Shown: one piece after another, positions 1 through 64,000 of the stretch
Layout of the letters: each line of letters starts with the position of its first letter
Position numbering within the stretch: position 1 is the first letter of the stretch
Source: Minisyncoccota bacterium
GTDB lineage: Bacteria; Patescibacteriota; Minisyncoccia; UBA6257; JAGOQP01
Direction: 5' to 3'
NCBI GenBank assembly: GCA_041661795.1
Contig: JBAZTS010000001.1
Coordinates: forward strand, 124,161-188,160
DNA length: 64,000 bases
The notes under the pieces: model-generated
Told to the model about the DNA's origin: nothing
Seen by the model: the letters and a program-made list of their open reading frames with translations, nothing else
Databases searched by the model: none
Position numbers and translations under genes: made by a program

Positions 1-283
1 AAAATTTTGATTTGGCGTCAATGGCGGTATTGGCAGATGTATTGACAAAAGTAAATTTGAAAGCCACTTGATCGCCTGGAACTATATTATTAAGTTGGTT
101 GGTCCAGTTTTGTGTCCCCGATTGATTATGATTACCCACCAGAAACATTCCGCTTGAAGAAAAACTGGCCTGACTGACCGCAAAGACATTTGTGGGAACC
201 TGAGAAACTAAAACCAATCCGATTAAAAGGATTGCTGGAAACTTTTTTGATATTTTCTTCAAAAAATTTATATATTTATTCAT
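1..283 (-). CDS. hypothetical secreted protein (partial; only N-terminal ~94 aa fall inside the window)
   Basis: Manual minus-strand translation from ATG at 283..281 gives MNKYINFLKKISKKFPAILLIGLVLVSQVPTNVFA..., a typical signal peptide. The reading frame stays open to the window edge. Not in the ORF track because it is truncated. Confidence 0.4.
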   Translation of the reverse strand, partial: MNKYINFLKKISKKFPAILLIGLVLVSQVPTNVFAVSQASFSSSGMFLVGNHNQSGTQNWTNQLNNIVPGDQVAFKFTFVNTSANTAIDAKSKF

Positions 284-394
284 ATTTTTATTTTTGTTTA
301 ATCTTTGGATGATAGCATATCTATAGTACAAAGTCAATACCTTGACAAATGAATCAAATCCAAGCCAAAAAGTTCATAAAAACACTTTGGTTTG

Positions 395-440
395 GAGAGG
401 ACTTGCGATGGCTGCTTGCCAAAGCAAGTCCTCTTCCGGA
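395..440 (-). terminator. stem-loop downstream of the GC-rich surface-protein gene (putative terminator)
   Basis: Perfect 13-bp inverted repeat GGAGAGGACTTGC...GCAAGTCCTCTTCC seen in sequence just 3' of the stop at 458. It is followed on the minus strand by GTGTTTTTATG. Confidence 0.4.
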
Positions 441-457
441 CGTGTACGTTGTTGAAA

Positions 458-1294
458 CTACGGAATGGTCGGACCTTCTGGGACGACGATAGGCTGTTTT
501 TTGTCGCCACCTCCCCGGGAAACAACTACTCCTCCAACGAGTAGAGCGACACCGCCGGCGATCCACCTGCCGTTGTGGTTGTTGATGTCCAGACGAACTT
601 CGTCGGACGTCTCTCCTCCGACACCAGTGCAGACCACCGTGTATAACTCGTCGTGAGTCAGTGGTGGCGTTTCCACCGACCCATCTGTTGATCCACCAGT
701 GTGAAAACCCTTGCCCGTCAGCGAGTGGCACTCGGTGGCATTCTGCGAATACCACACAAGTGTCACCGATGACTTCCTTTTGATCTTTTCTGTTACCTCG
801 TTGCCTTTGATCCTGGCAACAATAGTAACAGTCGGAGCAATCGGACTTGAAACGACGGGCGGTTGCTCAACAGGCAGAGCCGGAACTTCTCTGACAACCT
901 CCACTACTTCCGGCGGAAGCTGAGGAGGTGCGCAGTCCAGTCGACCACGAGGGTTGGCGGGTGAGATGAGCTTAAGATCGTCATTAAAACAGGCGCGAAT
1001 TTTAAGCCATTCCCCTGACTCCTTGGCTTTGACAAACGAAGTTCCTGGCTGGACTTCGCAAGTCACCCTACCGATCGAGTTGTTGTCCTTCCTGTAGTTC
1101 ATGGAAAAGACTGCTGGCTCTTGCAGAGTGAAGAGGCACTGAGTATTCCAGTCAACTTCACCCTCTGGATTCACGGGCCGTTGCATCAGTTGGCACGGCT
1201 TCACGTTGTCGTTCGGCGCTGATGCCCCGACAACAATCGTCGGGACGAAAAAGATCAGCGCGGTTAGCAAACCGAAAAGAACTCGCTTCATCAA
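458..1294 (-). CDS. GC-rich secreted cell-surface protein: signal peptide, Cys-containing domain, Pro-rich linker (PPQLPPEVVEVVREVPALPVEQPPVV), C-terminal TM helix with basic tail
   Basis: 278-aa ORF. N-terminus MMKRVLFGLLTALIFFVPTIVVGASA is a signal peptide. C-terminal WIAGGVALLVGGVVV followed by SRGGGDKK looks like a membrane anchor. Local GC is far above the genome background. Confidence 0.55.
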   Translation of the reverse strand: MMKRVLFGLLTALIFFVPTIVVGASAPNDNVKPCQLMQRPVNPEGEVDWNTQCLFTLQEPAVFSMNYRKDNNSIGRVTCEVQPGTSFVKAKESGEWLKIRACFNDDLKLISPANPRGRLDCAPPQLPPEVVEVVREVPALPVEQPPVVSSPIAPTVTIVARIKGNEVTEKIKRKSSVTLVWYSQNATECHSLTGKGFHTGGSTDGSVETPPLTHDELYTVVCTGVGGETSDEVRLDINNHNGRWIAGGVALLVGGVVVSRGGGDKKQPIVVPEGPTIP

Positions 1295-1479
1295 AACCTC
1301 CCTCGGTACGCCATAGCTTTTTAAGCGTTGGCAACCTGTCCGTAGTTCATTGGTTTCAAGGTGCTACTTAAGCTTGGAAGATATAACAAAATGCCCATTC
1401 TGTCAATCTGGATAATAAAAACCCAGTTAATTAAAAAGCCGCATAAACGGCAAAAAAATTTCACTATTTAACCTAATAT

Positions 1480-2109
1480 CTACCCAATAACCAAAGGCAC
1501 AAATGAAAACCCAGGGAACGACTTCTCTATAAAGTCGTTTTTAGCGGTTTTGTCCAAAACTACGATGCTATTTTTAACCGGAGTCACAATCCTGCCTCCT
1601 ATTTTTAATTGTTCTTTCCAACTAGTTGGAATTTCATCACAAGTAGCGGCTGAAATAATTTTGTCGTAAGGAGAATTCTCTTCAAACCCTTTTGAACCGT
1701 CCCCTAAAATTAATTTAATATTATTAAAAACTTCGTTCACGTGTTTAGAAATATTTTTTTCTGCCATTTCTTTGAACTCTGGAATAACCTCTATTGCGGT
1801 TATATTCCCCGTATTGCTTATCATATGAGCAATTAACATCGTTTGCCATCCGGAACCTGCGCCGATTTCCAAAACATTATCCCCTTCTTTTAAATCCAAA
1901 AGCTCTAACATAAAAGCAACCGTCAATGGCTGAGAGATTGTTTGGTTATATCCAATAGCCAGAGGTTCGTTTATATATGCTAAATCTTTTGACGCTTCCT
2001 GAATAAAATCTTTTCTGTCTATGTTTTTAAAAGCGTCTATCAAACGCTCATTTTTTAAATATCCAAAATCAATAAGTTCTTGAATTAGTTGTTCGTTGGT
2101 TTCTATCAT
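1480..2109 (-). CDS. pcm: protein-L-isoaspartate O-methyltransferase
   Basis: Carries the GYNQTISQP and VLEIGAGSGW (SAM-binding) motifs typical of PCMT. 209 aa. AT-rich like the host background. Confidence 0.85.
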   Translation of the reverse strand: MIETNEQLIQELIDFGYLKNERLIDAFKNIDRKDFIQEASKDLAYINEPLAIGYNQTISQPLTVAFMLELLDLKEGDNVLEIGAGSGWQTMLIAHMISNTGNITAIEVIPEFKEMAEKNISKHVNEVFNNIKLILGDGSKGFEENSPYDKIISAATCDEIPTSWKEQLKIGGRIVTPVKNSIVVLDKTAKNDFIEKSFPGFSFVPLVIG

Positions 2110-2342
2110 ACATATTTACTTTAAACTTTTAACCTCTAACTTTCAACAGATTGTACTTATCCACAGTTATATTGACCATTTTAAATTTATATGATATAGT
2201 TATCCTTTCGCACATAACAAAGAAGGAGGGTATCGTCAGTGTAGAATACGGAACGTGGCCAACATCAATCCGCAAGAAGTGAACGGGAGAGAGGTGGCTC
2301 TCCCACTACCGTCCCGACTGCGTCGGGACAGGAAAGGAAAAC

Positions 2343-2654
2343 ATGAACAGAGTGGTCTGCGTAACGGAGTTTGGGGTCGGAGTGACGCCAAGGATGTACA
2401 CCCTTGGCGCCGCGATGGAGAGAATCAAGAGAATGGTCCCTGTGATGGGCACCCATCGAATCGAAGTCAGAATCGATCCGGTTGACACCGAGCCCGATGG
2501 TCATCTGGCCATCGTCGTCCCTGTCCCCAACAAGATCAAGGGCAACCACAGGATCGACAACCTGTTCGCTGGAATTCCTGAGGCGGTAAGCCAGGGAAGA
2601 TCGGTGATGATCCGCCCCGAGCCTCGTCGAAACACCCACGGCCAGCTCTGGTAA
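2343..2654 (+). CDS. small hypothetical protein within a GC-rich island
   Basis: 103-aa ORF preceded by AGGAAAGGAAAAC-ATG (good RBS spacing) and followed by a strong hairpin. The overlapping antisense 150-aa ORF 2265..2717 looks like GC-rich antisense noise. Confidence 0.35.
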   Translation: MNRVVCVTEFGVGVTPRMYTLGAAMERIKRMVPVMGTHRIEVRIDPVDTEPDGHLAIVVPVPNKIKGNHRIDNLFAGIPEAVSQGRSVMIRPEPRRNTHGQLW

Positions 2655-2667
2655 AACATCCGCAACC

Positions 2668-2705
2668 GGAGGCACGTCGGGCCTCAAAACCCCGGCGTGC
2701 CTCCG
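2668..2705 (+). terminator. GC-rich hairpin GGAGGCACG-N-CGTGCCTCC downstream of the small GC-rich ORF
   Basis: A 9-bp perfect stem seen in sequence. There is no strong T-run, so it may be a structural or element boundary rather than an intrinsic terminator. Confidence 0.3.
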
Positions 2706-2859
2706 CTCAACTCGCACATTTTACAACCATCCCAAAAAACAGCGCTTCGCACGTCTAACGGGATAAGCAGCACCCATAAAACGCGCTTGGTATTCACCAG
2801 GGCGTTTTGCTTTATATAGAATTGAAAAAATGATAAATTTTGTTTATCTTTAAGATGTT

Positions 2860-2930
2860 GGGCGCTTAGGTAAGTGGTATACCTGCGGTCTCCAAAACCG
2901 CTGTCGGGGGTTCGATTCCCTCAGCGCCCG
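2860..2930 (+). tRNA. tRNA-Trp (anticodon CCA)
   Basis: Manual cloverleaf: acceptor GGGCGCT/AGCGCCC, anticodon stem GCGGT/ACCGC with loop CTCCAAA, T-arm GGGGGTTCGATTCCCTC. No encoded CCA. Confidence 0.85.
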
Positions 2931-2943
2931 CATTCTAAAAATC

Positions 2944-3459
2944 ATGAAAAAAGAAGCTCTAAACAGAATACTCATTGTTGGAGACGCTGGCAGGGGTAAG
3001 TCTTCGCTTGCTTCAAAAATTTCCACAAAATTAGGAATACAACATTATTCAACTGATGATTTTTATTACGAAGTAAAGTTTTCAAAATTACGAGACAGAC
3101 AAGAAAGTATTAATACTATCTCAAAAATCTTTCAAAATGAGAGATGGATTATTGAAGGTACTACGAGGCATTTAATTATACTTGGACTAGATTCTGCGGA
3201 TATAATTATTCACCTTAGATATAAAAACATACTAATTCAGTGGCTGGTTCTCATAAAAAGATATTTTGAGAGAAGTGGTAAAGTTATTGACAACATCGGG
3301 GGGTTATTAAAACTAATGAAGCATGTTCTATATAAAAAACATCATCTTGGATACAGAAAAGGTAAACTCACGCCAACTGAGATTATTGAACTCCATAAAC
3401 ATAAAGTAATTACACTTTCTTCTTTTAAAGAAATTGACAAGTTTATAAATTCTTTATAA
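2944..3459 (+). CDS. P-loop NTPase (topology-modulation/adenylate-kinase-like family)
   Basis: Walker A motif GDAGRGKSS near the N-terminus. 171 aa. Family assignment is by motif only. Confidence 0.55.
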   Translation: MKKEALNRILIVGDAGRGKSSLASKISTKLGIQHYSTDDFYYEVKFSKLRDRQESINTISKIFQNERWIIEGTTRHLIILGLDSADIIIHLRYKNILIQWLVLIKRYFERSGKVIDNIGGLLKLMKHVLYKKHHLGYRKGKLTPTEIIELHKHKVITLSSFKEIDKFINSL

Positions 3460-3587
3460 TTGAGATTTTATGTTGAACCAGGGCAAGTTTATTAAATTAA
3501 CTAAGTATATTAAATCCTTCAAAAACACTATTCCATTTAAGAACCATTGTTTGTATGGTGTTCCACTCTAGGATTTGAAAGCCCGCA

Positions 3588-3620
3588 ATAAAAAAATAAT
3601 CCCATTGGGATTATTTTTTT
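3588..3620. terminator. bidirectional intrinsic terminator (AATAATCCCA-TTGGGATTATT flanked by A- and T-runs)
   Basis: Perfect palindrome with A8 upstream and T7 downstream. It sits between the convergent P-loop gene (+) and rpmG (-). Confidence 0.6.
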
Positions 3621-3781
3621 ATCTCAACATGCTTAGTGTGTTTCCTGCACCACTTGCAATGTTTGGAAAGTTCTAATTTTTTCTCGTTAGTTTTTTTGTT
3701 CTTACGAGTATAATAATTAATTCTTTTACAAACAGAACATTTAAGTTTTATTAAATTTTCCGAAAATTTTGACTTTGCCAT
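3611..3781 (-). CDS. rpmG: 50S ribosomal protein L33
   Basis: Manual translation gives MAKSKFSENLIKLKCSVCKRINYYTRKNKKTNEKKLELSKHCKWCRKHTKHVEIKK. It has the C-x2-C...C-x2-C zinc ribbon and the overall L33 pattern. Absent from the ORF track because it is under 60 aa. Confidence 0.8.
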   Translation of the reverse strand: MAKSKFSENLIKLKCSVCKRINYYTRKNKKTNEKKLELSKHCKWCRKHTKHVEIKK

Positions 3782-3870
3782 GTACAGTAGAGAATAACCT
3801 TAAAAAAATAAAAAATCAAGTGATTATTATTGATTTATCAAGATATTTTTTATATTCTAAATAGGTTACT

Positions 3871-3958
3871 GGGTAGGTAGTCTCGTAGGGGCCGAGGGCG
3901 GTCTGTAAAACCGTTGGCCAATGTGCTCGCGTGAGTTCGACTCTCACCCTACCCACCA
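3871..3958 (+). tRNA. tRNA-Tyr (anticodon GTA), long variable arm, encoded CCA
   Basis: Acceptor GGGTAGG/CCTACCC. Anticodon loop CTGTAAA. Long variable arm as in bacterial tRNA-Tyr. Terminal ACCA. Confidence 0.85.
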
Positions 3959-3960
3959 CA

Positions 3961-4032
3961 GCCACCTTAGCTCAGCGGTAGAGCAACACTTTTGTAAAGT
4001 GAAGGTCCTCGGTTCAAATCCGAGAGGTGGCT
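3961..4032 (+). tRNA. tRNA-Thr (anticodon TGT)
   Basis: Acceptor GCCACCT/AGGTGGC. D-arm TAGCTCAGCGGTAGAGC. Anticodon stem ACACT/AGTGA with loop TTTGTAA. T-arm CTCGGTTCAAATCCGAG. Confidence 0.8.
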
Positions 4033-4081
4033 CAGATAAATCAAAAATAAAATTCCCTTTTTGGAGGGAATTTTATTTTTG

Positions 4082-4155
4082 AGCCAATGGCCGGAATTGA
4101 ACCGGCGACCTACTCCTTACCATGGAGTTGCTCTACCAGCTGAGCTACATTGGCG
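4082..4155 (-). tRNA. tRNA-Thr (anticodon GGT)
   Basis: Reverse complement gives GCCAATGTAGCTCAGCTGGTAGAGCAACTCCATGGTAAGGAGTAGGTCGCCGGTTCAATTCCGGCCATTGGCT. The anticodon loop is ATGGTAA. Confidence 0.8.
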
Positions 4156-4177
4156 GTATTTAATTGTAGCGTACAAA

Positions 4178-4537
4178 TTATTCTTCTTCGCTCTTTTCTT
4201 CTTTATTTTCAGAATGTATCTCGCTTATTATATTCTGACCGATTCCATTTTGTCCATCGTTTTTATCTTTGATGTTTTCAATATGTTTTCCAACAAAATT
4301 ATCCATTTTCATAAGAATTAGTTTTGACCTCCTTAAAATTCTTGCTAGAATACTATTAAACTTTTTATCAACCGCTCCCATCCATTTCGAACCCCCTATA
4401 AAAATAGTCAGCTTTGATTTATTTTCAGATCCATTGGTAAAAAAACTATTATCCACTACTGGAAGTTTTTTAGCCAACATATAAACCATAAGACCAAGGC
4501 AGATAAAGAAGATTATTTCAACAACAAAATAGAACAT
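4178..4537 (-). CDS. hypothetical small membrane protein (N-terminal TM helix, acidic C-terminus)
   Basis: 119-aa ORF lying between tsf and tRNA-Thr. No recognisable motif. Confidence 0.4.
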   Translation of the reverse strand: MFYFVVEIIFFICLGLMVYMLAKKLPVVDNSFFTNGSENKSKLTIFIGGSKWMGAVDKKFNSILARILRRSKLILMKMDNFVGKHIENIKDKNDGQNGIGQNIISEIHSENKEEKSEEE

Positions 4538-4545
4538 ACCGTTTA

Positions 4546-4986
4546 TTATAACTCATATCGGCAGAATCTTTCCACCTTTATATTCTCACCGGTTTTAGCA
4601 ATTACTTGAGATACCAGATCGGATATTTTAAATGACTCATCTTTGACATAGGGCTGTTCCAAAAGCTCATTAACATCAGTCGGATTCATTGAGGCAACTT
4701 GCATGGCCAATTCTTTAGCCAAAGATTGGAAGACATCATTTTTGGCGACAAAATCCGTCTCACATCTGACTTCAATCATAGCTCCAATTCTTAAGCCGTG
4801 AATATAAGTAGCCAAAGTTCCAGATCCAGTTTTTCTTTCGGCTCTTTTCTCTGCTTTAGCAAAACCTCTTTCAAAAATAAGTTTTTTGGCTTCTTCTATA
4901 TTACCCTTGGCATCTTCCAAGGCCTTACTGCATTCCATTACTCCAGCTCCGGTTTCTTCTCTAAGTTTGATTAAATCCGAGTTCAT
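4546..4986 (-). CDS. tsf: elongation factor Ts (short form)
   Basis: N-terminal UBA-like [29 protein letters not shown] and the FVAKN motif. Lies directly downstream of rpsB, the conserved rpsB-tsf arrangement. Confidence 0.8.
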
Positions 4987-4990
4987 ATTG

Positions 4991-5797
4991 TTAATTGTTG
5001 CTCAGTTTACTGATAATTCTATTAACTACCCAATTTATTGAAGACCTTGAATGATCGTTGGCAGGAATAAACAAATCAAAATCATTTGGGTTGTCATCAT
5101 TATCTATTATACCAACAACGAGAATTTTCTTCTTTTTTGCCTCCTTAATAGCAGTAATGTGATTTTTGATTGACGAGTCAATAACCAAAAGAATGTCGGG
5201 TATTTTAATATAGTTATCAAGCCCCAAAAAACTTTGACCCATCTTGTCTACTTCCCTTTTTATCAATAACCTTTCTTTTTTGGTATAACCCTCAAACTTT
5301 CCTTCTTCAAGGTCTTTTTTCCTTTTTTTAAAATATTCTATTCTTTTATAAAGAATAGAAAAGTTGGTAACAAGCCCCCCTATCCATTTATTAATAACGT
5401 AAGACGAATTTTCCAAAGATTTAGCTAAATTTAAAACCGAATCTTTGGCGGACGGTTGAGTTCCCACAATCATAAATGTCTTTTTTTCATCTTTGTTCTT
5501 TTTGATAAATTCGGCAACCGTGTCTGTGGCTTTTAGAGTTTTAGCCAAATCAATTATTTCAACTCCATTCCTACTCGTAAAAATAAATTCCTCAAACTTA
5601 GGATTTCGTCTTGATTTTTTGTGACCATAAAAAACTCCGGCTTTAGCCATTTCTAATACGATCTCGTCATTCTCTGAAGAAAAAACCTCCTCAGTTTGAC
5701 CAGCGGATTCATTTTGGTCATCTTTTTTTAATTCTTCGTTTATATCTTGCATAATACAAAAGCTGCGCCCCCCGCAGCATGTCTTAGGTTGCATCAC
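4991..5797 (-). CDS. rpsB: 30S ribosomal protein S2
   Basis: S2-family sequence ([39 protein letters not shown]). The true start may be the internal Met near 5755. Confidence 0.85.
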
Positions 5798-5874
5798 CTT
5801 TTTAAGGCAAAGACCAAAGATAGGGTTTTAATTGTTCTTTTATTATATACGAAGGTTGTTCAAAAAATCAAGTC

Positions 5875-6567
5875 CTAAATACCTCTCCACTCTTCTATCT
5901 TTTTATGGTCTCCTGACAAAAGAACCTTAGGAACAGACCATTTTCGGCCCGAGGCCGATCCGCCTTGGGCGGACTTTCCATCGGGGCTAAAAACTTCTGG
6001 ACGAGTATAGGTTGGATAACTTCCCTTTAATTCTTCTAAGGATTCTTTTTTCCCAAGAACTCCAGGAATAAATCTGGAAACCGAATCAACTAAGACCATC
6101 GCCGGTATCTCGCCGCCAGAAAGAATAAAATCCCCTATTGATATTTCTTCATCGGCAATATGTTTGGCCACCCTTTCATCAACTCCTTCATATCTGCCAC
6201 AAATTAAAATTAAATTGTTATACTTAGACAATCTTTGAGCAATTTTATTATCAAACTTTTTACCTCTTGTTGAAAACAAAATCACTCTTATCCTAGTAGT
6301 AGAACTTCGTTCACTATGGGACTTCGCTTTGCTCGTTTTTGACTTTATATTTTCCACTGCTTTATATATTGGTCCAACTTTTAAAACCATCCCCGGTCCT
6401 CCCCCAAAAGGACTATCATCTATCTTTTTATGCTTGTCCTTAGCCCATTTTCTGATGTTATATGTTTTTATAGATATCAATTTGTTTTTCTGAGCGCGCC
6501 CTAAAATTGACGATTTAAAATAATCTTCAAAAACATCGGGAATAGCTGAAAGAATGTGAAAAATCAT
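5875..6567 (-). CDS. trmD: tRNA (guanine37-N1)-methyltransferase
   Basis: TrmD hallmarks: N-terminal MIFHILSAIPDVFEDYF and SPFGGGPGMVL. It also contains an in-frame GC-rich palindromic insert at 5945..5974 (see findings). Confidence 0.85.
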   Translation of the reverse strand: MIFHILSAIPDVFEDYFKSSILGRAQKNKLISIKTYNIRKWAKDKHKKIDDSPFGGGPGMVLKVGPIYKAVENIKSKTSKAKSHSERSSTTRIRVILFSTRGKKFDNKIAQRLSKYNNLILICGRYEGVDERVAKHIADEEISIGDFILSGGEIPAMVLVDSVSRFIPGVLGKKESLEELKGSYPTYTRPEVFSPDGKSAQGGSASGRKWSVPKVLLSGDHKKIEEWRGI

Positions 6568-6588
6568 AGATATAAGTTTAACAAAAAA

Positions 6589-6620
6589 CCGTCCCGATTG
6601 AAATCGGGACGGTTTTTATT
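6589..6620 (-). terminator. intrinsic terminator after the KH-domain gene (ACCGTCCCGAT-loop-ATCGGGACGGT + T-run)
   Basis: An 11-bp perfect stem followed by TTTTTTG on the minus strand. Confidence 0.6.
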
Positions 6621-6929
6621 TTACAAATTTTTCAAATCTTCAACTGTTTGATCAACCCTAGAAGAAGGTCCTGTCCCTCCCTCTGGCTCTAAAATTTTAA
6701 GATTGACGCGAGCGTTGTTTTTCATACCAACGATTCTCAAAAGAGAACGGATGGCTTTGGCTGTTGATCCCTGTCTTCCGACAATTTGTCCCATGTCGGC
6801 CTTATGAACTTTAAGGGTCAAAAGCACTCCCATTTCATCAATTTTTCTTTCTACTTCTACGTCGTTTGGATTGTCAACCAAAGATTTGACGAGAAAATCC
6901 AAGAATTCTTGATCTCTGAATGTTTCCAT
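6621..6929 (-). CDS. KH-domain RNA-binding protein (YlqC/UPF0109 family)
   Basis: GxxG KH signature (IVGRQGSTAKAIRSL). Sits in the conserved slot between rpsP and trmD. Confidence 0.7.
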   Translation of the reverse strand: METFRDQEFLDFLVKSLVDNPNDVEVERKIDEMGVLLTLKVHKADMGQIVGRQGSTAKAIRSLLRIVGMKNNARVNLKILEPEGGTGPSSRVDQTVEDLKNL

Positions 6930-6962
6930 GAATAACTTTCTTGCTTGCTATTTATCGACCTT

Positions 6963-7370
6963 TTAAACACTAACCTGTTCCGATGATTCTTGATTTTGTT
7001 CTGGAATAGAATTTTCTACCGGCTGTTCTGCCGGAATTGTCTCTTGGACGGGTTCGGCACTTTGATTTTCAGGAACGACAACTGATGCCTGTTCAATCGG
7101 TTTTTTGGATTTCTTATGCATAGGAATTTTGACTCCCTCTATAGCTCCGGCTGAAATCAAAATATTATGGATAGAACCGCTCGGTTGAGCTCCATTATCT
7201 ATCCATTTTTTTACCTTCTCCTTGGCAACAAGAAACTTATTAGTATGAGGATTATACCATCCCAGGTCTTCAATAAATTTACCTTTCAATTTGGACCCCT
7301 TTTGACTGACTACTATTCTGTAAGAAATTTGTTTTTTCTTGCCTATCGGTTTTAGTTTTATGGTTAACAT
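6963..7370 (-). CDS. rpsP: 30S ribosomal protein S16 with acidic/Pro-rich C-terminal extension
   Basis: N-terminus MLTIKLKPIGKKKQISYRIVV... is a typical S16 fold sequence. Confidence 0.85.
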   Translation of the reverse strand: MLTIKLKPIGKKKQISYRIVVSQKGSKLKGKFIEDLGWYNPHTNKFLVAKEKVKKWIDNGAQPSGSIHNILISAGAIEGVKIPMHKKSKKPIEQASVVVPENQSAEPVQETIPAEQPVENSIPEQNQESSEQVSV

Positions 7371-7405
7371 AATCTTTGGTATCCTAATATTAAATTAATC
7401 AAAAG

Positions 7406-9574
7406 TCAATTTTTATCCTCCAATTTCAATGATAATATTTTTGAAGCTCCCGACTCATCCATTGTTACGCCGTAAAGAACATCGGCTGATTCCATAATTA
7501 CTCTATTGTGGGTAACAATTATAAATTGACTGTGAGAAGAAAAGTTTTTTATTAAGTCGGAAAATCTTTTTGAATTCTTTTCATCCAAAGCCGAATCGGC
7601 TTCATCTAAAACCAAGAAAGGCGGAGGACTGACTGAGATTAAGGCAAATAAAACAGCCAAAGAGACCAAACTCTTCTCACCTCCGGAAAGCATTTCTAAG
7701 CTGGTTATTTTCTTCTGAGGGATAGAAAGGTCTATATCTATTCCGAAAGGAACTTCTTTTTCTTCTTCCGTTTCCTTCTCTAAAATTTCTACGCCATCCT
7801 CTATTTTTTCTTCGCTGATCTCTTTTTTAATGAGCTTCATCTTGGCATGACCCCCTCCAAACATAACCCTAAAGAAAGTATGAAATTCTTCATTGACCCG
7901 TAAGAAAGATTCTCTGAATTCACTGTTGATTTTATCGTTTAATTCGTTAATTGCCAAAGAAAGATTTTCTATGGCTCCCGATAAATCGTTTGATTCTTTG
8001 TTCAAAAAATTATAATGAGATTCAACTTCCTGGGCTTCGTTGACTATTGACTGGTCTATTTCTCCTATACTGGCTAATTCTCCTCTCAGACGGAGCATTT
8101 TTTTCTCTATAATTCCTATTTCTTCATCAGAAAAGGAATAATTATAAGACGGGCTAATAGCTATATCTTCAAATGTTTTAAAGTGTTTTCCAATTGAATG
8201 TATCTGATTTTTTATGTCTTCAAGGCGATAAGATATCTTTTCTTCCTCAAAAATTATCTTTTCCTTGTCTCGTTCAAAATTTTGGAGCCGATTCCTTGAA
8301 GATTCAAGATTTTCAAAAGCCGACCTGAACTTAGAATTAAACTCTTCTAATTGTTTTGACTGGGAAAACTCTTTTTCTTCAAGAAGGGATATTTCTTTTT
8401 CTATTTGGTCTATCTGTTTCTTTATCTCATCTCTTTTCTTCTCTACCGTTGAGATGTCGTGTTTTTGTCCGGAATCTTTATCCAAAAGACCATTTAATTC
8501 ATTTATAATTTTTTTAATAAATTGTCTTATTTCTTCTATGTCATTTTCTTCTAAAACAGAATTGAGCTTATTTTTTATATTGCTAATTCTTTTTTCTATT
8601 TCATCAAAAGAAGCCCTTTGACCGACTTGTTTTATAACAAATTCAATTTCCGCTTCAATCCTAAAGAATTCTTTTTCCAATAAAGATTTCTTTTCAAAAA
8701 GGCCCTTTTTTTCTTTTTGTCCAGAAGAAACATCTCCAGAGACAACTTGTTGGTCTTCTATTTTTTTTAACTCTTTTTCGGCCTGAGAAACTTCTAAAGA
8801 GGCCTCTTTTGTTTGATTGAGTAAACTTTCAAGAGGACTTTTAGCTTTTTCTTTTAAACCGATAAGATTTTTTATTTTGAAGGAAAAATATTTGTTTTCG
8901 AGATCTTCTAACTCCTTATCCACTTCAAATCTCTTTTCCCATCTGGAAGTTTGTTTTTTAAGCATTCTTAAACGCGGAGCTGCTTCTCCCATCATGGCGC
9001 TTATCTTTTCCAGATTTATCCTTGTATTTTTTAATTTTCTCTCCGCTTCATTCTTCTTAAGCTGATATTCTTTCAGACCCAAGATTTCCTGAACCATCAT
9101 CATTCTTTCGGTCGGAGTAGCTTTAACAAAAATATCTCCTGCCCCTTGTCCAATAATAGTTAAACCCTTAGTGCCCAATTTTATTTTGGAGAAAAAATCT
9201 ATGATGTCTTTTAAGCGAACTTCAGAATCGTTAATAAAATATTTGGAATCGGAGTTCCTGTTAATGCTTCTGGAAACCACCACTTCTTTAAAATCAACCG
9301 GAATGTTTCCTTTAGAATTATCAAAAACTAAGCTCACTTGAGCCATAGACATTTTCTGTTTTTTAGCCGTTCCGGAAAAAATCAAATCCTCAATTTTTGC
9401 TCCTCTAAGATTCTTCGCCTCTCTTTCGCCTAAAAGCCACCTGATGGCATCAATGACGTTGGATTTTCCGGATCCGTTAGGTCCGACAATAGAAACTATG
9501 CCTGCAGGAAACTCAAAGACAGTTTTTGAGGCAAATGACTTAAAACCGTTAATTTCAAGACGCTTTAGAAACAT
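7406..9574 (-). CDS. smc: SMC-family chromosome segregation ATPase (short, apparently hinge-less, 722 aa)
   Basis: N-terminal Walker A head (LEINGFKSFASKT...GPNGSGKSNVIDAI). C-terminal signature LSGGEKSLVSLAVLFAL plus Walker B LVLDEADSALD. Long coiled coil in between. Synteny rnc-smc matches Bacillus. Confidence 0.7.
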   Translation of the reverse strand: MFLKRLEINGFKSFASKTVFEFPAGIVSIVGPNGSGKSNVIDAIRWLLGEREAKNLRGAKIEDLIFSGTAKKQKMSMAQVSLVFDNSKGNIPVDFKEVVVSRSINRNSDSKYFINDSEVRLKDIIDFFSKIKLGTKGLTIIGQGAGDIFVKATPTERMMMVQEILGLKEYQLKKNEAERKLKNTRINLEKISAMMGEAAPRLRMLKKQTSRWEKRFEVDKELEDLENKYFSFKIKNLIGLKEKAKSPLESLLNQTKEASLEVSQAEKELKKIEDQQVVSGDVSSGQKEKKGLFEKKSLLEKEFFRIEAEIEFVIKQVGQRASFDEIEKRISNIKNKLNSVLEENDIEEIRQFIKKIINELNGLLDKDSGQKHDISTVEKKRDEIKKQIDQIEKEISLLEEKEFSQSKQLEEFNSKFRSAFENLESSRNRLQNFERDKEKIIFEEEKISYRLEDIKNQIHSIGKHFKTFEDIAISPSYNYSFSDEEIGIIEKKMLRLRGELASIGEIDQSIVNEAQEVESHYNFLNKESNDLSGAIENLSLAINELNDKINSEFRESFLRVNEEFHTFFRVMFGGGHAKMKLIKKEISEEKIEDGVEILEKETEEEKEVPFGIDIDLSIPQKKITSLEMLSGGEKSLVSLAVLFALISVSPPPFLVLDEADSALDEKNSKRFSDLIKNFSSHSQFIIVTHNRVIMESADVLYGVTMDESGASKILSLKLEDKN

Positions 9575-10247
9575 AAGAAAGGGCTTTTTTGGCAGCTTCT
9601 ACTTCGGCCTCTTGTTTTGAAAAACCTTCTCCTTGGGCCAACTCTTCTTCTCCTATAAAAACTCCTACTTTAAAAATTTTTTTGTGGTCAGGACCGGATT
9701 CTTCTAAAACTTGATAATTGGGAGTGATTTTATATTTTTCTTGGGCAATTTCTTGGAAAAAACTTTTGGCATCTCTATATGAACCTTTTTCTATAACTTC
9801 TGAAGCTTTGGAAAAGACGTATTTTTCTATAAATCGAGCTGACGTTTCGTAGCCACTATCTAAATATATGGCTCCAATAAGAGCTTCAAAAGCATTGGCT
9901 AAAATAACATCTCTGGCTTTGCCTATGTCTTTGGATTCGCCTTTGGACATTGAAAGAAAATCTCCCAAATTTATTCCTTTGCCCGCTTCTGATAAAAAAA
10001 TGTAATTAACCAAAGCTGCTCGAACACTGGTAAGATACCCCTCATCTTTGTCGGGATAAGAAGCAAAAAGTTTCTCGGTAATAATCATTTCCAAAACAGC
10101 GTCACCTAAAAATTCAAGACGCTCATTGTGAGAAATTCCCCAAGAAGGATTTTCGTTAAGATAAGATCTGTGAGTTAAAGCTTCTTTTAATAATTCCTCG
10201 TTTTTGAAGCTAACGTCAATTTTTTCCTGAAATTCAGATAAATTCAT
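9555..10247 (-). CDS. rnc: ribonuclease III
   Basis: RNase III signature ERLEFLGDAVLE. C-terminal dsRBD. Uses a TGA stop. Confidence 0.85.
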   Translation of the reverse strand: MNLSEFQEKIDVSFKNEELLKEALTHRSYLNENPSWGISHNERLEFLGDAVLEMIITEKLFASYPDKDEGYLTSVRAALVNYIFLSEAGKGINLGDFLSMSKGESKDIGKARDVILANAFEALIGAIYLDSGYETSARFIEKYVFSKASEVIEKGSYRDAKSFFQEIAQEKYKITPNYQVLEESGPDHKKIFKVGVFIGEEELAQGEGFSKQEAEVEAAKKALSYVSKAS

Positions 10248-10681
10248 TATTCCTTTTCAACTTCTTCTAAATGTTTAAATACAGTGCCCAAAACTCCATT
10301 AACAAATTTTCCTGAATTTATGCCTCCGTAATTTTTAGCTAATTCTATGGATTCATTAATAGCCACTTTATAAGGAACTTCATTTCTGTCGGCGAAAACC
10401 AATTCATAGACCCCTATTCTTAGAACATTTCTGTCAATTAAAGATATCTGTTCAAATGGCCATTCAATAGCAGAAGTGGAAATTATTTTATCAACCTCAC
10501 TAATACGCTGAACTATCCCATTAACCAATTTCCAAACAAATTCGGGCTCGTTAATCCCGGGGCCAAACTCATCCATATTTCTCTGGACAATAGCCACCAA
10601 ATCGGAGGATTTTTCTGAAAAATCCCACTCATATAGAGATTGAAGAACTATAGAACGAGCTAAGTGTCTAGTGGCCATATT
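10247..10681 (-). CDS. nusB: transcription antitermination factor NusB
   Basis: NusB-like sequence beginning [20 protein letters not shown]. The track ORF extends further 5' but that extension would overlap rpmF, so the start was trimmed to the internal Met. Confidence 0.7.
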
Positions 10682-10697
10682 GAAAATTGGTAAAAAA

Positions 10698-10871
10698 TTA
10701 TTTTGTAACTTTTTTACCTCGGTAGAATCCGCAGTTGGCGCAGGACTTATGAGGCATAGTCGGATGTTTGCATTTTGGACAAACAAGTAACTTAGCCACT
10801 TTTAGGGCGTGATGAGATCTGCGTCTACCTGTTTTTGAACGGGTATGATGTTTTGTCGGTACTCCTCCCAT
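10698..10871 (-). CDS. rpmF: 50S ribosomal protein L32
   Basis: Manual translation [57 protein letters not shown]. It has the L32 zinc ribbon. Under 60 aa, so absent from the track. Confidence 0.75.
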
Positions 10872-10949
10872 AGTTAGAGAATAGTGATTAGAGAATAGTG
10901 GATAGAAATTACTGATATGAAACTTGCACTACACGCTATCCCCTAAACG

Positions 10950-11720
10950 CTATCTTGATTTAATATTATTGTACTTACCTATAAAAGTCAACCGGTGAAT
11001 TTTGGAAGGACCGTGTTTTTTGATGGCCTCTATGTGCTTTTTGGTTCCATATCCCTTGTGATGGTCAAATCCGTATTGAGGATATTTTTTGTGCAATTTG
11101 GTGATGTATTTGTCTCGGGTAATTTTAGCAACAATAGAAGCCAGAGACACAGCCGGAACTTTTTCATCGGCTTTGGGGAAATTTTTGAAAGTTAAATTCG
11201 TATGTTTATATTTCTTTATACTTTCATATTTCTGAATATTTATTTTTAAACTCCCATCAGCAATCACTTCACCATTACATTTAGAACGATCGTTCAAAAT
11301 GTAATGGTAGGATAATTTGTCTGACTTTCTCAATCTTTTCATTTTAACCATTGTTTTCTCAAATGCTTTTTGGGCGGCTAAATTACAAGCATTGCTGATA
11401 TTAATACCATCAATCTTTTTCTCGTTAACCCAAGCGCAGGAAAAAATAATTTTATTTTTCTTCACCCAAGAGAACCACTTGTATCTTTGCTTTTCTGAAA
11501 GATTTTTAGAGTCGGCCAGTTTGCGCGGATAATTGTATACCGTATACCGCCTGCCTGCCGGTAGGCATGGTATACCGTAATGCTTATACAGTTTTGATAA
11601 TTTTCTGTTTAAATCAAAAGATAAAATCACACATCCAACATAAACTCTACCGGCCAGTGGTCCCCGCCCGACCTCGTCTATACCGATAACATAGTCAATT
11701 TTTTTCATATATAACGTCAA
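10950..11720 (-). CDS. rnhB: ribonuclease HII (carries an in-frame repeat-derived insertion)
   Basis: IGIDEVGRGPLAG motif and downstream DSK. A ~20-aa insertion (KHYGIPCLPAGRRYTVYNYPRK) is encoded by the GTATACC/GCCTGCC palindromic element at 11535..11578. The start is probably the Met near 11708. Confidence 0.8.
   Translation of the reverse strand: MTLYMKKIDYVIGIDEVGRGPLAGRVYVGCVILSFDLNRKLSKLYKHYGIPCLPAGRRYTVYNYPRKLADSKNLSEKQRYKWFSWVKKNKIIFSCAWVNEKKIDGINISNACNLAAQKAFEKTMVKMKRLRKSDKLSYHYILNDRSKCNGEVIADGSLKINIQKYESIKKYKHTNLTFKNFPKADEKVPAVSLASIVAKITRDKYITKLHKKYPQYGFDHHKGYGTKKHIEAIKKHGPSKIHRLTFIGKYNNIKSR
11535..11578. repeat. GTATACC-GTATACC-GCCTGCCTGCCGGTAGGC-ATG-GTATACC palindromic repeat element embedded in rnhB
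   Basis: Seen in sequence: two tandem GTATACC heptamers, an imperfect GC-rich inverted repeat, and another GTATACC. The same heptamer recurs at the pilin-LamG loci. Confidence 0.6.
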
Positions 11721-11813
11721 TTAATTATATAGGAAAACGCCAAATATTTCTCTTTGCTTTTATTGCCCTGCTTGTCTTATAATAAACACAAGAATTTATA
11801 TTTTCTTAACCTT

Positions 11814-14800
11814 ATGTCTGATTTTGTTCATCTACACAACCACAGTCATTATTCCCTCTTAGATGGTTTAGCTAAGATAGATGACATAATTAAAAGGGCC
11901 AAGGATTTGGGGATGGAAGCAATCGCCTTGACTGACCACGGAAACCTTTACGGAGCCATAGAATTTTATAAAAAAGCAAAAAAAGAAGGAATAAAACCGA
12001 TTTTAGGAGTGGAGGCATATTTAGCCCCAAAAAGCCGTTTTGATAAAAATTCAGAAGACGCAGAAAAGTATTATCACATCACTTTACTGGCAAAGAATAA
12101 CGCGGGCTGGAAAAATCTTTTAAAACTTATAACCAAAGCCAACATGGAGGGTTTTTATTATAAACCCAGAATAGACAAAGAGCTTCTGGAAAAACACAAG
12201 GAGGGGTTAATCGTTCTTTCCGGATGTGCCTCAGGAGAAATTTCCAGTTTAATAGGAAAAAATAAATATCAGGAAGCCAGGCAAGCGGTTCAGTACTATA
12301 AAAATCTTTTTGGAGAAGATTTTTATATGGAAATCTGGCACCAGCCAAAAATAAAAGAAATTCAAGAAAGAATTCCTCTTATAGTCAAACTGGCTCAGGA
12401 AGAAGACGTTCCCCTGGTGGCTACCGGCGATATACATTACGCAAGAAAAGAAGATGCTTTTTATCATGACATACTTTTAGCGGTTCAAACTGGAAATAAA
12501 ATAACCGATGACGATAGATTAACTCTAAAAGCCGGTGAATTTTTTATAAAATCAAAAGAAGAAATTGAAGAGGCCTTTAAAGATTATCCAGAAGCGATAG
12601 CAAACACAAAAAAAATAGCTGACAAATGTAACGTTGAAATAACGTTAGGAAAAACCATACTCCCAAGTTTTCCCATCCCGGAGGGAGAAACTAGTTTTTC
12701 TTATTTAAAAAAATTGGTAGACCAAAAAATGCACAATCGATTTGAAGAAACCACTCCTGAAATACAAAAACGGCTTGATTACGAAATGTCTGTTATAGAA
12801 AAAACTGGATTTTCCGATTACTTTCTTATTGTTCAGGATTTTGTTAACTGGGCCAAAGAAAGAAAAATAGTGGTAGGTCCAGGAAGAGGAAGTGCCGCCG
12901 GGAGCATAGTTTCTTATATCCTAAGAATCACCGAGGTAGACCCGATTAAATACAACCTGCTTTTTGAAAGATTCTTAAATCCAGACAGAATTCAAATGCC
13001 CGATATTGATTTGGACTTTACGGATGTCAGGCGTGATGAAGTAATGGGATATCTAAAGGAGAAATACGGAGATGATAAAGTGGCTCAAATAATAACGTTT
13101 GGAACTATGGCTTCAAGAGCTTCCATCAGGGATTCAGGAAGAGCTTTAGGGTTTTCCTACGGATTCTGCGACCAGCTTGCCAAATTAATTCCTTTTAATT
13201 TTAGTTTAGATGATTCATTAAAAAAAGTTGAAGAATTTAAAAAACTTTACGAAGAAAACACCGATGCCAGAAAATTAATAGACGCCGCCAGAAAACTTGA
13301 AGGTGTTGTAAGGCACGCTTCGGTTCACGCCTGTGGAATAGTTATTTCAAAAGAATCGTTAACTGAATACATGCCCTTGCAATTTGCCCCTCAAGACACC
13401 AGCACCGTCATTACCCAGTTTGAAATGCATGCGATAGAAGATTTGGGGCTTTTAAAAATGGACTTGCTTGGATTAAAAAATCTAACCATTATAGAAAACA
13501 CACTACGGCTGGTTAAAGACATTCAAAACGTTTCCATAGATATATCCCAAATAACCTTAGAAGATAAAAAAACTTTTGAAACATTGCAAAGAGCCGACAC
13601 TACCGGGGTTTTTCAACTTGAATCAAGCGGAATGAGGAGATATTTAAAGGAGCTTGTTCCCACAGAATTGGAAGACATAATCGCCATGGTAGCTCTGTAT
13701 CGCCCGGGACCAATAGAGCTTATTCCCCAATACATCGCAAGAAAACACGGCAAAGAAAAAGTTGTTTACTTGCACTCAAAACTTGAGCCCATACTTTCAA
13801 AAACATATGGAATAGGGATTTATCAGGAACAGATGATGCAGATAGCTAAAGATCTGGCCGGGTTTACATTGGCCGAAGCCGATATCCTAAGAAAAGCTAT
13901 TGGCAAAAAAATAAAAGAACTTTTGGATCAGCAAAAAGAAAAGCTTCTGGATGGGATGAATAAAAATGACATTGACGAAAAGACAGCAATAAAAATTTGG
14001 GAACTTTTTCCGCCTTTTGCCAGATACGGATTTAATAGAAGCCATGCTGTCTGCTATGCCCTAATTGCCTACCAGACCGCTTATTTAAAGACCCACTTCC
14101 CCATTGAGTTTATGACTAGCTTATTTAATAACGACTCTTCTGATATGGAAAGAATCTCACTCTTGGTGTCAGAAGCAAAAAAAATGGGAACGGAAACGCT
14201 TCCTCCGGATATCAATCAAAGTTTTTCACAATTTACCCCTGATGGAAAAAATATAAGATTTGGATTAAATGCCATAAAAAATGTCGGCTCTAATATAGTA
14301 TCGGCCATTATAGAAGAAAGACAAAGAGGAGGTCCGTTTTTAAGTATTGAAGATGTCTTATCAAGAGTGCTCCATAAAGATTTAAACAAAAAATCTTTAG
14401 AGAGCTTGATAAAAGCCGGAGTTTTTGACAGTTTGAACATAGAACGCAATCAGATGTTAAAGAACATAGATAAGGTTATTGTCTTTTCCCAAGGAATCAG
14501 AAAACATAGCGGTCTTTTACAAAACAATCTTTTTGGAAGCATGAGTAAACAAGCCAGATTGGTTTTAGAAAAGATGCCGGAAGCCACCAAAGAAGAAAAA
14601 CTTTTCTGGGAAAAAGAACTGATGGGATTTTATGTTTCCGACCATCCTTTAAAAAAGTATCAGAATGTTTTTGAAAAGAAAAAGGCCTATCCAATCAGAA
14701 AAATAATTGATTATATAAACTCCGGTCATGGGACAAGGTCAGTTAGGTTGGGCGGAATAATAACCAATATTAAGAGAATTATATCCAAAAACAATAGACC

Positions 14801-14981
14801 TATCGCATTTGCAAAAATAGAAGATATCAACGATACTTTAGAAGTCATAGTTTTTTCCGATATTTTAGAGAAAAATCCCCAAATTTGGCAGGAAAATAAC
14901 ATAGTAATAATCCAAGGAAAACCATCATTAAGAGACAACGAACCAAAAATAATAGTGGAAGAAGCAGTGAAATTAAATTAA
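11814..14981 (+). CDS. dnaE: DNA polymerase III alpha subunit
   Basis: PHP domain start MSDFVHLHNHSHYSLLDG. Polymerase core motifs (GPGRGSAAGS, palm/fingers). Total 1055 aa. The track ORF starts 20 codons earlier, but the PHP-domain Met is the likely start. Confidence 0.9.
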   Translation: MSDFVHLHNHSHYSLLDGLAKIDDIIKRAKDLGMEAIALTDHGNLYGAIEFYKKAKKEGIKPILGVEAYLAPKSRFDKNSEDAEKYYHITLLAKNNAGWKNLLKLITKANMEGFYYKPRIDKELLEKHKEGLIVLSGCASGEISSLIGKNKYQEARQAVQYYKNLFGEDFYMEIWHQPKIKEIQERIPLIVKLAQEEDVPLVATGDIHYARKEDAFYHDILLAVQTGNKITDDDRLTLKAGEFFIKSKEEIEEAFKDYPEAIANTKKIADKCNVEITLGKTILPSFPIPEGETSFSYLKKLVDQKMHNRFEETTPEIQKRLDYEMSVIEKTGFSDYFLIVQDFVNWAKERKIVVGPGRGSAAGSIVSYILRITEVDPIKYNLLFERFLNPDRIQMPDIDLDFTDVRRDEVMGYLKEKYGDDKVAQIITFGTMASRASIRDSGRALGFSYGFCDQLAKLIPFNFSLDDSLKKVEEFKKLYEENTDARKLIDAARKLEGVVRHASVHACGIVISKESLTEYMPLQFAPQDTSTVITQFEMHAIEDLGLLKMDLLGLKNLTIIENTLRLVKDIQNVSIDISQITLEDKKTFETLQRADTTGVFQLESSGMRRYLKELVPTELEDIIAMVALYRPGPIELIPQYIARKHGKEKVVYLHSKLEPILSKTYGIGIYQEQMMQIAKDLAGFTLAEADILRKAIGKKIKELLDQQKEKLLDGMNKNDIDEKTAIKIWELFPPFARYGFNRSHAVCYALIAYQTAYLKTHFPIEFMTSLFNNDSSDMERISLLVSEAKKMGTETLPPDINQSFSQFTPDGKNIRFGLNAIKNVGSNIVSAIIEERQRGGPFLSIEDVLSRVLHKDLNKKSLESLIKAGVFDSLNIERNQMLKNIDKVIVFSQGIRKHSGLLQNNLFGSMSKQARLVLEKMPEATKEEKLFWEKELMGFYVSDHPLKKYQNVFEKKKAYPIRKIIDYINSGHGTRSVRLGGIITNIKRIISKNNRPIAFAKIEDINDTLEVIVFSDILEKNPQIWQENNIVIIQGKPSLRDNEPKIIVEEAVKLN

Positions 14982-14989
14982 TATTTAAT

Positions 14990-16780
14990 ATGAAAAAACA
15001 AATAGAAAATAAAAAAGAAGAACAAATACATAAAATCAGGCACTCCTTGTCTCATTTGCTGGCGGCTGCGGTTTTGGAAAAGTGGCCAAAAACCAAACTG
15101 GCTATAGGACCGGTCATTGATAATGGTTTTTATTATGATTTTGACTTCCCTGCTCCGATAAGTGACAAAGATTTAGAATCCTTGGAAAAAAGAATGCGGG
15201 AGTTGGCAAGACAAAATTTGGATTTTACCAAAAAGAAAATAACGTTTATTCAGGCCAAAAAACTTTTTGTCAAAGCTTCTTATAAAATGGAGTTAATTAA
15301 AGAACTAAATCAAAAGAAATCATCTTTGAGCATTTACGAAACGTCTGTGGGAAAAGGAAAGTTGAAAAAAGAAGTATTTATGGATTTATGTTCCGGACCT
15401 CATGTTAATAATACCAATGAGATAAATTCCGAAGGATTAAAACTGACTCACTTGGCTGGAGCTTACTGGAGAGGAGACGAGAAAAATAAAATGCTCACTA
15501 GAATTTATGGAGTAGCTTTTGAAGACAAAAAAACTCTGAATGAGTATCTAAAGATGATGGAAGAAGCCGAGAAGAGAGATCATAGGAAATTGGGAAGAGA
15601 ATTAGACCTCTTTACTTTTTCAGAATATATCGGAAGCGGATTACCTTTGTACACTCCAAGAGGAGCTTTGATAAGAAGGCTATTAAATGATTATATAGAA
15701 AGTTTACAAGTAAAAGCTGGATATACACAAGTATGGACACCCCAGATAGCTAAAGCCGAACTTTTCAAAATTTCTGGACATTATGACAAGTATAAGAATG
15801 ATATGTTTAGAGTAGTTTCTAATTATTCAGACGAAGAATTCTACCTAAAGCCCATGAATTGTCCTCAACACACTCAAATATATAAGAGTCGGGCTAGAAG
15901 TTACAGAGATTTACCTATTAGATATACCGATTTTGCAATGCTTTACAGAGACGAGAGACCAGGAGAATTAAGCGGACTAGCCAGAGTAAGATCATTTTCT
16001 CAAGATGATTGCCATATTTTCTGTCGTGAAGATCAAGTTGATAAAGAAATAGATACTGCCTTAGAAATGACAAAAAAAGTAATGGGTATTTTTGGTTTTA
16101 AATATAAATACAGATTGTCAACGCGTGATCCAAAACATCCTGAAAAATACTTGGGCGATCCAAAAACCTGGGACAAAGTAGAGAAATGGGCAGAAAAAAT
16201 AATGAAGAGAAATAAGATAGAATACTTTGATGGTCCCGGTGAAGCTGCGTTCTATGCTCCAAAAATGGATTTAATCGCTACAGATGCTCTTGGCCGTGAT
16301 TGGCAACTCTCAACTGTCCAAATAGATTTTGTGTTTCCAGAAAGATTCGGATTAACTTATATAGACAAGGATGGTAAAGAAAAACATCCCGTGATGATTC
16401 ACAGAGCTATTATAGGTTCACCAGAAAGATTCATTATGGTGCTTTTAGAACATTATGCTGGAGCTTTTCCTTTGTGGTTGTCTCCTGTCCAAATTGAAGT
16501 AATTCCAGTTTCGGAAAAACATCTGAACTATGCCAAAGAAATAGAAGAAAAAATAAAAGAAAATGGAGCGAGGGTTGAAGTGGCCGATGCCAATGAAACA
16601 TTAGGAAAAAGAATAAGAGAAGCCGAGCTTCAAAAAATTCCTTATGTTTTAATTGTCGGCGATAAAGAAAAACAATCCAATTCTGTAAGCATTCGAAGCT
16701 ATAAAAAAGGACAAGAAGGAGAGATGAAAATAGATAAATTTATTGAGAAGATTGTAAAAGAGATAAAAAATAGGGAGTAA
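14990..16780 (+). CDS. thrS: threonyl-tRNA synthetase (no N-terminal TGS domain)
   Basis: Class II aaRS motifs (HRKLGRELDLF, FRDE..., anticodon-binding C-terminus). 596 aa. Confidence 0.88.
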   Translation: MKKQIENKKEEQIHKIRHSLSHLLAAAVLEKWPKTKLAIGPVIDNGFYYDFDFPAPISDKDLESLEKRMRELARQNLDFTKKKITFIQAKKLFVKASYKMELIKELNQKKSSLSIYETSVGKGKLKKEVFMDLCSGPHVNNTNEINSEGLKLTHLAGAYWRGDEKNKMLTRIYGVAFEDKKTLNEYLKMMEEAEKRDHRKLGRELDLFTFSEYIGSGLPLYTPRGALIRRLLNDYIESLQVKAGYTQVWTPQIAKAELFKISGHYDKYKNDMFRVVSNYSDEEFYLKPMNCPQHTQIYKSRARSYRDLPIRYTDFAMLYRDERPGELSGLARVRSFSQDDCHIFCREDQVDKEIDTALEMTKKVMGIFGFKYKYRLSTRDPKHPEKYLGDPKTWDKVEKWAEKIMKRNKIEYFDGPGEAAFYAPKMDLIATDALGRDWQLSTVQIDFVFPERFGLTYIDKDGKEKHPVMIHRAIIGSPERFIMVLLEHYAGAFPLWLSPVQIEVIPVSEKHLNYAKEIEEKIKENGARVEVADANETLGKRIREAELQKIPYVLIVGDKEKQSNSVSIRSYKKGQEGEMKIDKFIEKIVKEIKNRE

Positions 16781-16783
16781 TAA

Positions 16784-17686
16784 ATGAAAATCGGAAAGGT
16801 TATAGTTGTCTTAGGCCCAAACGCTTCTGGTAAGTCAGATTTGGCTGTTGAAATAGCTAAATTTATCAGACAAGCAGAGATAATTTCAGCCGACTCTCGC
16901 CAAGTTTACAAAGGATTTAATCTTACGGCAGGAACTGTCCCCTTAGATAAGAATTCCAATTATAAAAATATAAAACATCATCTTATAGCAGTAACTTCTC
17001 CCAAAAAGACATTTTCCGTTGCTCAATATCAAAAACTGGGAAGAAAAGTTATTCATAAAATATTAAAAGAGGATAAAGTTCCTATAATCTGCGGAGGTAC
17101 TGGGCTTTATATTGATTCATTGATTTATAACATCAACTTCCCCTCCGTAAAAGCCAATTTAAAACTTAGAAAACAACTGGAGAAATTACCAGCAGATGAG
17201 CTTTATAGAAGATTAAAAAAACTTGACCCCGGAAGATCTAAAAATATAGACAGATTTAACAAGAGACGTTTAATAAGAGCCATTGAAATAGTTACAGCCA
17301 CAGGAAAGCCAATAGGAAAAATAAGCAAAACTCCCCTGTTTAATACTTTAAAGATAGGAGTTTTGACAGATAAAGAAGATCATCATAAAAGGATATTAAA
17401 AAGAATAAAAGACAGAATCAAAAAAGGAATGCTAAAAGAGGTGGCAGATTTTCATAAAAATGGGCTTTCTTGGAAGCGTTTGGAGAGCTTTGGGTTAGAA
17501 TTTAAATGGATATCCAAATATCTCCAAAAACAAATCAACAAAAAAGAGATGGTAGATAATTTATATAAAGAAATATGCCAGTATGCCAAAAGGCAGATGA
17601 CTTGGTGGAGAAAGGATAAAGACATAGTTTGGATAAAGTCAAAAAAAGAACCCCTTAGCATCGCTAAGAGGTTCTTGAAAGAATAA
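16784..17686 (+). CDS. miaA: tRNA dimethylallyltransferase
   Basis: P-loop GPNASGKS and DSRQVYKGFNLTAGT motif. A GGGAG sequence lies 9 nt upstream of the ATG. Confidence 0.85.
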   Translation: MKIGKVIVVLGPNASGKSDLAVEIAKFIRQAEIISADSRQVYKGFNLTAGTVPLDKNSNYKNIKHHLIAVTSPKKTFSVAQYQKLGRKVIHKILKEDKVPIICGGTGLYIDSLIYNINFPSVKANLKLRKQLEKLPADELYRRLKKLDPGRSKNIDRFNKRRLIRAIEIVTATGKPIGKISKTPLFNTLKIGVLTDKEDHHKRILKRIKDRIKKGMLKEVADFHKNGLSWKRLESFGLEFKWISKYLQKQINKKEMVDNLYKEICQYAKRQMTWWRKDKDIVWIKSKKEPLSIAKRFLKE

Positions 17687-17692
17687 TCTTGA

Positions 17693-18118
17693 TTAAGCGG
17701 CCTTTCTTTCTTCTTCATCTTCTTCAGAAATCTCTGGTAATTTAGCTTCTATGCTCGGATATTCAACAAAATCGGAACTTCCCAAACTCTTTAGAGCTTC
17801 GTTGACTTCGTCGGTAAATCTATTGAGCATTTTTTGATAAAGAGGAATTTCTTCGTCTTTGATTTCCATAATAATAATCTCTCTTTTCAAAGATTCCGGG
17901 AATTTTTTTAGAGCCATTAAATACTGGCCCCTCTCTATGTTTGATTCGTTGGCCCCTAATATATCAGCCACACCTCCGAATTTTTCTTGAAGAGATTTGA
18001 AATACTTTGTAAAATTGGTTAATCCTTCTTCGTATTGTTTTATATCTTGAGCCAAATGTTTGGCAACCAGACCAACTTCGTAATCAAGACTCTCAAAACC
18101 ATTTTTTTCAATATTCAT
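17693..18118 (-). CDS. hypothetical acidic protein
   Basis: 141-aa ORF. No recognisable motif. Acidic C-terminus. Confidence 0.4.
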   Translation of the reverse strand: MNIEKNGFESLDYEVGLVAKHLAQDIKQYEEGLTNFTKYFKSLQEKFGGVADILGANESNIERGQYLMALKKFPESLKREIIIMEIKDEEIPLYQKMLNRFTDEVNEALKSLGSSDFVEYPSIEAKLPEISEEDEEERKAA

Positions 18119-18135
18119 ATTTTTATTGTTAATTA

Positions 18136-19575
18136 TTATTTTGATAATTTTCCAAATATATTTTTAACCACTGCCGGATTTGATTTTCCTTTGGTTTTAG
18201 CCATCACCTGTCCGATAAGGAATTGTACGGCGCTTTCTTTACCATTCTTGTAATCATACCATACTTTCTGGTTATCGTCAATAACCGACTGAACGACAGT
18301 TTCTATTTCTAATTCGTCTGAAATCTGGGTTAATCCTTCGTTTTTAACTATGTTTTCGGGGGATTCTCCCGTATCAAAGCTTTTTATAAGAACATCTTTA
18401 GCGACTCGGCTGGATATTTTCTCTTTGGTTATCATGTCGGCTATTTGAGCTAAAAATATTGGTTTAAACCCCGACTGAGATATTAATATTCCCCTTTCCG
18501 ATTCTACTCCCTTCAAGTCAGATGTTAAGTAATTAAAAATCAGATCAATATCTCCGGAGTCATTTAGGGATTTGAATTCGGAGACGGCTTCTTCAAAAAA
18601 ATCAGAAATGTACATATCGTTTATAAGGACATCTCTTTGTAAATCGGAAAGATTGAATTGAGAAGACAACCTGTCTCTTTTTTGCTTCGGCAGTTCGCTT
18701 ATCTTAGCTCTCACTTCTTTCAAATATTGGTCCGAAAAAGTAAACGGAGGTAAATCCGGTTCTGGAAAATATCTATAATCGTGGGCCTCTTCTTTGCTTC
18801 TTTGAGAAAATGTTTCTCCTTTGGTTTCATCCCAGCCACGCGTTTCTTGTTTTATGGTTTCTCCCTCGGTTAATCTTTCCGATTGTCTTTCTATTTCGTA
18901 ATTAATTGCGCCAAAAACAGCTTTAAATGAATTTAGATTTTTTACCTCCACCTTGGTTCCCAATGGATCTCCATCTTTAGCAACAGAAGTGTTGGCCTCA
19001 ATTCTTAAATGTCCTTTTTCCATATCGCCATCAGAGACCCCAAGATATCGGAGTATCAACTGAAACTCGTGAGCAAACTCAACTACGTCTTGAGCCAAAG
19101 AAAAATCCGGTTCAGTAACAAGTTCCATTAGTGGAACTCCGGCTCTATTAAAATCAACCAAGCTATGCTTGCCATCTCCGGCATGACAAAGTTTTCCCGT
19201 GTCTTCTTCCAAATGAATTCTGGTTATCCTTATTTTTTTACCGCTTGATGGCAGTATTAAAAAACCATCCAAACAAAAGGGTTTATCGTATTGGCTTATC
19301 TGATAGGCCTTAGGAAGGTCAGGATAAAAGTAATTTTTCCTGTCAAATTTTGAGAGCTTGTTAATCTGGCAGTTTAGAGCCAGACCCGTCTTTAAAACCA
19401 TTTCTATGGCTTCTCTGTTGGCTTTAGGCAAAGTTCCGGGGTGAGCCATACAGATTGGACAAACATTAGTGTTGGGATCTATTTCCATTGGATCATTCTT
19501 GCAATCACAAAACATCTTGCTTTGTGTAGAAAGCTCCGCGTGAATTTCCAAACCAATTGTAGGACGATAATTCAT
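18136..19575 (-). CDS. gatB: Asp-tRNA(Asn)/Glu-tRNA(Gln) amidotransferase subunit B
   Basis: N-terminus MNYRPTIGLEIHAELSTQSKMFCDCKND and overall GatB architecture. 479 aa. Confidence 0.9.
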   Translation of the reverse strand: MNYRPTIGLEIHAELSTQSKMFCDCKNDPMEIDPNTNVCPICMAHPGTLPKANREAIEMVLKTGLALNCQINKLSKFDRKNYFYPDLPKAYQISQYDKPFCLDGFLILPSSGKKIRITRIHLEEDTGKLCHAGDGKHSLVDFNRAGVPLMELVTEPDFSLAQDVVEFAHEFQLILRYLGVSDGDMEKGHLRIEANTSVAKDGDPLGTKVEVKNLNSFKAVFGAINYEIERQSERLTEGETIKQETRGWDETKGETFSQRSKEEAHDYRYFPEPDLPPFTFSDQYLKEVRAKISELPKQKRDRLSSQFNLSDLQRDVLINDMYISDFFEEAVSEFKSLNDSGDIDLIFNYLTSDLKGVESERGILISQSGFKPIFLAQIADMITKEKISSRVAKDVLIKSFDTGESPENIVKNEGLTQISDELEIETVVQSVIDDNQKVWYDYKNGKESAVQFLIGQVMAKTKGKSNPAVVKNIFGKLSK

Positions 19576-19602
19576 ATTGGATATTTTATCACAAAAAATT
19601 TA

Positions 19603-20229
19603 TTATAAATATTCAAATAAAGCCAATTTGGTTTTTTCAAATACTTCTTCTGGAGTTCCAGAACCATCGATTATAGTAAACCCCTCAAAATGGGAACCGA
19701 TTGAAAGAAACTTTTCTCTAATTGATTTTAAATTTGATAAAGTCTCAAATATTGACTTTGCATCATTTCTTTTTTCTATGCGTGTCATTGCTAATTCAGA
19801 ATCAATATCAAAAAAAATAATTTTCGAGGGCATAATAAACTTATCGCCGATAATTTCTTTGTGATTATCCCAGAAAGTTTTCCAATGTGTTTCTCCTCTG
19901 AAACTTCCATAAGCCAAGGTTGAGAGAAAATATCTATCACAAAAAACCTGCATTCCCTTCTTTATAGCTGGTGCAATAACTTTGTCTATATGATCTTTCC
20001 TGTCCAAGATAAAAAGTAATTGACGTTGTTCATTAGATATATCTTTAATTTTACCAGACAGCACATCGTCTATCTTTTGGGACCATTCCCCTTGTTTTGT
20101 GGGCTCAAATGTAAAAACTATATTGTTCTTTTTGTTATCGGCAACATATTTTTTCAACATTTCAATCTGCGTCCCTTTTCCGGATCCGTCTATTCCCTCA
20201 AAGACAATAAAGTTTTTCTCTGTAACCAT
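19603..20229 (-). CDS. tmk: thymidylate kinase
   Basis: P-loop FEGIDGSGKGTQ and a DRY-like motif. 208 aa. Confidence 0.85.
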   Translation of the reverse strand: MVTEKNFIVFEGIDGSGKGTQIEMLKKYVADNKKNNIVFTFEPTKQGEWSQKIDDVLSGKIKDISNEQRQLLFILDRKDHIDKVIAPAIKKGMQVFCDRYFLSTLAYGSFRGETHWKTFWDNHKEIIGDKFIMPSKIIFFDIDSELAMTRIEKRNDAKSIFETLSNLKSIREKFLSIGSHFEGFTIIDGSGTPEEVFEKTKLALFEYL

Positions 20230-20259
20230 AAAGTTATTATATCAAAAGGTTACTGGTAA

Positions 20260-20288
20260 TCAAAAACCCGCCAAGGCGGGTTTTTGTT
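20260..20288 (-). terminator. intrinsic terminator after rplK (AAACCCGCC-TTGG-GGCGGGTTT + T-run; bidirectional)
   Basis: Perfect 9-bp stem with flanking A5 and T5 runs, seen in sequence. Confidence 0.6.
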
Positions 20289-20714
20289 CTATTCTTTTAT
20301 TTCTATACCCATGCTTCTTGCCGTTCCTTCAATTATTTTTTGGGCCTGTTTTATATCCTTAGTATTAAGGTCGGGCATCTTCTTTTGGGCAATATCTTTG
20401 ATGTCCGATTTTGAAACACTCCCCACCTTATCTTTTAGAGGATTTCCAGAACCCTTCTCTATCCCGGCAGCTTTTTTCAATAAATCCGATACCGGAGAAG
20501 TTTTTAATTTAAATTCAAAGCTTCTATCTTCGTAGATGGTAATAACCGCCGGAACAATACTTCCCGTCATTTCCTTGGTAGCATCATTAAACTGCTGACA
20601 AAATTGACCTAAGTTTATTCCATGAGGCCCAAGAGCTGTTCCCACTGGAGGGGCCGGTGTAGCTGCTCCTGCTGGAAGTTGTATTTTTATTATTGTTTTT
20701 ACTGGTTTTGCCAT
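20289..20714 (-). CDS. rplK: 50S ribosomal protein L11
   Basis: [34 protein letters not shown]... is the canonical L11 sequence. Confidence 0.9.
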
Positions 20715-20719
20715 AATTT

Positions 20720-21304
20720 TTAAATTTTTTGAATTTGTAATGAATCTATTTCTATTATTGTCTCTCTTCCAAAAACCGGAATAGCTACTTTAATTCTTCC
20801 ATGTTCTTCGTCAACTTCGGTAATTTTTCCTTCGTAGTCCTTAAACGGACCGTCAACTATTTTTACCAAATCTTCCAGAACATACTCAATCTTGAACTTC
20901 ATCTCTTTGTTCTCGTCCATCTTGGACATAAGGAAAGTAATTTCTTCTGCCGAAAGAGGTGTGGGTTTTGTTGAGTCGGGTCCGACAAATCCCATGACTC
21001 TTGGGGTGTTTCTGACGACATACCAAGAATCTTCCGACAAATTCATTTCCACCAAAACATATCCCGGATAAATCTTTTCTTCAACTATTTTTCTTTTGCC
21101 ATTCTTTATTTTTATATTTTTTTCTTTGGGCACTATAACGTTAAAAATTTTATCGTTCATTGAAAGCGACTCAACTCTTTGTTTTAGATATCTGGCCACA
21201 GCATCTTCATACCCTGAATAAGTGTGAACAGCATACCAACGTTTTTGACTCTTATCTTTGTCGTCTACCTGCAAACCCTTTTTATCGTTATTTTCCTGTT
21301 CCAT
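20720..21304 (-). CDS. nusG: transcription termination/antitermination factor NusG
   Basis: NGN domain ([13 protein letters not shown]) and KOW motif ([19 protein letters not shown]). secE-nusG-rplK synteny. Confidence 0.9.
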
Positions 21305-21309
21305 GTTTT

Positions 21310-21492
21310 TTAAAAAGTTAAACTCAAAAGATAGGAGAATAAAATATCTAAAAGTCCTAAGAAAATAGATACCACTATGGAAAATCCTATAACAACCACA
21401 GTCAAATTAACCGTTTCATTTTTGGTAGGCCAATTAACTTTTTTTAATTCGTGATAGGATTCTATAAAATATGATTTGATTTTTTGTATCAT
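21310..21492 (-). CDS. secE: preprotein translocase subunit SecE
   Basis: 60-aa protein with a single C-terminal TM helix. Conserved position upstream of nusG. Confidence 0.7.
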   Translation of the reverse strand: MIQKIKSYFIESYHELKKVNWPTKNETVNLTVVVIGFSIVVSIFLGLLDILFSYLLSLTF

Positions 21493-21544
21493 TTTATTTT
21501 AAAGCCGCCTCTGGGCGGCACCCTTGTATACTACCAAAACAACC

Positions 21545-23539
21545 TTAAATGTCAAGATTCTTAACCATAGCCGCTCTGCTCTGAATAAAGTGTTTTCTGG
21601 GTTCAACTTTTTCACCCATAAGAATATCAAAGAGCCGATCCGCCTGTTGAGCGTCTTCAATTCTAATTTGTTTTACTGTCCTTGTAGCCGGATCCATGGT
21701 CGTTTCCCAAAGTTGCGGAGGATTCATTTCTCCAAGACCTTTGTAGCGCTGAATATTAACTCCCTTAACAATTTCGGACACTTCTTCTTCACTTCCGATG
21801 TCTACATTTTCATTCTTCTGGTCTTTAATTTTACCGAATTCAGAAATAAGTTTTTCTTTTTCCGCATCAGAATAAGCATATTTGAACTCGCGACCCTTTT
21901 GTATTCTGTAAAGTGGCGGTTGAGCAATATATAAATATCCTCTTTCTATTATTTCCCTAAAATATCTGTAGAAAAGAGTTAAAAGTAAAGTTCTGATATG
22001 AGCTCCGTCAACATCAGCATCGGTCATAATAATTATTTTATGATAACGAATTTTATCAGGATTAAAATCATTGCCAATAGCGGTACCCAAAGCAATAACC
22101 AAAGATTTTATTTCATTGTTGGCAAGCATTTTATCCAAACGAGATTTTTCAACGTTAAGAATCTTTCCACGCAAAGGCAGTATAGCTTGGAATTTTCTGT
22201 CTCTTCCCTGTTTTCCAGAACCACCGGCGCTGTCTCCCTCAACAATAAACAATTCGGATTGAGCAGGATCTTTTGACGTACAATCGGCAAGTTTTCCGGG
22301 TAAGGCCAAACCTTCCAAGGGGCCCTTCCTTAAAACCGTTTCTTTGGCGGCTTTAGCGGCTTTTCTGGCTTTAACGGACAACAAACATTTAGAAATAATT
22401 AACCTTCCTTCATCTGAATATTTTTGTAAAAATTCTTTTAACGCCTCTGAAACTACCGATTCAACGGCGGTTCTAGCCGGAGGATTGCCAAGACGAGCTT
22501 TGGTTTGCCCTTCAAATTGGGGTTCTCTTATTTTTATAGAAACTATAGCCACAATACCTTCTCTGACATCGTCTCCGGTAAAATTATCTTCTTTTTCTTT
22601 AATATAAGTGTTTTCCCTGGCATAGTCGTTTAAAGCTCTTGTCAAAGCGGAACGAAAACCGGTCAAATGCATTCCCCCATCAGTTGTAAAAATATTATTA
22701 GCAAAACTCAATTCTTGAATTTCAGTATCGTTATTATAAACAAAAGCCGCTTCCACTTGGATTCCGTCATATTCTTTATTAACGTAAAAAGGAGTTTCTT
22801 GAACAGAATCTCCAAATTCATTTAGGTAATTAAGAAAAGAGATTATCCCTCCCTCAAAACAAAAAGAATAATACTGAATAAATTCTTCTCTCTCGTCAAT
22901 AATTTCAATACGAACTCCTTTTACCAAAAAGGCCTGCTGTCTTAGGTGATCAATTATTTTTTTTCTATCAAACTCGCCTTTGGAAAGAATTTCATCATCC
23001 GGTTGAAAAGTAACTTTAGTACCGGTATTTTTTGAAGCGCCAACCTTTTTAACTTTATATTGAGGAACCCCTTTTTTATATTCCTGAACATAAGAACCGC
23101 CATCTCTCTCAACTTCAACCTTCATCCATTTGGAAAGAGCGTTAACAACAGAAACACCAACTCCGTGAAGTCCCCCAGCAACTTTGTATGATTCGCCGCC
23201 AAATTTTCCTCCAGCATGAAGAGTACAAAGAACGGTTTCTAAAGCCGATCTTTTCGTCTGTGGGTGGATATCAACTGGAATACCTCTCCCATCGTCAGTA
23301 ACAGAAACTTTATTATCCTTAAGAAGTTCTACCCGAACATTCTTAGCGTGTCCGGCCATAGCTTCGTCTATAGAGTTATCAACAACCTCCCAAACCAAAT
23401 GATGAAGACCATCGGTTCCGGTAGAACCAATGTACATTCCCGGTCTTTTTCTGACCGGCTCTAATCCTTCAAGAACATATATATCTTTGGCGCTGTAAGA
23501 AGGACTATTTTCCTTATTTTTTTCCTCTTTTTTAGACAT
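21545..23539 (-). CDS. gyrB: DNA gyrase subunit B (or topoisomerase IV ParE; compact 664-aa form)
   Basis: GHKL ATPase motifs (HHLVWEVVDNSIDEAMAG, GLHGVGVSVVNALS). TOPRIM EGDSAGGS. C-terminal gyrB tail. Confidence 0.85.
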   Translation of the reverse strand: MSKKEEKNKENSPSYSAKDIYVLEGLEPVRKRPGMYIGSTGTDGLHHLVWEVVDNSIDEAMAGHAKNVRVELLKDNKVSVTDDGRGIPVDIHPQTKRSALETVLCTLHAGGKFGGESYKVAGGLHGVGVSVVNALSKWMKVEVERDGGSYVQEYKKGVPQYKVKKVGASKNTGTKVTFQPDDEILSKGEFDRKKIIDHLRQQAFLVKGVRIEIIDEREEFIQYYSFCFEGGIISFLNYLNEFGDSVQETPFYVNKEYDGIQVEAAFVYNNDTEIQELSFANNIFTTDGGMHLTGFRSALTRALNDYARENTYIKEKEDNFTGDDVREGIVAIVSIKIREPQFEGQTKARLGNPPARTAVESVVSEALKEFLQKYSDEGRLIISKCLLSVKARKAAKAAKETVLRKGPLEGLALPGKLADCTSKDPAQSELFIVEGDSAGGSGKQGRDRKFQAILPLRGKILNVEKSRLDKMLANNEIKSLVIALGTAIGNDFNPDKIRYHKIIIMTDADVDGAHIRTLLLTLFYRYFREIIERGYLYIAQPPLYRIQKGREFKYAYSDAEKEKLISEFGKIKDQKNENVDIGSEEEVSEIVKGVNIQRYKGLGEMNPPQLWETTMDPATRTVKQIRIEDAQQADRLFDILMGEKVEPRKHFIQSRAAMVKNLDI

Positions 23540-23625
23540 ATAGATGAAACAAAAAATGCCTCAATGCCCTCTAATTATAGCAAAATTGGGTAAAAAAACA
23601 ACCCTAAATATGATACAATATTATC

Positions 23626-24465
23626 ATGAATCCAAGAAAAATCATTGTTAGATTTATTATTCCCATACTTGCATTCGGTATTCCCTTTGTCGTTCCTTTG
23701 TACAATTTTTCCTATCCGCAAGATCTTTTGAATGTCGTTTCTTTGCTTTTCGTTATCATACTCGGTTTTTTTATAGCAGCAGCCACATCAAATTATCTTA
23801 ATTTTCAATCATGCCTTGCGGAAGAGAACAGCGCTCTAGTCACGCTTTTTAATATTGTTAAACTGGTAGCCCCCTCATCAACAAAAAAGATAGCTGATCT
23901 TATTGATTACTATGTAATCAAAACGCTTGATTATGAAATTGGAGAATATGCCGACCATACCCAGAAAGAATATGATGAAATCGTTGAAGAGGTAGATAAA
24001 TCAAAAATAAATTCTAAAAACTCAAATAGTTTGGCTTTGTTTTCATATATGCACGAGGTTAAATGTAACTTATTAAAAGTGCGACAAAATGTTTTTCAAG
24101 CAGCCAGAAAAGTTATGCACGGCACTCATTGGGCCATACTGGTATTACTTGCACTTGTTATTGAATTTCTCCTCTTGTCCGCACGCAATGGTGACGTATT
24201 TATAAATGCGATTATGGGAGTGATTACTATTGCCCTCTGTCTTGCTTTAATACTTCTTTATGAAGTTGACAGTAATGTATTCCTTGAAGAACAGCTTGCT
24301 TATGGAGATCCGCAAAAAGTTTTTGAAGCCATTGGAAAACTGCCTTATTATCCGGAGACCGCCATAAAATACAACATCGCAAAACCAGAAAAAAAATACC
24401 GCATCGGTATATACACCAACTATCCCAAATCTTTTGAGAAGACAATTAAGATAGTGGAAAAATAA
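23626..24465 (+). CDS. hypothetical integral membrane protein
   Basis: 279 aa with several hydrophobic helices (N-terminal IIPILAFGIPFVVPLY, central WAILVLLALVIEFLLL). No enzymatic motif. Confidence 0.45.
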   Translation: MNPRKIIVRFIIPILAFGIPFVVPLYNFSYPQDLLNVVSLLFVIILGFFIAAATSNYLNFQSCLAEENSALVTLFNIVKLVAPSSTKKIADLIDYYVIKTLDYEIGEYADHTQKEYDEIVEEVDKSKINSKNSNSLALFSYMHEVKCNLLKVRQNVFQAARKVMHGTHWAILVLLALVIEFLLLSARNGDVFINAIMGVITIALCLALILLYEVDSNVFLEEQLAYGDPQKVFEAIGKLPYYPETAIKYNIAKPEKKYRIGIYTNYPKSFEKTIKIVEK

Positions 24466-24487
24466 GATCTTTTTAAATTGACTTTAT

Positions 24488-24564
24488 TGGGGTGAGCAAC
24501 GGGGATTGAACCCGTGACCTCCTGGGCCACAACCAGGCGCTCTACCAGCTGAGCTATGCCCACC
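24488..24564 (-). tRNA. tRNA-His (anticodon GTG) with the extra 5' G(-1) and encoded CCA
   Basis: Reverse complement gives GGTGGGCATAGCTCAGCTGGTAGAGCGCCTGGTTGTGGCCCAGGAGGTCACGGGTTCAATCCCCGTTGCTCACCCCA. Confidence 0.85.
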
Positions 24565-24569
24565 ATACT

Positions 24570-25061
24570 TTAACGAACATTCATTTTTATGAGTATACGC
24601 CGCACATATCCCCAGTCAAGATTTAATTGCTTCCCTATCTCCCTATAGGAAGCACCAGAAGTTCTCATCTCTAGGGCTTTTGCTTTTTTATGTTCCATTA
24701 CAGATATTTTAACATTCCTCTTTTTGGCGTATTTACTCAATTCTGGAATTACTTTTTTAGCAATAGCATTTTTGACTATAAGATAATCGAAAATTCTTTT
24801 CAAAAAATAAAGCACATCGTCTTGTTTAGAAATATAATAAATCCAACTATCTTTCCAGTGAGATTTTCTTTTTGTGATTTTACAGACATAACCAACTTTA
24901 CTGAATTTAACTATGCCATCAAGAACCTCCTGATTTGTTTGAGATATGGCAATTCGGTATCCCTTGCCGTTGTGGCTTATACATCCCTCTCCATCAAAAA
25001 ATCCTGCTATATATTCCCATTTCATTAGGTCAATTATATCACTAATAAGTGGATACATCAA
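24570..25061 (-). mobile_element. freestanding LAGLIDADG homing endonuclease with C-terminal HTH
   Basis: Motif YIAGFFDGEGCI (the LAGLIDADG/DGEG core) near the N-terminus. C-terminal sigma-70 region-4-like HTH (ASYREIGKQLNLDWGYVRRIL). Its stop codon sits 6 nt from the tRNA-His 5' end. Confidence 0.75.
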
Positions 25062-25128
25062 TCATTACCGACTATACAAGAACCACATATTGATTTTATC
25101 ACAATAAAGCAATAAAATAGCAGATGAT

Positions 25129-25200
25129 GTTCCCATAGTTCAACGGATAGAACGACTCCCTTCTAAGGAGTAGATCCGGGTTCGATTCCTGGTGGGAATA
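25129..25200 (+). tRNA. tRNA-Arg (anticodon TCT)
   Basis: Acceptor GTTCCCA/TGGGAAT. Anticodon stem ACTCC/GGAGT with loop CTTCTAA. T-arm CCGGGTTCGATTCCTGG. Confidence 0.85.
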
Positions 25201-25258
25201 CATATAAGTTAATATAAAATTGCCTTATATTAGTTTTTTTGATAATTTTAAAAATGAT

Positions 25259-25330
25259 GCCGCGGTAGCTCAGTGGTAGAGCTTTCGCCTGAAGAGCGAA
25301 GAGTCGTCAGTTCGATTCTGACCCGCGGCA
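25259..25330 (+). tRNA. tRNA-Phe (anticodon GAA)
   Basis: Acceptor GCCGCGG/CCGCGGC. Anticodon loop CTGAAGA. T-arm GTCAGTTCGATTCTGAC. Confidence 0.85.
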
Positions 25331-25354
25331 CTGTTAATTAAAAAAACTACAAAT

Positions 25355-25426
25355 CGGGCCGTAGTGTAATGGTAGCACGAATGCTTTGGGAGTATTTAGT
25401 CCGAGTTCAAATCTCGGCGGCCCGAC
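25355..25426 (+). tRNA. tRNA-Pro (anticodon TGG)
   Basis: Acceptor CGGGCCG/CGGCCCG. Anticodon loop TTTGGGA. T-arm CCGAGTTCAAATCTCGG. Confidence 0.8.
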
Positions 25427-25580
25427 AAAAATAAAGACCCTTTTTTGGGTTTTTATTTTTGTTGTGACCCAAGAGATTTGAATAGAGAATGTGAAATTCT
25501 CGCTTGCCCGCCCGAAGCTTTAGCGAAGGAGGGGCGGCCCGACAAAAATAAAGACCCTTTTTTGGGTTTTTATTTTTGTT
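25413..25580 (+). repeat. ~48-bp direct duplication of the tRNA-Pro 3' end plus its terminator (25413..25460 and 25531..25580), separated by a ~70-bp spacer
   Basis: GGCGGCCCGACAAAAATAAAGACCCTTTTTTGGGTTTTTATTTTTGTTGTG occurs twice, verbatim. Each copy contains the AAAGACCC-TTTTTT-GGGTTTTT terminator hairpin. Confidence 0.7.
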
Positions 25581-25600
25581 GTGGTTGTAAAATTGAATAT

Positions 25601-26086
25601 CTATTTAAGTTTATGATTCTTTCCAAAACAGCTCCAAGGTAAAGTCAACTCAATTTCGGAAAAATTATTAATAATCCATTGCACGTACGTATTACAATTA
25701 GGACCGGTTAAAAAATATTTATTGGTATAAGGATATAAAATTGGAGATTTTTCTATAAATTCAATCATTTTTTCTGCGTTTTTACCTTCAATTTTGGCGA
25801 ATAATTTACTCTCCCAATAATATCCTCGGAGGAAAGGAACAACTCTGATTCCCTGGAATGGAGGGAGAAAATCTTTGTATAAATTTCCCCAATTTTGTTT
25901 GTTTTTAATTTTTCTAAAAAGTATCTCCCATCTTGATACAGAACCTTTCTTATTTATTACAAACCAAGAATGAGCCCCAAAACTAAATGGCAGTGTTGCC
26001 GGGCACATAAACAAAAACACCTGGTAATTATCCGGCTCTATTAATTTTCCAAAATTATCTTTGTCCATAGAAATCCTTTTGAGCAA
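25601..26086 (-). CDS. hypothetical protein, possibly of the LRAT/NlpC-P60 papain-like superfamily
   Basis: 161 aa. GPNCNTYVQW resembles the LRAT-family NCEHF catalytic-Cys motif, with an upstream His (GAHSWFV). Weak, motif-only inference. Confidence 0.35.
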   Translation of the reverse strand: MLKRISMDKDNFGKLIEPDNYQVFLFMCPATLPFSFGAHSWFVINKKGSVSRWEILFRKIKNKQNWGNLYKDFLPPFQGIRVVPFLRGYYWESKLFAKIEGKNAEKMIEFIEKSPILYPYTNKYFLTGPNCNTYVQWIINNFSEIELTLPWSCFGKNHKLK

Positions 26087-26089
26087 GAT

Positions 26090-26422
26090 TTATAAAGAAT
26101 CTTCTATCTCATTCATCTCTTTTACGATTGCCTGATAAAGTTCATCTCGCCCCTTGTTCCAAGCCCACATTCTAGCGGCCTCAAAACTTTCAAGCGCTTC
26201 TGTTACGTATCCGGCTTTAAGATATAAATGGGCCTGTCTAATAACAAATCTGGGCACTGCTTCCGGGTCGGATGATTCTTGGACTTGTCTTTCGTGTTCT
26301 ATGGTCCAGTTAATCAAGGCGCTTCTGACTCCTTCGTCTTCTACTCCTTTTTCTCTAAGTAATTCAACCAAACGCTGTTCAATGCCTCCTTCTTCTTCAA
26401 ATTTTGGCTCTCCTTTTATCAT
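26090..26422 (-). CDS. hypothetical acidic helical protein
   Basis: 110-aa ORF. GC moderately elevated. No motif recognised. Confidence 0.35.
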   Translation of the reverse strand: MIKGEPKFEEEGGIEQRLVELLREKGVEDEGVRSALINWTIEHERQVQESSDPEAVPRFVIRQAHLYLKAGYVTEALESFEAARMWAWNKGRDELYQAIVKEMNEIEDSL

Positions 26423-26497
26423 ATGTTTATAAATTAATAATAAATTATTTGTTGACGGACTTTGTCCGCCGTAGCTCGTTGCTTCAACGAGCGAAGG

Positions 26498-26584
26498 CGG
26501 AGGGTACAGGATTTGAACCTGTGATCCCGTTTCCGGGAAACCGCATTTCGAATGCGGCGCAATAAACCACTATGCGAACCCTCC
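26498..26584 (-). tRNA. tRNA-Ser (anticodon CGA), long variable arm
   Basis: Reverse complement gives GGAGGGTTCGCATAGTGGTTTATTGCGCCGCATTCGAAATGCGGTTTCCCGGAAACGGGATCACAGGTTCAAATCCTGTACCCTCCG. Anticodon loop TTCGAAA. Confidence 0.8.
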
Positions 26585-26593
26585 CTGTGTTTT

Positions 26594-26872
26594 TTATCTT
26601 AAGTCATCTTCTCTCAAAACGGCAAGGATTTCATCTTTTATATCAACCCTGGTTCCGTCTTTATGAAGAACACGTTTCCATTTGGGTATATAAACAATTC
26701 CGTTTTTAAGATGAACTCTAAAAAATTCTATATTTCTTCCATCCCCTTCTTTGTCATCGTCTCCATAATGAAGACGATCATCGCGTATCTCCTCGACAAT
26801 TCTCATGATTTCTTCTTTTGACAATTTTTCCGAAGCGTGTTCCCTGCCTGGTTCTATCTCGTGATTATTCAT
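26594..26872 (-). CDS. hypothetical acidic protein
   Basis: The track ORF 26594..26938 overlaps tRNA-Arg(CCT) at its 5' end. The likely start is the internal Met (MNNHEIEPGREHA...). Confidence 0.35.
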   Translation of the reverse strand: MNNHEIEPGREHASEKLSKEEIMRIVEEIRDDRLHYGDDDKEGDGRNIEFFRVHLKNGIVYIPKWKRVLHKDGTRVDIKDEILAVLREDDLR

Positions 26873-26906
26873 AATATCTATTATATATAAATTTAATAAT
26901 AAATTG

Positions 26907-26978
26907 TGCCCCCGGGAAGAATCGAACTCCCATTTCATCCTTAGGACGGATTTGTTCTATCCGTTGAACTACGAGGGC
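26907..26978 (-). tRNA. tRNA-Arg (anticodon CCT)
   Basis: Reverse complement gives GCCCTCGTAGTTCAACGGATAGAACAAATCCGTCCTAAGGATGAAATGGGAGTTCGATTCTTCCCGGGGGCA. The D- and T-arms are near-identical to tRNA-Arg(TCT) at 25129. Confidence 0.8.
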
Positions 26979-27035
26979 AGATAATATTGAAAAAATGATA
27001 TTTATACTATATTATAAAAACACACTTTTATTCAA

Positions 27036-27106
27036 GGGCCTATAGTATAGCGGTAGAACACCTCCATGGCATGGAGGGGGTCGGGGTTCGACTCCCCGTA
27101 GGTCCA
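27036..27106 (+). tRNA. tRNA-Ala (anticodon GGC) with the G3:U70 identity pair
   Basis: Acceptor GGGCCTA/TAGGTCC gives G3:U70. Anticodon stem CCTCC/GGAGG with loop ATGGCAT. T-arm GGGGTTCGACTCCCC. Confidence 0.8.
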
Positions 27107-27265
27107 CAATAAAATATTTAATCAGAGATTAGATATTTTATTTGGGCCACAGGAATCGAATAGAGGTGGGTCGGAGGACGCTTAGTCCTTCGTGTAGGAA
27201 ATTATTCAAAACCGAGGATTTTGAAAGAGTCCGCCCTGGGCGGACGATGTGAGATTCCCCGTAGG
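27107..27265 (+). repeat. structured spacer ending in a second copy of the tRNA-Ala 3' terminus (TCCCCGTAGGTCCAC at 27248..27262); contains a GTCCGCC-CTG-GGCGGAC hairpin
   Basis: A 15-bp direct repeat of the tRNA-Ala 3' end, seen in sequence. The embedded GC-rich hairpin at 27224..27242 resembles the dispersed CCGCC/GGCGG element. Confidence 0.5.
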
Positions 27266-27311
27266 TCCACCCAAAGAAACATTGTCATTATAAATCTTAA
27301 AAGAAAATGAT

Positions 27312-27923
27312 ATGAACAATCCACAAAAAGGTTTTAAAAATATACTTTTGGCTGTAGCGATCGTAGCGATTATTGGCGCGGTAGGATATTTTACTTTACC
27401 TCAAAAAAATTCAGAGCCAACAACAGAAGTAGCAAGTGCATCAACTATCATTTCAACAATCACCGATGCCGAGGCGAGACAGCAGTTGGAATCTGCCAAC
27501 ACTTGCAATTATCCTGACAGCTGGAACAGAAGCGATTGCGTGAATGCCGCGGAACCCCAAACAAGCTTAAAGGGAATTCATCAGGCTGTGCTCACCGAAG
27601 TTATCAGCTTCAAAAAGGACTGCGATACATGGACGGGAAGTGGGGGCGCTTGCAACGTCGGCGTAACGGGCGGTACTGAAATTAGCGGCGGACATGCGGG
27701 TGGCGACTGTAGCCATTTAACCGGCGACAAGATAGACATTAGCAACACCATCTCGGTTAATAATTATATCTTAGCTAAGGATTCAGCCGGCAATTATGTC
27801 AACTTTACTTTAACTGGCAACCGTGAAGACGGTACCGCACTATATAAAAACAAAATGACCGGAGTCATATATGCCGAAGAATCAGACCACTGGGATATCG
27901 GCGGTGTGGGTTGTATAAAATAA
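27312..27923 (+). CDS. hypothetical Cys-rich, Gly-rich secreted or membrane-anchored protein (N-terminal TM anchor)
   Basis: 203 aa. N-terminal hydrophobic anchor ILLAVAIVAIIGAVGYF. Eight Cys and Gly-rich segments. GC elevated relative to background. Confidence 0.5.
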   Translation: MNNPQKGFKNILLAVAIVAIIGAVGYFTLPQKNSEPTTEVASASTIISTITDAEARQQLESANTCNYPDSWNRSDCVNAAEPQTSLKGIHQAVLTEVISFKKDCDTWTGSGGACNVGVTGGTEISGGHAGGDCSHLTGDKIDISNTISVNNYILAKDSAGNYVNFTLTGNREDGTALYKNKMTGVIYAEESDHWDIGGVGCIK

Positions 27924-28064
27924 CACCACCTCGTTAGAGATGGCTAGTTACAAATTTCTAGTTTATTAAATAGTCGGTTATATCTATCTCTAACGGGGTT
28001 CACCAAACAAAAAATGGCTTCAGGCTATTTTTTGTTTTATAGATATTTGCTGTATAATTAATTC

Positions 28065-29030
28065 ATGTCAAACCAAGAAAACCAAATTATAAAAATCATA
28101 GAAGAAACTCTACCTTCGGTTATTTCTATTTTACCTGAAGACAAAGACGTTGACGACTTCAAAAATATAAGCCAGGACACAATAAAAAAGATATTAAAAA
28201 GAGAGGAGGAATTAAACGGCGGTTCTGGGTTTATTGTTGACGAAAATGGGATAGTTGTAACAGTAAGACACATACTCTCCAACAGCGATACCTATAAAAT
28301 CACAACCAACAGCAACGCTTCTTACAAAGCCAAAAAAATAGGAGTTGATACCGTAAACGATATAGCTTTTTTAAAAATAGAATCGGATGATAAATTCCAA
28401 GCGCTTCCCTTGGGAGATTCGTCTAATCTGAAACTTGGCCAGAGCGTTTTGGCTATTGGAAATGTTCTGGGGATTTTTTCCAACACAGTCTCGGAAGGAA
28501 TAATTTCGGGACTTTTAAGATCAATTACCGCCAGCGACGGAAAAAAGACAGAAGAAAATTTACATGGACTGATTCAAACCGATGCAGCTATAAATCCAGG
28601 TAATTCCGGCGGGCCTTTAATAAATTCAGATGGAGAAGCTGTGGGAATAAATTCAGCCAGTGTTGCCCAAGCTGAAAATATTGGTTTTGCCATGCCGATA
28701 AACATAATTAAAAAGGATTTGGAAAAAATAAAAAAGTTTGGAACTTTTAGGAGGCCTTTTTTGGGAGTAAGATATATAATAATTGACAAAGGCGCTTTAA
28801 TAATCAAACCAGACAAGTACAGACCGGCGGTGGTGGAATTAAGTCCGGCTGATAAAGCCGGTCTAAAAGAAGGAGACGTTATAACGCGCATCAATGAAAA
28901 TGAGATAAATAAAGAGCATAACCTTGAAGATTTTTTGGAAGAGTCGCTGGTTGGTCAAAGAGTAAAGATGGTTATTTTGAGAGAAAAAGTTAAATTTGAA
29001 ACAACTCTTAAACTTGAAGAGATAAAATAA
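28065..29030 (+). CDS. htrA: S1C-family serine protease with PDZ domain (HtrA/DegP-like)
   Basis: Catalytic-triad motifs (His in TVRHIL, Asp in DIAFLKI, Ser in GNSGGPLIN) plus a C-terminal PDZ domain (GVRYIIIDKGALII..., LKEGDVITRINENEI). Confidence 0.85.
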   Translation: MSNQENQIIKIIEETLPSVISILPEDKDVDDFKNISQDTIKKILKREEELNGGSGFIVDENGIVVTVRHILSNSDTYKITTNSNASYKAKKIGVDTVNDIAFLKIESDDKFQALPLGDSSNLKLGQSVLAIGNVLGIFSNTVSEGIISGLLRSITASDGKKTEENLHGLIQTDAAINPGNSGGPLINSDGEAVGINSASVAQAENIGFAMPINIIKKDLEKIKKFGTFRRPFLGVRYIIIDKGALIIKPDKYRPAVVELSPADKAGLKEGDVITRINENEINKEHNLEDFLEESLVGQRVKMVILREKVKFETTLKLEEIK

Positions 29031-29205
29031 CAAGCAAAATACTCATTAGAATATGGATATTTTGTTACTATCTTTCTGGTAATAATTAAGGTAAGGAGCT
29101 TGACGTTCTGAAGGTTTATTCAAACCAAGGTCTTTAACAAATCCATAAATATAAAAAATCACCAGAATTAAAACTAAGCCGATAATAATACCTTTCATAA
29201 AATCT

Positions 29206-31644
29206 TTAAGGTTTAAGAACTATATTAATTACTTTGCCGGGAATAAATATAATTCTGTCAATTCTCAAATCTTTAAGATAAGACGATAATTTACTGTCTT
29301 TTTTTATAATAACCAAAACTTCTTCCTGATTGGGACTTCCCGAAAGTTTTAACAATCCCCTTGTCTTTCCGTTAAATTGGACGGCTATATTGGATAATTG
29401 ATGACCCGTTATTTTTTTGTTAAATTTAGGCCATTTTTCCAAATGCACTGATTTACACGGATGAAGTTTCTGCCAGATTTCTTCAGTAATAAAAGGAGCA
29501 AAAGGAGAAAGCAGTTTTATAAAAGTTTCAAACTGGGACACGGAAACATTATTAGATTTTTCCATGTTATTAAAAAGAATCATCAGAGAGCTGATAGCTG
29601 TATTGTAGTTTAAGCTATCTATATCGTCGCTCACCTTCTTTACCGTCTGATTTATCATGACTTCAATTCCTTTCTCATGAGTCCCATGCTTTAAGCTGTG
29701 CGATTTAGAAAATTTCCAAACTCTATCTAAAAACCTATAAATACCAATAATGGCCTGGTCCCTAAAATCACCTCCCTGTTCAAATGGAGCTAAAAACATT
29801 AGATAAGTTCTTAATGTGTCGGCTCCAAATCTTTTTATATACTCATCGGGGTTTATAATATTTCCCTTGGACTTGGACATTTTGGCTCCTTCTTTAATAA
29901 TCAGTCCGTGGGCTCTGAATTTTTTTACCGGCTCTTGAAAATCAACCAATTTTAAATCGTGTAAAGCCATAGCCAAAAACCTAATGTACAAAAGATGAAG
30001 AACCGAATGTTCCGCTCCTCCTATGTACATATCAATAGGCAACCATCGCTTTGCGATGTTGCTAAATTCCAAACTCCCAACTCCCAACTTCCAACTAGAA
30101 AAAACCATTAAATAGCCAATATAGTACCAAGCCGAATCAAGAAATGTATCAGAAACATCTGTTTCTCTTGTGGCCTTGCCTCCGCATTTAGGACATTTAG
30201 TTTCATAAAAAGATTTAACAAAAGCCAAAGGAGATTTTCCTTTGCCTTGAGGCCTAAAATCTTTAACAACAGGGAGTTTGATTGGTAAATCTTTTTCTGG
30301 AACTGGTTGCCAGGCGCATTTTTTACAAAAAATCATGGGAATCGGAGGACCCCAATATCTTTGACGAGAGATGAGCCAATCACGAAGGTGAAATTGAGAT
30401 GTTATTTTCCCACCAACTAATTTGGTTATTTCAATTATAGCTTTTTTAGAATCCATTCCGTTAAACTTTCCGGAATTAATTAAATGTTCTTTATCATCTA
30501 AAACTTGCACAGAAACAAGTTTATATTTTTTGGCAAATTCAAAATCCCTTTGATCATGCGCTGGAACGGCCATAATAGCTCCCATTCCGTAAGAACCCAA
30601 AACATAATCAGCTACAAAAATAGGAATCTCTTTCTTAGTAGCTGGATTCATTGCTTTTATACCTTTTAATTCAACTCCCGTTTTTTCTCCACCCTCTCTT
30701 ATTCTTTCATCTCTTGATTTTGACTTCGCTTTATTCACATAACTTTCTATCTCTTTCCAGTTTTTCACCTTAGACCCTAAATCCTTAATCCTATCCCCTA
30801 ACAATTCATGCTCTGGAGATAAAACTATGTAAGTAGCTCCAAATAATGTATCTGGACGAGTGGTAAAGATACGTATATCGTATGCCGTATTTCGTATTTT
30901 AAAATCAATCAGGGCTCCGTCACTGCGTCCTATCCATTCTTTTTGAGCAATTTTAACTTTATCCGACCAATCTAATTTATCTATGTTATTTAATAATTTA
31001 TCGGCATAATCGGTTATTTTAAAAAACCATTGCTCCAATTTCTTTCTAATGACTTTAGTAGAACATCTTTCACATTCACCCCGCTCAATATCTGAGCGAG
31101 GCTCGCCTTTTCGAGATGAGGCGGCAGAAATTACCTGTTCATCTGCCAGTACAGTTTTACAGGAAGGACACCAATTAACTTCTTGTTTCTTTCTATAAGC
31201 TAACCCCTTTTTAAACATCTGGACAAATATCCATTGTGTCCATTTATAATAATTTGAATCATACGTTTCAAGTTTTTCTTTCCAAGCAAAACCGTTGCCC
31301 ATTGTTTCAAGTTGTTTATAGAACTTTTTTTCTGAAATTTTTGCCTGTTTAGCCGGATGGATCCCTACTTTAATGGCATAGTTTTCCGAATGAATACCAA
31401 AACCATCAAGCCCAATTGGCTCAAAAACATCGTATCCTTCCATTCTTTTCTTCCTCCCATAAATATCGGAGCCAACAAAAGCATACATATTTCCAACGTG
31501 AAGACCTTCTGCCGAAGGATAGGGAAACATCATTAAATTATAAAATGGCAATTTTGCTCTCAAAACAGAGGGTTCATACACCCCATTTTTCTTCCAAATT
31601 TGATTCCATTTTTTCTCTATTTTTTTAAAGTCAAAGCTATTCAT
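29206..31644 (-). CDS. leuS: leucyl-tRNA synthetase
   Basis: Class I HIGH-like motif (HVGNMYAF) and KMSKS (KMSKSKGN). Editing and Zn domains present. The start is taken as MNSFDFKKIEKKWNQ. Contains an in-frame CTCCCAA x3 heptamer array at 30074..30094. Confidence 0.9.
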   Translation of the reverse strand: MNSFDFKKIEKKWNQIWKKNGVYEPSVLRAKLPFYNLMMFPYPSAEGLHVGNMYAFVGSDIYGRKKRMEGYDVFEPIGLDGFGIHSENYAIKVGIHPAKQAKISEKKFYKQLETMGNGFAWKEKLETYDSNYYKWTQWIFVQMFKKGLAYRKKQEVNWCPSCKTVLADEQVISAASSRKGEPRSDIERGECERCSTKVIRKKLEQWFFKITDYADKLLNNIDKLDWSDKVKIAQKEWIGRSDGALIDFKIRNTAYDIRIFTTRPDTLFGATYIVLSPEHELLGDRIKDLGSKVKNWKEIESYVNKAKSKSRDERIREGGEKTGVELKGIKAMNPATKKEIPIFVADYVLGSYGMGAIMAVPAHDQRDFEFAKKYKLVSVQVLDDKEHLINSGKFNGMDSKKAIIEITKLVGGKITSQFHLRDWLISRQRYWGPPIPMIFCKKCAWQPVPEKDLPIKLPVVKDFRPQGKGKSPLAFVKSFYETKCPKCGGKATRETDVSDTFLDSAWYYIGYLMVFSSWKLGVGSLEFSNIAKRWLPIDMYIGGAEHSVLHLLYIRFLAMALHDLKLVDFQEPVKKFRAHGLIIKEGAKMSKSKGNIINPDEYIKRFGADTLRTYLMFLAPFEQGGDFRDQAIIGIYRFLDRVWKFSKSHSLKHGTHEKGIEVMINQTVKKVSDDIDSLNYNTAISSLMILFNNMEKSNNVSVSQFETFIKLLSPFAPFITEEIWQKLHPCKSVHLEKWPKFNKKITGHQLSNIAVQFNGKTRGLLKLSGSPNQEEVLVIIKKDSKLSSYLKDLRIDRIIFIPGKVINIVLKP

Positions 31645-31713
31645 TTTACTAAGAGAGATGACTACGGATAATAACAAATTTATACCGATAATGTAAAACA
31701 GTCCTTTGTCGGT

Positions 31714-33243
31714 TTATTTCTTGATGAAAAAGTTTATTCTAAAACTTATGAATCCGTTGCCTAAATCTGAAAAACTAGAGAGAGGCATATCTACCCTTTC
31801 TATTTTATCAATTAACTCAATTTTATTTTTAAAATCAAGCGCATAGGATTCCTTGGTGGTTCTAGCGCTTATTGAAGCCGGACTTTGGTTGCCTGATATT
31901 GATAACCTATCAATAGAAACATTACTTCCGATACTGGAATAAATTGAAGAGACCACATCAGATATTTTAATTATTTGTCCCTTGGCTTTAATGGCTTTAT
32001 CAACTCCAGTATTAAACTGTTCGGCTTCTTTTTTAAGAGTGTTTAAATAAGCGATGTTGTGATTGGCTGAAAGATTAGCCACATCACCGGCCAAACTCAT
32101 AGAAAAAGAATCCAAAAACACAAAAACTCCCCAATAAGCGAAAACTATTACTGATAAAGTGGCTATGATGACATTTTTCCAAATACTAAAAAAAGAAGTA
32201 ACTTGAGAATGAAAAAACTTGTTCTCGGTATCTTCGGGAGCCAAACTTATTTCTCTATCTTGTGATCTTGAAACTATTCCCCTAATAGCTGCTCCCAATG
32301 ATGCCGACCAAGAAACATCAACCGCAAAAGAATTTAAAGAGAGAGGAGATACTTCTAAAACAAAATTGTCCATAAGAATGTTTTTCACCTGCTCTTCAAT
32401 CCCCGGGGCAACAATATATATTTTTTTCAAGTTGTCTTGGAATCTACCAGAATAAAAGTTAATTACCCTATGACCTTCCTGAATTATTAAGGACTTAAAT
32501 TGGTCAAAAGATATTTCTCTCTGAGACCCATCTTTAGCAACGATCGTTTCCCAAGGAGAAAACCTATTAAAATATAAAGAACCCTCCCTCACCACCGAGA
32601 AGCTCATTCCATCGCTATTTATGTGCATTATAAAATACGAATATTTTTCATGATCTTTATTTATTGTATCTATAACTCTTACCAAAGAGGCGGCTTTTTG
32701 CTCAATAGCTAATACAGTAAAATCGGCCTGGGAAAGACAGGAAGACATGGAATTTATGATGTTTTTATCCACAAAAGAAGATAAAATTTCTGTCTCATGG
32801 ACAGATTTTCCTTGATCAGAAATATTTTGCCAATCAGAATAGGCACCAGAAAAGTTTATGGGAGAAATGACCTGCATATTTAATCTAACCGTTTCTTTAA
32901 AATCGGATTCCTTTAAAATCGGGAGTACAAAAGATTGAGTGTAAATATTAGAGTCGGATAACGTGACTATAACTGCTACTTTTTTATTTTTTCTGGGAGT
33001 AATGCTGTCGTGCAAAGTTTCTAAAGCTTTTATAAATTCTTTGGAATTTATAATACTCCCGTTTCTTAGGGCGCCTATCGGAATTTTAGTCGAAAATTTT
33101 GAAATTTTATTAGTATCAACATCTAGGATAGCAAAAAATACTCCATTGTCAGTAATTTCCATCCCTCCAATCTCTGTCTTGGGTTTGATTAGCCGTAAAA
33201 ACTTTTTTAGTACTTTCGTAATCATTTCGTATTTCGTAGCCAA
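31714..33243 (-). CDS. pilM: type IV pilus assembly protein PilM (actin-like ATPase fold) fused to a PilN-like TM/periplasmic segment
   Basis: 509 aa. N-terminal FtsA/PilM-like region, then a TM helix (IIATLSVIVFAYWGVFVFL) and a C-terminal periplasmic region. Located at the distal end of the pilBC-pilin operon. Confidence 0.55.
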   Translation of the reverse strand: MATKYEMITKVLKKFLRLIKPKTEIGGMEITDNGVFFAILDVDTNKISKFSTKIPIGALRNGSIINSKEFIKALETLHDSITPRKNKKVAVIVTLSDSNIYTQSFVLPILKESDFKETVRLNMQVISPINFSGAYSDWQNISDQGKSVHETEILSSFVDKNIINSMSSCLSQADFTVLAIEQKAASLVRVIDTINKDHEKYSYFIMHINSDGMSFSVVREGSLYFNRFSPWETIVAKDGSQREISFDQFKSLIIQEGHRVINFYSGRFQDNLKKIYIVAPGIEEQVKNILMDNFVLEVSPLSLNSFAVDVSWSASLGAAIRGIVSRSQDREISLAPEDTENKFFHSQVTSFFSIWKNVIIATLSVIVFAYWGVFVFLDSFSMSLAGDVANLSANHNIAYLNTLKKEAEQFNTGVDKAIKAKGQIIKISDVVSSIYSSIGSNVSIDRLSISGNQSPASISARTTKESYALDFKNKIELIDKIERVDMPLSSFSDLGNGFISFRINFFIKK

Positions 33244-33245
33244 AT

Positions 33246-33656
33246 TTAATTGACCGATACTTCTTCTATAGAATCAATATTAACAAATCCAGAATTATTG
33301 TCGGCTTGAAGAATTGCCTCAAATTTACTTCTTTTATCAACAGCCACCGCCTCTGAAGAGATGTCATATCTTCCACTTATATCCCTTGTGATTTGTATTG
33401 CGGTAGAAGCATTATCCAAGGTGAGAGAATAAGACCCCGATGGAAAATCTTTATCCCACAGAACCTTTAATATAGCATCGTTTATACCGGCTTTTGCAGC
33501 CATAGAAGCGTTTCTGGAAAGACGAACGCCTAACCCTTGTTGATTTAGAAAATAAGAAGCCACCAAACTAGCTATGGCCGCTTCCACCACTATAGCTCCC
33601 ATTATTAGTATTGCAGAAAGAGCAGCGACTCCTTTTTTATTATTGAGTAACTTCAT
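33246..33656 (-). CDS. hypothetical membrane-anchored protein in the pilus operon (PilO/minor-pilin-like)
   Basis: 136 aa. N-terminal basic leader plus hydrophobic helix VAALSAILIMGAIVVEAAIASLVASYF. Confidence 0.4.
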   Translation of the reverse strand: MKLLNNKKGVAALSAILIMGAIVVEAAIASLVASYFLNQQGLGVRLSRNASMAAKAGINDAILKVLWDKDFPSGSYSLTLDNASTAIQITRDISGRYDISSEAVAVDKRSKFEAILQADNNSGFVNIDSIEEVSVN

Positions 33657-33996
33657 TTTCTCTTATAGAGTTCAAAACTTGGCTTGATGAAGATAATTTT
33701 ACTATCCAAACGACTTTATCATTGTTTATTTTTATCTTGTCTTCTGGACCCCAAACTGATTCTTTAAATTTTGACAAAGCAAGATTTTGCGTTTGAGAAT
33801 CTTTATTAAGATACCAAACATTGGAGAGCGAAAGATAAGGAAATCTGGAAAGTTTGCCAAAATAAATATCTCCGGTATCAAGATAGACAGCATAATAATC
33901 ACTGCCATTGGCAGTTCCTTTCCAATAAAGAAACCCGGCCACAAAAATTAATAAGACAACTAACACAACCAACAACGCAATTATTATTTTTTTCAT
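33640..33996 (-). CDS. hypothetical membrane-anchored protein in the pilus operon
   Basis: 118 aa with a single N-terminal TM helix (IIIALLVVLVVLLIFVAGFLYW). Confidence 0.4.
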   Translation of the reverse strand: MKKIIIALLVVLVVLLIFVAGFLYWKGTANGSDYYAVYLDTGDIYFGKLSRFPYLSLSNVWYLNKDSQTQNLALSKFKESVWGPEDKIKINNDKVVWIVKLSSSSQVLNSIRENEVTQ

Positions 33997-34020
33997 ATGA
34001 TTTGATTATAAACTATTTAT

Positions 34021-35568
34021 TTATTTACTCCAGTTTAAATGAATATCATTCACCGTAGGAGAATTTCCAGAATCAGGAGAAAGGAATATTTTGTATCTAA
34101 AGTATCTGGAGTTATACAACCCAGAAAGCTTTTTAGAAATATTGCTGTTAGTGGGAGTGTAATAACTTGAACCAGTCCCATCCGAACCGACATATGTCCA
34201 GGGACCGCCTGATGAGTTGGATGTGGCAATTTGGAACTTAATCACGGTACCAGATGGTTTTGTCCCCTGCCAAAGAACACTATTTAGAGAAGCACCCCCA
34301 ACAACTTGTGAATCATAAATTAATGATGTTAAATCACCTGATATAGTAGTAGAAGCCAAAGTCAAGGATAATCCTGCGGTAATATTAGTTGAAGAGGAAA
34401 AAGTATTTATAATAGAAGAAGTTGTGGCATCTCCCACGTTTCCTCCCGACCAATCGTATTGGGAAAAAACATCATCTTTATACCGCGTCAAATAATTTGA
34501 AAACTTTAGATTTCTTCCATCCTGCCATTCAACAGCGCTAACAACTTTTTGAGTGGAAGGGTCATCTGTCCCACTGCTTGCTACTATATCGTTATTGCCG
34601 TCTCTTTGGACATTTTCTAAATAAAAATATCTGGAATATACGGCGCTGTTATAAATTTGTTTTATTTCTTGAGCGGAAAGAGCGCGGTTATAAACACGAA
34701 CATCGTCAATAAAACCATTTACATAGTAACCAGGATAGTATCCTATATTTGTTGCGGACCCAGTAGTTAAAGCCCCTGAAACGGGATTAGTTGCAGTTTG
34801 ATTTCCATCAATATACGACACTAAATTTGATCCGTCATAAGTCAACGCAAGAAAATGCCAACTACCATCAGTAACGCCCGATCCAGAATTAAAAACTTGT
34901 CTTCCTTGAGTTGCAGTGGTTACACCTGTACGTATCTGCCCCCCCGGATCTGGAACACTTATTTCAATCTGAGTACCCTGCATAAAAATGATATGATGAT
35001 CACTAGTAGAAACGCCAACTCTTTTAAACCACCCCGACACAGTAACGTATAGTGGCGGATTTGGTGGAGACGCAATACCCACATAATTACTTCCATTAAA
35101 ACTTAAACATCCACCGACTCGACAACTGGACGAAGCTGTGCGCGTTGGACTGCCATTTAAAGTTCCACTATTATAATTCCCCGAGGAATCATACGCTAAA
35201 GAACCTGCTGTTTCGTCCATTTTCCAATGTCCCACAAGTCCACTATTAACATCATTATATAGAATGCTTTCTTGGCCGGATACTGACACCGCTGCAGTGG
35301 AAGAAGAAACTATAAAATATTGATTAGCTGAACCTTTGTTTAAATCGTATATATTGTGCCAATTATTATTTGTGAATGATTCAACTTTATTGGCTAAATC
35401 CATAGCCAAAGAAGAAGCTGTCTGGTTTCCCCTATTCTCAAAATTATTTTTTATAACAGAAACAATAGCCACTGTGGCTCCTAAAATAAACATCCCTCCA
35501 ACAGCTATAGCGACTAAAACTTCCATCAAGAGCTGACCACTTTGATTTTTTATATTAATATGAATCAT
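34021..35568 (-). CDS. prepilin-type N-terminal domain protein with C-terminal LamG (concanavalin A-like lectin) domain; pseudopilin or tip-adhesin candidate
   Basis: Class III signal-like N-terminus (SGQLLMEVLVAIAVGGMFILG). LamG/Laminin_G_3 hallmarks (GHWKMDETAGS..., GWFKRVG..., DDVRVYNRALSAQEIKQIYN). Confidence 0.65.
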   Translation of the reverse strand: MIHINIKNQSGQLLMEVLVAIAVGGMFILGATVAIVSVIKNNFENRGNQTASSLAMDLANKVESFTNNNWHNIYDLNKGSANQYFIVSSSTAAVSVSGQESILYNDVNSGLVGHWKMDETAGSLAYDSSGNYNSGTLNGSPTRTASSSCRVGGCLSFNGSNYVGIASPPNPPLYVTVSGWFKRVGVSTSDHHIIFMQGTQIEISVPDPGGQIRTGVTTATQGRQVFNSGSGVTDGSWHFLALTYDGSNLVSYIDGNQTATNPVSGALTTGSATNIGYYPGYYVNGFIDDVRVYNRALSAQEIKQIYNSAVYSRYFYLENVQRDGNNDIVASSGTDDPSTQKVVSAVEWQDGRNLKFSNYLTRYKDDVFSQYDWSGGNVGDATTSSIINTFSSSTNITAGLSLTLASTTISGDLTSLIYDSQVVGGASLNSVLWQGTKPSGTVIKFQIATSNSSGGPWTYVGSDGTGSSYYTPTNSNISKKLSGLYNSRYFRYKIFLSPDSGNSPTVNDIHLNWSK

Positions 35569-36760
35569 ATAAATTTTTTACCTCTGTTGGAGAAAGAGCG
35601 CGATTATAAATACGGACGTCGTCAATTAGACCTTTAAAATTGTAACCACCCACTATAAACCAATTTCCAAAGGCCCAATACTTAGTTGTTGGCAAGGTTA
35701 GAGATGCTGGTATTCCTCCGTTAAAACCACTAAAGCCGATATCTTGACCGTTAATGTATGCTTTCAATTTATTTGCATTACCAATTTGAGTTCCATCAAA
35801 CACAATTACTATATTATTCCAACTCCCAGCACTGTAGCCAGCAGTATTAGTAAGACCATAATTATTTCCTGCATCAGATACACTATCTGCTACAAAACAG
35901 TAAAAATCGGTAGATGCTGAATTACTCTTTCGTAATATAATTTGTGAATTTCCTGATGAGCTCCAAGAAGACCAGAGCACTCCTGATGGATTGATGACCG
36001 GTTCTGAAAACCAAATAGACCAAGTAACTTTGTTAAGACCATCCACAATATTTTTATTTCCAATATCAATATAATCACTGGCCCCATTAAAACTAATCGC
36101 TCCTCCAAGTTTCCCAAACGCCCAAGTCGTACCTCCACCGTTATTTGCTGTTCCGTTATTTGAATTTCCCGACACATCCTCAAGTCCCACGGTTGTGTCA
36201 TCAGCAATGATTCCGCTTGTTCCTCCGTCAAATGGCCAATATCCTACCAAAGAATCGTCTTGAGAAACGCCTATCTTTCCCTGCGAGCTAATAGAAACAA
36301 CAGCGGTATTGCTCCCTCCTTTCATTCTAACAACCAAAGAGTCGGATAAAATTGGCTTCCCCGATATGGCTATAAAAGATATGGTCTTTGAGCTCCCGTC
36401 AACCGGACTAACCAAATCCGTTACCGGATTTAACCCACTTTCCACAACAACCGAAGAAGTTGCATAAGAGGTTCCTGAAAATATTTGATAGTAGTCAATC
36501 GAACTAGTACTGTTGGTAAACTTTATGCTCCAGCCATAACCCCCTTCCTGATTAATTGACCTGTTTTGCGTATTTCTTATGGCTTCAACAATATTTTCCA
36601 CATCCAAATCAAAACTGTGCCTGTTTTTATAGTTTCCAAAACCTATAAAAGCGACTCCGGCCATAACGATTACAATTCCCACGGATATCAAAAGCTCAAC
36701 CATGGTAAAGGATTTCTTGCAAGCAAAAAATCTTTTTGTTTTTCCTTTTTTGTCTTTCAT
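35555..36760 (-). CDS. prepilin-type N-terminal domain protein with C-terminal LamG domain
   Basis: Leader MKDKKGKTKRFFACKKS, then FTMVELLISVGIVIVMAGVAF. LamG hallmarks (LVGYWPFDGGTSG..., WSIWFS, DDVRIYNRALSPTEVKNLY). Confidence 0.65.
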   Translation of the reverse strand: MKDKKGKTKRFFACKKSFTMVELLISVGIVIVMAGVAFIGFGNYKNRHSFDLDVENIVEAIRNTQNRSINQEGGYGWSIKFTNSTSSIDYYQIFSGTSYATSSVVVESGLNPVTDLVSPVDGSSKTISFIAISGKPILSDSLVVRMKGGSNTAVVSISSQGKIGVSQDDSLVGYWPFDGGTSGIIADDTTVGLEDVSGNSNNGTANNGGGTTWAFGKLGGAISFNGASDYIDIGNKNIVDGLNKVTWSIWFSEPVINPSGVLWSSWSSSGNSQIILRKSNSASTDFYCFVADSVSDAGNNYGLTNTAGYSAGSWNNIVIVFDGTQIGNANKLKAYINGQDIGFSGFNGGIPASLTLPTTKYWAFGNWFIVGGYNFKGLIDDVRIYNRALSPTEVKNLYDSY

Positions 36761-36778
36761 ATAAAATACAAACTACTA

Positions 36779-37987
36779 TTAAAAACTGCTTGTCAGCTGA
36801 TACACTGGAACAATAACTGCAAGAGCTATAGTTCCGACTACAATTCCTATAAGCATCAACATAATGGGTTCTATAAAAGCCACCAGAGATTTGACTCCGC
36901 CTTCTATTTCGTTAGAGTAGAAATCTCCCAATGTTAATAAAATGCTTTCTATGTGTCCGGATTTTTCCGAAACGGCTATTAAATTAGATACTACTTTGGG
37001 AAAAATCGGTTCTTTTTTAAATGCTTCTCCAACAGTCAACCCTTTTGATATTCCTTCCCTTGAAATTCTCATCATGGCATTTTTCAACTCAGGCAAAGCA
37101 ACCGATTCGGCTGTAATTTCTATAGCATCAAGTATAGGAAGACCAGAGGATAGTAAAGATGAAAGAGTTGTGGCAAATCTTTGTAAAGCAATTTGGTGAA
37201 TAACTTTTCTGATAACCGGAGTTTTTAGGGCAATATCAAACATAATTTTTCTTCCCGGTAAAGTTTTCAAGAAGAAGTATCCCCCGCCAATAAAAAATGC
37301 GGCTAATAACAACAAAAGCCAGACAAGATTATCTCCTACAAAAAGTCCCACAGTAAAAACAATTCTTGAAAATGTCGGCGGTTTCATGCCACCCGAGAGG
37401 AAAACATTGGCAATTTTAGGAAGAGAGAAACTAACCAAAAGCACAAGAATTAATATAGAAGTGAAGAAAAGAATAACAGGATAAGTCAAAGAGGCCTTTA
37501 TTTTTCCCGTTAACTCTTTCTCTTTTTCCAAAGAAACACTTAGTTGTTCAAAGACATTTTCTAAGTTACCGGAAACTTCTCCAGCTTTTATTAAATTAAC
37601 AAAAACTTGAGAAAAAGTTTTTGGGTATTTAGCAAAAGTAGTATAAAATGGCTGGCCTTTTTCAAGATTAGCCCTGACTTCCAACAGAAAAGATTTAACA
37701 GCCGGTTTGTCAAAATCTTCAACCAATATATCTATGGCCTTAAAAAGATCTGTACCAACTTTTAACATCAGAGAAAGATATTTGGTTAAAAAAACTTTAT
37801 CCTCTAGGGTGATTTTCTGGCCAGTTAGATATTTTAAATTAATACCTGATGTTTTTATCGGCTTTATAATAATTGGCCGAAGTCCCTGGGAAGCAATAAA
37901 AGCCAAAGCGTCGTTGGTTGTTTGACCTTCCGTTTCCCCCTCTACCATTCTATTGTCGGGCCTAATGGCCTTGTAGTAAAACCTCAT
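36779..37987 (-). CDS. pilC: type IV pilus inner-membrane platform protein PilC (GspF family)
   Basis: Two GspF repeats with three TM segments. 402 aa. Adjacent to the pilB ATPase. Confidence 0.85.
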   Translation of the reverse strand: MRFYYKAIRPDNRMVEGETEGQTTNDALAFIASQGLRPIIIKPIKTSGINLKYLTGQKITLEDKVFLTKYLSLMLKVGTDLFKAIDILVEDFDKPAVKSFLLEVRANLEKGQPFYTTFAKYPKTFSQVFVNLIKAGEVSGNLENVFEQLSVSLEKEKELTGKIKASLTYPVILFFTSILILVLLVSFSLPKIANVFLSGGMKPPTFSRIVFTVGLFVGDNLVWLLLLLAAFFIGGGYFFLKTLPGRKIMFDIALKTPVIRKVIHQIALQRFATTLSSLLSSGLPILDAIEITAESVALPELKNAMMRISREGISKGLTVGEAFKKEPIFPKVVSNLIAVSEKSGHIESILLTLGDFYSNEIEGGVKSLVAFIEPIMLMLIGIVVGTIALAVIVPVYQLTSSF

Positions 37988-37991
37988 GATG

Positions 37992-39704
37992 TTATTCCCT
38001 AATAACTCTCAGTACTTCCTCTATGCTCGTCATTCCTAAAGACGACTTTTTTAACCCATCTTCAAACATTGTTATCATTCCATTTTTTCTGGCAGTCATT
38101 AAAAGCAAATCTAAAGAAAAATTTGGATCAATTATTATTTTTCTTATATCTTCGTCAACTTCAAATGCTTCGTAAATTCCCATTCTACCTTTATACCCGG
38201 TTCCTCCGCAGGCCTTGCAACCCTTTCCTCTATAAAAAGTTTTGGGCATCTGAACATCAGGAAGATTTAAATCTTTTATCTGTATTTTTAATGAAGAAAC
38301 AAAGTTTTCCTCCGGAACAAAAGATTCAATACAGTCCACACATATTTTTCTTAACAATCTTTGGGCAACAACTAAATTTAAAACGGCAGCTGCCAAAAAG
38401 GGAGGGACTTTCATATCAATAAGACGAGGAACGGCTGTTGGGGCATCGTTAGTGTGGAGTGAGGACAAAAGTAAGTGACCGGTCAAGGCGGCATTAATAC
38501 CTATTTGGGCGGTTTCTTCATCTCTAATTTCACCAACCATTATAATGTTTGGATCTTGTCTTAAAATTGACCTTAAGCCAGAAGCAAAAGTTATCCCCGC
38601 AAGCGGATTTATTTGTATTTGATTTATATACCTGATGTTGTATTCAATAGGATCTTCAATGGTAACAATGTTAACTTGTGACCTGTTGAGCATATTTAAA
38701 ATTGAGTAAAGAGTCGTGGTTTTACCAGAACCGGTAGGACCGGTAACTAAAATCATCCCATATGTCTTTTTTATATTTTTTTCCACAATTTTAGCGGTTT
38801 CCTCCAACATTCCAAGCTCAGTTAAAGAAAGAGGTCTTTGAGTTCCGGGTAAAAGACGCATAACAATTTTTTCCCCATATAATGTAGGAATAACCGAAAT
38901 ACGAACATCTATCACAACAGAACCCGATTTATATCTGAAACGTCCATCTTGAGGTTTTTGATGCTCGTCAACTTTAAGAGCGCCAAGAAGCTTAATTCTT
39001 GCAATAATCGCCGAATGGACTTCTTTGGGGATTTCTAAAATTTCATAGAGTATCCCGTCAACTCTAAATCTTACCAAAATTTGGTCCTCTAAAACCTCTA
39101 AATGAACATCGGAGGAATTTAGAGAAGTAGCATATGAGAGCATATTGTTAACTATGTCAACTATGGGAATTTGAGTAGCCGCCTCTTCTTCTTTTGCGGA
39201 AGATATCTTTCTTTCCAGAGATGTTTTTATATTATCCTCTATGATTTTTTTAAAATCCTCAGTCAGTTGAGAGCCATAATAGGAAAATCCTTTAGCCAAA
39301 TCTTCTGGAGAAGCCAAGAAAGGCCTTATTTTAGCCGATATTTTCTTTTCCAAAAACTCAATTGTGGGAAGATCGGTTGGATCTTCCATGGCTACGTTTA
39401 TAGTTCCATCGGCATCTTTTAAAAAAGCAATAACGTTTCTTTCTCGGGCAAATTTTTCATCTACTTTTTCCAATACCGACTTATCTATAGTTCTTAAACC
39501 AAGATTAGCTCTCTCCACCCCAAAATAAGAGGATAGAAAATTGTAAAGATAATCCCTGCTAACAAAACCCTTAGAGATAAGCACATCTCCTATGTTCTGA
39601 TTCATTCTTGACGATTCATCAACAGCTTTATCAAATTGGTCTTCGCTTATAAGACCCTGATCAATGAGTATCTCTTTTATTTTTTGAGATGGGATTCTTA
39701 ACAT
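37992..39704 (-). CDS. pilB: type IV pilus assembly ATPase PilB (GspE family)
   Basis: N-terminal GSPII_E_N domain. Walker A GPTGSGKTT. Asp box, Walker B, and the His box HTNDAPTAVPRLIDM. Confidence 0.9.
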   Translation of the reverse strand: MLRIPSQKIKEILIDQGLISEDQFDKAVDESSRMNQNIGDVLISKGFVSRDYLYNFLSSYFGVERANLGLRTIDKSVLEKVDEKFARERNVIAFLKDADGTINVAMEDPTDLPTIEFLEKKISAKIRPFLASPEDLAKGFSYYGSQLTEDFKKIIEDNIKTSLERKISSAKEEEAATQIPIVDIVNNMLSYATSLNSSDVHLEVLEDQILVRFRVDGILYEILEIPKEVHSAIIARIKLLGALKVDEHQKPQDGRFRYKSGSVVIDVRISVIPTLYGEKIVMRLLPGTQRPLSLTELGMLEETAKIVEKNIKKTYGMILVTGPTGSGKTTTLYSILNMLNRSQVNIVTIEDPIEYNIRYINQIQINPLAGITFASGLRSILRQDPNIIMVGEIRDEETAQIGINAALTGHLLLSSLHTNDAPTAVPRLIDMKVPPFLAAAVLNLVVAQRLLRKICVDCIESFVPEENFVSSLKIQIKDLNLPDVQMPKTFYRGKGCKACGGTGYKGRMGIYEAFEVDEDIRKIIIDPNFSLDLLLMTARKNGMITMFEDGLKKSSLGMTSIEEVLRVIRE

Positions 39705-39743
39705 TTGTTTTTATTTTAACACAAAAAAGAAACTAAATAAAAT

Positions 39744-39775
39744 AAAAACACCCCACGTTACGAGGGGTGTTTTTT
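39744..39775 (-). terminator. intrinsic terminator after the major pilin gene (ACACCCCTCGTAACGTGGGGTGT + T-run)
   Basis: An 8-bp GC-rich stem followed on the minus strand by TTTTTATTTT. Confidence 0.6.
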
Positions 39776-39785
39776 ATTATTACAA

Positions 39786-40319
39786 TTACAAATTTAATCC
39801 CGGGTCAGTGCCGACTTCATAGATAGTCGTTGAATCTCCACCGTCGTTAAGTTCTTTGTTTGTAGTATATTTGCTACTTTCCAATTCAGTATTCACCTCA
39901 AATGTCTTATTTGTATTATCTCCTTTGTAGACATAGTGAAGCGTAGCACTAGTAACCGGATCTCTTGGTAAAGCAGAGATAGGAGAGCTTGGGTTGGCCA
40001 TGGTTGAAAAATCAACAGCAAACCATCCCGTGCCGTCAATAGCATAGATAAGTCTTTCTGTGGATGCTCCCAAAGAATACCCGGTAGTACCGCTTGATGA
40101 AAATGGACCGGCGGTAAACACAGGAGTAGTTGTAGCCACCAAATACAAAGAGACGGCATTTTTCATAGCATCAAAATCAGCCAATCTTTGCGTGTCTCTG
40201 GCTTGAGCTAAAAGTTCTGCTGGGTTTAAGACGACAACAACAGCCGCGGTTAAAACCGCTAATATTCCGATAACAACCAACAATTCAACTAAAGTAAATC
40301 CTTTTTTTGATTTTTGCAT
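39786..40319 (-). CDS. pilA: type IV major pilin (PilA-like)
   Basis: MQKSKKG|FTLVELLVVIGILAVLTAAVVVV is a class III prepilin leader plus hydrophobic alpha-1 helix. 177 aa. It has its own promoter and terminator. Confidence 0.7.
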   Translation of the reverse strand: MQKSKKGFTLVELLVVIGILAVLTAAVVVVLNPAELLAQARDTQRLADFDAMKNAVSLYLVATTTPVFTAGPFSSSGTTGYSLGASTERLIYAIDGTGWFAVDFSTMANPSSPISALPRDPVTSATLHYVYKGDNTNKTFEVNTELESSKYTTNKELNDGGDSTTIYEVGTDPGLNL

Positions 40320-40387
40320 ATTTTATTAATTATTAGTTTAAATGTGAATAAACATAACCGACCTTATTATTTGTTTTTTCAATGATT

Positions 40388-40425
40388 TTATTATATCACC
40401 ACCACAAAAAAAAGAAATGGCTCTG
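40388..40425 (-). promoter_or_regulatory. putative extended -10 promoter (TGATATAAT) for pilA
   Basis: Minus-strand TGGTGATATAAT at 40390..40398, about 70 nt upstream of the pilA start. A possible -35 lies ~20 nt further upstream. Confidence 0.4.
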
Positions 40426-40443
40426 TGGATAACTGTCAAAATT

Positions 40444-40812
40444 TTACTTATTCAAAAAACCTAAGATATTACCAACTAAATCTTCTATGGACGTCTTAGC
40501 TTTTATAAAGTATTCAACCGCTCCCAGTTCTTGACCCTTTTGAATGTCTTCTGGTTGTCCCAAGTTTGAAATTATAATAATCGGAGCGTTTTGAAGTTGC
40601 GGGTCTTGGCGCATACCTTCCATAACTTCAAACCCTGACTTTTTGGGTAAAATTAAATCAAGCAAAATAAGATCGGGTTTGTTATCTTTAAGTGAAAGCA
40701 ACGCCTCTTCTCCGTCTTTAGCGTGTATAACTTCAACCCCCTCTTTTGTGAGGCGGTTTTTTAAAAGAGAGGACAAAAACGGGTCATCCTCAACAAGAAG
40801 TATTTTTTTCAT
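40444..40812 (-). CDS. single-domain response regulator (CheY-like receiver; PilH-like)
   Basis: MKKILLVEDDP...DLILLDLILP...K motif set: phospho-acceptor Asp in LLDL and a conserved Lys. The start is taken as the internal MKKILLVEDD. Confidence 0.8.
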   Translation of the reverse strand: MKKILLVEDDPFLSSLLKNRLTKEGVEVIHAKDGEEALLSLKDNKPDLILLDLILPKKSGFEVMEGMRQDPQLQNAPIIIISNLGQPEDIQKGQELGAVEYFIKAKTSIEDLVGNILGFLNK

Positions 40813-40984
40813 AACATTATCGCTCATAGTTCATTTATTATACAAAAATCCACAATAAAAACAACTGGCTGGTTGTTAGTTAAGAGTTGATAATTATTTT
40901 GAAAACTTTTTTAGTTGCCCCAGCCGAAACTTTAGGATCCTCGGCCAACTCCATTCCGCCAAAGGCGGATCGATCAATAATCTT

Positions 40985-42530
<1,546 letters not shown>

Positions 42531-42689
42531 ACAAACTAAATTTACTTATACACGGACAGACACCGAAAATAAATTCCGTGAAAGTCCGTGTTAAACATAA
42601 AATAGTTTGTGAAAGGGACAACTAAAAAAACTTTCAAAATCCCGTATCTGCAATACGGGCTATTAAATTATCAAGGTTCTTCTTGTGGT

Positions 42690-42726
42690 AAGGATAAGTA
42701 TACAAAATCAGTTTAAAGTGTCAAGT
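42690..42726 (-). promoter_or_regulatory. rRNA promoter: -35 TTGACA / 16-nt spacer / -10 TATACT
   Basis: Minus strand reads CCACTTGACACTTTAAACTGATTTTGTATACTTATCC, about 165 nt upstream of the mature 16S 5' end. The leader contains a CCCGTATCTGCAATACGGG hairpin. Confidence 0.5.
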
Positions 42727-42802
42727 GGAAAGTAGAGAGTTAAAGGCGTGTAGAGAATTGACTTTTCCCTTAAAAAAAGTATTATTTATCAGTATTACAA
42801 AT

Positions 42803-43078
42803 ATGAAAAAAGATACTCATCCAGAATATTTCCCCGATGCCAAAGTAACTTGCGCCTGTGGGAACGCGTTTACTGTCGGTTCAACCAAAAAGGAATTACA
42901 GGTTGAAATTTGCTATGCTTGTCATCCTTTCTATACCGGTAAAGAAAAACTTATAGATACTGCCGGACGCGTTGAAAAATTCAAAGCCAGAAGAGAAAAA
43001 GCATCTAAGGTTTCTGTTAGAAAGAAATCAGAAAAAAGAGCAGTTAAGAAAGTCAAAAAAGCTTCCAAAACTAAGTAG
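42803..43078 (+). CDS. rpmE: 50S ribosomal protein L31
   Basis: [29 protein letters not shown]... is typical L31 with the CxC Zn motif. The track ORF starts 26 codons early. Confidence 0.85.
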
Positions 43079-43162
43079 CTAGTTTAGGGTTTAGGGAGAG
43101 AAGGTATTAGGGTATAGTTTTTTCTAGAACCCCATATCCTATCCCCTACACCCTTTTTAATT

Positions 43163-43897
43163 ATGGAAAACGTAAATAAACTAATAATTGAAGTTAGGGC
43201 TGGAACAGGAGGTGATGAGGCCTCTATTTTTGCCGGAGAATTAGTTAATATGTACCAAAAATATTCTCAAAAAAAGGGATGGAGATTTTCTATTATGGAT
43301 TCCAATACTACATCACTTGGCGGATATAAAACTTTTGTGGGGAAAATAGAAGGACAGGGCGTCTATGAAGATTTCAAACAAGAATCGGGAGTTCACAGAA
43401 TTCAAAGAGTTCCCAACACGGAAAAATCGGGAAGAGTTCATACATCAACCGCTTCAGTAGCCATATTGCCTTTATTAGAAGAAAAAGAATTGGTTATCAA
43501 TCCAGGTGATTTGGAAATATCTTTTTTTAGGTCTTCTGGGCCCGGAGGACAAAATGTCAATAAAGTTGAGACAGCTGTTAGAATTTTACACAAACCCACA
43601 GGCGTAGTTATTGCCTCTCAAACGGAAAGATCTCAAAATTCAAATAAAGAAAATGCCATGGGAATTTTAAGAGCTAAACTTTTTGAAGCTATGCGAGAAC
43701 AAAAAGCCGCCTCTTTGGGAGCAATAAGAAAAGAACAAATCGGCTCAATGGAACGCTCTGAAAAAATAAGAACCTATAACTTTCCCGACGACAGAATTAC
43801 CGATCATCGTATCGGAAAGAAATTTCATAATATAGAAAAAATACTTGAGGGTGATTTAGATCCGATAATTAAAGCTTTTAGAAAATCAGCCGTTTAA
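43163..43897 (+). CDS. prfA: peptide chain release factor 1-like (lacks the N-terminal domain 1; PNT in place of PAT/PVT)
   Basis: GGQ motif ([11 protein letters not shown]). RF-1-type codon-recognition region [28 protein letters not shown]. Only 244 aa. Upstream intergenic is only 84 nt. Confidence 0.7.
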
Positions 43898-45352
43898 AAC
43901 ATCTATATCTTCCTGAAAACTCTGAGCTCTTGAGACAACTCTTTCTCCATATGTAGAAATATAGTATTTCCATCTTCCGCCGGCATAGTATTTGGCCGCA
44001 GCCACTTTTTCATCATACAAACTTCCACCGGCAGCTCCAGCACTTTTCAGATAAAGAGCCGTAGCCATAAAAGCATCCATATTGTTCCAAGGAGAAGATG
44101 GATTATTTCCCGTCAGGGCAGATACTTGCTCTTTATATCCATTCCAGGTAGAAGGAATAAATTGAGCCGGTCCCATAGCTCCTCCATAAGCTCCATCAGA
44201 AGGAATGGGGCAAGAAACAAAAATGCTGTCCGGATTTATTCCAAGTTCACTGGTAATTTCCAAAAATATTGGAATATCTCTTGTGGGATGCATAGTGGTC
44301 GGATTACTGGCTCTATCCGGATAATAAGGATTAACATTGTATTTACATTTTCCAACATTCCTTCCTAAAGCCGATTCTCTGTCTAACACAGCTAGTATTA
44401 AAGCGGCCCTTACACCGGTTGCGTCTTGAGCTAATTTGGCAAATTTATAGGCCTCGCCAAAAGACAACTCTCCTCCTCCAAAAAATTCAAAGATTCTACT
44501 TCTTATTTGAGCGGCAGTTTTTTGTGTTTCTTTTAGAAGATCCTGATATTTTGATTCTTGGCCTTTGGTGACTTTTAATAACTCTTTTTTGGAGTCCTCC
44601 GTTTTTTTAACCAAACTTCTTTGTGATTCTTGGTATGCCTTAAGTTGCGATATATCTTCATATTCCAAAGCTAATGCTTCTTTTTGATCAATTAATTGGT
44701 TTTTTAATCTGACTATTTCTTCCAAAGCAATTCTAAGATTATCTTGAACAGCCATAAGATTATTTATATCCAAAAAAAAGTCAGAGAGTTTTGGATTGGC
44801 CAAAACCATTTCAATTACGCTCGTGGTTTCGCTCTCATAAATATTTTGAAGTATAGAAGAGAGAGATTTTTTATTTATGGTTATATCGCTTTCCGTTTCG
44901 GTTATTTTGCTTTTGGTACTGTCAATTTCTGAATCTAGACGATCCAGATTAAGATTTATTGCTTTTATCTGAAGATTAAGTTTGGCTATCTTGGCATTTA
45001 TGGTCTTTATCTCCGATTCCAAGCTTTTGCCCTGTTTTTTATACTGTTCTACCGTGTTCTCATAATCACTAATTTGTTTTTCTAAGTCCTTTAACTGAGC
45101 TTCCAATTGAGCTCTTTCTTCTTCTCTGGTTGAAGCAGCAAAAAGATAGCCATTGTTTATAGGGGCATAAGCCGAACCTAAAATAAAAGAGAATATGGCA
45201 AAAGATATAATCACAAAAACAGATATCTTCTTCAAAGGAACAATGATTGTTTTGGTTCCCAAAGAAGAAAGGTTAATCCTGTTGAAATTAGACCTTCCTT
45301 TGCTGATATCTTCCGATTTTTTGATTATATCCTGAATGCGTTTATACATCAT
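43886..45352 (-). CDS. membrane-anchored coiled-coil protein with C-terminal lytic-transglycosylase/peptidoglycan-hydrolase-like domain (PcsB/CwlO-like architecture)
   Basis: N-terminal TM helix. ~250 aa of coiled coil. C-terminal motif [13 protein letters not shown] resembling the SLT-domain (MQFMPxTW) active-site region. Confidence 0.55.
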
Positions 45353-45395
45353 AAAATCAGGGCTGTCCCTTTATATATTATAACGAATAAATAGC

Positions 45396-45424
45396 AAAAT
45401 AAAACCCCTTTATAGAGGGGGTTT
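45396..45424 (-). terminator. intrinsic terminator after rplY (CCCCT-loop-AGGGG, T-rich flanks)
   Basis: AAAACCCCTTTATAGAGGGGGTTTTATTTTG seen in sequence. Usable on both strands. Confidence 0.45.
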
Positions 45425-46083
45425 TATTTTGCTTGTTCTGGAGTGGTAGCAGGGGCTTCTTGTCCTCCCTCTTGAGGTTGACCTTCTATTGGCTCAGCAC
45501 CTTCTACAACAGGAGGAGCTTCAACAACCTCTTCTTTCATCTGTTCAGCTATGGTGACAATAACACTTTCCAACTCATCAAGAATTTCTATTTTATCGGA
45601 TATTTTAATATCTTTGATATGTAAGCTTTGATGCAGATCAATAAGAGAAGATAAATCAATTTCTATAAATTGTGGCAAATCAGATGGCAGGGCTTCTACT
45701 TCTATCTTTTCAAGAGCCTTAACTAGGGTGCCTCCTTTTTCTTTAACAGCCGGAGCTTCTCCAATGAATTTTATAGGGATGTCGGCGGTTATCTTTTTAT
45801 CCATATTAACTTTATAAAAATCAATACTGATAAAACTATCGTTAAGCGGATTTCTTTGAACATTATAAATAAGAACCGGAACGGTTTTTCCTTCTATAAC
45901 AACGTTAACAATGCTGTTTTCTCCAGCTTCTTTAAATACCTTAGAAAATTCTTTTACGGGAACAGACAGGTGAATATTCTCAAATCCCTGTCCGTAAATT
46001 TCTGCCGGAACAAGCCCTTGGTCTAAAAGGGTTTCTAATCTTTTTCCTAATATTTCTCTTTTTTGAGCTATTATTTCTAACAT
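45424..46083 (-). CDS. rplY: 50S ribosomal protein L25 / general stress protein Ctc form
   Basis: N-terminal L25 beta-barrel region (LEIIAQKREILGK...). Acidic C-terminal extension typical of Ctc. Confidence 0.75.
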   Translation of the reverse strand: MLEIIAQKREILGKRLETLLDQGLVPAEIYGQGFENIHLSVPVKEFSKVFKEAGENSIVNVVIEGKTVPVLIYNVQRNPLNDSFISIDFYKVNMDKKITADIPIKFIGEAPAVKEKGGTLVKALEKIEVEALPSDLPQFIEIDLSSLIDLHQSLHIKDIKISDKIEILDELESVIVTIAEQMKEEVVEAPPVVEGAEPIEGQPQEGGQEAPATTPEQAK

Positions 46084-46180
46084 ATGAAATCGTTAACCGT
46101 ATACAGTATACAGGTATATAAGATAAACGAAAAAACAAGATAAATCAAGCTATTTATGCATCCGTTATTTTTTATAATTT

Positions 46181-47503
46181 TTAGTATAAAGAATATTTAC
46201 CGTCTAAATATTTTTCTACACTTTCGCGTTCATTGTCAGAAAGAGCTCTGTTATATACTATAATTTCGGCCATTTGTGAATTAGCACTGAGTGTTCCACC
46301 AATTGTATAAATTTCGTCGGTAAGATTAGGAACGGCGTTACAAGAATCACAGGTATAGAAAGACCCAATTGTTCCGTTATATCTCAATATTGGGTCCCTA
46401 TATCTATCTCCACTATTATTTGTCACAGAAAAAATACCGAAATTACTATAATCAAACCCCGTATTTCTCATGACTGAATATCCATCGGTATAACCGATAA
46501 CTCCATCAAAAGGGCCATTCCTATAATAAAGAATCCTTGTTGTTCCTCCTGCTCCAGAAGAAGATCCAAAGGAAAAGAATTTTACCCCATCTTCATACCA
46601 AGTCAAACTTTTTCCAACAAAGAACACTGAAGAAGCTCCAGAGCCACTTACTCCCAAAGCTCCTCCAGCCAAAGAATCATTTGCTCCGTCAAATTGGACT
46701 ACCGACTTTCCATTAACCTGGTTGGTTTTAAAAAGCGGTTTATAACTTACATTACTTTGTATGGCATCATTATTGTTTCCAGATAGATCATCCCAAGTTG
46801 AAATTGGATCATTATTAGAAAGATTTAGGGAGTCGGCTTTAAGCCATAATTTTGGGTCATTAGGTGACAAAAAAAGATTCATGCCAGCTTCAAATCTGAC
46901 GGGATCTCCACCTCCGTCACCAGAAGCAACTTCTTTTATCTTTTTTTCTGATTCCAAAAGAGCGGTCAAAATATATCCACCATTACTATCCACAGCATAA
47001 GCATAAAAATTAGATGTGGATACGGCATTGGTTTCATCTATAGGAAGATCAGATATAAAAGGTCCAACCGATGTTATTCTGGTAAAATCAATTGGAATCC
47101 AACCCGTTCCATCAACATTTTTAAAGGTTGAAGTAGGGGCACATTTGTAAGACCACCCAGAAATTGCGGGAAGTCCTAAGTTTGCGCATGTTGTAGAAGA
47201 ATCGGGAATGGAAATATATAAAGTATTAACGCTACCCAAAGACAAATTACCCAGTCCCGAGTATTTATATTTTTCAACGGCAATTTTAAGGTTGTTTAAA
47301 TCCGATATTCTTCTGGCATCCTTGCTTTCTTGTATAAAAGAAACTGGATTTAAAATAATAACTGTGGCCGCCGAAAGAACGATTATAATACCAACTGTTG
47401 TTAAAAGCTCACCCATAGTGAAGGAACGGGTATCGTATACCGTATACCGTATACCGGGATAGAGCAAATGCTTCTTAAGTTTAGATTTTATAAATTCAAT
47501 CAT
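46181..47503 (-). CDS. prepilin-type N-terminal domain protein with C-terminal LamG domain (mosaic paralog A)
   Basis: Leader MIEFIKSKLKKHLLYPGIRYTVYDTRS, then FTMGELLTTVGIIIVLSAATVII. LamG C-terminus (AEIIVYNRALSDNERESVEKYL). The leader contains a GTATACC x3 heptamer array. Confidence 0.65.
   Translation of the reverse strand: MIEFIKSKLKKHLLYPGIRYTVYDTRSFTMGELLTTVGIIIVLSAATVIILNPVSFIQESKDARRISDLNNLKIAVEKYKYSGLGNLSLGSVNTLYISIPDSSTTCANLGLPAISGWSYKCAPTSTFKNVDGTGWIPIDFTRITSVGPFISDLPIDETNAVSTSNFYAYAVDSNGGYILTALLESEKKIKEVASGDGGGDPVRFEAGMNLFLSPNDPKLWLKADSLNLSNNDPISTWDDLSGNNNDAIQSNVSYKPLFKTNQVNGKSVVQFDGANDSLAGGALGVSGSGASSVFFVGKSLTWYEDGVKFFSFGSSSGAGGTTRILYYRNGPFDGVIGYTDGYSVMRNTGFDYSNFGIFSVTNNSGDRYRDPILRYNGTIGSFYTCDSCNAVPNLTDEIYTIGGTLSANSQMAEIIVYNRALSDNERESVEKYLDGKYSLY
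47430..47456. repeat. tandem heptamer array (GTATACC)x3, 21 nt, in-frame inside the 5' coding region of the pilin-LamG gene
   Basis: GTATC-GTATACC-GTATACC-GTATACC seen directly. It encodes ...PGIRYTVYDTRS... in the leader peptide. Confidence 0.75.
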
Positions 47504-47532
47504 TTCTTCTGTATTCGGTATACGACGCCCAG

Positions 47533-48441
47533 TTATACGCCACTTAGTATTTTTATTTTATCCGACACCACTTTTTCCACTTCATGAACTACTTCGGGAA
47601 GTATCTTATAAGGAACGATTTCGTTGGGACGAGATAAAAGAGCCAAATCCAAACCTCTCTTCCAGGCAGTTCTAAGTTCTGTATTGATATGAACAATAGA
47701 TACTCCCGCCAAAACAGCCAGTTTTAATTGTTCGTTAGAAACCCCAGACGCCCCATGTAAAACCATGGGAATATCAATCATGCTTTTTATCTCTTTTATT
47801 CTCTCTACATCAAGATTGGGGTCGGAAGCATCCAAAAACATTCCATGCAGAGTCCCTAGTGCCGGCGCCAGTAAATCTATTCCCGTTTCTTCTATAAATC
47901 TTTTGGCATCTTCGGGTTTAGTCAAATCTTCTTTTTTAACAGAAACACCTTCTGGGATTCTATCTAAAATAACTGACCCGGAACCTATATATCCAAGCTC
48001 CCCTTCCACCAAAACATCGCAATTATTTTTCTGGTTATATTCTTTGACAAAATTAACAACCTCTTTTGTCTCTCTTATGTTTTCTTCAATATTTTCTTTT
48101 CCGGCATCAAACAAAACTGCGTCAAATCCGGCCTCAACCGCTTCTTTTATTTTACCAAAAGAATGCGTATGGTCAGCGTTAAGAAAAATAGGAAAATTTC
48201 CGCCCGAGGCGGATCCGTCTATGATGGAAAATTCTTCTCTTAAACTTTTTATAAGAGCCACAACTTGTTTTATGCCTATAAAATCTCTTTCCCCTTCTGA
48301 AACTCCTATAATAACGGGCTGTTTCAAAGCGTAAGCAGCATCAAAAATTCCCTTAAGAGCCGCCAAATCGGAGATATTAAAATGCCCAACAGCTACATTG
48401 TGTAACTGAGCATCTTTTATTATTTCTCGCAATGTTTGCAT
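47533..48441 (-). CDS. fba: class II fructose-bisphosphate aldolase
   Basis: Class II FBA/TBP aldolase family motifs (NVAVGHFNISD, LNADHTHSF, HGASG). Contains an in-frame GC-rich palindromic insert at 48200..48217. Confidence 0.8.
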   Translation of the reverse strand: MQTLREIIKDAQLHNVAVGHFNISDLAALKGIFDAAYALKQPVIIGVSEGERDFIGIKQVVALIKSLREEFSIIDGSASGGNFPIFLNADHTHSFGKIKEAVEAGFDAVLFDAGKENIEENIRETKEVVNFVKEYNQKNNCDVLVEGELGYIGSGSVILDRIPEGVSVKKEDLTKPEDAKRFIEETGIDLLAPALGTLHGMFLDASDPNLDVERIKEIKSMIDIPMVLHGASGVSNEQLKLAVLAGVSIVHINTELRTAWKRGLDLALLSRPNEIVPYKILPEVVHEVEKVVSDKIKILSGV

Positions 48442-48448
48442 GGACTTA

Positions 48449-49720
48449 TTATATACTAATATATCCTTTAGTGATATTTTCTTTAGTCATTTCTTCCATT
48501 TTCCCCTCACCAAAATAGGAAGAAAATATTTTATTCCATAGTGACTCCTGATGATGATAAAGATACTTAATCATTTCAACCTTTTTAACTAAAGCCATTG
48601 AGGTATCTATAAGATTAAAGCTGACTAGAACTTCTATCCCGGTATCAGTAGAAAAATAATCGCCTATCCAATTCAGCCCCGCCCAGAAAGCAAAATCTCC
48701 ATCCAAGCCATGTTTTTTTGCCAACTCAACAATATTCTTTTCTGCTTTCTCCCAATGCAAGGCCTCCGGGTTAACGTGAGGATAAAAAAGACGCCAGTCG
48801 TTTTCGTCGTCTTTGGCTAAATATCTTTGAGTAACCATCCAATCTCCTTCCTTTATCAGTTCCTTAGAATCAATTACGTCGCCTCTTAAAAGAGAGGAAA
48901 AATCTTCAAAAAAGTTATGATTTATTATCTTTTTTCCGCCCGAGGCGGATCCGCCTATGGCGGAGAATACATCCGAATAAAAAGATATTTCATTAACATA
49001 ATGGAATAAGAGAGCCACGGTTCTTATGAGTTCTCCGGGGATATCCAAGGATATAGGAATGACAAATATTATTCCTAATTCTTTTAAGTGGCTAATGTTG
49101 TGATATTTTTTTTCAACAAATTTCTGAGCCAACTCTTTCCATCTGTCGCTGATAGAAATGATTTCTATTGGCCTTATCTCAAAATCAGCGCTGGACAAAT
49201 CTTGATAATGCCTGATAAAAAACATATTTATCCATTCAGCTCCTTCTACAAATCTAAGGGCGCTGGCTACTTCCCTCCAGTCCTCTTTTTTGAGCATCTC
49301 TGAAACGCTTTGATAACCAAGTGCGGAAAGAATCTTTTTAGGCGGTTCTTTTTCCAATATTTCTATAAACTTGTCTTTTTTTATAAAAAATCCTTCTTTT
49401 TTACCAACCACCAGATTAACCGCCTCAATTATTTTTTGGCATCCACCAACTTCAAAATGACATGGATTTCCTAAAACCGAATTGAGAATTTTATCGTCCT
49501 TGTTTATTTTTCCTATAAGAGCGTCAAATATTTGTTTGGCGCTGGAATCTTTTTTGAGACCAAGAAAGCTTAGTTTTTCCAGCATTATTGCCTCATTGTC
49601 AGAGCAAATTTCATCAAGCATTCTGGCTTTATTGGTAATTTTGCCAAGCTTATCCTGAACGTTTTTTATAACATCTTTATCGGTTCTTAAAATTCTTGCA
49701 ATTTTTTCGTAGGATTCCAT
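48449..49720 (-). CDS. hypothetical protein (423 aa) sandwiched between two pilin-LamG genes
   Basis: No motif recognised. Carries the longest copy of the GC-rich palindromic element (48936..48963), encoding AIGGSASGGK. Confidence 0.5.
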   Translation of the reverse strand: MESYEKIARILRTDKDVIKNVQDKLGKITNKARMLDEICSDNEAIMLEKLSFLGLKKDSSAKQIFDALIGKINKDDKILNSVLGNPCHFEVGGCQKIIEAVNLVVGKKEGFFIKKDKFIEILEKEPPKKILSALGYQSVSEMLKKEDWREVASALRFVEGAEWINMFFIRHYQDLSSADFEIRPIEIISISDRWKELAQKFVEKKYHNISHLKELGIIFVIPISLDIPGELIRTVALLFHYVNEISFYSDVFSAIGGSASGGKKIINHNFFEDFSSLLRGDVIDSKELIKEGDWMVTQRYLAKDDENDWRLFYPHVNPEALHWEKAEKNIVELAKKHGLDGDFAFWAGLNWIGDYFSTDTGIEVLVSFNLIDTSMALVKKVEMIKYLYHHQESLWNKIFSSYFGEGKMEEMTKENITKGYISI

Positions 49721-49729
49721 AAATTTATT

Positions 49730-51055
49730 TTAATATAAAGCGTATTTGTTATTTAAATATTTTTCTACGCTTTGACGTTCTCCTGTGGTTAATGTGTGAT
49801 CATAAAGAATAATTTCAGCAATTTGTACGTTAGAAAAACCTTCCACATTACTAGCTCCTTGCGAAGCTCCGATTAAATATTCGTCGTCGTCAGTATTTGA
49901 AGTACCAGCACAACCATCAGCAGCGTTGTAACTATAAGCCGCTCCGTTGACATAGAGACCGCCAGAACAGTTAGTTCCTCCAGTGGAATCTTGTTGATCA
50001 ATTAATTTAAAAGAAGTTTGATCAAATCCTTCTCCGAATTTAATCCAAGCACCTCCCATCGATCTCCAGAAACTCAACGGAGCAGTTCTAAATCCGAAAT
50101 ATTTAAATTGTCCGTCTGCTCCGGTTGAAGAACCTAAATAAACAACAGCCACAGGATCTCCATACCAACTCAAACTTTTAGCTACTATAAATAAAGTTTG
50201 ACCTCTAGTACCAGAAATTCCTGTTGGTCCTCCAATTAGATAATTATCAATTCCATCAAATTGAACTACCGAATTTCCATTAACTTGATTGGTTTTTAAG
50301 ATCGGCTTATAACTTACATTACTTTGTACGGCATTATTATTATTTCCAGACATATCGTTCCAAGTTGAAATTGGATCATTATCAGAAATCCCCAAGGAAT
50401 CCGCCTTTAACCATAATCTGGGACCATTAGATACTAAGGAGAGGTCAGTTCCTTTTTCAAATCTAATTGGATCTCCACCTCCGTCATTAGAAGCAGCAGA
50501 AATAAATTTATTTGATTCTATAAGAGCTGCTAGTTTCCAAGATCCTCCTGGAATATACGTATAATAAAGTCCATCTGAAGCAGAGTTAGTGGGATCAATA
50601 GGAAGAGATGAAAGTTGAATAACGGATTGAGTAGTAAAATTGACAGGAATCCAACCTGTTCCATCTGTCTTGATAAGGTTAGTTATAGTAACACAATTAT
50701 ATATGTATCCCGTAGGTAAAGAAGGAAGACCAAGATTGTCGCATGTTGCTGAAGAATCAGGGATGGAGACATAGACGGTAAGAGATGTTCCAAAGGAAAG
50801 GGTGGGGTCTATGACTTCTAGGTTCTGGAGGGAGTTATTGAGTAAAGAGAGGTCTTGCATTCTACGAGAGTCCCTAGTTTGAGCAAGATAATCAGCAGGG
50901 TTGAGGACGATAATGACTGCGGTTGTGAGTACGGCAAGAATACCTATAACAACGAGGAGTTCTACAAGGGTGAAGGAACGGGAATTGTATACCGTAGACC
51001 GTATACAGGGATAAGAAAAATACTTCTTTAGTTTGGATTTAATAGATTTATTCAT
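49730..51055 (-). CDS. prepilin-type N-terminal domain protein with C-terminal LamG-like domain (mosaic paralog B)
   Basis: Leader MNKSIKSKLKKYFSYPCIRSTVYNSRS, then FTLVELLVVIGILAVL. The N-terminal third is near-identical to the 62398..63693 protein. The middle segment is near-identical to the 46181..47503 protein. Confidence 0.65.
   Translation of the reverse strand: MNKSIKSKLKKYFSYPCIRSTVYNSRSFTLVELLVVIGILAVLTTAVIIVLNPADYLAQTRDSRRMQDLSLLNNSLQNLEVIDPTLSFGTSLTVYVSIPDSSATCDNLGLPSLPTGYIYNCVTITNLIKTDGTGWIPVNFTTQSVIQLSSLPIDPTNSASDGLYYTYIPGGSWKLAALIESNKFISAASNDGGGDPIRFEKGTDLSLVSNGPRLWLKADSLGISDNDPISTWNDMSGNNNNAVQSNVSYKPILKTNQVNGNSVVQFDGIDNYLIGGPTGISGTRGQTLFIVAKSLSWYGDPVAVVYLGSSTGADGQFKYFGFRTAPLSFWRSMGGAWIKFGEGFDQTSFKLIDQQDSTGGTNCSGGLYVNGAAYSYNAADGCAGTSNTDDDEYLIGASQGASNVEGFSNVQIAEIILYDHTLTTGERQSVEKYLNNKYALY
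50987..51007. repeat. degenerate heptamer array GTATACC-GTAGACC-GTATACA in the 5' coding region of pilin-LamG paralog B
   Basis: Seen in sequence. It encodes ...PCIRSTVYN.... Further GTATAC motifs lie in the promoter region 51061..51090. Confidence 0.65.
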
Positions 51056-51088
51056 TTTTACGGTATACGATATACTGTATTTAGTATA

Positions 51089-52090
51089 CTATTTTCTCAA
51101 TATTCTTGCCGCTTCTTCTGGAAAAACAGAGTTTATTTCAACTCCTGTTCCTAATTCAAATCCAGCAGAAATATTGGACTTGGGAACAATCTCAATGTGC
51201 CAATGGTAGCGAGAGTGTTTATTTTTTTCAAAAACCGGGGCGGTATGAATAAAGAAATTATAATCAGGGTCATTAATATTTTTTCTGATTAAATTCAGAA
51301 TTTTTTGTAAAATTTGTGTGAGAAATGACAAGTTTTTTAAAGAAGCGTCTTCAAAATAAGCCGAGTGTTTTAAAGGAAAGAGATTAATCTGATACGGTTC
51401 TTTGGAAGCAAACGGAGTAAAAGCAATAAATTCTTTATTTTTAAAAACTATTCTTTTTTTATCTTTAATTTCGGTTTTAATAATTTCACAATGAATGCAA
51501 CGATGATATTTTCTATTATATTCAGATGAAGAATCTAAAGATCTTTTGATGGTATGAGAAACTACCGGTAAGGCCAAAATCTGATAGTGAGGATGAAAGA
51601 TTGAAGCTCCGGCTTGTGCTCCCCAATTATGAAATAAAGAAATATATTTAACTCTTTTATCTATAGCTAATTGTCTGTATCTTTTTTGCAAAGCCAAAAG
51701 AACATTTAAGGCCTGCTTGTCACCCAAATCAGGAAACGACTTAAAATGATTTCTGGTAATAAGCAGATCATGATGTCCAAACCCAGAAACTGTTTCATAT
51801 ATTCCCCTTTTTTTTATTTTAACGCTAACCTTAGGACCATCAAAAACGGCCGGATATTTATTTTCAAGAACTTGAAGTTCCCACTTTTCCAACGGCAGTT
51901 TTTCCGGAAACCAAAAATATGGATATCTATTACCATTTTTTTGAGGGTTCTCAAACGGACAAGAGTTTACAGGAGAAGGTTTCCTCTTAGGAGTTATTTT
52001 CTTTTTGAGTTCATTGGGTCTTTTGGAGCGCTTAGAATTAACCAAGACCCATTCTCCAGTTGTCACGTGATAGCGAAGTTCTGAATTCAT
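51089..52090 (-). CDS. galT: HIT-superfamily nucleotidyltransferase, galactose-1-phosphate uridylyltransferase-like
   Basis: N-terminal Zn-site-like NSCPFE. HIT-type FHPHYQI (HxHxQ) active-site motif. 333 aa. Family-level inference. Confidence 0.5.
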   Translation of the reverse strand: MNSELRYHVTTGEWVLVNSKRSKRPNELKKKITPKRKPSPVNSCPFENPQKNGNRYPYFWFPEKLPLEKWELQVLENKYPAVFDGPKVSVKIKKRGIYETVSGFGHHDLLITRNHFKSFPDLGDKQALNVLLALQKRYRQLAIDKRVKYISLFHNWGAQAGASIFHPHYQILALPVVSHTIKRSLDSSSEYNRKYHRCIHCEIIKTEIKDKKRIVFKNKEFIAFTPFASKEPYQINLFPLKHSAYFEDASLKNLSFLTQILQKILNLIRKNINDPDYNFFIHTAPVFEKNKHSRYHWHIEIVPKSNISAGFELGTGVEINSVFPEEAARILRK

Positions 52091-52092
52091 AA

Positions 52093-54075
52093 TTATTTTA
52101 ATCTGTTTTCATAATACCACTCAAACACTTTCTTGGCTACCGGAACAGCATTTAAACTACCCTCCTTGGCGTCTTCTATCAGCACTAAGACAGCTATTTG
52201 TTGAGGTATCGCAGATTCACCCTGATCAAGACGTGGATTGTCGCCGATATTCTCATCTGCGCTTATCTGCGTTGTTTCCTTTGGAAGCAAGTTGTAGCCA
52301 ACAAAAAATGCATTTACTTTGGCATTATTTTCTATCTGAGCACTTCCGGTTTTGGCGGCAATTTTTAAAGGAATACCATTCAATATATGAGAGGTTCCAT
52401 ATTCTTTTTCTACTCCATCCATCATTCCTTTTTCAACTTCGGAAAAATTATTAACATCAGAAAACTCCATCAAATCATAAGACGGATTTTTAGTAAAAAC
52501 AGATTCTTGTAAATTATTTTTAATTTCCTTTACTAAATAAGGATTGAAAAGTTTCCCCTTAGAATTAATGGCTGATATATATCTTAAAAGAGCTAACGGG
52601 CTAATCATTAAATCTCCCTGACCTATGGAAACGTTATAAGTATCTCCTATTCTCCAAATTTGACCCGTTCTTTCCTCTTTTTTCTCCGGATCTGGTAGGA
52701 CCCCAACCGATTCGCCGATAATATCTATACCTGTCTTTTTATCTAATAAAAACTTTTTCCAATAATCTATTAACCTATAAACCCCAAGACCCTTTAGATT
52801 TTCTCCGCCCAAGGCGGATCCGCCTTTGGAGGAAAATCCTCCACCAACTTCGTAGAAGTAAACATTGCTGGAACGAGCCAGGGCTGAATACAAATTAACC
52901 CAGCCATGTGCTTTCCAATCAACAAATCTTGAGGGTTTGTCTGGAAAATAAGGATTGGGAATTTCTATGTAACCGGCAGAAAAAATCGAATAAAAAGGAT
53001 CAACTACTTTTTCTTCTAAAGCCCCAAAAGCCACCAACGGCTTGATGGTAGACCCCGGGCTGTATATTCCAGAAATTATTCTATTAAATGTCGGCCTGAG
53101 AGAATCGGAAAAAAGAGAGGATGACAAGTTATTATTGTCAAAACTTGGCAAACTCACCATAGAAAGAATTTCACCGTTTGATGGATCCATAATAAGCCCA
53201 GCTCCTGATTTTCTGCCCAAAAAATTAAGTTGATTTTTAAGTTCCGTATAAAAGAACTTTTGTAAATCAGCATCTAAAGTAGTGGTCAAACTACTGCCCG
53301 AAACAGGATCGGAAAATTTTTTCTCTTCAATAGTATTTCCCAAAGCGTCTTTGAAAACCACCGTGCTTCCTTTTTTACCTCTAATATATTTATCGTAATA
53401 TGCCTCTAAACCACTTTTGCCTATTTCATCATTTAAATCAAAACTTTCGTCAGTGTCTATATCATTACGACTCACTAGTCCTACATAACCTAATACGTGT
53501 GAAAAAACCTCTCCGTCAATATATCTCCTGGAGAAATTGTTTTCTACCAGAAGAAAATCAAAATTGAGATTCTTTATAGCCAAGCTCTGTTCCAAAGATA
53601 TATTTTTTAAAAGAGTAAGATGCGATTGTCTCTCTAAATTAGCCGATAGAATTGAATCTTTTATGGTCTGTTTATCAAAAGGAACTATTATGTTTATTTT
53701 TTCTAAAAGATTATCCAATTCATCTCTTCTTTTTAGAAGTTGAGAAAGAGATAAGACCGCGTCAAAACTGGGATTATTGGCAACCAAAGATGTCCCATAT
53801 CTGTCATAGATAACTCCCCTTGGAGCTGTTAAAATAATTTCTTGTCCGGCATTGGCCAAAGCTCTAATTTTATAAAAATCATCACCAAATCCAATGTAAA
53901 TAAATCTAAAAGCAAACAACAGAATAACCGCAAAGATTACGAGCCCAACAATTTTGAACACAGAAAAAGAGACGGGTTTTTCCACGGCTTCTAAACCTTG
54001 GGAAAAATCGTCTAAAATCGCATCCTCTAAAAAAATCTCTTTTCTAGCCATAGTCCTAAGAAAAAGAACAAACAA
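52093..54075 (-). CDS. mrdA: penicillin-binding protein 2 (elongasome transpeptidase)
   Basis: N-terminal TM anchor. Transpeptidase motifs STIKP (SxxK), SSN-like, and KTGSA (KTG). Directly downstream of mreBCD. Contains an in-frame palindromic insert at 52805..52832 encoding KGGSALGGE. Confidence 0.8.
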   Translation of the reverse strand: MFVLFLRTMARKEIFLEDAILDDFSQGLEAVEKPVSFSVFKIVGLVIFAVILLFAFRFIYIGFGDDFYKIRALANAGQEIILTAPRGVIYDRYGTSLVANNPSFDAVLSLSQLLKRRDELDNLLEKINIIVPFDKQTIKDSILSANLERQSHLTLLKNISLEQSLAIKNLNFDFLLVENNFSRRYIDGEVFSHVLGYVGLVSRNDIDTDESFDLNDEIGKSGLEAYYDKYIRGKKGSTVVFKDALGNTIEEKKFSDPVSGSSLTTTLDADLQKFFYTELKNQLNFLGRKSGAGLIMDPSNGEILSMVSLPSFDNNNLSSSLFSDSLRPTFNRIISGIYSPGSTIKPLVAFGALEEKVVDPFYSIFSAGYIEIPNPYFPDKPSRFVDWKAHGWVNLYSALARSSNVYFYEVGGGFSSKGGSALGGENLKGLGVYRLIDYWKKFLLDKKTGIDIIGESVGVLPDPEKKEERTGQIWRIGDTYNVSIGQGDLMISPLALLRYISAINSKGKLFNPYLVKEIKNNLQESVFTKNPSYDLMEFSDVNNFSEVEKGMMDGVEKEYGTSHILNGIPLKIAAKTGSAQIENNAKVNAFFVGYNLLPKETTQISADENIGDNPRLDQGESAIPQQIAVLVLIEDAKEGSLNAVPVAKKVFEWYYENRLK

Positions 54076-54497
54076 GATAATAAGCCATTATAAACAAATT
54101 CCACAACAAAACCAAAGATATTAAGATGCTCAAATCCTCCAAAAATAAACCAAAAAATAACTTGAAAGATAAAAACAAACAAAATAAAAATCCATAAATC
54201 ACGTCTGAAAAACAAAAATTTAAGAGCAAAAAACGTCAATATCCCGGCAATAATAAGAAATACTATTTCACCAGAAAAGAAAGGAGAAAATTTGACTAGC
54301 CACGATCCCAGTAGAAGAAAGAGTAAAAAATCAAAAACATCGGTTATAAAAAAACCCAAAGACACAACCAAAATTAATCCCAAGTTGGCTTTTACATTTA
54401 GAAAAGAAAAATCAAGATAAAATATAAGAAGAAATAAAAACAAAAAAGCCAATCCTGATAATAAATTTTTTCTCTGAAAAATATGCTTATTGGCCAT
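54027..54497 (-). CDS. mreD: rod shape-determining protein MreD (polytopic membrane protein)
   Basis: 156 aa, highly hydrophobic with multiple helices. Positioned in the mreB-mreC-[mreD]-pbp2 order. Confidence 0.5.
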   Translation of the reverse strand: MANKHIFQRKNLLSGLAFLFLFLLIFYLDFSFLNVKANLGLILVVSLGFFITDVFDFLLFLLLGSWLVKFSPFFSGEIVFLIIAGILTFFALKFLFFRRDLWIFILFVFIFQVIFWFIFGGFEHLNIFGFVVEFVYNGLLSCLFFFLGLWLEKRFF

Positions 54498-55173
54498 TTA
54501 AATTAATGGAATTTACAACCCAAATATTCCTAAGATTTGTAAGAGAATAAGGCAGATCAATAGTGGCCTCCAAAAAAGCCCCCGAAGAGCTTTCTCCAAC
54601 CGAACTAATCGTGCCGATAAATAATCCATAGGAGAAATCTTTAGAAGCCGAGAATATCTCTTCCCCAGGATTAATGCTTTTAGTTTTATCAACGAACGAT
54701 ATTTTAGGGCTTAATCCTCCTTCAAGTAAACCGTCAATTTCTTGGGATCCTATTCTTACTGGCAAAGAAAAAGATGGGTCAAACAAAGTTATTACTTCAC
54801 TAGTTTTTTGATTAACATTGGATATTTTCCCTACAATAACTTCGCCATCAAGAAGAACTGCCTCGTTTTTATTGACTCCTAAGTAGCTTCCACTATTAAT
54901 ATATAACCGACTCTTGGTATTAAAAGGATATAGAGAAAAAACTTTAGCTGGAATATAATTTTCTTCCAAATTATCTGCCTTTGCGGTAATTCTATTTATT
55001 TCATTCCTAAGACCCTGATTTTCTGATTTTAGAAGAGTATTCTCTTCAACCAAAGACCCGATTTTAAAAATCTTTGAAATACCACCCGAAAAACCCGCTG
55101 GTTTATTAAACGCCAAAGGAGAAATAATCAAGATGACCAACAAAATTATCAGAGTGCCAAAAAAATATTTCAT
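54487..55173 (-). CDS. mreC: rod shape-determining protein MreC
   Basis: N-terminal TM helix. Coiled coil (LKSENQGLRNEINRITAKADNLEE). C-terminal beta domains. Conserved operon position. Confidence 0.7.
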   Translation of the reverse strand: MKYFFGTLIILLVILIISPLAFNKPAGFSGGISKIFKIGSLVEENTLLKSENQGLRNEINRITAKADNLEENYIPAKVFSLYPFNTKSRLYINSGSYLGVNKNEAVLLDGEVIVGKISNVNQKTSEVITLFDPSFSLPVRIGSQEIDGLLEGGLSPKISFVDKTKSINPGEEIFSASKDFSYGLFIGTISSVGESSSGAFLEATIDLPYSLTNLRNIWVVNSINLNGQ

Positions 55174-56213
55174 TATTCTAAATTTATCGGCTTTATAGAG
55201 ACGGCAAAAAGATTTTGGTATCTGTCTATACTCTCAACCGCCATTCCAGTTCCTCTAACCACGCAAGTTAAAGGATCGCTGACTCTAATGGCTTTTACCG
55301 CTATTTCTTTTTCAATTAAATCTTCAAACCCTCTTAATAAACTTCCACCTCCGGAAATATAAATTCCTCTTCTTAGTATATCTCCTGACAATTCCGGGGG
55401 AGTTTTTTCAATAGTATCTTTGATAGCGTCAATAATTTGTTTCATTGACGGCAAAAGAGCTAATCTAACTTGTGATTCTTTAACAACCACCTCTTTGGGG
55501 AGTCCAGAAGACAAATCTCTTCCTCCAATCACCACCTCAGATTTTTCTCCATAAGGAAGCACGGAACCTATTTGTACTTTTATATTCTCGGCAGTTGGTT
55601 CTCCTATAGCCATCCTAAAATCATCTTTAACCATTCTGATTATGTCTTGAGTGAATTTATCTCCAGCTATTTTCAAACTCCTTGAGACAACCACCCCACC
55701 CATAGAAATGACCGCGATTTCGGTTGTTCCTCCTCCGGTATCAATAACCATATTGGCTGTTGGTTCGTCTATGGGAAGATTAGCGCCAAGAACAGCTGCT
55801 ATGGGTTCCTCTAAAAGGTAAACATTAGAAGCCCCAGACGAAACAACAGCGTCTTCAACTGATTTTCTTTCCACTTCGGTTAAGTTGGTGGGTATGGCTA
55901 CCACCGCTCTGATATAATTAAATAAAGAATCTTTTTTTATCCGTCTAAGATAATATTTAAGAATTTCTTGGGTCATAATAAAATCAGAAATAACCCCATT
56001 TACAAGCGGTTTAATGACGTCTATGTGAGTCGGCGTTCTACCAAGCATTTTTTGGGCTTCTTTTCCTATAGCCAAAACTTGGCCGGTTTTATTATTAACG
56101 GCAATTATTGTCGGTTCATTGAATATAATCCCCTCTCCTTTTAGATAGACAAGAGTATTGGCTGTCCCTAAATCTATCCCTATATCAGTTTTGAATCTAT
56201 CAAATAGTGACAT
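55173..56213 (-). CDS. mreB: rod shape-determining protein MreB
   Basis: Actin-fold motifs (IGIDLGTANTLVY, nucleotide-binding DTGGGTTEIAV). 346 aa. Confidence 0.9.
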   Translation of the reverse strand: MSLFDRFKTDIGIDLGTANTLVYLKGEGIIFNEPTIIAVNNKTGQVLAIGKEAQKMLGRTPTHIDVIKPLVNGVISDFIMTQEILKYYLRRIKKDSLFNYIRAVVAIPTNLTEVERKSVEDAVVSSGASNVYLLEEPIAAVLGANLPIDEPTANMVIDTGGGTTEIAVISMGGVVVSRSLKIAGDKFTQDIIRMVKDDFRMAIGEPTAENIKVQIGSVLPYGEKSEVVIGGRDLSSGLPKEVVVKESQVRLALLPSMKQIIDAIKDTIEKTPPELSGDILRRGIYISGGGSLLRGFEDLIEKEIAVKAIRVSDPLTCVVRGTGMAVESIDRYQNLFAVSIKPINLE

Positions 56214-56216
56214 AAA

Positions 56217-57446
56217 TTATTTTGTCCTATTAAAATATCTTTTTAAATAAGAAAAATCAACTAACTTAACTAACTTGTTTTTTCTCTCCTTGAATTCAAT
56301 CTTATTGCCGGTTTTTTGACTGATTACTAAACGAACGGGAATCCCAATCAAATCACTTTGAGCAAATTTTTCTCCAGCGCTTTTTTCTTTTCTGTCGTCA
56401 AAAAGAACTTGAGCGCCAAGCTTTTCTAAATCATTATAAATCTTTTTGGCCTTGGGATTATTTCCCAAAACTATCAAGTGAAAATCAAACGGGGCTGTTT
56501 CTTTTGGCCAGATAAGACCCTTGTCGTCGTGAAAAACTTCGGCGATTACACCCATCAATCTGGAGATTCCCATTCCGTAGCATCCCATCAAAACAATTTT
56601 TTCTTTTCCATCTTTGTCTCTGTATTTTAAGGAGAATGGCTCTGAATATTTTGTGTTCAGCTTAAATATGTTTCCCGCTTCAACTCCGGAAAAAATCTCC
56701 AGAGAAGATTTGCATTTTGGACATAAGTCGCCTTTCTTTGATGTGTTTATTTCACTGTTTTGGGCAAAATGACATTTCTTGCAGTAAATAATCTTATCTT
56801 CCCCGGCTTCACAAAAAACCTGGAATTCATGGGAGTATTTTGAGAATGTTCCCCCTGAGGCCTCAACTAATTTAGCATCCAAAGAGAGTCGCTTAAATAT
56901 GGCTTTATAGGCCTTTATGACTTTTTGATAGTATTTATCAAGATCTTTTTCATCTGAATGAAACGAATAGAGGTCTTTCATTATAAATTCCCTACCCCGT
57001 AAAATACCCGATTTAGCCCTAGGCTCATCCCTGAATTTGGTTTGTATCTGATATAAACCAAAGGGCATATCCTTATACGAGAAAAGAGCTTTTTGGGAAA
57101 GAGGCACCACTATTTCTTCATGAGTGGGCCCAAGAGCATATTCTTTTTTGTCACGAGAAGTTATTTTGAATAAAACATCCAAGCCGTCCCATCTTCCCGT
57201 TTTTTCCCAGTTTTCTTTTGGAGTTAGAGCCGGCATCAGGATTTCCTGGCCTCCAATTTTATTCATTTCTTCTTTGACGACGTTTTCAATTTTTTTGAGT
57301 ACCCTAAGACCTAAAGGCAAATATGAATAAACTCCGGCCATCAATTTTTCAATAAACCCCGCCCTGATTAAAATCTTGGCGTTATATGATTCCTCATCTT
57401 TGGGAAATTCTTTTCTTATGAAATTAGGAAGTTGTGATTGCAACAT
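56217..57446 (-). CDS. proS: prolyl-tRNA synthetase (compact form without an editing insertion)
   Basis: Class II motifs (motif 2 FRDE...RGREF, motif 3). N-terminal region typical of ProRS. C-terminal Zn-like CxxC...CxxC cluster. Confidence 0.75.
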   Translation of the reverse strand: MLQSQLPNFIRKEFPKDEESYNAKILIRAGFIEKLMAGVYSYLPLGLRVLKKIENVVKEEMNKIGGQEILMPALTPKENWEKTGRWDGLDVLFKITSRDKKEYALGPTHEEIVVPLSQKALFSYKDMPFGLYQIQTKFRDEPRAKSGILRGREFIMKDLYSFHSDEKDLDKYYQKVIKAYKAIFKRLSLDAKLVEASGGTFSKYSHEFQVFCEAGEDKIIYCKKCHFAQNSEINTSKKGDLCPKCKSSLEIFSGVEAGNIFKLNTKYSEPFSLKYRDKDGKEKIVLMGCYGMGISRLMGVIAEVFHDDKGLIWPKETAPFDFHLIVLGNNPKAKKIYNDLEKLGAQVLFDDRKEKSAGEKFAQSDLIGIPVRLVISQKTGNKIEFKERKNKLVKLVDFSYLKRYFNRTK

Positions 57447-57451
57447 AATTT

Positions 57452-58621
57452 TTAAAAAAACTTTCTAATATCTTGAATACTTATAAATATAATCAATAAT
57501 ATCAAAAGAGCAAAACCGATTCCGTTAACAATTTGCTGGAAAGAGGCGCTTATCGGTTTGCCTTTTATTTTTTCAGCCGTCAACATTACTAATCTTCCTC
57601 CATCTAAAGCAGGAAAAGGAAATATGTTTATAGCTGCCAGATTAATGGATATTAGAGCCACCAAATTAAGCAAAGAAAGAATTCCCCAGGAAGCGGCCTG
57701 AGAGGTAACCTTAAATATTCCAATCGGTCCCGAGACCTGAGAGAACAAGTCCCCTCCGGAAAATATGCTGGCAATAAGCTTAAAGAGCATAACGTATATA
57801 AAAACAAACATTCCCGCGGCCGACTTTAACGACTCCCAGATAGCTTGAAAAAATGGCATTTTACCAATTCCGGCAACTCCCAGCTCAACTCCGGTAGCCC
57901 CTTGACCGGCAGGAACTTCTATTCTTGGGATAACTTTTATTTCTTTTTTATCTCCCCCTCTTTCAATAAAGAAAGTTATTTCTTTTCCTTTGTTTTGAGA
58001 AACAAAAGAAACAAAACTTTCCACATCGCTAAAATCCAATATTTTGTCTCCGGATATTACTCCCGATTTTTCCGCCGGAGAATTAGAAGCAACATTTAAA
58101 ACCAAAAGTGATTTTTCAACCCCAAAACTAAAAACGATAGCCAGCAAAATCCATCCAAAAATAAAGTTCATAATCACACCAGCCATCAAAACCAAAGTTT
58201 TTTTCCAAAATGGTTTTTGATGAAAAAATCTTCCTTGGAGAGATTCTTCTTTATTGGGGAAGAACTTTTCTTCTATAAATATGTCTTTTTCGTAGATCTC
58301 ACCTTGAGTGGTTATTTTTATTTCTCTTTCTTCTATTGAAATATCGGTTTCTGAACTGTTGTTTTTACTATCCGCTATACGCTCTGTGCTATCCGCTGTT
58401 TCGTTGTCTTCCCCAGCAATTTTAACAAACCCCCCCAAAGGAATGGCATTTATACTCCAAACGGTTTCTCCTTTTTTCCATGAAAATAATCTGGGAGGAA
58501 ATCCAAATCCAAATTCCTCAACATACATCCCAGATTTTTTGGCAACTAAATAATGTCCAAATTCATGAACCAAAACCAAAACCGCCAGGACCGCTATAAA
58601 AATTATAATATCAACTATCAT
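57452..58621 (-). CDS. rseP: site-2 protease RseP (M50 zinc metalloprotease) with PDZ domain
   Basis: HEFGH zinc-binding motif in the first TM helix. Central PDZ. C-terminal LDGG motif. 389 aa. Confidence 0.8.
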   Translation of the reverse strand: MIVDIIIFIAVLAVLVLVHEFGHYLVAKKSGMYVEEFGFGFPPRLFSWKKGETVWSINAIPLGGFVKIAGEDNETADSTERIADSKNNSSETDISIEEREIKITTQGEIYEKDIFIEEKFFPNKEESLQGRFFHQKPFWKKTLVLMAGVIMNFIFGWILLAIVFSFGVEKSLLVLNVASNSPAEKSGVISGDKILDFSDVESFVSFVSQNKGKEITFFIERGGDKKEIKVIPRIEVPAGQGATGVELGVAGIGKMPFFQAIWESLKSAAGMFVFIYVMLFKLIASIFSGGDLFSQVSGPIGIFKVTSQAASWGILSLLNLVALISINLAAINIFPFPALDGGRLVMLTAEKIKGKPISASFQQIVNGIGFALLILLIIFISIQDIRKFF

Positions 58622-58629
58622 ATATAAGA

Positions 58630-59175
58630 TTATTCGTTTATCTCAACTATTTTCTTTTCCAAAATTTCGTCTATCTCTTTATTAAATTTATCTATATCTT
58701 TTTGAATATCTTCTGAAATTTTAAACCTCTCGTCCTCGGTTATTCCTCCTTCTTTTTCCTGATCACTCATCTTTTTCTTTATGTCATCGCGGGCATTTCT
58801 TGATTTTATTCTGGTATCTTCCGTTTTAGCTTTAATCATTTTTATAATCTCATCCTTCCTTTCTTGAGTTAAAGAAGGAAGATTGACGTGAACAGTGTTG
58901 CCATCCGGAGAAGCAGACAGATTAAGAGCGTTAGAAACGGCTTTAGCAATCGCATTTACTGCTGAAGCATCCCAAACGGTTATTTGTATCTCTCTTGGTA
59001 AAACAACCGAAATTGACCCCATCTGCTTAATGGGAAGTTTTTGACCGTAATACTCTACTGTAATATCCTCAACCAAAGCAGGGGTAGGACGAGATCCTCT
59101 AACAGAAGAAACTTCTGTTTTAAAAAAAACCTTTATTTCTTCTAGTTTTTTTGAAAGCTCCTGTAATATGTCCAT
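58630..59175 (-). CDS. frr: ribosome recycling factor
   Basis: RRF family sequence (VRGSRPTPALVEDITVEYYG..., coiled C-terminus). 181 aa. Confidence 0.85.
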   Translation of the reverse strand: MDILQELSKKLEEIKVFFKTEVSSVRGSRPTPALVEDITVEYYGQKLPIKQMGSISVVLPREIQITVWDASAVNAIAKAVSNALNLSASPDGNTVHVNLPSLTQERKDEIIKMIKAKTEDTRIKSRNARDDIKKKMSDQEKEGGITEDERFKISEDIQKDIDKFNKEIDEILEKKIVEINE

Positions 59176-59254
59176 ATTTGATGGACATATAATAACTTAT
59201 TTAAAAAACTAAATAAAGCACTTTTAGTTTCAGAAAAAATTTTAGAACACGGGT

Positions 59255-59380
59255 ATTTTTCTGCTAAAAAATCCCTGCCTGACGGCAGGCAGGCCTCTAG
59301 CTCAGCCCGCCGGCTTCCGCATGGCCCCAAAACCTTTTCCGAAACTAAAACCATGCGGCCGATTGGGACACATGGTTTTA
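59255..59380. other. GC-rich structured intergenic element (nested hairpins CCTGCC-TGAC-GGCAGG and CCGCATGG...CCATGCGG, plus AAAACCATG-N15-CATGGTTTT)
   Basis: Seen in sequence. Local GC is much higher than the flanking AT-rich DNA. The overlapping 70-aa track ORF has no support. Confidence 0.4.
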
Positions 59381-59420
59381 ATTGTTGTATATTCGAAAAT
59401 AATCAGAAATCTACTAAAAT

Positions 59421-60476
59421 TTACATTGACATTATGATTCTCTGATTAACAAAGTAGAAAGAAGAAATCTTAAATGAATTTCCAAGATCGTCAATCTTCC
59501 AGTTTTTTCCACCATCGGAACTGGTAAACATCTTTTTGTCCGAAACAACGTAAATTTTACCGTTGTTTAATCCCATGGCGTCTATGGTTTTCTTCTGAAT
59601 GGGAATTTCTTTCATAAGAGAATAGTTTCCTCCTCCATCTAAGCTTTTAAAAATACCCTCTTCGTTAAGAACATACATAATCCCATTTGAATCAAATTGT
59701 AAAAGAGAAACTTTTGGTGAAGAAAAGAATCCTCCGCCCGGTAAGTTTATTTTTTCAAATTTTCCTTCCAAGCTTTGACTCTTTCCGATATTTCCAGATT
59801 TGAAAAGAAGATAAAATCCAAGTCCATTTGGCTTGTAAATTTTAAGAACTGGAGAAGAAAAAACATTAACCACTCTGGATTGTCCGTTCTTAAGATTTAA
59901 GTGAATAATCTGACCGTTAGAAACAGCCAAATATAAGCTATTACCTTGCTGATACATGTCATAAACTGCTTCATTGTCAAAATCTATAAGTTTTTCAAGA
60001 TGAAAGAAGTAATCATAGGTTCTATAAACGACTCCTCTTCCTCCAGAAAAAACAGATATAAAATAATCCTCTCCATTAGAAGAAGCTGGTAATATCTTAA
60101 AGATTATTGAAGAAGCGTTAATTTCGTAATTAGAAGATGTGAAGCTATTCCAGGTGAGTCCTCCGTCACGACTGATAAAAAGCCCTTGGTCGGTAGAGGC
60201 GTACATCAAATTTTCTTTAGGATATCCGTCTATGTCAAAAACTTTAATATCATTGTTTTTGTTTAAAACCGCCTTGTGAATATTTTTAAAATCGTCATAA
60301 GAAACCAAAAACTGTCCGACCCCATCGGACCAGTTGGTTTCGGCAGCAGCGAAAACAGAGGCAAAAAGTCCATTGCCGTTAGAAATCCCCAGAGCGCTGT
60401 TATTTCCAGAAAGTCCAAAAAAAATTCCAACAACAGCCACTATTATTAAAACTAAGAACATGATGTTATCTGACAT
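59421..60476 (-). CDS. membrane-anchored BNR/Asp-box repeat beta-propeller protein
   Basis: N-terminal TM helix. Repeated S-x-D-G-G-x-T/N-W Asp-box motifs (SRDGGLTW, SLDGGGNY, SSDGGKNW). Confidence 0.55.
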   Translation of the reverse strand: MSDNIMFLVLIIVAVVGIFFGLSGNNSALGISNGNGLFASVFAAAETNWSDGVGQFLVSYDDFKNIHKAVLNKNNDIKVFDIDGYPKENLMYASTDQGLFISRDGGLTWNSFTSSNYEINASSIIFKILPASSNGEDYFISVFSGGRGVVYRTYDYFFHLEKLIDFDNEAVYDMYQQGNSLYLAVSNGQIIHLNLKNGQSRVVNVFSSPVLKIYKPNGLGFYLLFKSGNIGKSQSLEGKFEKINLPGGGFFSSPKVSLLQFDSNGIMYVLNEEGIFKSLDGGGNYSLMKEIPIQKKTIDAMGLNNGKIYVVSDKKMFTSSDGGKNWKIDDLGNSFKISSFYFVNQRIIMSM

Positions 60477-61336
60477 AGTAATTTTTTTATGTGAATTCTT
60501 TTATTAATGGTAAGCAGATTGAAATTTACAAAAAAGTTGCAAATTTCTTTTAGCGCCTCTAAATTTTTAACTTTATCCTTGGATAATATTAAAATTAATT
60601 CTTCTAATAAACTTTCTATATTCTTTGGATTTTTATCCACAAAAAGAATAATTTTCTCGGCTAACATATCCAGATTATAAGGAGTCAATTTAGTTCTTGA
60701 AATCTCGTTTGCAAGTTCCAAGGCCTTTTCTCTGTCCTTATCTCCCTTAGCAATCCTTATAGCTCTTCCTAATCTACCTAAAGATCTGGAAACAGCTAAT
60801 TTAACCTTACTTTGGTCCATTATACCATATTTATTCAGAAAGTCAAGTATAGAGATCTCGGGTAAGGAAGGGAAGAAAACGTTCAGAAATCTTGAGGAAA
60901 CGGTGGGCAAAAAGACCGATTGGTCTTTGGCAATGGCTATTATTACCCCCGTTTTTGGCGGTTCTTCTAATATCTTAAGCAAAGCGTTTTGGGCCTGATC
61001 AGTTAGCCATTCAGCGTCTCTTATGATAGCCATCCTGTAGGCAGAGGATATGGGTGTCTGATATAAAAACCTTTCCACTTCCCTAACCTTCTCTATACCT
61101 AAACTTTCTTTGGATTCATCACTATCTTTCTCAATTTCTTCTAAATCAACAATAATCGTTTCTTGAAATATTTTTTTCGGTTCTTCAAATTTATGATTTT
61201 CAAGATAATTGGCTAAACTTTTGGCAAAAAGAAATTTACCCAGTTCTCTTTCTCCAAAAAAAAGATAGGCATGGGAAAGTTTTTTTTCATCTGCCAAGCG
61301 TTTGAAGTCAGATATTAAAGAATCGTATCCGTACAT
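60452..61336 (-). CDS. holB: DNA polymerase III delta-prime subunit-like AAA+ clamp-loader protein
   Basis: AAA+ Walker A-like GERELGKF. Sensor motifs. SRF-like SRFLNVFF corresponds to the clamp-loader SRC/T motif region. 294 aa. Confidence 0.65.
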   Translation of the reverse strand: MYGYDSLISDFKRLADEKKLSHAYLFFGERELGKFLFAKSLANYLENHKFEEPKKIFQETIIVDLEEIEKDSDESKESLGIEKVREVERFLYQTPISSAYRMAIIRDAEWLTDQAQNALLKILEEPPKTGVIIAIAKDQSVFLPTVSSRFLNVFFPSLPEISILDFLNKYGIMDQSKVKLAVSRSLGRLGRAIRIAKGDKDREKALELANEISRTKLTPYNLDMLAEKIILFVDKNPKNIESLLEELILILSKDKVKNLEALKEICNFFVNFNLLTINKRIHIKKLLCQITSCS

Positions 61337-61339
61337 TGA

Positions 61340-62350
61340 TTACTTTTTATTCAAAAGAGTTCTCTTATATACATCCAAATGATTTAAAATAAGCCCGGTT
61401 CCTTTGGCAACACAAAATAGGGGCTCCTCGGCAACATAAGAATTGACCCCTAAAGTTCTTTTAAAAAAAGCCGGCAGATTATCTATTTGAGCTCCTCCGC
61501 CAGAGATTATTATTCCTTTTTCCATAATATCGGCAACAAGCTCCGGAGGCGTTTCGTTAAAAACTCTTTGTATGGCAGAAGATATTTCCATCAAGTGAGG
61601 ATGAAGAGCCTCTGCGATTTCATTTGATGTAATAACCAAATCTTTTGGAAGCCCGGAAGAAACGTCTCTTCCTCTGATTTGATAGTCCTTTTTAGAACGA
61701 GTGGAAATAGCTGAGCTTATGGCAATTTTTACATTTTCAGCTGTCTGTTCTCCTATAAATAGTCCGTATTTTCTTTTTATATATTCGGATATGGCCTGAT
61801 CAAATCTGTTTCCGGCTATTCTTAAACTAGCCCAAGAAACTATTCCTCCCAAAGAAACAACAGCCACTTCTGAAGTTCCTCCTCCTATATTTACAATCAT
61901 ATTTCCAGAATGCGAGTTTATGGGAATTCCGGCTCCCAGAGCCGCCAAAATTGGCTCTTTTACCGTATGAGCTTCTTTGGCTCCCGCTTCTAAAGCAGCC
62001 CCAATAACAGCCCTTTTTTCCGTTTGAGTAATCCCGGCAGGAACCGAGATAACAACATCCGGTTTAATAAATAAATTAAAAGAACCAACCGCTTTGGAAA
62101 TAAAATATTTTAATAGAGCTTTAGTTATATAGTAGTCGGCAATAACTCCGTCTTTTAAGGGTTTATAAGGAACAATATCAGAAGGAGTTTTTCCTATCAT
62201 GTCTTTGGCTTCTTTTCCAACGGCAATTACTTTGTTTTCAGGAAGTCCCAAAGCCACCATAGTCGGTTCGTTAATAACAAAACCTTTTCCAGGAACAAAA
62301 ACAACGGTATTAACGGTTCCTAAATCTATTCCGATTTTAGTTGTAAACAT
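61340..62350 (-). CDS. MreB-like actin homolog (second paralog)
   Basis: IGIDLGTVNTVVF... and the nucleotide-binding NIGGGTSEVAV motif. About 45% identical to the MreB at 55173..56213 by eye. The start is taken as the internal MFTTKIGIDLGT. Confidence 0.8.
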   Translation of the reverse strand: MFTTKIGIDLGTVNTVVFVPGKGFVINEPTMVALGLPENKVIAVGKEAKDMIGKTPSDIVPYKPLKDGVIADYYITKALLKYFISKAVGSFNLFIKPDVVISVPAGITQTEKRAVIGAALEAGAKEAHTVKEPILAALGAGIPINSHSGNMIVNIGGGTSEVAVVSLGGIVSWASLRIAGNRFDQAISEYIKRKYGLFIGEQTAENVKIAISSAISTRSKKDYQIRGRDVSSGLPKDLVITSNEIAEALHPHLMEISSAIQRVFNETPPELVADIMEKGIIISGGGAQIDNLPAFFKRTLGVNSYVAEEPLFCVAKGTGLILNHLDVYKRTLLNKK

Positions 62351-62397
62351 AATCTGTGTCAGATTTATGTTAGTGCTTTTACCTAAAATATGCAAAT

Positions 62398-63693
62398 TTA
62401 TCTAGTTGCGTTGTATAAAGCTTTGGCTTCTGCGGCAGAGATCGCTCTGTTATAAATATGAACATCATCTATATACCCATCAAATGTCCTGGTGGGAGTT
62501 GACATATTTCCTATGGCTAGACTTGACCCGGCATCAGATACCCGGCTACCAGCTCCGTTAGTTGCAGAAAGAACAGCTAAATTGCCATTAATATAATGAA
62601 TAACATTTCCAGAACAGGTGTCAGAACCATTCCATGTAATTACAAAATGGTTCCATTGATTTAATGGCGTTCCGGAACTAACAGCACAAGAAAGATTTGT
62701 GGACGAATAATCAACTGCAAAATTAATTGTTCCCGCAGCATTTATTGTTACAGTATAACCATTCACAATCGCGCTACTGGTTGTTTTGTCCAATACTCTG
62801 CCTAAAGTTTGCCCACCGCTTTTTGGATAAACCCAAGCAGAAAGAGTCATTGCCGAAAGATCATCTAAAGAACTATCCGAACCAACATTTACAACATCGT
62901 CTATTTTATCAAAAGAAACGGCGCCTCCGACTTTTCCTTGTACCCAAGTCATTCCCGTTCCATTGACATTTCCAGCCGTTCCACTATTAACAGTGCCTGA
63001 AGAATTTTCCAAGCCGGACGTTGAACTATTTGCTATTGACCCTGATGTTCCTCCGTCAAACTTCCAGTATCCTACAAGACCAGTATCTTTTATCGGACTT
63101 ATGGTCTTGTCTGTTCCAATTTCATACATGGAATATGAATCCCCTCCATCAGAGGATACTCTGTCTTTATCTCCTGATAATCTGTATTTATTGGATTCTA
63201 AGATAGTATTTATTTCCCAGGAACCTCCGGGTGTATATGTATAATAAAGTCCATCTGTAGGGGTGTTGGTAGGATCTATGGGTAAAGCAGAGAGTTGAAC
63301 AATAGATTGAGTAGTAAAGTTGACAGGAACCCAACCTGTACCATCTGTTTTGGTGAGATTAGCTGTAGAGACACAGTTATATGTATATCCTGAGGGGAGA
63401 TTGGGTAATCCTAAGGTTCCACAGGTAGAAGAAGCATCATCTGGTATGGAGATATAGACAGTAAGAGAGGTTCCAAAGGATATGGTAGGATCTATAGCTT
63501 CTAGGTTCTGGAGGGAGTTGTTTAAGAGGGAGAGGTCGTTTAACCTACGAGAGTCCCTGGCTTGAGCAAGATAATCAGAAGGATTGAGGATGATAACGAC
63601 TGCTGTAGTAAGGACTGCTAGGATACCTATGACGACGAGGAGTTCTACAAGGGTGAAAGAATTATTTTGTTTTACTAATTTAAATTTTTCCAT
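62398..63693 (-). CDS. prepilin-type N-terminal domain protein with C-terminal LamG domain (mosaic paralog C)
   Basis: MEKFKLVKQNNS|FTLVELLVVIGILAVL. The N-terminal ~200 aa are near-identical to paralog B. LamG C-terminus (GYWKFDGGTSG..., LSAWVYPKS, DDVHIYNRAISAAEAKALYN). Confidence 0.65.
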   Translation of the reverse strand: MEKFKLVKQNNSFTLVELLVVIGILAVLTTAVVIILNPSDYLAQARDSRRLNDLSLLNNSLQNLEAIDPTISFGTSLTVYISIPDDASSTCGTLGLPNLPSGYTYNCVSTANLTKTDGTGWVPVNFTTQSIVQLSALPIDPTNTPTDGLYYTYTPGGSWEINTILESNKYRLSGDKDRVSSDGGDSYSMYEIGTDKTISPIKDTGLVGYWKFDGGTSGSIANSSTSGLENSSGTVNSGTAGNVNGTGMTWVQGKVGGAVSFDKIDDVVNVGSDSSLDDLSAMTLSAWVYPKSGGQTLGRVLDKTTSSAIVNGYTVTINAAGTINFAVDYSSTNLSCAVSSGTPLNQWNHFVITWNGSDTCSGNVIHYINGNLAVLSATNGAGSRVSDAGSSLAIGNMSTPTRTFDGYIDDVHIYNRAISAAEAKALYNATR

Positions 63694-64000
63694 CTTTTGT
63701 CTCTTTCAAATTCATCTTTTGATAGAATCCCCTCTGTTGCTCCGATGCGTTCTATAACAGATGTGGCATTGGCATTGGCCATTCTTAACGCCTCTCTTAT
63801 CTGATTCTTGTTGTAAATTGTGAGTCGTTGGTTGTCGGTCGCTCTGATAATAGCCAAAACAAATCCACTCCCAAAAGCATCTCCCGCTCCCGTTCTATCA
63901 ACAACTTTTTTTTCTTTAAAAATCCCCGACTTATAAACATTTTTTCCATCGGAAACCCACGATCCATTTTTACCATCAGTCATTACAACAATTCCTTTTA
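63675..64000 (-). CDS. PfkB-family carbohydrate kinase (ribokinase-like), C-terminal part; gene continues beyond the window
   Basis: PfkB signature 2 region DRTGAGDAFGSGFV (the DTxGAGD anion hole). The frame is open to the window edge. Confidence 0.6.
   Translation of the reverse strand, partial: KGIVVMTDGKNGSWVSDGKNVYKSGIFKEKKVVDRTGAGDAFGSGFVLAIIRATDNQRLTIYNKNQIREALRMANANATSVIERIGATEGILSKDEFERDKRWKNLN

Follow-up and report, generated by a model that had tools for sequence, protein, structure and literature searches.

A 30-nt double-hairpin insert in trmD of a Candidatus Paceibacterota genome is probably a copy of a very small mobile DNA element

Rickettsia palindromic elements (RPE), described by Ogata and colleagues in 2000, are reportedly selfish palindromes that lie in frame in many housekeeping genes. 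They show a preference for a single reading frame, the peptide lies at the surface of the protein, no transposase is encoded, and the elements, about 100-150 bp long, occur in Rickettsia only. The small dispersed repeats (SDR) of cyanobacteria, the subject of work by Elhai and colleagues in 2008, are said to be about 20-30 nt long, hairpin-forming, and mobile, and no transposase is known for them. They are also found inside genes and inside one another, in cyanobacteria only. The GC clusters, double-hairpin elements, and 'byp' elements of fungal mitochondria are GC-rich, measure tens of nucleotides, and have spread through AT-rich genomes, including their coding genes; some of these elements are bypassed in translation, and no mechanism is known for their spread.

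Two other groups are relevant for their architecture. REP sequences are small GC-rich imperfect palindromes, and the entity that replicates, the REPIN, is an inverted doublet of them and is non-autonomous (Bertels and Rainey 2011, PMC3116915). REPINs fold into a long hairpin or into a two-hairpin 'clover', the latter having been proposed as the substrate of a dimeric transposase; REPs are mostly extragenic (14 out of 1,067 16-mer occurrences overlap genes in SBW25), have a conserved 5' tetranucleotide, are lineage-specific, and cluster beside a RAYT gene (PMC3116915). Bacterial MITEs are also non-autonomous, have inverted-repeat ends, and sometimes lie in frame in genes; they typically measure 50-500 bp and have a target-site duplication and a recognisable parent insertion sequence (IS) (review PMC10969869).

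We analysed a stretch of 64,000 nt (hereafter, the window) of a metagenome-assembled genome of Candidatus Paceibacterota (candidate phyla radiation, CPR), whose TrmD protein is identical to an NCBI/JGI entry on a 230-kb contig. An intact ORF of 230 aa on its reverse strand (5875..6567) is trmD. It encodes TrmD, a SPOUT tRNA m1G37 methyltransferase with conserved motifs: the invariant residues of the family are conserved, the protein matches 27 solved TrmD sequences (E = 1e-46 at best), the PF01746 annotation is present on 120 out of the 120 TrmD homologues listed, and the AlphaFold2 model can be superposed on crystal structures of TrmD (TM of about 0.69). Within this ORF, and in frame with it, lies an element of 30 nt (5944..5973, reverse strand). 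The original prediction had located a GC-rich palindromic 30-mer at 5945-5974, which encodes ...GKSAQGGSASGRKW... (residues 197-210); the sequence was exact, and the natural boundaries of the element are one base to the left. On the forward strand, it reads TCGGCC-CGA-GGCCGA then TCCGCC-TTG-GGCGGA, i.e., two abutting hairpin units of 15 nt, each made of a GC-rich stem of 6 bp and a loop of 3 nt. The unit at 5959..5973 (TCCGCC TTG GGCGGA) has the consensus stem, and the one at 5944..5958 has a variant stem, TCGGCC/GGCCGA, that differs from the consensus TCCGCC/GGCGGA by a compensatory C>G/G>C change. The coding strand reads TCC GCC CAA GGC GGA TCG GCC TCG GGC CGA and gives SAQGGSASGR. The GC content of the element is about 77% (23 out of 30 bases, counted by eye), in a window of 36.8% GC. 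We propose, and consider likely, that these 30 nt are a copy of a very small, non-autonomous, structure-defined mobile DNA element. Taken alone, the trmD copy is a modest finding, seemingly an old and tolerated passenger in a variable loop, and the interest rests on the picture at the level of the family.

The other double copies of the window, all on the reverse strand, are in fba, the gene of the class II fructose-bisphosphate aldolase (48199..48228, encoding SIIDGSASGG), in the gene of a 423-aa hypothetical protein (48935..48964, a perfect-consensus copy encoding SAIGGSASGG), and in the gene of PBP2/MrdA (52804..52833, encoding SSKGGSALGG). These had been predicted to form one family with the trmD copy, and they do: the two-hairpin consensus and the reading frame, S-A-x-G-G-S-A-x-G-G, are common to all four. 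A degenerate 30-nt pattern with up to three mismatches yields 7 strand matches, located at 4 places of the window, whereas 100 dinucleotide-preserving shuffles give an expectation of 0.00; the 15-nt half pattern has 11 matches, against 0.45 expected. Two single hairpin units are also present, TCCGCCCTGGGCGGA (27230..27244), which abuts a partial duplicate of a tRNA 3' end, and TCCGCCAAAGGCGGA (40955..40969), about 15 nt past the 3' end of the 16S rRNA gene. The fba copy lies opposite an 8-aa gap in the solved FBA homologue, the PBP2 copy lies within a stretch of 16 aa that the solved MrdA structure lacks, and the 423-aa protein has a net gain of 8 aa over homologues of at most 61% identity. 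The Rfam gathering scan of the whole window matched rRNA and tRNAs only, leaving the element unmatched, and nothing around the consensus copy came near the gathering score. A known RNA family was thus rejected as the identity of the element.

The fba copy has an empty counterpart in a related genome. The locus L128 (JGI 3300014208) is syntenic with the window over 45-59 kb, at 88-92% nucleotide identity, and its fba gene (91.6% nucleotide identity) has no insert: the window reads GAAGAATTT, 30 nt, then AATTTTCC, and L128 reads GAAGAATTC then AATTTTCC. The junction can also be read as GAAGAATTC followed by AATTTTCCT in L128, and as GAAGAATTT, TCCATCATAGACGGATCCGCCTCGGGCGGA (the element), and AATTTTCCT in the window. 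The filled and the empty genes differ by exactly 30 nt, with zero duplicated bases, and this clean junction shows no target-site duplication. Since the copy is absent from the 92%-identical gene of L128 and from 110 out of 120 orthologues (including relatives at 93% and 69% identity), we regard it as a lineage-specific insertion of 30 nt. A precise deletion in the lineage of L128 is formally possible, and parsimony over the 120 orthologues favours the insertion. A perfect consensus copy is found at the same fba nucleotide in L129, from a lineage at 60% identity, and L130 has there a 21-nt derivative with an internal deletion of 9 nt. Copies at one and the same nucleotide mean that insertion occurred repeatedly and independently at a preferred site, or else that the element was precisely excised more than once. 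Mobile DNA does either, and the recurrence counts as evidence of mobility. The empty site of L128 already has the T-rich and A-rich flanks; we therefore rejected the flanking TTT/AAA as part of the element and assigned them to the target. A recent empty site was also rejected for the 423-aa and PBP2 copies: both are present in L128, and the 93%-identical relative carries both. When target-site duplications were tested at all offsets, a subset of copies gave a weak in-register direct-repeat signal of 7 nt (z = 5.8); this flanking repeat conflicts with the duplication-free fba junction.

The family extends far beyond the window. An exact-pattern scan of one reference genome per species identified at least 120 loci, and all the matches listed are from metagenome-assembled genomes (MAGs). 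They are labelled as many classes of Patescibacteria, Omnitrophota, Kiritimatiellae, Lentisphaeria, Planctomycetia, Verrucomicrobiota, Ignavibacteria, Margulisiibacteriota, and others; the labels of MAGs are possibly unreliable (e.g., 'Gammaproteobacteria' TPA bins), and two high-GC Chloroflexota matches may be due to chance. The GC content of the listed loci ranges from 0.30 to 0.70. Among the matches listed, 105 of the 126 copies lie in ORFs of at least 90 aa and 75 in ORFs of at least 200 aa, and about one third are outside long ORFs. The palindrome is identical on both strands, so one third of the copies would be expected in the SAxGGSAxGG frame; the listed matches have 81 out of 105 in-ORF copies, and 64 out of the 75 in ORFs of at least 200 aa, in this frame, and other copies exist in the two other frames and in noncoding DNA. 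The hosts listed include CysRS, TsaD, FolD, a DHH/RecJ-like protein, Asp/AsnRS, PheT, DnaE, RpoB, and a release factor. Pairs of homologues among these matches show clean 10-residue gaps (filled/empty) at the element, and two orthologous class II synthetases have it at different sites. Among 124 copies, the first loop is RRA and the second TYY (the reverse-complement type) in about 95% of the cases, with an A at loop position 3 in 94% of copies. Positions -3 to -1 of the flanks are T (0.59, 0.82, 0.61) and, symmetrically, positions +1 to +3 are A. The 2.9 million viral contigs of IMG/VR gave only 2 matches to the element; a phage vector was rejected on this result, and no vector for a spread across phyla is apparent.

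We studied the fold by covariation in 19 sequences, the window copy at 48935 and 18 divergent copies picked by sequence similarity alone. The two-hairpin fold has 21 double-sided compensatory changes, against 4.5 ± 1.6 in shuffles (0 out of 500), with 93% of the cells paired, and the signal disappears once the partners are shifted. A single long hairpin is permitted by RNA folding of the consensus copies, but it performed no better than the shuffles in the same covariation test and was rejected. The stems may differ between the hairpins of one copy, e.g., TCAGCC/GGCTGA with CCAGCC/GGCTGG. Divergent copies thus appear to keep two separate hairpins through compensatory changes, with the caveat that templated mutation can restore quasi-palindromes even in the absence of selection.

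These features can be followed in trmD. The 30 nt had been described as an insert, and the alignments bear this out: in the 27 solved TrmDs, both flanks align and leave a gap of 12-14 residues opposite the insert, between YTRPEV(L/F) (YTRPEV(L/F)xG) and VPxVLLSG(D/N/H)H, and the insert is absent from most of 120 Paceibacterota orthologues. The length of the loop in these orthologues ranges from about 0 (ESF-QGWKVP) to about 35 residues. Residues resembling SAxGG are found only in P0002/P0003 and P0004, and at the DNA level they are copies of the same double-hairpin element. Because the solved TrmDs are gapped and the carriers among the orthologues hold the same DNA element, we found no unrelated bacteria in which these residues would be native. 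In the AlphaFold2 model, residues 194-209 are in coil between a one-residue bridge at F193 and W210, with pLDDT below 50 at residues 201-204, the remaining protein being well predicted. The predicted coil and its low pLDDT support the surface location that the original prediction had proposed. The loop that holds the insert, hypervariable and of low confidence, belongs to the C-terminal domain. The prediction had also pointed to the interdomain linker, and here it did not hold: the flexible linker, which we take to be the segment GVLGKKESLEE, precedes this site by about 20 residues, so what the insert lengthens is a turn within the C-terminal domain. In two other Paceibacterota (L124 and L125), the loop contains a different family of hairpins, TCATTCCCGCGCAAGCGGGAATCCAG and TCATCCCGACGAAAGTCGGGATCCAGG, respectively. 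The TrmD loop is a permissive site that has been used repeatedly, and the peptide, we infer, is carried as a passenger and is no adaptation.

The nearest TrmD relatives (P0003, at 70% identity; loci L121 and L122) have a copy at the same codon position, TCTGCC CGA GGCAGA then TCGGCC CTG GGCCGA, in which both hairpins are intact. A new compensatory pair (C>T with G>A) has arisen in one hairpin, and the other has the rare TCGGCC/GGCCGA stem that is also found at 5944..5958 of the window. This shared rare variant makes the insertion most simply ancestral to the lineages of the window and of L121/L122; the trmD copy would thus be old and predate the split from relatives at 70% TrmD identity. In the comparison of the window with this 70% relative, the identity at third codon positions is 9/10 inside the element versus 0.45 over the other 214 codons, and 3 of the 10 encoded residues differ (Q/R, G/R, S/L). 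This pattern indicates that it is the nucleic acid, rather than the peptide, that is under constraint or is homogenised. The preservation of the hairpins in an old copy is unlike the prediction for plain junk, and could result from a host function or from templated self-correction. In P0004 (L123), the copy is five codons upstream, right after EVF, and one of its hairpins is broken.

When compared with the systems described above, the element resembles RPEs in its in-frame entry into many unrelated genes, with one frame favoured (64 of the 75 listed copies in long ORFs). It differs from them in being 30 nt long, in having two triloop hairpins, and in occurring in several phyla, including that of the window host, Candidatus Paceibacterota; no sequence similarity with RPEs was seen or expected. 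The sequences of SDRs differ from that of the element. Mitochondrial GC clusters are organellar, whereas the element is found in bacteria of 30-63% GC, and its frame bias indicates that it is translated, unlike the bypassed mitochondrial elements. With REPINs, it shares the inverted doublet of short GC-rich palindromes and a two-hairpin fold that matches the 'clover'. In contrast to REPs, 4 out of 4 copies in the window and 75 out of the 126 listed are in ORFs of at least 200 aa, the units have no spacer between them, and there is no GTAG-type head, the flank logo being only T-rich (-3 to -1) and A-rich (+1 to +3). It differs from MITEs by its 30 nt, and by the filled/empty fba pair without duplication, and no parent element was found in the loci examined. 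Hence, the element behaves like RPEs, SDRs, and the mitochondrial GC clusters and double-hairpin elements, and has a REPIN-like architecture, and it does not belong with the REPs, the MITEs, or the RPEs.

Searches of the literature by sequence, peptide, and topic, of incomplete coverage, found no published description of the element. We tentatively suggest, as a reading that is quite possible, that it represents an undescribed pan-phylum family of 30-nt double-hairpin mobile DNA (Patescibacteria, Omnitrophota, PVC, Ignavibacteria), with footprint-free entry at T/A junctions, reuse of sites, and translated SAxGGSAxGG loops in essential genes, and that it depends on unrecognised, horizontally shared, hairpin-specific machinery. 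Such machinery would be implied by the distribution of the element across phyla. If this is true, the element is among the smallest bacterial mobile DNAs, and a tiny selfish DNA reshapes surface loops of TrmD, RpoB, DnaE, and aminoacyl-tRNA synthetases across a large part of the uncultivated bacteria. It would be a bacterial parallel to the RPEs and the mitochondrial GC clusters, far smaller and common to several phyla. It also poses a mechanistic problem: how two 6-bp triloop hairpins are recognised and 30 nt are pasted into T/A junctions without a footprint. The copies point to sites in essential enzymes where insertions are tolerated, and could mark horizontal exchange among co-occurring groundwater lineages. 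The inserts inflate the apparent divergence of proteins in CPR genomes and produce spurious low-complexity 'motifs' in alignments.

The maintenance of the hairpins raises the question of whether they serve the host. They could be a cis-element selected for a nucleic-acid function, which genes acquired and kept because it was useful, e.g., as an mRNA fold that makes transcripts more stable or sets the pace of translation, or as a DNA fold to which a host protein binds. The compensatory changes fit this explanation, as do the third codon positions of the old trmD copy, conserved while its amino acids changed, and the run of T before and of A after the hairpins, which is the opposite of the arrangement of a terminator on both strands. 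Yet, templated mutation can yield compensatory changes in palindromes without selection, and the copies are held at unrelated positions by unrelated genes, vary in presence between genomes that are 92% identical, lie outside long ORFs in about one third of the matches listed, have a low density (4 in 64 kb), and have no Rfam match. We regard a host function as unlikely. The same trmD data contradict selection on the Ser/Ala/Gly peptide, i.e., a convergent flexible linker of which the palindrome would be a by-product of codon choice, because the nucleotides of this copy are more conserved than its residues. The peptide is small, flexible, and always in loops, as such a linker would be, but the loop codons obey the RRA/TYY rule of nucleotides, which results in Phe in 47 out of 124 copies, synonymous codons are unused, and copies occur in the two other frames and in noncoding DNA. 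This makes the selected peptide hardly credible.

The frame bias also weighs on the idea that the 30 nt are never translated, the ribosome passing over them or the mRNA losing them, as with the 'byp' elements derived from GC clusters in Magnusiomyces mitochondria. A point in its favour is the likeness of the element to GC-rich hairpins that have entered coding genes in other genomes. It is nevertheless highly improbable, since neither a strong bias towards one frame (64/75 of the matches listed) nor the placement of copies with TGA/TAG loops in ORFs of the opposite strand or of another frame would be needed if the element were bypassed. Uptake sequences are also found in coding regions, with preferred frames and often as inverted pairs, at a density of roughly one per kb. 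The in-gene position, frame preference, and inverted pairing of the element therefore recall a signal for DNA uptake or recognition (USS/DUS-like), enriched by biased uptake and recombination in organisms that depend on imported DNA, and ComEC-type competence genes adjoin trmD in the relatives L124 and L125. However, copies arise as 30-nt indels, by insertion and not by point substitution, their density of about one per 16 kb (4 in 64 kb) is far below that of USS/DUS, and the same sequence is found across phyla, whereas uptake signals are lineage-specific; we consider an uptake signal very unlikely. Finally, a chance match of low complexity or an artefact of assembly or cloning is brought to mind by a BamHI site that the element contains, by the similarity to synthetic linkers of the GGSGG type, and by the core string GGCGGATCCGCC, found in the literature only within primers and constructs. 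This is barely conceivable given that zero matches are expected by chance, that the element recurs in assemblies made in many studies, with many assemblers, and in long-read projects, and that its copies lie in frame within conserved genes and are passed on between related genomes.

Under the reading that we favour, a mobile element, its identity would lie in its structure, the two abutting hairpins of 15 nt, and not in its coding. New copies appear as exact gains of 30 nt without target-site duplication, with a preference for T-rich/A-rich junctions (TTT then AAA-like), and the same site seems open to independent entry in different lineages. The copies that survive in genes are overwhelmingly those in the SAxGGSAxGG frame, on either strand, in loops able to accommodate 10 small flexible residues, and selection would be the filter that leaves these harmless frames and loops. 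The trmD copy is one such survivor, in which compensatory substitutions kept both hairpins while the amino acids drifted. Movement would occur in trans, through an enzyme recognising both hairpins in extruded or single-stranded DNA; this step is modelled by analogy on REPINs and on the ends of IS200/IS605, which dimeric HUH/Y1 transposases are presumed to process. Both insertion and precise excision would be free of footprints.

We searched for a mobiliser and identified none. Using E. coli RayT as a query, we found no RayT/Y1 homologue in the sequence examined, about 1 Mb, and RAYT was not retained for this role on this search. The all-against-all clustering of the 2,456 ORFs of the 120 listed loci revealed no gene family present in more than 4 loci, those that recur being common epimerases and glycosyltransferases. 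The lack of a recurrent neighbour is consistent with a non-autonomous element. No IS sharing the ends of the element was found in the loci examined. A candidate lead to the mobilisation is provided by small GIY-YIG nuclease genes, which co-occur with the element in tRNA-Ser pseudo-gene clusters; they are present in 7 out of the 120 listed loci, and in L121/L122. Since the genes and the element are both located in tRNA-Ser pseudo-gene copies or clusters, and about 60 of 80 GIY-YIG genes are without such hairpins, the association may reflect, at least partly, a shared habitat and not a mechanism, and we did not retain GIY-YIG as the autonomous partner. The genes are sometimes flanked by hairpin units (L121, L136), and L026 and L002 are also suggestive. 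In 200 kb of independently gathered GIY-YIG loci, the perfect double triloop hairpins all belong to the family of the element (5 out of 5), and 4 of these 5 are at most 60 nt from a GIY-YIG gene.

The TrmD loop, a variable turn of the C-terminal domain that holds the double-hairpin element in the window, is occupied in other Paceibacterota by a second family of small hairpins, built from GTCAT, a GC stem, a GNRA-like loop, the second strand of the stem and (A)TCC/CCAG. The trmD genes in question (L124, 3001-3699; L125, 3001-3726) have the loop peptides FPRKRES or SSRRKSGS encoded by these hairpins. Hairpins of the same family flank small GIY-YIG genes in inverted orientation at two further loci (L002, 4700-5100; L116, 5500-5950), an arrangement reminiscent of the two termini of a very small transposon. 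The window TrmD includes a second lineage-variable insertion, which is rich in Lys/Ser (KSKTSKAKSHSERSSTTR; 6290-6340, residues ~77-92), corresponds to an 11-aa gap relative to the solved structures, and is modelled with low confidence; no GC hairpin is visible at this site (6290-6340). The C-terminal helices present in E. coli TrmD are missing from the protein, which stops directly after EEWR.

Small GIY-YIG ORFs are also found in four pseudo-tRNA-Ser regions (L026, 7376-7835; L136, 730-1205; L174, 1330-1500; L200, 285-700), where truncated tRNA-Ser copies adjoin an intact tRNA-Ser and the ORFs start immediately 3' of the anticodon loop of these copies. Within these pseudo-tRNAs, the inserted double hairpin interrupts the D-loop, the D/anticodon junction or the anticodon loop. 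In the window, the 3' end of a tRNA (27036-27107) recurs at 27239-27270 with 78% identity, abutted by a single hairpin unit, i.e., one 15-nt half of the element (27230-27244). This repeat has the appearance of a duplication of the att or junkyard type and resembles the four tRNA-Ser clusters. Directly after tRNA-Pro lies a perfect 51-nt direct repeat (25416-25466 and 25533-25583), and a long palindrome rich in AT (ACAAAAATAAAGACCC...GGGTTTTTATTTTTGT) lies within each copy. A ~195-nt repeat whose copies are 97% identical (L005, 4570-4765 and 6390-6585; L050, reverse, ~7180-7370) occurs in a Kiritimatiellae MAG and has the double hairpin close to one end. Because this repeat has further hairpin modules besides the double hairpin, it is a mosaic element.

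The other single hairpin unit follows the 3' tail of the 16S rRNA (40984-42530, minus strand). This tail (...GTAACAAGGCACGTGTAGCGGAAGCTGTGCGTGAAACAATTAAAC..., minus strand; tail and hairpin lie within 40955-41060) has no visible anti-Shine-Dalgarno GGATCACCTCCTT. GGAG/GAGG is not enriched in the 25 nt 5' of 47 long ORFs, which show only AT-rich words. The source organism may not use Shine-Dalgarno pairing.

The comparison with the close relative L128 revealed other length differences. A GTATAC-rich repeat family (ATCGTATACCGTATACCGTATAC...; 46089-46118, 47432-47461, 50984-51013), located near paralogous pilin-like genes, shows indels of 24-25 nt at two copies. The mreB/mreC intergenic region of L128 has a 222-nt insertion (3909-4131) that is absent from the window at ~55173; it includes a long inverted repeat (CCCCCTCACTCATTG...CAATGAGTGAGGGGG) and may be a further MITE or else a small RNA. 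Finally, the C-terminal region of PBP2 has a 48-nt in-frame indel (52209-52256), with an extra ...DENIGDNPRLDQGESA... in the window and no hairpin element; this indel is a loop-length change of another kind between close relatives.

Follow-up and report, generated by a model that had tools for sequence, protein, structure and literature searches.

The rnhB gene described here lies in a window of 64 kb (the whole stretch of DNA analysed, whose genome is called W below) and raises the question of how a GC-rich palindrome flanked by copies of the heptamer GTATACC came to be part of the coding sequence of an RNase HII. A preliminary description of this DNA had taken the heptamers and the palindrome for a single inverted-repeat element, responsible for an insertion of ~20 aa in the enzyme and for a peptide that recurs in two pilin genes. 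The product of rnhB matches the Pfam family RNase_HII (PF01351, E = 1.6e-28) in two stretches with the insert between them and is 100% identical to a MAG protein annotated as 'ribonuclease HII, Candidatus Paceibacterota' (P0001). In our RNase HII alignment, D11, E12, D66/S67, D100, and D151 are invariant and the DE..D..D, GRG, and DSK motifs are present, which identifies the protein as a member of this family. In all relatives, rnhB is located upstream of nusB and rnc.

Table 1. Coordinates of the rnhB insert, its component repeats, and related features in the 64-kb window.
Feature	Position	Strand	Source
rnhB, RNase HII, 252 aa, host gene	10950-11708	minus	ORF list and Pfam
Translated insert, codons K42-K63 (KHYGIPCLPAGRRYTVYNYPRK), variable surface loop	11520-11585	minus	codon table
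Heptamer array, degenerate GATAATT followed by two GTATACC	11528-11548	plus	TRF (period 7, 2.1 copies)
8-nt direct repeat GTATACCG, abutting the palindrome on the left; partner at 11570-11577	11542-11549	plus	
GC palindrome copy CCTGCCTGCCGGTAGGCATG, two mismatches to the master form CCTGCCTGCCGGCAGGCAGG	11550-11569	.	window search and relatives' DNA
8-nt direct repeat GTATACCG, abutting the palindrome on the right	11570-11577	plus	
Three GTATACC in the part of pilin 1 that encodes the leader (gene 46181-47503, minus)	47435-47455	plus	
Degenerate GTATACC array in the part of pilin 2 that encodes the leader (gene 49730-51055, minus)	50987-51007	plus	
Second palindrome copy, one mismatch to the master form, intergenic, terminator-like	59274-59293	minus	window search and terminator scan

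The insert follows the DEVGRGP catalytic segment and precedes the DSK motif. On the plus strand, positions 11535-11583 read GTATACC GTATACC G CCTGCCTGCCGGTAGGCATG GTATACC GTAATGC, with the two leading heptamers at 11535-11548, the single G at 11549, and the heptamer beyond the palindrome at 11570-11576. Translated from the minus strand, the element gives Y-G-I-P-C-L-P-A-G-R-R-Y-T-V-Y-N-Y in frame, which bears out the original observation of a GTATACC-flanked palindrome lying in frame in rnhB (11535-11576, within the K42-K63 segment). The rnhB sequence is the same in independent assemblies from other samples and pipelines (L005 from ENA and L006 from Logan) and is, therefore, not an assembly artefact. 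A metagenome scan for length variants of the rnhB loop of this species gave 0 matches, and a protein search with the 77-aa loop segment also returned none.

Across Paceibacterota RNase HII, an alignment of 28 sequences shows a loop of very different lengths between DEVGRGP and DSK, and we compared the DNA of six relatives codon by codon. The minus-strand loop of W reads TAC GGTATAC C-ATGCCTACCGGCAGGCAGG-C GGTATAC GGTATAC AATTATC, and that of the ortholog L001 (protein P0002) reads TAC AAAATAC C-TTGCCTACCGGCAGGCAGG-C AAAATAC AAAATAC AAAATAC, so that the heptamer array of W (GGTATAC GGTATAC AATTATC on this strand) aligns by position with the three AAAATAC of L001. Both share the same layout of a 20-nt core, an 8-nt duplication, and two heptamers (14 nt), 42 nt or 14 codons in all, the 8-nt repeat beside the L001 palindrome being CAAAATAC, the counterpart of GTATACCG in W. 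The two proteins are 66% identical outside the loop and the two genes 64% identical in nucleotide sequence; the 19-mer TGCCTACCGGCAGGCAGGC, identical in both at 19/19 positions, is the longest exact run that they have in common. The hairpin codons are identical in 6/6 cases, compared with 47% elsewhere at conserved residues (P ~0.01), whereas the heptamer flanking it at the same site is GGTATAC in W and AAAATAC in L001, the arms changing in concert in each lineage. Since the hairpin is identical in nucleotides and codons while the arms differ, the GC hairpin is the conserved piece. Both copies occupy the same site and carry the same G-to-A variant, which is synonymous in the rnhB frame (CTG to CTA, both Leu); an alternative reading is that a single ancient insertion has been maintained because the peptide or the hairpin is under selection.

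Other orthologs have an empty loop or a different hairpin in it. The loop of L007 (P0007), TAT AAAATAC CGAATAC AAAACAT AAGATAT, is exactly 21 nt shorter than that of L001 and has no GC hairpin, while degenerate heptamers are kept. L306 (P0009), with 85% protein identity to P0002 and very similar flanking DNA, is devoid of the whole 75-nt loop. The palindrome is missing from most rnhB orthologs, a close relative of L001 included. Two further proteins (P0022 and P0019) have another GC hairpin, CTCCGCC-CAA-GGCGGAC, in the same loop, a type also found in the window at 5945, 27229, 48200, and 48936. The rnhB loop is, in short, a permissive, indel-prone site for GC hairpins. Regarding the proposed ~20-aa insertion, the long loop is real and belongs to a Paceibacterota clade, but against the nearest 'empty' ortholog, L007, the insert amounts to 21 nt or 7 aa; what is kept in L001 is the palindrome and not the GTATACC arms.

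The palindrome extends far beyond this gene. Its master form, CCTGCCTGCCGGCAGGCAGG, is a perfect 20-nt palindrome with abutting arms, (CCTG)2CC and GG(CAGG)2. When one genome per GTDB species was scanned for exact matches, the 19-mer core was found in at least 120 genome stretches, compared with a chance expectation of ~4 in 596 Gb (an arithmetic estimate); under a hairpin-aware null the enrichment is lower, because only ~14 positions are independent, but still present. In the copies compared, the base pair before the 19-mer almost always completes the 20-nt palindrome. Carriers among the matches listed include Bacteroidota, Chloroflexota, Saccharibacteria and many other CPR lineages, Omnitrophota, delta-proteobacterial or Desulfobacterota-type MAGs, and WOR-3, as well as two isolates, Olivibacter oleidegradans CCM 7765 and Thermobacterium salinum TK19130 (L025 and L050). 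Viral contigs from IMG/VR contain the core at ~56 sites; the perfect palindrome has ~42 sites there, the one-mismatch variant seen in W 14, and a double variant one. The perfect sequence being the commonest there, it was taken as the master form. By contrast, the PLSDB plasmids (7.3 Gb) contain zero perfect copies, so the distribution is restricted rather than universal.

Within the window itself, two copies with up to three mismatches were found where none was expected, the second one lying downstream of an ORF at 59421-60476 and upstream of frr. In the terminator scan it forms an 8-bp stem with a 4-nt loop ahead of GATTTTTTAG; downstream of the minus-strand hairpin, GATTTTTT provides the T-run of an intrinsic terminator, and this copy looks like one. 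The rnhB copy, unlike an intrinsic terminator, has no T-run on either strand. The resemblance already perceived between the rnhB palindrome and a second hairpin is thus a family relationship, but with a member at 59274-59293 and not at 59262-59282. From this distribution, together with the ortholog comparison, we consider that the rnhB insert is probably an intragenic copy of the 20-nt GC palindrome, a REP/MITE-like sequence dispersed over many phyla and phage-like contigs. Our literature search found no description of the palindrome sequence, of the peptides that it encodes, or of the concept.

The copies appear as discrete units in several contexts. An IMG/VR contig (L165) carries a 92-nt tRNA-Met with the palindrome in its variable loop, between AGG and TC, and the removal of exactly 20 nt yields a canonical 72-nt tRNA. 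This is the only clean insertion among four tRNA-like contexts: ARAGORN did not confirm the other three (L142, L172, and L176), which look like tRNA fragments. A copy in tryptophanyl-tRNA synthetase corresponds to an exact 7-aa gap against PDB 1yi8, and further in-frame copies occur in ValRS (Saccharibacteria), trigger factor (Staskawiczbacteria), a histidine kinase (Ferruginibacter), aspartate-semialdehyde dehydrogenase (Asd), and a GSDH-like protein. Intragenic copies are found in both orientations, in different frames, and in unrelated genes. Some copies are nested, with one palindrome at the centre of another (L012, L023, L063, L163, and L167), and many cap longer, locus-specific palindromes (L037, L024, L077, and L073), at least one of which, that of L037 with a T-run after the hairpin, is terminator-like. 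The DNA between the paired, inverted copies of L031 and L080 contains ftsH and metabolic genes, but no RAYT, transposase ORF, or other mobilising gene was found there. An assembly or sequencing artefact, for example a chimeric palindromic junction, might be suspected given that many matches come from short-read MAGs, but it is hardly credible: the sequence is identical in independent assemblies not only of W but also of the ortholog (L001-L004), the reading frame is kept in several genes, and the palindrome is present in isolate genomes.

The insert is presumably neutral to RNase HII. The AlphaFold model of the enzyme has a mean pLDDT of 84, but residues 43-66 are modelled as coil and pLDDT falls to ~55 at residues 41-60 and below 50 at 46-49 and 53-55; the insert is accordingly predicted to be a disordered surface loop of low model confidence. 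Compared with the E. coli enzyme (PDB 7uwe), 34 residues replace 8, and the PDB RNase HII has a gap at the insert. An ordinary lineage-specific protein loop, in which IPCLPAGR is kept for protein reasons and the palindromic nature of the DNA is incidental, would account for the presence of this peptide in both W and P0002 and for a G-to-A variant that leaves Leu unchanged. It nevertheless seems very improbable to us, considering the predicted disorder, the lack of conservation of adjacent loop residues, the identity of all six hairpin codons, the occurrence of identical DNA in non-coding contexts and in a tRNA, and the loss of exactly that segment in L007.

The insert DNA has a marked folding potential. 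The palindrome forms a 20-nt stem-loop with an 8-bp stem and a 4-nt loop. In silico, a check suggested in the preliminary description, the 44-nt element folds as DNA into a hairpin of -9.4 kcal/mol (z = -2.2), and the 76-nt mRNA segment into one of -22.1 kcal/mol (z = -2.0). In W, the repeat at 11570-11577 can lengthen the stem together with the heptamers at 11535-11541 and 11542-11548, because GGTATACC is self-complementary; the AAAATAC arms of L001 cannot pair and provide no extension. A nucleic-acid structure that is selected within rnhB and is not a selfish insertion, whether an mRNA hairpin acting on translation or decay, an RNase III site, a cruciform, or a protein-binding site, would fit 19 nt that are identical, synonymous positions included, between orthologs of 64% nucleotide identity, as well as the stable, heptamer-lengthened stem of W and the location of the gene upstream of nusB and rnc. 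We think it unlikely, however, since the structure is absent from most orthologs, even from a close relative of L001, the L001 stem is not extended, and genes with no relation to rnhB contain the same sequence, in both orientations and in every frame. In addition, Rfam gave no relevant match for the locus (E-value mode) or for the whole window (gathering threshold).

To characterise the surroundings of the palindrome, we took ~190 non-redundant sites and, as controls, positions chosen at random within these loci. Other copies of the palindrome, more than 190 in number, have unrelated flanks. Exact repeats of at least 7 nt between the two flanks are found in inverted orientation at 19% of the sites (3% of controls) and in direct orientation at 14% (4% of controls), and 6/193 sites, versus 0.02% of controls, have a duplication of 7-14 nt directly abutting the core (14 nt in L149; 8 nt in L143 and L001; 7 nt in L159, L035, and L050). 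Period-7 tandems occur within 35 nt of 7.0% of the sites versus 0.7% of controls, and another 3.8% versus 0.3% show a period-7 repeat visible only when the core is removed and the flanks are joined; for period 8, the same two measures are 1.1% and 2.2% versus 0.1% and 0.1%. Periods 5, 6, and 9-12 are not enriched. Tandem direct repeats of 7-8 nt are thus about ten-fold enriched beside the palindrome in unrelated genomes. Such heptamer or octamer direct repeats made of local sequence are a signature of the palindrome family, of which the GTATACC arms of W are one instance and, therefore, a locus-specific companion. The tRNA-Met copy has no flanking direct repeat and, most copies being without a flanking duplication, no single classical transposition mechanism fits. 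Around the core we found a purine preference at -1 and a pyrimidine preference at +1, and nothing else; a target preference for ATAC or TA was rejected (TA precedes the core at 6.5% of the sites versus 5.7% in the background), and no palindrome bordered by ATAC left and right was found in the viral scan.

The heptamers have a distribution of their own. GTATACC occurs 12 times in the window, with 2.7 expected, and (ATACNNN)3 arrays nine times, with 0.13 expected; the latter map to leuS, where the array is in frame, to the two pilin leaders, and to the 5' spacers of the pilin genes. Within the window, the exact 14-mer GTATACCGTATACC is found only in rnhB and the leader of pilin 1, that of pilin 2 being one base off, which confirms the claimed identity between the heptamer arm and the pilin repeats. 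Moreover, rnhB and the pilin-2 leader have ~17/19 nt in common (TACGGTATACAATT..CCG), including the tail past the last heptamer. The peptide RYTVY does recur, as RYTVY or STVY, in both pilin leaders, but these contain the heptamers alone, without the GC palindrome. In both pilin genes the leader array has an inverted partner, located in pilin 1 at 47510-47523, within the spacer of 29 nt that precedes the start codon, and in pilin 2 at 51062-51075; the RNA is predicted to form a long-range stem around the start codon in each case (-30.8 kcal/mol for pilin 1 and -21.9 kcal/mol for pilin 2, both with z = -3.5). In other genomes, the leader of the pilin homologs is short (..NSFTLVELL) and lacks a heptamer-coded stretch. 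Arrays of (GGTATAC)3 or longer are present in 7 viral and at least 120 metagenome contigs covering a wide GC range, and none among these matches listed adjoins the palindrome or a pilin gene. As the unit holds the palindromic hexamer GTATAC, (GGTATAC)n is a generic and probably expansion-prone tandem repeat.

These data bear directly on the idea that the GTATACC repeat, the GC hairpin, and the second GTATACC form a single composite mobile or templated element, also carried by the pilin leaders. The 14-mer common to rnhB and pilin 1, the likeness to pilin 2 that extends into the tail, the excess of (ATACNNN)3 arrays, and the contribution of the arms to the hairpin stem in W all speak for such an element. 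It is nonetheless quite unlikely, given that the pilin copies lack the palindrome, the L001 palindrome has non-pairing AAAATAC arms, more than 190 palindrome copies have unrelated flanks, the (GGTATAC)n arrays listed from metagenome and viral contigs stand apart from both the palindrome and pilin genes, and pilin homologs elsewhere have no heptamer-coded leader. What stands of the earlier proposal is that a short-repeat family landing inside genes exists and that rnhB carries a copy of it, but its unit is the GC palindrome and not the GTATACC composite. The heptamer identity between rnhB and the pilin genes, together with the pilin-2 tail, is too specific for chance and is not predicted by a model in which flanking repeats derive from local sequence; gene conversion between arrays or a common sequence preference may account for it.

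We propose that the GC palindrome, as a dispersed intragenic repeat, would land or persist where an extra hairpin is tolerated. Such sites would include disordered protein loops, the variable loop of a tRNA, the tips of terminator-like hairpins and of longer palindromes, and the centre of another copy. In rnhB, the copy would simply be translated (CLPAGR) within a surface loop. Its locus-specific flanks probably arose by target duplication or by hairpin-induced slippage; alternatively, the flanking repeats might be footprints of cycles of insertion and excision. Their number brings the total length to a multiple of three (20 + 8 + 14 = 42 nt). Both the active mobility of the palindrome and the way in which it would insert are inferred from these patterns. 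A bolder version, which we put forward only tentatively and regard as doubtful, is that CCTGCCTGCCGGCAGGCAGG represents an autonomous-looking 'nano' mobile DNA, the smallest known, which would spread among bacterial phyla and their phages by means of a trans-acting enzyme or of general replication and repair, with a preference for single-stranded loops (hairpin tips, a tRNA loop, and its own centre), leaving or inducing 7-8-nt duplications, with heptamer arrays like the GTATACC repeats of W as footprints or by-products.

If the palindrome is truly mobile, it would lower the known size limit of mobile DNA and would constitute a source of innovation in protein loops and tRNA arms in the reduced genomes of CPR bacteria. 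It also has a practical consequence: the peptides CLPAGR, LPAGRQ, LPTGRQ, PAYRQAG, and CLPVGR in MAG proteins mark palindrome DNA and not protein homology, and palindrome-derived peptides of this kind can mislead alignments and gene calls. The two cultured carriers, O. oleidegradans CCM 7765 and T. salinum TK19130, open the way to experiments.

Among known systems, the GTATACC arrays are most easily compared with heptameric simple sequence repeats, which are abundant (PMC4692102). As short heptamer tandems, they resemble cyanobacterial STRR and slipped-strand contingency repeats, and those of the pilin genes recall phase-variable surface genes in their position at the 5' end, which codes for the leader; however, they comprise only 2-3 copies, showed no copy-number polymorphism in the sequences compared, and, in the pilin genes, form inverted pairs around the start codon.

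For the palindrome itself, the fungal mitochondrial GC clusters, the PstI palindromes of Neurospora, and the 'byp' elements are ultra-short GC-rich palindromes spreading in AT-rich genomes. They adjoin or enter tRNA, rRNA, and protein genes, and ribosomes skip byps. Such palindromes resemble ours, but they are organellar and their sequences are different. In contrast with byps, the rnhB insert is in frame and has no stop codon, and translational bypass of the byp or T4 gene 60 type was discarded for this open frame; furthermore, as the direct repeats are 28 nt apart, a hop between the GTATACCG copies would shift the frame. The Rickettsia palindromic elements (RPEs) are ~100-150 bp long (RPE-4 and RPE-6 are shorter), restricted to Rickettsia, and inserted in frame in housekeeping genes, where they are tolerated in surface loops; they were reportedly described by Ogata et al. 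in 2000, a work cited in PMC3733652. They share with the palindrome the in-frame location in housekeeping genes, but are longer, unrelated in sequence, and confined to one genus. With MITEs, the palindrome has in common two inverted arms, the absence of coding capacity, and an occasional target-site-like duplication. MITEs, however, measure ~50-500 bp, derive from an identifiable IS, and generate duplications of fixed length, whereas the palindrome has 20 nt and no internal sequence, no IS with these ends was seen, and duplications of 7-14 nt accompany a minority of its copies.

In form, the palindrome is also close to REPs and REPINs, which are short (20-40 nt), GC-rich stem-loops, mostly located at gene ends and often terminator-like, with some of them intragenic and translated; according to Di Nocera et al. 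(2013, PMC3733652), many of the intragenic ones belong to genes for replication and repair. Yet REPs carry a GTAG or CGTC tag at one end, absent from the flanks of more than 190 palindrome copies, and have a RAYT partner, none of which was seen at the palindrome loci examined. They are also specific to a species or genus and present in high copy number, whereas the palindrome has 2 copies in 64 kb and occurs as the same 20-mer across phyla and in phage contigs. Unlike a REP, it is perfect with abutting arms, and its 20 nt correspond to the lower edge of the 20-40 bp REP range. Having no tag, no RAYT seen, and no species restriction, it is not placed in the REP/RAYT system, and we file it as a REP- or MITE-like intragenic repeat outside that system. 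It differs from the intragenic repeats known from Rickettsia and REP-rich Proteobacteria in being a sequence of 20 nt, without REP tags or a known transposase, that is identical across distant phyla and phage-like contigs and resides in a tRNA and in essential genes such as those for RNase HII, aminoacyl-tRNA synthetases, and trigger factor.

Two RNase HII orthologs (loci L001 and L306) encode proteins that are 85% identical and have very similar flanking DNA, whereas the variable surface loop is completely swapped, being 42 aa long and including the hairpin in L001 and 17 aa long in L306 ('PKNPKNIFKKTNAPAK'). Since the short L306 loop is near-identical to those of distant members of the clade, the sequences suggest that the loop was replaced by recombination. 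The 20-nt palindrome also occurs within a tRNA, namely a 92-nt tRNA-Met(CAT) encoded by a phage contig (locus L165), whose long extra arm corresponds exactly to the palindrome and which, once this is removed, is a standard 72-nt tRNA. ARAGORN called no tRNA at three other loci where the palindrome sits within tRNA-like fragments (L142, L172, and L176).

A single 29.5-kb IMG/VR contig of 60% GC (L161, L168, and L169) carries six copies of the perfect palindrome inside longer repeat units of ~60-70 nt, which include other widespread GC-rich motifs (encoding peptides such as GWGTRK and MGHP); two of these units are inverted, ~1.4 kb apart, and flank a phage-like ORF. In the window, the terminator-like copy of the palindrome is directly adjoined by a GC-rich intergenic stretch, cctctagctcagcccgccggcttccgcatggcccc, for which we found no Rfam match. 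The window also contains a second GC-hairpin family, with the consensus (A/G)TCCGCC-nnn-GGCGGA(T/C) and frequently accompanied by CCGCC-CGA-GGCGG. Two of its copies lie within ORFs, both encoding the peptide GSASGG, and this hairpin type is found in the rnhB loop of two relatives (proteins P0022 and P0019).

Repeats and genes compared; bare coordinates refer to the window
Feature	Position	Context
RNase HII gene, L001	10001-10678	compared with L306
RNase HII gene, L306	3001-3693	compared with L001
tRNA-Met(CAT) with 20-nt palindrome, L165	2239-2330	IMG/VR contig 3300033148_008720
GC-rich intergenic stretch	59294-59330	
Second GC-hairpin family	48200-48217, 48936-48966, 5945-5976, 27229-27246	
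Intra-ORF second-family copy	ORF 47533-48441	..IIDGSASGGNFPIF..
Intra-ORF second-family copy	ORF 48449-49720	..AIGGSASGGKKII..
Paired heptamer arrays, pilin paralogs	47425-47535 and 50975-51090	minus strand
GTATAC-type array	46099-46118	spacer, pilin 1 (stop 46181) to L25/Ctc-like gene (45424-46083)
Pilin ORFs	46181-47503 and 49730-51055	minus strand
leuS	29206-31677	minus strand
leuS heptamer arrays	30068-30096 and 30872-30899	inside leuS, minus strand

Heptamer arrays are likewise present in the leucyl-tRNA synthetase gene leuS, which has two, both in frame and located in variable regions of the enzyme: TCCCAAC x4, encoding ..SSWKLGVGSLEF.., and ATACGNN x4, encoding ..KIRNTAYDIRI.. A further array of GTATAC type, CGTATACAGTATACAGGTATATAAG, lies in the spacer separating pilin 1 from an L25/Ctc-like gene.

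In both pilin paralogs, the leader-coding array pairs with a heptamer array of the short 5' spacer, forming a predicted long-range stem of 10-15 bp (z = -3.5 in both cases) with the start codon and the initial ~17 codons inside it. This stem could serve in translational control, as an RNA processing site or as a slippage-prone switch. Searched against a collection of 5.8 billion proteins, the 159 N-terminal residues of pilin 1 had no identical or near-identical match (51% at best), although this genome's RNase HII is present in the collection. At the prepilin cleavage site of the pilin ORFs, the -1 residue is Ser instead of Gly (..RS|FT..), as is also the case in several homologs.

Follow-up and report, generated by a model that had tools for sequence, protein, structure and literature searches.

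A free-standing, self-regulated LAGLIDADG homing-endonuclease cassette, at home in the 5' flank of the single tRNA-His gene, is the probable nature of the locus described here, with a 51-nt tRNA-Pro duplication close by as a separate event. The locus lies in a 64,000-nt stretch of DNA, analysed as a whole and called the window below, from a Candidatus Paceibacterota (CPR) MAG, the genome of an ultra-small bacterium. Free-standing LAGLIDADG homing endonucleases are uncommon in bacteria, and to our knowledge those of CPR have been described only inside rRNA insertions. The LAGLIDADG-HTH family of the window appears to be an undescribed family of mobile elements targeting one tRNA locus. The cassette and the adjoining tRNA genes are composed as follows:

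24488-24563, minus strand: tRNA-His(GTG), uninterrupted, with G-1 encoded at 24564 (ARAGORN; Rfam tRNA, 66.2 bits)
24570-25025, minus strand: LAGLIDADG-HTH gene, 151 aa, with the ATG at 25025 as the annotated and family-consistent start; protein parts are an I-CreI-like core (residues 3-81), a 37-residue helix (86-122) and an HTH (127-147)
24592-24619, minus strand: promoter-like site TTGACT-16-TATACT in the 3' end of the ORF, lying 28 nt 5' of tRNA-His (promoter scan)
25033-25061, minus strand: endonuclease promoter, -35 TTGATG (25061-25056), 17 nt, TG-extended -10 TATAAT (25038-25033) (promoter scan, 10/12 match)
25045-25090, minus strand: putative operator, inverted half-sites ATATGTGG (GTGG at 25086-25083) and CCACTTAT (CCAC at 25052-25049), 30 nt apart and bracketing the -35
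25129-25426, plus strand: divergent tRNA operon Arg/Phe/Pro, with a promoter-like site at 25090-25118
25129-25201, plus strand: tRNA-Arg(TCT) (ARAGORN, Rfam)
25259-25331, plus strand: tRNA-Phe(GAA) (ARAGORN, Rfam)
25355-25425/6, plus strand: tRNA-Pro(TGG) (ARAGORN, Rfam)

The arrangement described in an earlier note made from the sequence alone was upheld. The endonuclease gene ends just 5' of tRNA-His on the same strand, its TAA (24572-24570) being followed by five bases (24569-24565), G-1 (24564) and tRNA position +1 (24563). ARAGORN and Rfam placed tRNA-Arg, tRNA-Phe and tRNA-Pro divergently from the gene, and tRNA-His was uninterrupted in the sequence itself and in both programs. At maximum length, the ORF spans 24570-25061 from a TTG start. 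G-1, C73 and CCA of tRNA-His are all present in the DNA. Leader bases -3 and -2 are A and T, which also holds for almost every family locus and for HEG-less alleles; the resulting 'ATG' just ahead of tRNA-His was considered as a cassette edge and rejected, being present too in the HEG-less loci L090, L177 and L180, and it probably belongs to the leader in general, or to the RNase P context, and not to the element. In most family loci, the strand of the endonuclease gene also bears a tRNA, Arg(TCT) as a rule, at a distance of 60-200 nt upstream; relative to this layout, the upstream tRNA block of the window is inverted. Elsewhere in the window, the 16S gene contained no insertion, and a 92-aa ORF upstream of tRNA-Ser had no family match in Pfam, PHROGs or NCBIfam.

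The LAGLIDADG protein with a C-terminal HTH claimed by the earlier note proved genuine. Its profile search gave Pfam LAGLIDADG_3 (E=1.3e-9), with a weaker match to LAGLIDADG_WhiA (E=2e-6), weak HTH families and no match to the WhiA HTH family, and an identical protein is named 'LAGLIDADG family homing endonuclease' at NCBI. A PDB profile search matched I-MsoI and I-CreI and aligned E13, Q29 and K85 with D20, Q47 and K98 of I-CreI. These predicted catalytic equivalents are conserved across the family, GFFDGEG, E13 and Q29 being invariant and K85 at least 90% conserved in an alignment of 35 sequences. The AlphaFold model (pLDDT 95.3) displayed the alpha-beta-beta-alpha-beta-beta-alpha LAGLIDADG core fold (H3-13, E14-18, E23-29, H32-42, E46-50, E60-65, H68-81). 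Best Foldseek matches were I-CvuI, I-Vdi141I and I-CreI (probability 1.00 to I-CvuI and I-CreI), and about 112 residues superposed on I-CreI-type enzymes at 3.5-4.5 A with 23-26% identity. With dN/dS of 0.05-0.13, the endonuclease gene is under purifying selection.

The protein belongs to a CPR-wide family of about 70 protein clusters sharing 42-62% identity, nearly all of them around 150 aa. Sixty loci (about 56 distinct) were compared, 37 of them from genomes and 22 from metagenomes besides the window itself, and tRNA-His(GTG) lay directly downstream on the same strand in all of them. The gap between the two genes was usually 2-27 nt, with an overlap of 10-23 nt in about eight loci. Among distant LAGLIDADG relatives, only 3 of 100 were near any tRNA. 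Adjacency to tRNA-His is a defining, conserved property of the family. No immunity signature common to the linked tRNA-His alleles was seen, these alleles being very diverse.

Of the two origins offered by the earlier note, a free-standing gene or the remnant of an excised intron or element, the comparison retained the first. In principle, the ORF might be the residue of an element, such as a group I intron, that once interrupted tRNA-His or a neighbouring tRNA. Such an origin would be in line with the typical position of CPR LAGLIDADG genes in rRNA insertions and introns (PMC11270868), a point on which the earlier note was correct, and with the tRNA gene fragments found near some family loci (L016, L183, L033). 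It is nevertheless very improbable. No intron RNA family was detected at the locus at either the gathering or a relaxed Rfam threshold, tRNA-His and the upstream tRNAs were intact at every locus, and the gene has its own promoter; on these grounds it is considered free-standing. The conserved promoter and operator and the leaderless start are the anatomy of an autonomous gene rather than of an intron ORF, and the same compact layout of promoter/operator, ORF and tRNA-His recurs in all 60 members.

The control region of the gene is compact and conserved. The -10 lies 7 nt from the ATG in the window and the same -10 is found 6-9 nt ahead of the ATG across family loci, with no space for a Shine-Dalgarno; given this short distance, the mRNA is probably leaderless. 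The operator pattern of inverted TGTGG half-sites was recognised in 47 of the 60 family loci, as compared with 0.46 of 60 in shuffles, and was not recognisable in the other 13. Its inner spacing was 31 nt in 26 of 44 loci (range 29-32). Proteins with D[RH]GY[IVL]RR were associated with GTGAC half-sites and those with D[WF]G..ARR with GTGG half-sites (Fisher p=2e-7, uncorrected for phylogeny). This covariation between half-site and HTH recognition motif suggests that the endonuclease gene is autoregulated through the putative operator.

Two other readings of the operator were discarded. As an RNA stem, it would have arms whose complementarity is limited to the TGTG(G/A) core, outer positions being at chance level, and complementarity so confined is better accommodated by a paired protein-binding site than by a hairpin. 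Mimicry of tRNA-His, whose anticodon TGTGG and acceptor CCAC are likewise 31 nt apart, was taken as coincidence: many linked tRNA-His genes have no 3' CCAC, and proteins with GTGAC operators still adjoin TGTGG anticodons.

Since gaps are of 2-27 nt or the genes overlap, the endonuclease ORF and tRNA-His are almost certainly co-transcribed. The site at 24592-24619 is a possible tRNA-His promoter in its own right. TTGACT-16-TATAYT also stands in the 3' end of the ORF in L010, L011 and L012, the closest family members, and internal promoter-like sites occurred in 16 of 55 loci as compared with 5 of 55 control windows; such sites overlap conserved codons and are therefore not independent evidence.

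Distribution of the family was patchy. Endonuclease matches were obtained in only 37 of 185,579 species representatives, and these belong to Wolfe-, Nealson-, Staskawicz-, Taga-, Buchanan-, Falkow-, Kerfeld- and Uhrbacteria. Truncated pseudogenes were found at L044, L046 and L048. Empty sites were found as well: L090 is a HEG-less syntenic site whose bestrophin-like neighbour is 79% identical to that of the window, and the HEG-less L177 and L180 display the same RpiB, tRNA-Arg, tRNA-His order as L016 and L017. Endonucleases of L016 and L017 shared 86% identity as compared with 35-59% for the flanking proteins, and for L014 and L022 the dS of the endonuclease was 0.45 as compared with at least 1.04 in the flanks, the genes being short. 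Part of the gene's higher conservation over its flanks could be due to strong constraint and not to a recent transfer.

The histories of the flanking tRNAs were discordant. The tRNA-Arg of L180 was 100% identical to that of L177 and 81% to that of L017, and its tRNA-His was 100% identical to that of L017 and 64% to that of L177. The discordance implies that the endonuclease moved horizontally, at least once together with tRNA-His. Past tRNA-Arg, L177 and L180 have nothing in common, and their different tRNA-His alleles could stem from a larger rearrangement instead of homing. The spacer of L180 was also considered as a decayed cassette, an unconvincing candidate with only an 8-nt match to the left half-site. 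At the window locus, where tRNA-His is 91% identical to a Wolfebacteria allele and 64% to that of the HEG-less relative L090, co-transfer of tRNA-His with the endonuclease is suggested. Over the whole family, endonuclease and tRNA-His similarities did not correlate (Mantel r=0.06, not significant), so that co-transfer is documented in one well-resolved case (L016/L017/L180) rather than as a general rule. Taken together, the family bears the signature of a selfish element: one fixed site, patchy occurrence, empty sites, degenerate copies and horizontal spread.

A domesticated regulator would account for part of the same observations. In this alternative, the protein is a WhiA-like factor with control over its own promoter and over the tRNA-His transcribed along with it; inheritance is mainly vertical, losses are frequent, and the protein no longer works as a mobile nuclease. 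A factor of this kind would likewise look like an operator-bound LAGLIDADG-HTH protein. Overlap of the operator with the promoter, the covariation of protein and half-site, strong purifying selection, the weak Pfam match to the WhiA LAGLIDADG domain, the nearly certain single transcript with tRNA-His and a linkage that is absolute across deep divergence are all compatible with it. WhiA itself has, within a single chain, two LAGLIDADG domains in tandem that are catalytically dead, and occurs in nearly all Gram-positive bacteria; Kaiser et al. are said to have reported in 2009 that it has lost the catalytic residues. The window protein departs from two tandem noncatalytic domains in having a single domain with the catalytic equivalents retained, and the distribution of its family is patchy. 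The likeness to WhiA lies in the LAGLIDADG scaffold followed by a C-terminal HTH, and a dimer of the window protein would resemble the two-domain layout. We regard domestication as rather unlikely, given the invariance or near-invariance of the I-CreI catalytic equivalents, the rarity of the gene, the same site empty in close relatives, the pseudogenes, a dS below that of the flanks and the discordance of the tRNA-Arg and tRNA-His histories. In addition, no second operator was found in the 64-kb window, bar one chance match inside the 16S gene.

Under the preferred reading of a homing cassette, about 530 bp would hold the operator, the extended -10 promoter, the gene for the 151-aa protein and, within a few bases, tRNA-His. 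Two inverted TGTGG half-sites, about 35 bp apart, would bracket the cassette's own -35, and transcription would start at or beside the ATG. The protein would act as a homodimer whose two HTH domains, spaced from the core by the long helix, recognise the pair of half-sites; their binding would repress the promoter and keep the nuclease at a low level. The nuclease core would cut cassette-free tRNA-His loci, and repair off a cassette-bearing copy would install the cassette and, at least sometimes, the donor tRNA-His allele. Copies would decay and be lost over time. We infer that the protein dimerises, that it binds the operator and represses the promoter, and that it cuts DNA, at whichever site this may be.

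Each part of this scheme has a counterpart in known systems. The homodimeric I-CreI, I-MsoI, I-CvuI and I-Vdi141I have a single LAGLIDADG domain of the same fold, and GFxDG(D/E)G and the equivalents of Q47 and K98 are kept in the window protein. Enzymes of this type reside inside rRNA group I or archaeal introns and have no extra DNA-binding domain, whereas the window family is free-standing beside a tRNA, with a 37-residue helix and an HTH as well as its own operator and promoter. LAGLIDADG enzymes of CPR rRNA insertions (e.g., I-ShaI) consist of a single domain, measure about 19 kDa, form homodimers and cleave the site of their own insertion, and tRNA-linked copies are not mentioned with them (PMC11270868); I-ShaI-type enzymes share the bacterial radiation with the window family and differ in location, namely 16S/23S rRNA insertions. 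Free-standing seg and mob endonucleases perform 'intronless homing' (PMC2330249, PMC2988022). Among them, SegB of phage T4 is encoded in a tRNA cluster and drives the inheritance of that region (PMC2330249), cutting the HEG-less allele so that itself and the adjacent tRNA genes are inherited. SegB-like behaviour would explain the co-transfer of tRNA-His. SegB is a phage GIY-YIG enzyme, whereas the window protein is a LAGLIDADG-HTH protein of cellular genomes, found at one particular tRNA across a radiation. Autoregulation has a parallel in I-TevI, which binds an operator overlapping its own promoter and thereby limits its expression (PMC2988022); this GIY-YIG enzyme works as a monomer and has an operator that imitates its homing site, in contrast to the symmetric half-sites and presumed dimer of the window family.

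The duplication at tRNA-Pro lies downstream of the divergent tRNA operon, with a similar structure after tRNA-Ala:

25416-25466, plus strand: repeat copy 1, the last 10 nt of tRNA-Pro and a bidirectional hairpin terminator (exact 51-nt direct repeat; hairpin in the fold)
25467-25532, plus strand: spacer, 66 nt, with a GC-rich 3' half, unique in the window
25469-25487, plus strand: block CCAAGAGATTTGAATAGAG within the spacer, common to the spacer after tRNA-Ala
25533-25583, plus strand: repeat copy 2, the tRNA-Pro 3' end, displaced or duplicated, and terminator (exact 51-nt direct repeat)
27036-27270, plus strand: second scar, consisting of tRNA-Ala(GGC) at 27036-27107, a 145-nt insert and a 3'-end copy (exact 15 nt TCCCCGTAGGTCCAC at 27256-27270; 78% over 32 nt at 27239-27270)

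Verbatim duplication of the tRNA-Pro end with its terminator, claimed in the earlier note, was correct, and its dimensions are 51 nt around a 66-nt spacer rather than 48 bp around 70 bp. The repeat covers the whole hairpin terminator, extending 41 nt past the tRNA, and no match like it arose in shuffles of the window. On the minus strand, copy 2 can serve as a terminator for the convergent DUF3750 gene (25601-26086). No link between the duplication and the endonuclease was found. A source for the spacer was sought in the window, in 180 other loci, in IMG/VR and in JGI metagenome contigs, and gave no match. Neither a known RNA (Rfam at relaxed thresholds returned noise only) nor a degenerate tRNA (about 20% identity, in register and by eye, to the 5' part of tRNA-Pro, i.e., random) accounted for it. 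A 65-aa ORF (25445-25642) across both repeats runs through both terminator copies and was taken as spurious.

Similar scars recurred at other tRNAs. The last 14 nt were repeated within 600 nt downstream in 8 of 169 other tRNAs, and upstream in none, giving nine cases among about 170 tRNAs with tRNA-Pro included; L012, from a different genome, has the same duplication after tRNA-Ala(GGC). Inserts at these scars measured 66-280 nt and the only coding one, after tRNA-Gly in L039, encodes a GIY-YIG nuclease domain. The mini-inserts did not form one well-defined family, sharing only the short motifs GAGCGAAGCGAAT, CCGGAGCATGT and CCAACTGCTTRGC, which are insufficient for building a model. The 'integration or repair scar' of the earlier note is plausible in view of these other 3'-end duplications, to be set against the failure to find an integrase, a larger parent element or a spacer source. 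Most likely, the 51-nt duplication was left by a small insertion that brought a new tRNA 3' end with it and pushed the original one aside, an event recurrent at tRNA genes in these genomes. Fungal mitochondrial endonuclease ORFs at atp6/cox are reported (e.g., Paquin et al. 1994) to provide their target gene with a new 3' end, the former one persisting downstream of the insert. The same order of intact gene, insert and orphan 3'-end copy is seen at tRNA-Pro, tRNA-Ala and the tRNA-Gly of L039; unlike the atp6/cox cases, the two inserts of the window have no ORF and the tRNA-Pro repeat reaches through the terminator.

A less probable but serious alternative is that the repeats are attL and attR of an integrase-type element (prophage or ICE-like) once inserted in the tRNA-Pro 3' end, its interior lost down to 66 nt. 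In its favour, the start of the direct repeat falls within the tRNA 3' end, a position known from classical att sites in tRNA genes; comparable repeats come after tRNA-Ala and seven other tRNAs; the spacer is GC-rich as compared with the 37% GC genome; and in L180 the tRNA-His 3' end is the exact site of a 3.2-kb insertion, which a short repeat of this end flanks. However, the loci, viral contigs and metagenome contigs yielded neither an integrase nor any larger relative of the spacer; the repeat takes in the complete terminator and exceeds the usual length of an att core; and inserts are uniformly tiny, the sole coding one encoding a GIY-YIG domain and not an integrase. Mis-assembly can occur at short exact hairpin repeats, and a mis-joined or expanded repeat was also considered. 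An artefact of this kind is highly unlikely, as the spacer is unique sequence rather than a collapsed repeat and analogous structures exist at other tRNAs in other genomes. A second NCBI contig with a different end (GCA_041664185.1, JBAYLG010000015.1) has the identical structure at 100% identity over 5,599 bp, duplication included, reads being possibly shared between the two.

A broader interpretation is put forward tentatively, as we consider it doubtful at present. The mobile unit would be the endonuclease together with tRNA-His, a gene-drive-like element that replaces the only tRNA-His gene of its host by its own allele and controls part of the transcription of that tRNA from an autoregulated leaderless promoter. 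The family might then represent an active homodimeric LAGLIDADG-HTH form near the ancestor of WhiA-type regulators, and with the GIY-YIG insert and the ORF-less mini-inserts, tRNA genes too might be a major battleground for selfish nucleases in CPR.

As a homing cassette, the locus would be a compact natural example of a selfish nuclease that regulates itself and for which an essential single-copy gene is both landing pad and hitch-hiker. TGTGG and TGTGAC half-sites, set against DWGYARR and DRGYIRR helices, provide testable protein-DNA recognition pairs, and the I-CreI core with its two outrigger HTH domains is a possible new nuclease scaffold for long sites of about 40 bp. Duplications of tRNA 3' ends are frequent scars that annotators of CPR genomes should expect. 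For these minimal genomes, the cassette suggests a route by which tRNA alleles may move horizontally.

The window derives from a metagenome-assembled genome of Candidatus Paceibacterota (CPR/Patescibacteria), and GCA_041664185.1, a second NCBI record, contains a 13.5-kb contig with 100% identity to it across 5,599 bp. A minus-strand ORF, the product of which is identical to the NCBI entry 'LAGLIDADG family homing endonuclease [Candidatus Paceibacterota bacterium]', lies among four tRNA genes detected with both ARAGORN and Rfam:

24488-24563, minus strand, tRNA-His(GTG)
24570-25025, minus strand, LAGLIDADG ORF
25129-25201, plus strand, tRNA-Arg(TCT)
25259-25331, plus strand, tRNA-Phe
25355-25425, plus strand, tRNA-Pro(TGG)

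The ORF matched Pfam LAGLIDADG_3 (E=1.3e-9), and several HTH families matched it weakly at residues 124-159 (numbering of a longer, TTG-started reading); relatives in the family point to the ATG at 25025 as start, and hence to 151 aa. Its stop codon (24572-24570) is followed by five bases and then by the encoded G-1 of tRNA-His, which is intact, with C73 and CCA encoded too. The LAGLIDADG gene, the tRNA island and the duplicated tRNA-Pro end described in an earlier note were all recovered with ARAGORN, Rfam, Pfam and a re-measured repeat, at slightly corrected coordinates.

About 70 protein clusters related to the ORF were found among 5.8 billion proteins, nearly all of 147-161 aa with 42-62% identity and named, where names were given, LAGLIDADG, 'intein-encoded endonuclease-like' or 'WhiA'. 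W3, Y5, GFxDGEG, Q29, K52-R53, W57-K58, W61, R121, D137 and R142 were invariant in the family alignment. When representative genomes of 185,579 species, one for each, were scanned with the family's two best-conserved peptides, 37 loci with close relatives emerged (L-numbers denote loci from other genomes), in hosts titled Wolfe-, Nealson-, Staskawicz-, Taga-, Buchanan-, Falkow-, Kerfeld- and Uhrbacteria or unclassified Patescibacteria. ARAGORN placed tRNA-His(GTG) directly downstream on the same strand in 36 of these; in the 37th, L031, the tRNA-His (4466-4540) was so aberrant that ARAGORN missed it and it was recognised by eye. A metagenome scan added 22 loci, all 22 with the same arrangement, and together with the window the set held 60 family loci, about 56 of them distinct (four or five metagenome loci duplicate genome ones). 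The gap between stop codon and tRNA-His was mostly 2-27 nt, while in about eight loci the ORF overlapped the tRNA by 10-23 nt. Since the 60 loci were alike, whereas only 3 of 100 distant LAGLIDADG relatives from the same scans lay within 300 nt of any tRNA, linkage to tRNA-His is a defining property of the family and no accident of the window genome. Given this family-wide linkage, the ORF is very unlikely to be the leftover of an excised intron, as the earlier note had considered, and no intron-like RNA was detected at the locus.

Several endonuclease-linked tRNA-His genes (L028, L039, L042, L043) displayed odd T-loops (GGGGTGCAAATCCCC, G at the expected T55), and GAG... acceptor stems also occurred among them. 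A LOOT RNA (Rfam RF03000, 52.8 bits, above the gathering score) was located at 1384-1487 (plus strand) of L011, about 145 nt 3' of the linked tRNA-His. Two of the distant relatives, with about 40% identity across the core, begin 49-106 nt 3' of other tRNA genes (L120: tRNA-Asp 843-916, ORF from 1014; L125: tRNA-Tyr 2325-2417, ORF 2461-2901), a hint of sister lineages bound to other tRNAs.

In the AlphaFold model of the 151-aa protein (pLDDT 95.3), residues 3-81 form a canonical alpha-beta-beta-alpha-beta-beta-alpha LAGLIDADG core, residues 86-122 one helix of 37 residues and residues 127-147 a two-helix HTH. Both a PDB-sequence profile search and Foldseek grouped the core with the homodimeric I-MsoI, I-CreI, I-CvuI and I-Vdi141I; about 112 residues superposed on I-CreI-type homodimeric enzymes at 3.5-4.5 A, with 23-26% identity. 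In the profile alignment to I-CreI, E13, Q29 and K85, invariant or nearly so across the family, corresponded to D20, Q47 and K98. With these catalytic equivalents kept and pairwise dN/dS of 0.05-0.13 among family genes, the protein looks like an active enzyme under selection.

Aligning the 70 nt 5' of family start codons revealed a module made of nTGTGGnTA, about 22 nt with a -35-like TTGnnn, and TAnCCACAn, followed by 4-6 nt, a TATAAT that is often TG-extended, 6-9 nt and the ATG. In the window, the family module pattern (half-sites) and a scan of the upstream region (promoter boxes) placed its parts as follows, together with a second promoter-like site:

25086-25083, minus strand, half-site GTGG
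25061-25056, minus strand, -35 TTGATG
25052-25049, minus strand, half-site CCAC
25038-25033, minus strand, -10 TATAAT, TG-extended
25025, minus strand, endonuclease start ATG
24619-24592, minus strand, promoter-like TTGACT-16-TATACT in the 3' end of the ORF, common to the closest relatives

GTG[GA]-N24-36-[TC]CAC, correctly distanced from the ATG, was present in 47 of 60 loci versus 0.46 of 60 shuffled upstream regions, and across the 64-kb window the site was unique except for one chance match within the 16S gene. Half-sites had an inner spacing of 29-32 nt, and of exactly 31 nt in 26 of 44 loci, so that their centres are about three helical turns apart. Complementarity of the arms was limited to the (T)GTG(G/A) core, outer positions matching no better than chance; the module looks more like paired protein half-sites than like an RNA stem. 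Half-site sequence also appears to track the HTH motif of the protein: GTGAC was found in 10 of 14 arms of D[RH]GY[IVL]RR members and GTGG in 70 of 74 arms of D[WF]G[YHQ]ARR members (Fisher p=2e-7, for loci that share phylogeny and are not independent). Mimicry of tRNA-His, whose anticodon TGTGG and acceptor CCAC are likewise 31 nt apart, fails across loci and was discarded as coincidental. In L033, a 33-nt copy of a tRNA-Arg 3' end (3950-3982) replaces the operator, 18 nt 5' of the endonuclease start.

The endonuclease mRNA is most probably leaderless, as the -10 box lies only 6-9 nt from the ATG and a Shine-Dalgarno is absent. In a homodimer, the long helices would position two HTH domains on the two half-sites, and the bound dimer would repress its own promoter, in parallel with the autorepression described for I-TevI (PMC2988022). 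The promoter-like site inside the window ORF, of a kind found in 16 of 55 loci versus 5 of 55 controls, could perhaps keep tRNA-His transcribed separately, a weak suggestion given its overlap with conserved codons.

The family was scattered across two CPR classes (37 hits in 185,579 species representatives), and ORFs in L044, L046 and L048 were cut to 37-75 codons with similarity running on past the break. At L090, tRNA-His comes after a bestrophin-like gene, 79% identical to the window one, just as it does in the window; the endonuclease gene is missing, and FtsH is next instead. L016 and L017 share the order RpiB, tRNA-Arg(TCT), cassette (operator/promoter plus ORF), tRNA-His, which L177 and L180 display without the cassette, with 76 or 124 nt between both tRNAs. 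RpiB of L016 was 67-68% identical to those of L177/L180 and 59% to that of L017, while endonucleases of L016 and L017 shared 86% identity and their three flanking proteins 35%, 57% and 59%. Likewise, dS between L014 and L022 was 0.45 for the endonuclease, versus 1.04 and saturation for neighbours. The tRNA-Arg of L180 was 100% identical to that of L177 and 97% to that of L016, L017 reaching 81% with each of these, whereas the tRNA-His of L180 was 100% identical to that of L017 and only 64% to that of L177 (L016/L017: 95%); the window tRNA-His shared 91% identity with a Wolfebacteria allele (L010) and 64% with the cassette-free L090. Judged by these identities, the histories of tRNA-Arg and tRNA-His are discordant within a few hundred bases. 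Homology of L177 and L180 ends exactly at the tRNA-Arg 3' end and their downstream genes also differ, so a larger rearrangement may lie behind their difference. The simplest reading is that the cassette moved across lineages, together with tRNA-His at least in the L016/L017/L180 and window cases. Such crossing with an adjoining tRNA resembles the experimentally shown behaviour of T4 SegB, a free-standing endonuclease in a phage tRNA cluster (PMC2330249). Family-wide, endonuclease and tRNA-His distances were uncorrelated (Mantel r=0.06), and no common signature was seen among the diverse cassette-linked tRNA-His alleles.

A homing endonuclease is probably what the cassette encodes. A domesticated regulator would agree with the operator, yet it is hard to square with the conservation of catalytic residues or with patchiness, pseudogenes and transfer signals, and we consider it improbable. 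A homing enzyme could target naive alleles at the junction of promoter and tRNA, which insertion would split, or at a site within or beyond tRNA-His, the linked allele giving immunity. A-3, T-2 and G-1 before tRNA-His are near-invariant; since cassette-free alleles have them too, they are probably a matter of transcript start and RNase P context and not a mark of the element.

Other traces were observed near these loci: an orphan piece of a tRNA-Arg 5' end, ahead of the intact gene, in L016 (about 3699-3724), an orphan T-arm/acceptor fragment (minus strand) no farther than about 100 nt 3' of tRNA-Arg 128-202 in L183, and an intein (Pfam Intein_splicing) in the 1,078-aa gyrB (6759-9995) near the cassette of Wolfebacteria L002. 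The window gyrB (21545-23539, 664 aa) has none.

The direct repeat at tRNA-Pro was exact over 51 nt (25416-25466 and 25533-25583, 66-nt spacer), the unit being the last 10 nt of the tRNA plus a near-perfect palindromic terminator. Relatives of the spacer were found neither in the window, other loci, IMG/VR and JGI metagenome contigs nor among Rfam families. Similar structures occurred at other tRNAs, for example:

Window 27036-27107, tRNA-Ala(GGC), then a 145-nt insert and a repeat of the tRNA-Ala 3' end up to 27270
L039 about 2878-3155, minus strand, 278-nt insert between tRNA-Gly(TCC) 3156-3228 and a 12-nt copy of the tRNA-Gly 3' end

The tRNA-Ala copy was exact over 15 nt (27256-27270), with 78% identity over 32 nt, and this duplication recurred after tRNA-Ala in a different genome (L012). 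A 19-nt block was common to the tRNA-Pro spacer (25469-25487) and the tRNA-Ala insert (27147-27165), a match that carries no independent weight since the search pattern came from these two copies. Among 169 tRNAs (window and CPR loci), the last 14 nt recurred within 600 nt, at no more than one mismatch, in 8 cases downstream and none upstream; tRNA-Pro, with only 10 nt of overlap, is a ninth case outside this count. Duplicated segments mostly ran from the T-loop or T-stem to the tRNA 3' end, and inserts of 66-280 nt (493 nt in L010) were mostly GC-rich, with short common motifs only. In the L039 insert, Pfam recognised a coding sequence for a GIY-YIG nuclease domain (E=1.1e-10).

On this reading, small elements, some of them at least nuclease-borne, would enter tRNA genes in their 3' part and supply a replacement 3' end, the displaced end staying downstream. 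Analogous replacement of a gene's 3' end by an insert occurs in fungal mitochondria. The scar proposed in the earlier note gains support from the tRNA survey in this specific, insertional form. A remnant of an integrase-type att site is a serious rival, possible though the more doubtful of the two, with a point in its favour from L180, where 3.2 kb are inserted precisely at the 3' end of tRNA-His. That insertion (L180 343-3588, compared with L017 4526-4585) carries two genes without known function (531 and 391 aa), lies between tRNA-His and the terminator that the tRNA originally had, and has a short repeat of the tRNA end (ACCCCA) at its flanks. An assembly artefact is unlikely given the same structure in the second NCBI contig. 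No mechanistic link was found between the tRNA-Pro scar and the LAGLIDADG gene.

Elsewhere in the window, a 92-aa ORF without family match (26594-26872, minus strand) stops 9 nt before tRNA-Ser(CGA) 26496-26584, between two tRNAs in a layout like that of the LAGLIDADG gene; in Wolfebacteria L002, an 85-aa GIY-YIG gene (149-406) lies 20 nt before tRNA-Ser(CGA). Short GC-rich palindromes, TCCGCC-N3/4-GGCGGA, at 5934-5989, 27226-27245 and 48935-48971 of this 37% GC genome may form a small repeat family. The 16S rRNA gene (40984-42530, minus strand) has no insertion (1,547 nt versus a 1,533-nt model), and the rRNA genes appear unlinked, the search of the 64 kb having detected neither 23S nor 5S.

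CPR LAGLIDADG enzymes have been described in rRNA insertions, in a study that never mentions tRNA (PMC11270868) and beyond which our literature search on these enzymes found nothing; for LAGLIDADG or homing endonucleases and tRNA-His it returned mitochondrial and phage work only. Each component is of a known kind: the nuclease resembles I-CreI, and an HTH, autorepression and intronless homing beside tRNA genes all have precedents. Their combination appears undescribed: a single-domain LAGLIDADG protein with an outrigger HTH, a symmetric putative operator, a promoter that is probably leaderless and, radiation-wide, an absolute tie to tRNA-His.
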